From Octopus bimaculoides (lineage: Eukaryota), in assembly GCF_001194135.2 (NCBI RefSeq), contig NC_068990.1:39856921-39894853 (forward strand): a stretch of 37,933 nucleotides of DNA, read 5' to 3'. Both the position numbers and the translations under genes were made by a program. Positions 1-37,933 of this stretch are shown piece after piece. How positions within the stretch are numbered: the stretch's first letter is position 1; each line of letters opens with the position of its first letter. The notes beneath the pieces were generated by a model. That model ran no database searches, was not told where the DNA came from, and worked only from the letters and a program-made list of their open reading frames with translations.

Positions 1-12185: not shown

Positions 12186-13384
12186 CAGCTGCTCAGTTTA
12201 ATGTCACCACCTTTTAGCACCTCTTATGAGACTTCACCACATAGCATATATTCAGATCAAGTTTATCTCTTCCTCCAACCTGTTGTAGAGGCCTTGATAG
12301 GGTTCATGGGCATAGCTTATTATCCTGTTTAATAAATATTAAGCATTGCATCTATTATCACTCACAGAGATATTAATTTAATCTAGCACTAGTTAGTGCC
12401 TACTTCAATCATAAATCCATTAGCCAACAAGAAAACTTCTATATGGTTGCTCCACCTGCTGAGAATTGCATCTAAGTCTTCCTCAGGTTTTACTCTACAG
12501 TCTTCACAATGGTTAGATAAACAGGATAAATAAATAATGAAAATAATACTGATGAGATGATCACGGCTAGAATGCCAGTGAACAAATTTTTGACATAGAA
12601 ATATTTGTTTTAGCATATGTTAATTCTGCCATCACAAGCATATGGAAGCTACAACTCTGAACAAATTAGGTCTTAAAATCCCTACAAAGCTAAAATGTCT
12701 TACAGAATCTTCAAAATACTCTCAAAAACATCCACCATGCAATGACATTTAACAATAAAGAAGAATACATTTTACAGGAATAATAAACATAACAATACAA
12801 AGCAAGAAGTACTACTATATCCTTTGTAAACATTACAGACCTACACAGAATACGTTTAAATACTTCTCATAAAAATAAACATTTTATACATCAAAATAAA
12901 CTTTGTAAACAAGATAACTGTATTTCATGATTAATGGCATTGAAAACACCTTTATGTAAGTAAAAGATTTTTATTATCTCTCACAATATTCATGCAACAA
13001 TAATTCAGCAAAAGAAAAAAGAAAAATACAATACCAGTATTTGATCAGTGAACAGATTCCATATTATACTCAAATCAGAGCAGAGATACCTTTTACAATA
13101 GGAGTGATTTCCATCAAATTTGTTACGAAAGACATTTGTAAACTAACAGGGAATGATACTACATTAGAAATACAGGCTTTCTAAATGAAAACTATCACTC
13201 CTCTTGTTTTGTTATCTGTGCTGTTGAAAAACCAGGAAGTTATGTGTATTATAGTTTCTTCCAGTGACGTTTTTGAGTGTTAAAGTACAGTAGCTAGGGA
13301 TTGTAATTTGGTGGAGTGGATGGTGAGGACAGTGGTGATACATATATTTTCTTCCTCCTCCTTCTCCTCTTCTTCCACACTCAC

Positions 13385-13482
13385 CCGTTAATGGTACCAG
13401 TGATACCAGTGAGAGAATGAGGTTCCATCTTGACAGTTATTTGTTCAAATTGGTGAGACAGTAAACTCCAACTTGTAACTAC
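13385..13482 (-). CDS. Putative exon of the - strand gene: terminal (phase 1, GSYKLEFTVSPI*, stop 13445-13447) or internal 98 nt (phase 0 to 2, VVTSWSLLSHQFEQITVKMEPHSLTGITGTING)
   Basis: Acceptor ctcgattttaaag; a perfect GG|gtgagt donor follows 13385; the sequence downstream on - is T-rich and 3'UTR-like. Confidence 0.45.
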
Positions 13483-13896
13483 CTTTAAAATCGAGATGAT
13501 ATAAAAGTTAAAATAATGGAGACCTATGTCACAAATCTTAAAACTTAAGACAATGTAAAATGCATGTGACAAGTTTCAAAACATGAGACAATGTAGAATG
13601 CATGCAGCACATCTTGAAACTTATGACAGTAAGAAGCTATATAAATCACAAAACTTAAGACAATAACCATGATTACAAGATACTACACATAATCTAGTTC
13701 AACATACATAGACACAACTTATATTCATACATTGAAGGCACAATATATTTTAACATATTTATAAATAAATTACAAAGATGGATTACTCATGTATTTCCTA
13801 ACTGGATATTTCATTGTCACAGCATTACATATTTTAACACTAAGTTACCAACAACTAGAAGCAGTTGTCAAATCTTCCTATTGAGACACACATATA

Positions 13897-14219
13897 TCAT
13901 CATCATCATCATCATCGTTTAACGTCCGCTTTCTATGCTAGCATGGGTTGGACGATTTGACTGAGGACTGGTGAAACCGGATGGCAACACCAGGCTCCAG
14001 TCTGATTTGGCAGAGTTTCTACAGCTGGATGCCCTTCCTAACGCCAACCACTCAGAGAGTGTAGTGGGTGCTTTTACGTGTCACCCGCACGAAAACGGCC
14101 ATGCTCGAAATGGTGTCTTTTATGTGCCACCCGCACAAGCCAGTCCAGGGGCACTGGCAACGATCTCGCTCGAAAATCCTACAGGAGCCAGTCAGGCGGT
14201 ACTGGCAACGGCCACGCTC
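13897..14219 (-). mobile_element. Young family C (RTE-like) 3' tail with internal ggcactggcaacg repeats, truncated by gap
   Basis: (GAT)n tail on -; 5 mismatches in about 170 nt against the 27992-28180 copy. Confidence 0.9.
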
Positions 14220-15080
14220 NNNNNNNNNNNNNNNNNNNNNNNNNNNNNNNNNNNNNNNNNNNNNNNNNNNNNNNNNNNNNNNNNNNNNNNNNNNNNNNNN
14301 NNNNNNNNNNNNNNNNNNNNNNNNNNNNNNNNNNNNNNNNNNNNNNNNNNNNNNNNNNNNNNNNNNNNNNNNNNNNNNNNNNNNNNNNNNNNNNNNNNNN
14401 NNNNNNNNNNNNNNNNNNNNNNNNNNNNNNNNNNNNNNNNNNNNNNNNNNNNNNNNNNNNNNNNNNNNNNNNNNNNNNNNNNNNNNNNNNNNNNNNNNNN
14501 NNNNNNNNNNNNNNNNNNNNNNNNNNNNNNNNNNNNNNNNNNNNNNNNNNNNNNNNNNNNNNNNNNNNNNNNNNNNNNNNNNNNNNNNNNNNNNNNNNNN
14601 NNNNNNNNNNNNNNNNNNNNNNNNNNNNNNNNNNNNNNNNNNNNNNNNNNNNNNNNNNNNNNNNNNNNNNNNNNNNNNNNNNNNNNNNNNNNNNNNNNNN
14701 NNNNNNNNNNNNNNNNNNNNNNNNNNNNNNNNNNNNNNNNNNNNNNNNNNNNNNNNNNNNNNNNNNNNNNNNNNNNNNNNNNNNNNNNNNNNNNNNNNNN
14801 NNNNNNNNNNNNNNNNNNNNNNNNNNNNNNNNNNNNNNNNNNNNNNNNNNNNNNNNNNNNNNNNNNNNNNNNNNNNNNNNNNNNNNNNNNNNNNNNNNNN
14901 NNNNNNNNNNNNNNNNNNNNNNNNNNNNNNNNNNNNNNNNNNNNNNNNNNNNNNNNNNNNNNNNNNNNNNNNNNNNNNNNNNNNNNNNNNNNNNNNNNNN
15001 NNNNNNNNNNNNNNNNNNNNNNNNNNNNNNNNNNNNNNNNNNNNNNNNNNNNNNNNNTATATATATATAATATATATATA

Positions 15081-15563
15081 TCAGGTTGAGTAAAAAGTAA
15101 GCAACGTTTTGAAACAGGAAATTCATCACAATATATTTCAACAATGCGGAAGTTTTATTCATCAAAGTAAGTGCCATTGCAATCAACACATTTTTGCCAA
15201 CAAGTTTGTTTATTCTGGTAACTTAAAAATCTGGAGTTCTGGAGGAGATGGACTCTTTGAATGCACTTTCAGCATTGGTTTGATTTTTGAACTCCTTCTC
15301 TTGCAGGAAACCATCAAGGTGCTTGAAAAAGTGGTAGTCAGCAGGAGAAAGGCCTGGGGAATAAGCTGAGTGGGGAAGAACCTCGTAGCCAAGTTCCCTC
15401 AACTTCTGAAACATCATTAATGAAATGTGTGGTCAAGCATTGTCATGAAGAATGATTGGCCCTCTTCTTTTGTCCAGTGTGGGATGGAGGAGGAGTAGTT
15501 TTTCATTCATTTTGGCAATTTCATGGCAATATGTTTCTGCAGTGATGGTTTTTCCAAGTTTTA
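15081..15563 (-). mobile_element. 5'-truncated mariner (Tc1/mariner DD34D) transposon remnant
   Basis: Reads LKLGKTITAETYCHEIAKMNEKL...GPIILHDNA*PHISLMMFQKLRELGYEVLPHSAYSPGLSPADYHFFKHL (HDNARPH and YSPDLAPxD motifs). TIR-like end tcaggttgagtaaaaagtaagcaacgtttt sits next to (TA)n. Confidence 0.9.
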
Positions 15564-15869
15564 ACACAGTAATTCAGCAGATTATTTATCATGCCTTTAA
15601 GCAATCCTTCAGGCTCAAATACACATGGCTGGTCTTATTTAAAAAACTGAGAAAGGATACTGATCTATGAGAAAACATGGGAAAAGGTGGGAGGTGAATG
15701 CAAAAGGTGGAATGAGAAAAGATTGAATGAGAAAACTAAAGGCAAATAAAAAAAAAAGATGAAAGGAAAGAAAACCAAGAGTTGCATCCCTTTTGTCCAT
15801 CAAAATAATAATTAGTATAGCTGATGTAGAATAATTCAACTAGGAGGAGGCCAAAGTCTGTGAGACAGC
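15564..15869 (+). repeat. Left arm of exon-flanking inverted repeat
   Basis: 15599-15686 matches the reverse complement of the right arm at 82/88 nt, including a 30-nt exact run cttcaggctcaaatacacatggctggtctt. Confidence 0.92.
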
Positions 15870-15878
15870 GTACTTAAC

Positions 15879-16016
15879 CCAGAGATGGTATCCACCAGTT
15901 TGACAGTCGTTTTAGGATGTCAAGTTCAACTGCACACCACATACAATCAGGTGGAGCAGCATAGAGGAATCCACACCATATGTAAAATTGATCAAAGAGA
16001 TGTAAACCATGTGCAG
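15879..16016 (-). CDS. Putative coding exon (138 nt, phase 1 to 1): AHGLHLFDQFYIWCGFLYAAPPDCMWCAVELDILKRLSNWWIPSL; product unidentified
   Basis: Acceptor gtaacatttttcag, donor G|gttaag; only one frame is open end to end, with about 31% GC3. An alternative internal donor gtatgt gives a 72-nt phase-0 exon. Confidence 0.55.
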
Positions 16017-16157
16017 CTGAAAAATGTTACATTACTTTTGGATCCAACAGTTCCAACACATTGCTTAATTCCAGACCTGAAATTTTTCACAAATGCAAGC
16101 ACAAGGTCAAATTTCTTTTGTTAAACTGGAGGACATCACTCTCTCCAGTTTAGACAT

Positions 16158-16478
16158 GCTGTCTCATAGAGATTAGTCTCCTTCCCATTAAATTATTCAA
16201 CACCTGCTATACTAATTGTAATTTTGATGGCCAAAGGTGACACAATACTTGGTTTTCTTTCCTTTCATTTTTATTTCATTTTCATTTACCATTTGTTTTT
16301 TTGTTCCACCTTTTTGATTTCTATTTTTTGCATTCCTGTTCCTCTCATCTTTTCCTATGTTTTCTCATAGACCAGCATCCTTTCTCAATTTTTTAAACAA
16401 GACCAGCCATGTGTATTTGAGCCTGAAGAATTGCTTGGAGACATAAGGCATGATATACAATCTACCAAATTGTTGTGT
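16158..16478 (-). repeat. Right arm of exon-flanking inverted repeat
   Basis: Reverse complement aligns to 15564-15869, including atgaaaggaaagaaaaccaag, ccatcaaaat, aattagtatagc and tgagacagc. Confidence 0.92.
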
Positions 16479-16525
16479 CTCCACAGCATGAAACTGTTTT
16501 TAAATACTGTGTGTATTAAATGATG

Positions 16526-16562
<37 letters not shown>

Positions 16563-16904
16563 CCACACATACATATATACCATATATGTCAGTTTATTTG
16601 TAATATATGAATGTAAATACATAGACATTCTAACTCAGACTAAGTGATGGCACCAGCTATACTGTGTGAGAGAGACAAACAGACAGACATACACAAAGGA
16701 TAAGAGAGATATACAGAGATTATGGATTATATTCATCTTTAATATAACAGAGAAAACATTGAAACAAAGGCACTTTTCTTAGAAGATTCTCTTCTGACGA
16801 CTGATCAGCTATTTTAAGACAGAACCAATATAACAGATAGGTAAATCATTTTGTAATGTTGGTTCATACACAAAAACACAAGTAGCTTTCATTTAAGAAA
16901 TTTG

Positions 16905-17285
16905 GATATAATGTATGTGTATATACAGATGACTGCACACAAACATATAAAAGCAAGTTTGAAATATATATACACACACACGTACATACACACATATGTA
17001 TAAATATATATACTTATACATGTATTTCAGTATGTATGTATGTATCTCTCTCTCTCTCTTTCTATACATATATATGTGTGTGGGTATGTGTGTGTGTGTT
17101 TGTGTGTGTGTGCGTGCATATGTGTGTGCATGTATGTATATATGAATATATATGTGTATACACACACACACACACACATATATATATGTATGCATGTATG
17201 TATGTATATAGTACACAAAATTTCCACACATTAAAATGCTTACAAACATATATACATATATATTTATACATATACTATTTTTGTG

Positions 17286-17348
<63 letters not shown>

Positions 17349-17395
17349 TCACACACACATGCATGCACACACACACATATATATATATATATGAA
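16905..17395. repeat. (TA)n/(CA)n/(TG)n microsatellite cluster
   Basis: Directly visible. Confidence 0.9.
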
Positions 17396-17842
17396 AGCAA
17401 AATTTATATAATGGATTTGCTGCTTATCAATCAATAAGTGTCTCCCATTTAATGAAGAGTTCCACAAGAAGGGAAGTAAGTTGACAGGCAATCAGCTTTG
17501 TTGAGGAAGAGAAAGGGAGTGAAAAAATATAGGATATAGAAGAAATCAATAGTGGCAACACAAACACACAAACAGAATCATGAAATCTAAACTGTTATTA
17601 AGGAAGATTTCAGTGTTGATTGTGACATACACAGACACACACAGACACACAACCACACACATGCACACACATAAAGAGAAAAACACACACATGCACGCAC
17701 AAAGACAAGTACACATACACGCGCACACACATGCACACGTACGCACATACACACACACACTTATGTGCATGTATCTAGGTATCTATCCATTTGTTTATCT
17801 ATCAGTTTATATCTGTCTATTTATCTATGTAGTTTTGTGTGC

Positions 17843-17891
<49 letters not shown>

Positions 17892-18489
17892 TGAATGTAT
17901 AATTATATTTATATATCCNNNNNNNNNNNNNNNNNNNNNNNNNNNNNNNNNNNNNNNNNNNNNNNNNNNNNNNNNNNNNNNNNNNNNNNNNNNNNNNNNN
18001 NNNNNNNNNNNNNNNNNNNNNNNNNNNNNNNNNNNNNNNNNNNNNNNNNNNNNNNNNNNNNNNNNNNNNNNNNNNNNNNNNNNNNNNNNNNNNNNNNNNN
18101 NNNNNNNNNNNNNNNNNNNNNNNNNNNNNNNNNNNNNNNNNNNNNNNNNNNNNNNNNNNNNNNNNNNNNNNNNNNNNNNNNNNNNNNNNNNNNNNNNNNN
18201 NNNNNNNNNNNNNNNNNNNNNNNNNNNNNNNNNNNNNNNNNNNNNNNNNNNNNNNNNNNNNNNNNNNNNNNNNNNNNNNNNNNNNNNNNNNNNNNNNNNN
18301 NNNNNNNNNNNNNNNNNNNNNNNNNNNNNNNNNNNNNNNNNNNNNNNNNNNNNNNNNNNNNNNNNNNNNNNNNNNNNNNNNNNNNNNNNNNNNNNNNNNN
18401 NNNNNNNNNNNNNNNNNNNNNNNNNNNNNNNNNNNNNNNNNNNTATATACATTTGTATTTCCATATCTATATCTATATATGTATGTGTG

Positions 18490-18496
18490 TGTGTGC

Positions 18497-18533
<37 letters not shown>

Positions 18534-18737
18534 TGTGTCTGTATTTGTTCCCCGCACCCTATTGCTTGACAACCGATGTTGGTATGTTTATAACCCCTTA
18601 ACTTAGCAGTTCGGCAAAAGTGACTGATAGAATAAGTACTAGGCTTACAAAGAATAATCCCTGGTGTCAATGTGTTCGATTAAAGGCGATGCCCCAGCAT
18701 GGTCACAGTCAAATGACTGAAACAAAAGAATAAAAGA
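18490..18737 (+). mobile_element. SINE family B 3' half
   Basis: cttagcagttcggcaaaag...gatagaataagtactaggcttacaaagaataa...ccagcatggtcacagtcaaatgactgaaac plus an (aaagaat)n tail. Confidence 0.85.
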
Positions 18738-18876
18738 ATGTACAGAGCTCTTATGGAAAATTTATCTTTATGTGGGTGTAGCACCCTACATACCAACCTC
18801 TATAGGTGCACACTAAGTATATTTCCATTTAACCAAAAGTGTGTTCATATACACCGCTATACATGCACACACAAGA

Positions 18877-19786
18877 TATTGGGTCACCACACAAATAATG
18901 AGGTTTTTGTATTTCTTTTCTTTTTCAAATCTAAGATTAATATCGTTCTTTTTTTTTCTCTAAAATATACTCTCCTTCATTTTCTACAATGCTCTTCTAT
19001 CTATCTGATAGACTTTGCAAGGCCCCTCTTCCAAAAGTCACTTGTCTGTGATGAAGAATGCTCCTCTAATACTCTTCTAACGTTATCTACAGAATTCATA
19101 TTCTTTCCATCCAAATAATTTTGAAGACTGCGGAATAAAGGATAATCAGTTGAGGCAATGTCCAGCAAATTTGGTGGGTGGGGCATCATTTCCCATTCAA
19201 ACTGCTTCCTCATTTCGAATGTCATCCTTGCTGTATATGGCCAAACATTATCCTGATAGAAGAACACCTTTCATTTCGAAACCAAAGTTGGTTGTCTTCC
19301 TTCTAGCATTGAACTGAATGACTGACTGAATGACCAAATCCAAGCCTTTCTTCTAGTTCCTCAACAGTTACGCAACAGGTTTTGCAGGATGTCCTAGTCG
19401 AGCTCTACAGATCTTCCAAGATGAGGGTAGTCTTCTAGGCTGTAATTTCCGGCTCAGAATTTCTGGAACCATCGTTTACACTGGCTTACACTTATTGTCC
19501 AATTCCCATATTAATATTCCTCATAATTTCCATTGCGTTGTTGCCTTTATTGAACTCATAAAGCAAAATATGCCAAATATGCTCCTTTGTCACTTCCATA
19601 ATAGCTTTGAAAAAATAACTGTTAAAATTGAACTGCACTCTTCAAAACGTGCACTAAGAATAAGTAAATGGTAAACTTACTACCTGATTTTATAGCAAGT
19701 TGATGCACAGAGTTTATCTTGTTTCCCTCAAACTTTTAGTTCATGCAACTGAAAAAAATCTACATTATTTCTGGAATGACTCAATA
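18877..19786 (-). mobile_element. Internally deleted mariner element (about 910 bp) with both TIRs and TA ends
   Basis: N-terminal MEVTKEHIWHILLYEFNKGNNATE (HTH) and C-terminal QDNVWPYTA...PHPPNLLDIASTDYPLFRSLQNYL. TIRs tattgggtcaccacacaaataatg and (rc) tattgagtcattccagaaataatg; the central catalytic region is missing. Confidence 0.88.
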
Positions 19787-21029
19787 TGTTTGTGTGTATG
19801 TTGTGTGTATGCATTATAATATATATATATATATATACATNNNNNNNNNNNNNNNNNNNNNNNNNNNNNNNNNNNNNNNNNNNNNNNNNNNNNNNNNNNN
19901 NNNNNNNNNNNNNNNNNNNNNNNNNNNNNNNNNNNNNNNNNNNNNNNNNNNNNNNNNNNNNNNNNNNNNNNNNNNNNNNNNNNNNNNNNNNNNNNNNNNN
20001 NNNNNNNNNNNNNNNNNNNNNNNNNNNNNNNNNNNNNNNNNNNNNNNNNNNNNNNNNNNNNNNNNNNNNNNNNNNNNNNNNNNNNNNNNNNNNNNNNNNN
20101 NNNNNNNNNNNNNNNNNNNNNNNNNNNNNNNNNNNNNNNNNNNNNNNNNNNNNNNNNNNNNNNNNNNNNNNNNNNNNNNNNNNNNNNNNNNNNNNNNNNN
20201 NNNNNNNNNNNNNNNNNNNNNNNNNNNNNNNNNNNNNNNNNNNNNNNNNNNNNNNNNNNNNNNNNNNNNNNNNNNNNNNNNNNNNNNNNNNNNNNNNNNN
20301 NNNNNNNNNNNNNNNNNNNNNNNNNNNNNNNNNNNNNNNNNNNNNNNNNNNNNNNNNNNNNNNNNNNNNNNNNNNNNNNNNNNNNNNNNNNNNNNNNNNN
20401 NNNNNNNNNNNNNNNNNNNNNNNNNNNNNNNNNNNNNNNNNNNNNNNNNNNNNNNNNNNNNNNNNNNNNNNNNNNNNNNNNNNNNNNNNNNNNNNNNNNN
20501 NNNNNNNNNNNNNNNNNNNNNNNNNNNNNNNNNNNNNNNNNNNNNNNNNNNNNNNNNNNNNNNNNNNNNNNNNNNNNNNNNNNNNNNNNNNNNNNNNNNN
20601 NNNNNNNNNNNNNNNNNNNNNNNNNNNNNNNNNNNNNNNNNNNNNNNNNNNNNNNNNNNNNNNNNNNNNNNNNNNNNNNNNNNNNNNNNNNNNNNNNNNN
20701 NNNNNNNNNNNNNNNNNNNNNNNNNNNNNNNNNNNNNNNNNNNNNNNNNNNNNNNNNNNNNNNNNNNNNNNNNNNNNNNNNNNNNNNNNNNNNNNNNNNN
20801 NNNNNNNAGAGAGAGAGAGAGAGAGATAGGGTGGGTGACATAATCAAATATTACTTTTCTAGATTTACTATGGTTGCTTTATTTGTTATTATTTCCTTGA
20901 CCACCTCACCCACCACCCACTGCCCTTGTCTTCCCACTCAAATATCTTTCCATTTTTTCCTTCTTTCTTGTCATCAACATCATCATCATAAGCAGCAACA
21001 GCATTAACTTGTTTACCATTACTTGCTTT

Positions 21030-21315
21030 CTCTCTTCTTTTCTCTCTCTCTCTCTCACTCTGTTTGTCTCTCTCTCTCTCTCCTCTCTCTCTTTCTCTCT
21101 CTCTCTCTTTCTTTCCTTCATACTCTCTTTTTGTTTCTTTGTTTCTCTTTATCACACTTTGATATATACATGCATGTATATGCATGTGTGTATGGGTGTG
21201 TGTGTGCATACTCATGTGTATATATGTATATATACCTGTGTGTACATATATATATGTATATATATATTTATATTCATATATACATATATATGTATACATC
21301 TATATATATATATAT
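21030..21315. repeat. (CT)n/(TG)n/(TA)n microsatellites; similar blocks continue at 22161-22760 and 22990-23290
   Basis: Directly visible. Confidence 0.9.
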
Positions 21316-22161
21316 NNNNNNNNNNNNNNNNNNNNNNNNNNNNNNNNNNNNNNNNNNNNNNNNNNNNNNNNNNNNNNNNNNNNNNNNNNNNNNNNNNNNN
21401 NNNNNNNNNNNNNNNNNNNNNNNNNNNNNNNNNNNNNNNNNNNNNNNNNNNNNNNNNNNNNNNNNNNNNNNNNNNNNNNNNNNNNNNNNNNNNNNNNNNN
21501 NNNNNNNNNNNNNNNNNNNNNNNNNNNNNNNNNNNNNNNNNNNNNNNNNNNNNNNNNNNNNNNNNNNNNNNNNNNNNNNNNNNNNNNNNNNNNNNNNNNN
21601 NNNNNNNNNNNNNNNNNNNNNNNNNNNNNNNNNNNNNNNNNNNNNNNNNNNNNNNNNNNNNNNNNNNNNNNNNNNNNNNNNNNNNNNNNNNNNNNNNNNN
21701 NNNNNNNNNNNNNNNNNNNNNNNNNNNNNNNNNNNNNNNNNNNNNNNNNNNNNNNNNNNNNNNNNNNNNNNNNNNNNNNNNNNNNNNNNNNNNNNNNNNN
21801 NNNNNNNNNNNNNNNNNNNNNNNNNNNNNNNNNNNNNNNNNNNNNNNNNNNNNNNNNNNNNNNNNNNNNNNNNNNNNNNNNNNNNNNNNNNNNNNNNNNN
21901 NNNNNNNNNNNNNNNNNNNNNNNNNNNNNNNNNNNNNNNNNNNNNNNNNNNNNNNNNNNNNNNNNNNNNNNNNNNNNNNNNNNNNNNNNNNNNNNNNNNN
22001 NNNNNNNNNNNNNNNNNNNNNNNNNNNNNNNNNNNNNNNNNNNNNNNNNNNNNNNNNNNNNNNNNNNNNNNNNNNNNNNNNNNNNNNNNNNNNNNNNNNN
22101 NNNNNNNNNNNNNNNNNNNNNNNNNNNNNNNNNNNNNNNNNNNNNNNNNNNNNNNNNNNNN

Positions 22162-22192
<31 letters not shown>

Positions 22193-22569
22193 CATATACA
22201 TACACACATACACGCACACACACACACACATATATATGTATATATGTATACATACTCTCAAACACACACATATATACACATGTGTGAAGCGGGAAGCTAG
22301 ATAGATATAGATATATATCTATTCATACATAATTATACACACATTCACATACTATTCCATACGTAAATATATATATATATGTANNNNNNNNNNNNNNNNN
22401 NNNNNNNNNNNNNNNNNNNNNNNNNNNNNNNNNNNNNNNNNNNNNNNNNNNNNNNNNNNNNNNNNNNNNNNNNNNNNNNNNNNNNNNNNNNNNNNNNNNN
22501 NNNNNNNNNNNNNNNNNNNNNNNNNNNNNNNNNNNNNNNNNNNNNNNNNNNNNNNNNNNNNNNNNNNNN

Positions 22570-22653
<84 letters not shown>

Positions 22654-22965
22654 CATTTATACAGACACACACACGTACACACACATATATATATACGCAC
22701 AAGCACGCACACACGCATGTGCACACACACACACACACACACCCGCACGCACACACATACATATCTCTTTTTTTTTGTTTCGCATTCTCTACAAATGAAC
22801 AATATTGCAATTAACATATGTTTTATTCAATAAGAATCTCTTTTGTCTTGCTTTGATTCAAAGACAAATGGTAAATTATGAGGAACCGACTAATAACTGG
22901 AAACTATAAAATGGTTGACTGGAGAGAATTTTATTCTACACCTATTAAATTCTAGCATCACTTAC

Positions 22966-22975
22966 TTAATAGCAA
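22966..22975 (-). CDS. Candidate 10-nt microexon TTGCTATTAA (LLL+A)
   Basis: gtttcag|ttgctattaa|gtaagt; supplies the phase 0 to 1 shift needed between 27790-27844 and 15879-16016. The pyrimidine tract is weak. Confidence 0.2.
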
Positions 22976-23053
22976 CTGAAACGACCAATTTATGTTTGTG
23001 CGTGGGTATGTGTGTATGTGTGTAAGTGTGAATGTATGTGCTTCCATATATAT

Positions 23054-23149
<96 letters not shown>

Positions 23150-23889
23150 TTGTGTATATACATATGTATGTACCTAAATATGGATACATATGAATATATA
23201 CATATGTATATTAACACATACCCACGCACACATATATGTGTATATATATGTATATATACGTACATACTTACATACATACACACATACATACATAATTCTT
23301 AACTTTCATTCAAAAATAGGATACATGAAGCTCAGATGAAGAATTAATGAAGATATCAGCTTATTTGATGTACGTGTGTGTGTGTGTGTGCGTGCGCGCA
23401 TATATGCGTGTGTGTGAGTGTGTGTGTGTGTGTGTGTCTGCACATGTGTGTGTGTGTATGGTAGAACATTAAAACATGTATTCAGTTCTCTGTTTCTCAT
23501 TCTTACCCTTTGTGTCATAACATATATTCACACATACTCACATGTATGTTTATGAGTGTACGAGAGTGCTTGATAGTGCATATGCGCGTGTATACTACAT
23601 ATGTGTGTATAAATATTTGCCCAGTTTTTAATTCAAAATTATGCATGATATATGCATATATAAACAAATAAGCTTGCAAAAACAGCTGGGTATAGAAATT
23701 TATACATATATATATTTGTGTGCTTGTTTGTGTGTGTGTGTGTGTGCTTGTTTATGTGTGTGTGCGCGTGTGTGTGTGTATGTGTGTGTAGTTGTTACAA
23801 CTCGTTATTAGTATCACTATATTGAAGTGAAATCGTTATATATACATATATGTACATTCGCACACACACGCACACACATATATGTATGT

Positions 23890-37933: not shown

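What the first reader, a model, noticed from the sequence alone, without database searches (positions are those of the whole stretch)
15564..16478. ~300-bp inverted repeat that loops out exactly one coding exon
Seen: arms 15564-15869 and 16158-16478 are reverse complements (82/88 in the outer core with a 30-nt exact run; a second conserved block near the inner ends). The 288-nt loop holds the whole 138-nt exon candidate, its acceptor and ~140 nt upstream. The left arm starts about 9 nt into the intron after the donor. I saw no other copy of the arm in this window. Established: flanking intronic inverted repeats promote back-splicing and exon skipping and form ADAR substrates, and coleoid cephalopods edit RNA extensively. 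Inference: this could be a dedicated cis-element controlling splicing, circularisation or editing of this exon, or a foldback/MITE-like element bracketing it.
Basis: partly seen in the sequence, partly recalled or inferred. Interest (0 to 1): 0.8.

Follow-up and report, generated by a model that had tools for sequence, protein, structure and literature searches.

The report
Old foldback repeat beside broken mariner
The ~915-bp inverted repeat is real, but it looks like a decayed transposon-type foldback sitting in repeat debris next to a truncated mariner element, and the "exon" in its loop is no better than about 120 chance open frames in the same window, so this is most likely ordinary junk DNA and not a dedicated splicing or editing switch.

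Summary
The inverted repeat exists and is far beyond chance (blastn E 1e-70). If transcribed it would fold into a ~340-bp imperfect hairpin (-430 kcal/mol, z -20). The geometry differs from the finding. With gaps allowed, the arms are 15564-15905 and 16119-16478, 78% identical, with a 213-nt loop. The last 27 nt of the proposed exon and its donor therefore lie inside the left arm.

The exon is unsupported:
- It has no homologue on either strand in 5.8 billion proteins, Pfam or PDB.
- Its donor (GTTAAG) is weak.
- 122 equally good "AG, open frame, GT" candidates occur in the 32.6 kb of non-N sequence.

The left arm butts exactly against the broken 5' end of an Hsmar1-like mariner relic (15081-15567, minus strand). 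The window is otherwise full of dispersed repeats, microsatellites, a second deleted mariner and two small palindromic MITE-like elements. The arms differ by 55 substitutions (K2P 0.19). Transitions split 19:19 between those that keep G·U pairing on either strand, so there is no sign of selection for pairing.

Best reading: a neutral foldback relic, either a long-TIR non-autonomous transposon or a templated inverted duplication. Copy number, transcription, editing and back-splicing could not be tested. Interest is low.

The parts
15564..15905 (.). Left arm of the inverted repeat (342 nt)
   Evidence: Gapped alignment to 16478-16119 has 284/363 identical columns. blastn gives E 1e-70. The inner 36 nt are significant on their own, with 6/1000 shuffles reaching the score.
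15906..16118 (.). Loop / spacer (213 nt), unique sequence with no recognisable coding content on either strand
   Evidence: The loop has no other copy in the window. The 50-aa minus-strand ORF and the 86-aa plus-strand ORF have no homologue. Neither has a Pfam hit above noise. Mariner HMM and frameshift-aware alignment score at the null level.
16119..16478 (.). Right arm of the inverted repeat (360 nt)
   Evidence: The arm ends at 16478. The flanks beyond it show no further homology: score 12 against a null mean of 12.0.
15591..15694 (.). Best-conserved core of the arms (pairs with 16341-16444), holding the 30-nt exact run
   Evidence: The core is 89% complementary over 104 nt. For 15600-15694, 87 aligned positions match and 8 do not, against 197 and 47 elsewhere, Fisher p 0.014 with a window chosen after the fact.
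15682..15760 (.). A/G-rich low-complexity tract with short tandem sub-repeats inside the left arm. Its diverged, indel-rich counterpart lies at about 16262-16340 in the right arm.
   Evidence: TRF reports 15702-15735, period 15, 2.3 copies. Most gap columns of the arm alignment fall here.
15879..16016 (-). Judged a chance open frame. Its last 27 nt and its donor are part of the left arm.
   Evidence: There is no homologue in 5.8e9 proteins. Pfam gives only an 11-residue hit, E 0.08, no stretch passing on its own. The best PDB match is E 1.4. The donor is GTTAAG and pyrimidines upstream of the AG are 60%. The window holds 122 equivalent candidates.
15081..15567 (-). Context: 5'-truncated Hsmar1-like mariner relic that abuts the left arm. 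It comprises a 3' TIR at 15081-15110 next to TA, and transposase residues ~204-340 at 15567-15158 carrying one stop and one frameshift.
   Evidence: tblastn with full-length mariner transposases reaches E 7e-50. A profile of 8 full-length transposases matches positions 203-328 at 15570-15193, E 3.7e-40. DNA is 68% identical to mariner contig L003 over 15564-15079. No N-terminal half and no ungapped 5' TIR match were found.

Best explanation
The 915-bp structure is an old, neutrally decaying foldback. Most likely it is the relic of a non-autonomous DNA transposon with ~350-bp terminal inverted repeats and a 213-bp internal remnant. It landed in, or was joined to, an Hsmar1-like mariner copy, whose 5' half is now missing.

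I infer that it has no dedicated function. The open frame in its loop is a chance ORF, not an exon. Its only predictable activity is passive. If the locus lies in a transcribed intron or non-coding RNA, the RNA would snap back into a ~340-bp imperfect duplex, which is a generic substrate for ADAR hyper-editing or Dicer.

Shown: the repeat, its limits, its divergence, the mariner junction, the lack of coding signal, and the repeat-rich setting. Inferred: the transposon origin and the neutrality. The broader claim, that this is a repeat-derived neutral structure and not an exon-specific element, I hold at about 0.85. The specific transposon origin I hold at about 0.5.
For: - The repeat has discrete, matching ends on both arms (15564/16478 outer, 15905/16119 inner), with arms much longer than the loop.
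- Homology stops dead at the outer ends.
- The outer left end coincides to within 3-6 nt with the point where mariner homology stops. This holds for the protein profile (15570), tblastn (15564-15567) and DNA against an independent mariner copy that continues at least 39 nt further. That is the behaviour of a discrete inserted unit.
- The arms are 16% substituted (38 transitions, 17 transversions, K2P 0.19) with 24 gap columns. This is similar to the old dispersed repeats of the window, which are 74-84% identical.
- Transitions that would leave G·U pairs are 19 for the minus-strand RNA and 19 for the plus-strand RNA. No strand shows preservation of pairing.
- The arms carry an A/G-rich tract with short tandem sub-repeats, as foldback-type elements often do (my own knowledge).
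- The window is transposon and repeat debris: a second, internally deleted mariner at 18961-19599, two dispersed families with 5 and 6 copies, and two small palindromic MITE-like elements at 30166-30340 and 30553-30662.
- There is no coding signal in the loop or arms, no Rfam family and no tRNA.
Against: - No target-site duplication flanks the 915-bp unit...AAGTTTTA on the left and CTCCACAG... on the right.
- The mariner 5' half expected on the far side of a simple insertion is absent. An extra event, such as an adjacent deletion, has to be assumed.
- Only one copy exists in 32.6 kb of readable sequence, whereas the common repeat families have 5-6 copies.
- Copy number in the genome could not be examined.
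- The termini match no transposon superfamily signature that I recognise.
- The outer core is somewhat better conserved than the rest (p 0.014, post hoc), which strict neutrality does not predict.
Confidence: 0.5

Rival explanations
1. Templated inverted duplication, not a transposon. The break that removed the 5' half of the mariner was repaired with a template switch. That switch copied about 350 nt of nearby sequence (today's right arm) in inverted orientation into the junction. The loop and right arm are the original flank. The structure has decayed neutrally since.
For: One event explains four observations:
- the mariner ends exactly at the arm's outer edge;
- there is no target-site duplication;
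- there is no mariner 5' half or 5' TIR nearby;
- the arm is single-copy in the window.
Internal deletions with filler DNA are common in mariner-type elements (my own knowledge). The neighbouring copy at 18961-19599 is such a deletion derivative.
Against: Templated fill-ins of about 350 nt are much rarer than transposon insertions (my own knowledge). Nothing in the sequence marks microhomology at the switch points. The well-defined, equal ends of both arms and the small palindromic elements elsewhere in the window fit a mobile unit equally well.
Confidence: 0.3
2. One reading: a selected cis-element in which intronic complementary arms bracket a real 138-nt coding exon and control its skipping, circularisation or A-to-I editing.
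For: The RNA would form a very stable hairpin. Reverse-complementary matches in flanking introns are known to promote both back-splicing and exon skipping (PMC8330042, found). [quoted passage not shown] The candidate has an AG acceptor after TTTTTC and a GT donor, and it is open in one frame.
Against: - The exon peptide has no relative in 5.8e9 proteins, Pfam or PDB.
- The opposite strand carries an even longer open frame of 86 codons.
- 122 equivalent candidates exist in the window.
- The donor is GTTAAG.
- The left arm covers the donor and the last 27 nt of the exon, so the arms do not sit in the two flanking introns.
- Pairing-neutral and pairing-breaking transitions are equal on both strands.
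- The 'downstream intron' is a mariner pseudogene on the same strand.
- No host-gene exon was recognised. Pfam found nothing above noise in ten open frames, five in or beside the finding and five elsewhere in the window, and none of the ten window ORFs looked up by exact sequence (the longest ATG/GTG/TTG-initiated part of nine of those frames, plus the mariner ORF 15223-15417) is in the 15-billion-protein collection.
Confidence: 0.06
3. A functional hairpin RNA locus independent of any exon: a long hairpin transcribed on its own or within an intron and processed into small RNAs, or serving as an ADAR sink.
For: The predicted hairpin is long and stable, with a 30-bp perfect run and a 104-bp stretch at 89%. 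The outer core is slightly better conserved than the rest.
Against: Complementarity is only 78% overall, with 24 gap columns. There is no strand bias in wobble-compatible changes. There is no Rfam match in the arms; all sub-threshold hits fall on the flanking microsatellite, apart from a 19-bit one at 16216-16258 and a 22-bit one at 15437-15521. No evidence of transcription is available.
Confidence: 0.05
4. Assembly artefact: a spurious palindrome created while assembling a draft scaffold.
For: The window is a draft scaffold with ten runs of N, one only about 500 bp from the left arm.
Against: Artefactual palindromes have near-identical arms. These differ at 55 substitutions and 24 gap positions. 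The loop and both flanks are unique sequence.
Confidence: 0.02

Closest known systems
Foldback-type / long-TIR non-autonomous DNA transposons (FB-like elements, long-TIR MITEs)
   Same: The arms (342/360 nt) are much longer than the spacer (213 nt). There is no coding capacity. An A/G-rich sub-repeat tract lies inside the arms. The ends are discrete. The setting includes other transposon relics and small palindromic elements.
   Different: No target-site duplication was found. There is no second copy in the window. No superfamily-specific terminal motif was recognised. The family is not identified.
Inverted intronic repeat pairs (e.g. inverted Alu or other reverse-complementary matches) that drive back-splicing, exon skipping and ADAR hyper-editing
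   Same: Two complementary segments within 1 kb would pair in a transcript. Such pairs are usually transposon-derived by-products, which matches the origin proposed here. The mechanism is described in PMC8330042.
   Different: Those cases bracket a real exon, with both arms inside introns. Here the exon is unsupported and one arm overlaps its donor. No transcript evidence is available.
Hsmar1-like mariner elements and their deletion derivatives
   Same: The sequence directly abutting the left arm is a mariner 3' half with a TIR and TA. Deletion derivatives with junction filler are typical of this superfamily (my own knowledge).
   Different: The inverted repeat and loop themselves show no mariner homology at protein-profile, frameshift-aware or DNA level.

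Membership tests
Exon-flanking reverse-complementary intronic repeats (circRNA / exon-skipping elements) | A genuine spliced exon lies between the arms | tested here: not met
   There is no protein, Pfam or PDB relative. The donor GTTAAG is weak. 122 equivalent chance candidates occur in 32.6 kb. RNA evidence is not available.
Exon-flanking reverse-complementary intronic repeats (circRNA / exon-skipping elements) | Both arms lie in the flanking introns, leaving the splice sites free | tested here: not met
   The left arm extends to 15905 and covers the donor and the last 27 nt of the candidate exon.
Exon-flanking reverse-complementary intronic repeats (circRNA / exon-skipping elements) | Back-splice or skipping junction reads | not testable with these tools
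   No RNA-seq access.
ADAR substrate / editing-inducing duplex | A long, mostly paired intramolecular duplex | tested here: met
   -429.6 kcal/mol, z -20.3, stem of about 340 bp with a 30-bp perfect run. This is a generic property of any transcribed inverted repeat.
ADAR substrate / editing-inducing duplex | Transcription and clustered A-to-G mismatches | not testable with these tools
   No RNA data. The genomic substitution pattern shows no strand bias (19 vs 19).
MITE / non-autonomous DNA transposon | Terminal inverted repeats and no coding capacity | tested here: met
   (arms). (no coding signal).
MITE / non-autonomous DNA transposon | Target-site duplication flanking the element | tested here: not met
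   The flanks ...AAGTTTTA and CTCCACAG... share nothing. A direct repeat GTTTTA (plus strand; TAAAAC on the minus strand) at 15558-15563 and 15909-15914 would flank the left arm alone. It is 3 nt out of register and of borderline significance.
MITE / non-autonomous DNA transposon | Multiple dispersed copies in the genome | not testable with these tools
   The arm is single in this window. A 21-mer of the core gave only chance 21-nt matches in bacterial contigs. No eukaryotic genome collection is available.
Foldback (FB-like) elements | Long arms built largely of tandem sub-repeats | tested here: inconclusive
   Only a short tract shows this: period 15, 2.3 copies, plus degenerate A/G-rich repeats. 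Most of the arm is unique sequence.
Mariner (Tc1/mariner superfamily) | Homology of the repeat or loop to mariner transposase or TIR | tested here: not met
   The profile, tblastn, frameshift-aware alignment and DNA comparison all stop at 15564-15570. Only the adjacent 15081-15567 is mariner.

The most novel reading that the evidence does not exclude
The locus lies in an intron or non-coding transcript of a neural gene, and the hairpin is used. Sequestering the donor at 15878 in the stem and recruiting ADAR would make it a lineage-specific switch that decides whether a young, unannotated micro-exon (15879-16016) is skipped, circularised or recoded. This would be a transposon-derived editing/splicing module caught early in its domestication.
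Probability: 0.04. Interest if true: 0.55.

Novelty: new member of a known kind. Interest (0 to 1): 0.14.

Why it matters
It matters little by itself. It is one more decayed foldback in repeat-rich DNA.

It is useful as a caution. In AT-rich, transposon-laden sequence, an open frame with AG and GT at its ends turns up about every 270 bp. An inverted repeat that seems to frame one is then expected by chance.

If the region is transcribed, the hairpin adds to the pool of long double-stranded RNA that editing and small-RNA machineries must handle. The sharp junction with a broken mariner gives a small, datable example of how such foldbacks arise, either by insertion with adjacent deletion or by templated inverted repair.

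Tried and rejected
1. The arms are two head-to-head mariner fragments. I suspected this from by-eye similarities (IIC*ITV, ETVFKYC, EKFQVWN...W, CMWCA). Rejected:
- there is no DNA homology outward of 15564/16478;
- the mariner profile and tblastn stop at 15564-15570;
- frameshift-aware protein-to-DNA alignment scores at the null level.

2. The left arm is a separate insertion into the mariner ORF, with TSD TAAAAC and mariner continuing into the loop. The 16-nt match to the WWSA region of L003 scores 21. However, 2.3% of background windows do as well, and the (TG)n right flank scores 22. This is noise. The TAAAAC repeat remains a weak oddity.

3. The loop ORF is a Tc1/Sleeping-Beauty-like transposase relic.

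4. The exon encodes a DUF4187/G-patch protein. The Pfam hit covers 11 residues at E 0.08, and another of the ten queries scored the same. No G-patch motif occurs anywhere in the window.

5. Search for a mariner 5' TIR. No ungapped match with up to 9 mismatches was found. A gapped, TIR-like sequence at about 19645-19690 belongs more simply to the second, internally deleted mariner.

6. Related copies in public collections. The 21-mer scans gave only chance matches in a bacterial sequence. Exact look-ups of ten window ORFs found nothing. Cluster look-ups gave no organism names.

7. Rfam gave nothing at gathering scores. At the relaxed threshold, only microsatellite-driven hits appeared in the flank, plus two weak ones of about 20 bits.

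Full report
**1. The window**

The window is a draft eukaryotic scaffold. It has ten runs of N totalling 5,315 bases, an AT-rich composition, and about a hundred microsatellite or short tandem arrays. I could not identify the organism.

Yes.
It finds nothing else.
- An ungapped repeat search gives an outer core 15591-15694 / 16341-16444 at 89%. It also gives an inner block 15751-15885 / 16142-16276 at 77%.
- The longest exact run is 30 nt.
- The minus-strand RNA 15550-16500 is predicted to fold into one long hairpin of -429.6 kcal/mol. Dinucleotide shuffles give -218.6 +/- 10.4, so z is -20.3.

**3. The geometry needs correcting**

A gapped local alignment runs from 15905 to 15564 on one side and from 16119 to 16478 on the other. 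Over 363 columns it has:
- 284 identical columns;
- 55 substitutions, of which 38 are transitions and 17 transversions;
- 24 gap columns.

The K2P distance is 0.19. The extra inner 36 nt, tested alone, reach a score that only 6 of 1000 shuffles attain, and they are in register with the rest. The arms are therefore 342 and 360 nt and the loop is 15906-16118, 213 nt.

The last 27 nt of the proposed exon (15879-15905) and its GT donor at 15878 belong to the left arm. The repeat does not loop out exactly one exon. Outward of 15564 and 16478 the two flanks share nothing: score 12 against a null mean of 12.0.

**4. Is the exon real?**

Nothing supports it.
- The 50-codon open frame 15877-16026 (minus) shares no set of 5-residue words with any of 5.8 billion proteins.
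- Pfam returns only an 11-residue hit to DUF4187, E 0.08, with no stretch passing on its own. Another of the ten queries in the same call scored just as well.
- No G-patch motif exists in the window.
- The best PDB match has E 1.4.
- The opposite strand carries a longer open frame, 86 codons at 15864-16121. It too has no relative.
- The donor is GTTAAG, which departs from GTRAGT at +3, +5 and +6. The 15 nt before the AG are 60% pyrimidine.
- Using those same criteria (AG, at least 60% pyrimidines upstream, at least 120 nt open, GT), the window holds 122 candidates in 32.6 kb of readable, non-microsatellite sequence. That is about one per 270 bp.

**5. The surroundings**

Immediately left of the left arm, on the minus strand, lies the 3' half of an Hsmar1-like mariner.
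- The translation reads LKLGKTITAETYCHEIAKMNEKL...YSPGLSPADYHFFKHLD..., with one in-frame stop and one frameshift near the end.
- The closest relatives are mariner transposase fragments carrying Pfam PF01359.
- Full-length mariner transposases recovered by an exhaustive search match residues ~204-340 at 15567-15158, with E down to 7e-50.
- A profile built from eight of them matches positions 203-328 at 15570-15193, E 3.7e-40. It matches nothing else between 15058 and 17918.
- The 3' TIR sits at 15081-15110, next to TA and a (TA)n tract.
- An independent mariner copy on a metagenome contig (L003) aligns at 68% over window 15564-15079. It then continues for at least 39 more nt of transposase ORF that the window lacks.

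The mariner is therefore broken at 15564-15570, which is exactly the outer edge of the left arm. Its 5' half and 5' TIR are not on the other side of the repeat.

Other repeats in the window:
- A second mariner, internally deleted (residues 1-88 joined to 223-341), lies at 18961-19599.
- Two dispersed families have 5 and 6 copies.
- Two small palindromic, MITE-like elements lie at 30166-30340 and 30553-30662.
- There are no tRNA genes and no Rfam families.

**6. Is the repeat itself mariner-derived?**

I suspected so from several by-eye similarities and tested each.
- The profile search of the loop scored below zero bits.
- A frameshift-aware protein-to-DNA alignment of mariner residues ~100-205 against the repeat plus loop, and against the loop alone, scored at the level of shuffles and control windows.
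- A 16-nt match of the loop to the WWSA-coding part of L003 is matched or beaten by 2.3% of background windows and by the (TG)n flank.

All were rejected. A probe for Tc1-type transposase also found nothing in the loop.

**7. Is there a sign of selection for pairing?**

No. A transition in one arm leaves a G·U pair in the transcript of one strand and an A·C mismatch in the other. The 38 transitions split 19 to 19. Overall complementarity is 78% with many indels, similar to the identity of old dispersed repeats in the same window, 74-84%. The outer core is somewhat better conserved: 87 of 95 aligned positions match, against 197 of 244 elsewhere, p 0.014. The window for that test was chosen after seeing the data.

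**8. What it most likely is**

It is a neutral foldback relic. Its discrete, equal ends and its sharp junction with the broken mariner mark it as a unit that arrived at, or was made at, a break. Two origins fit.

(a) A non-autonomous DNA transposon with ~350-bp terminal inverted repeats and a short internal remnant, inserted into the mariner and followed by loss of the sequence on its right side. I prefer this origin, at about 0.5. The reasons are the foldback architecture, the sub-repeat tract in the arms and the presence of other palindromic elements nearby.

(b) A templated inverted fill-in at the break that deleted the mariner's 5' half, at about 0.3. A single event would explain the exact junction, the missing target-site duplication, the missing mariner half and the single copy.

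Against (a): there is no target-site duplication around the 915-bp unit. A direct repeat GTTTTA (plus strand; TAAAAC on the minus strand) at 15558-15563 and 15909-15914 would flank the left arm alone. It is 3 nt out of register and I cannot explain it.

The functional readings are left with small probabilities: about 0.06 for an exon-specific splicing, circularisation or editing element, and about 0.05 for a hairpin-RNA locus. An assembly artefact is excluded in practice by the divergence of the arms.

**9. How it would work, if at all**

Established knowledge says that complementary sequences in a transcript pair, promote back-splicing and skipping when they bracket an exon (PMC8330042), and attract ADAR (PMC9105294). 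Here any such effect would be a passive by-product of transcription through a foldback. With the donor-like GT buried in the stem, the candidate exon would if anything be harder to splice. None of this can be tested without RNA data.

**10. Comparison and verdict**

The closest known things are foldback-type or long-TIR non-autonomous transposons and the inverted repeat pairs of introns. It works like the former in architecture. It would behave like the latter only if transcribed.

Membership of a transposon family is unproven, because the target-site duplication test was not met and copy number is untestable. Membership of the exon-flanking class fails on two tested features: there is no supported exon, and one arm overlaps the splice site.

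Novelty: a new member of a known kind. Interest: low.

Noticed in passing
window 15081-15567 (minus strand): 5'-truncated Hsmar1-like mariner relic. It has a 3' TIR at 15081-15110 next to TA and (TA)n, and transposase residues ~204-340 with one stop and one frameshift. It is 69% identical in protein to a database fragment and 68% in DNA to a metagenome contig.
   Followed up: yes
window 18961-19599, possibly to ~19690 (minus strand): Second mariner relic of a different subfamily, internally deleted (residues 1-88 joined within 22 nt to residues 223-341). A TIR-like end ...ACTTACTACCTGA at about 19690 resembles the 3' TIR of the first relic when gaps are allowed.
   Followed up: partly
window 9506-9692, 13886-14093, 23872-24061, 24821-25018, 27989-28182: Five copies of a ~190-nt dispersed, SINE-like repeat, 74-97% identical. 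The pair 13896-14087 / 27991-28182 is 97% identical, inverted and 13.9 kb apart, so it is a much better-preserved potential RNA duplex than the finding.
   Followed up: no
window 6359-6673, 9849-9997, 18512-18742, 31116-31276, 32684-33178, 33522-33993: Six copies of a second dispersed repeat family, up to ~480 nt and 71-84% identical, in both orientations. Smaller families lie at 4195-4378 / 34467-34640 and at 31646-31803 / 31878-32034 / 35580-35708.
   Followed up: no
window 30166-30340 and 30553-30662: Two small palindromic, MITE-like elements. The first is ~175 nt with ends CATGTGAGAAGGGATGACCACT...AGTGGTCATCCCTTCTCACATG flanked by TA on both sides. The second is a ~110-nt near-perfect hairpin (87%).
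   Followed up: partly
window 15558-15563 and 15909-15914: A direct repeat GTTTTA (TAAAAC on the minus strand) lies just outside the left arm on one side and 3 nt beyond it on the other. It could be a target-site duplication of the left arm alone. It is of borderline significance, and the loop next to it is not recognisably mariner.
   Followed up: partly
L003 (JGI metagenome 3300022689, contig Ga0248655_152796), 666-1322 and 1439-1970: A mariner 3' fragment, 68% identical in DNA to the window's relic, sits about 120 nt from a gene whose product has a Pfam CLP_protease hit (PF00574), on a 2-kb metagenome contig. This is either a chimeric assembly or eukaryotic DNA in the sample.
   Followed up: no
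window 2293-2410, 3478-3800, 8530-8936, 9672-9854, 31515-31588, 32276-32356, 36071-36519: Long trinucleotide arrays (CAT/CAC/TCA/GTG/CTA types) create many spurious long open frames on both strands. Together with the N runs, they dominate any mechanical ORF or repeat listing of this window.
   Followed up: no
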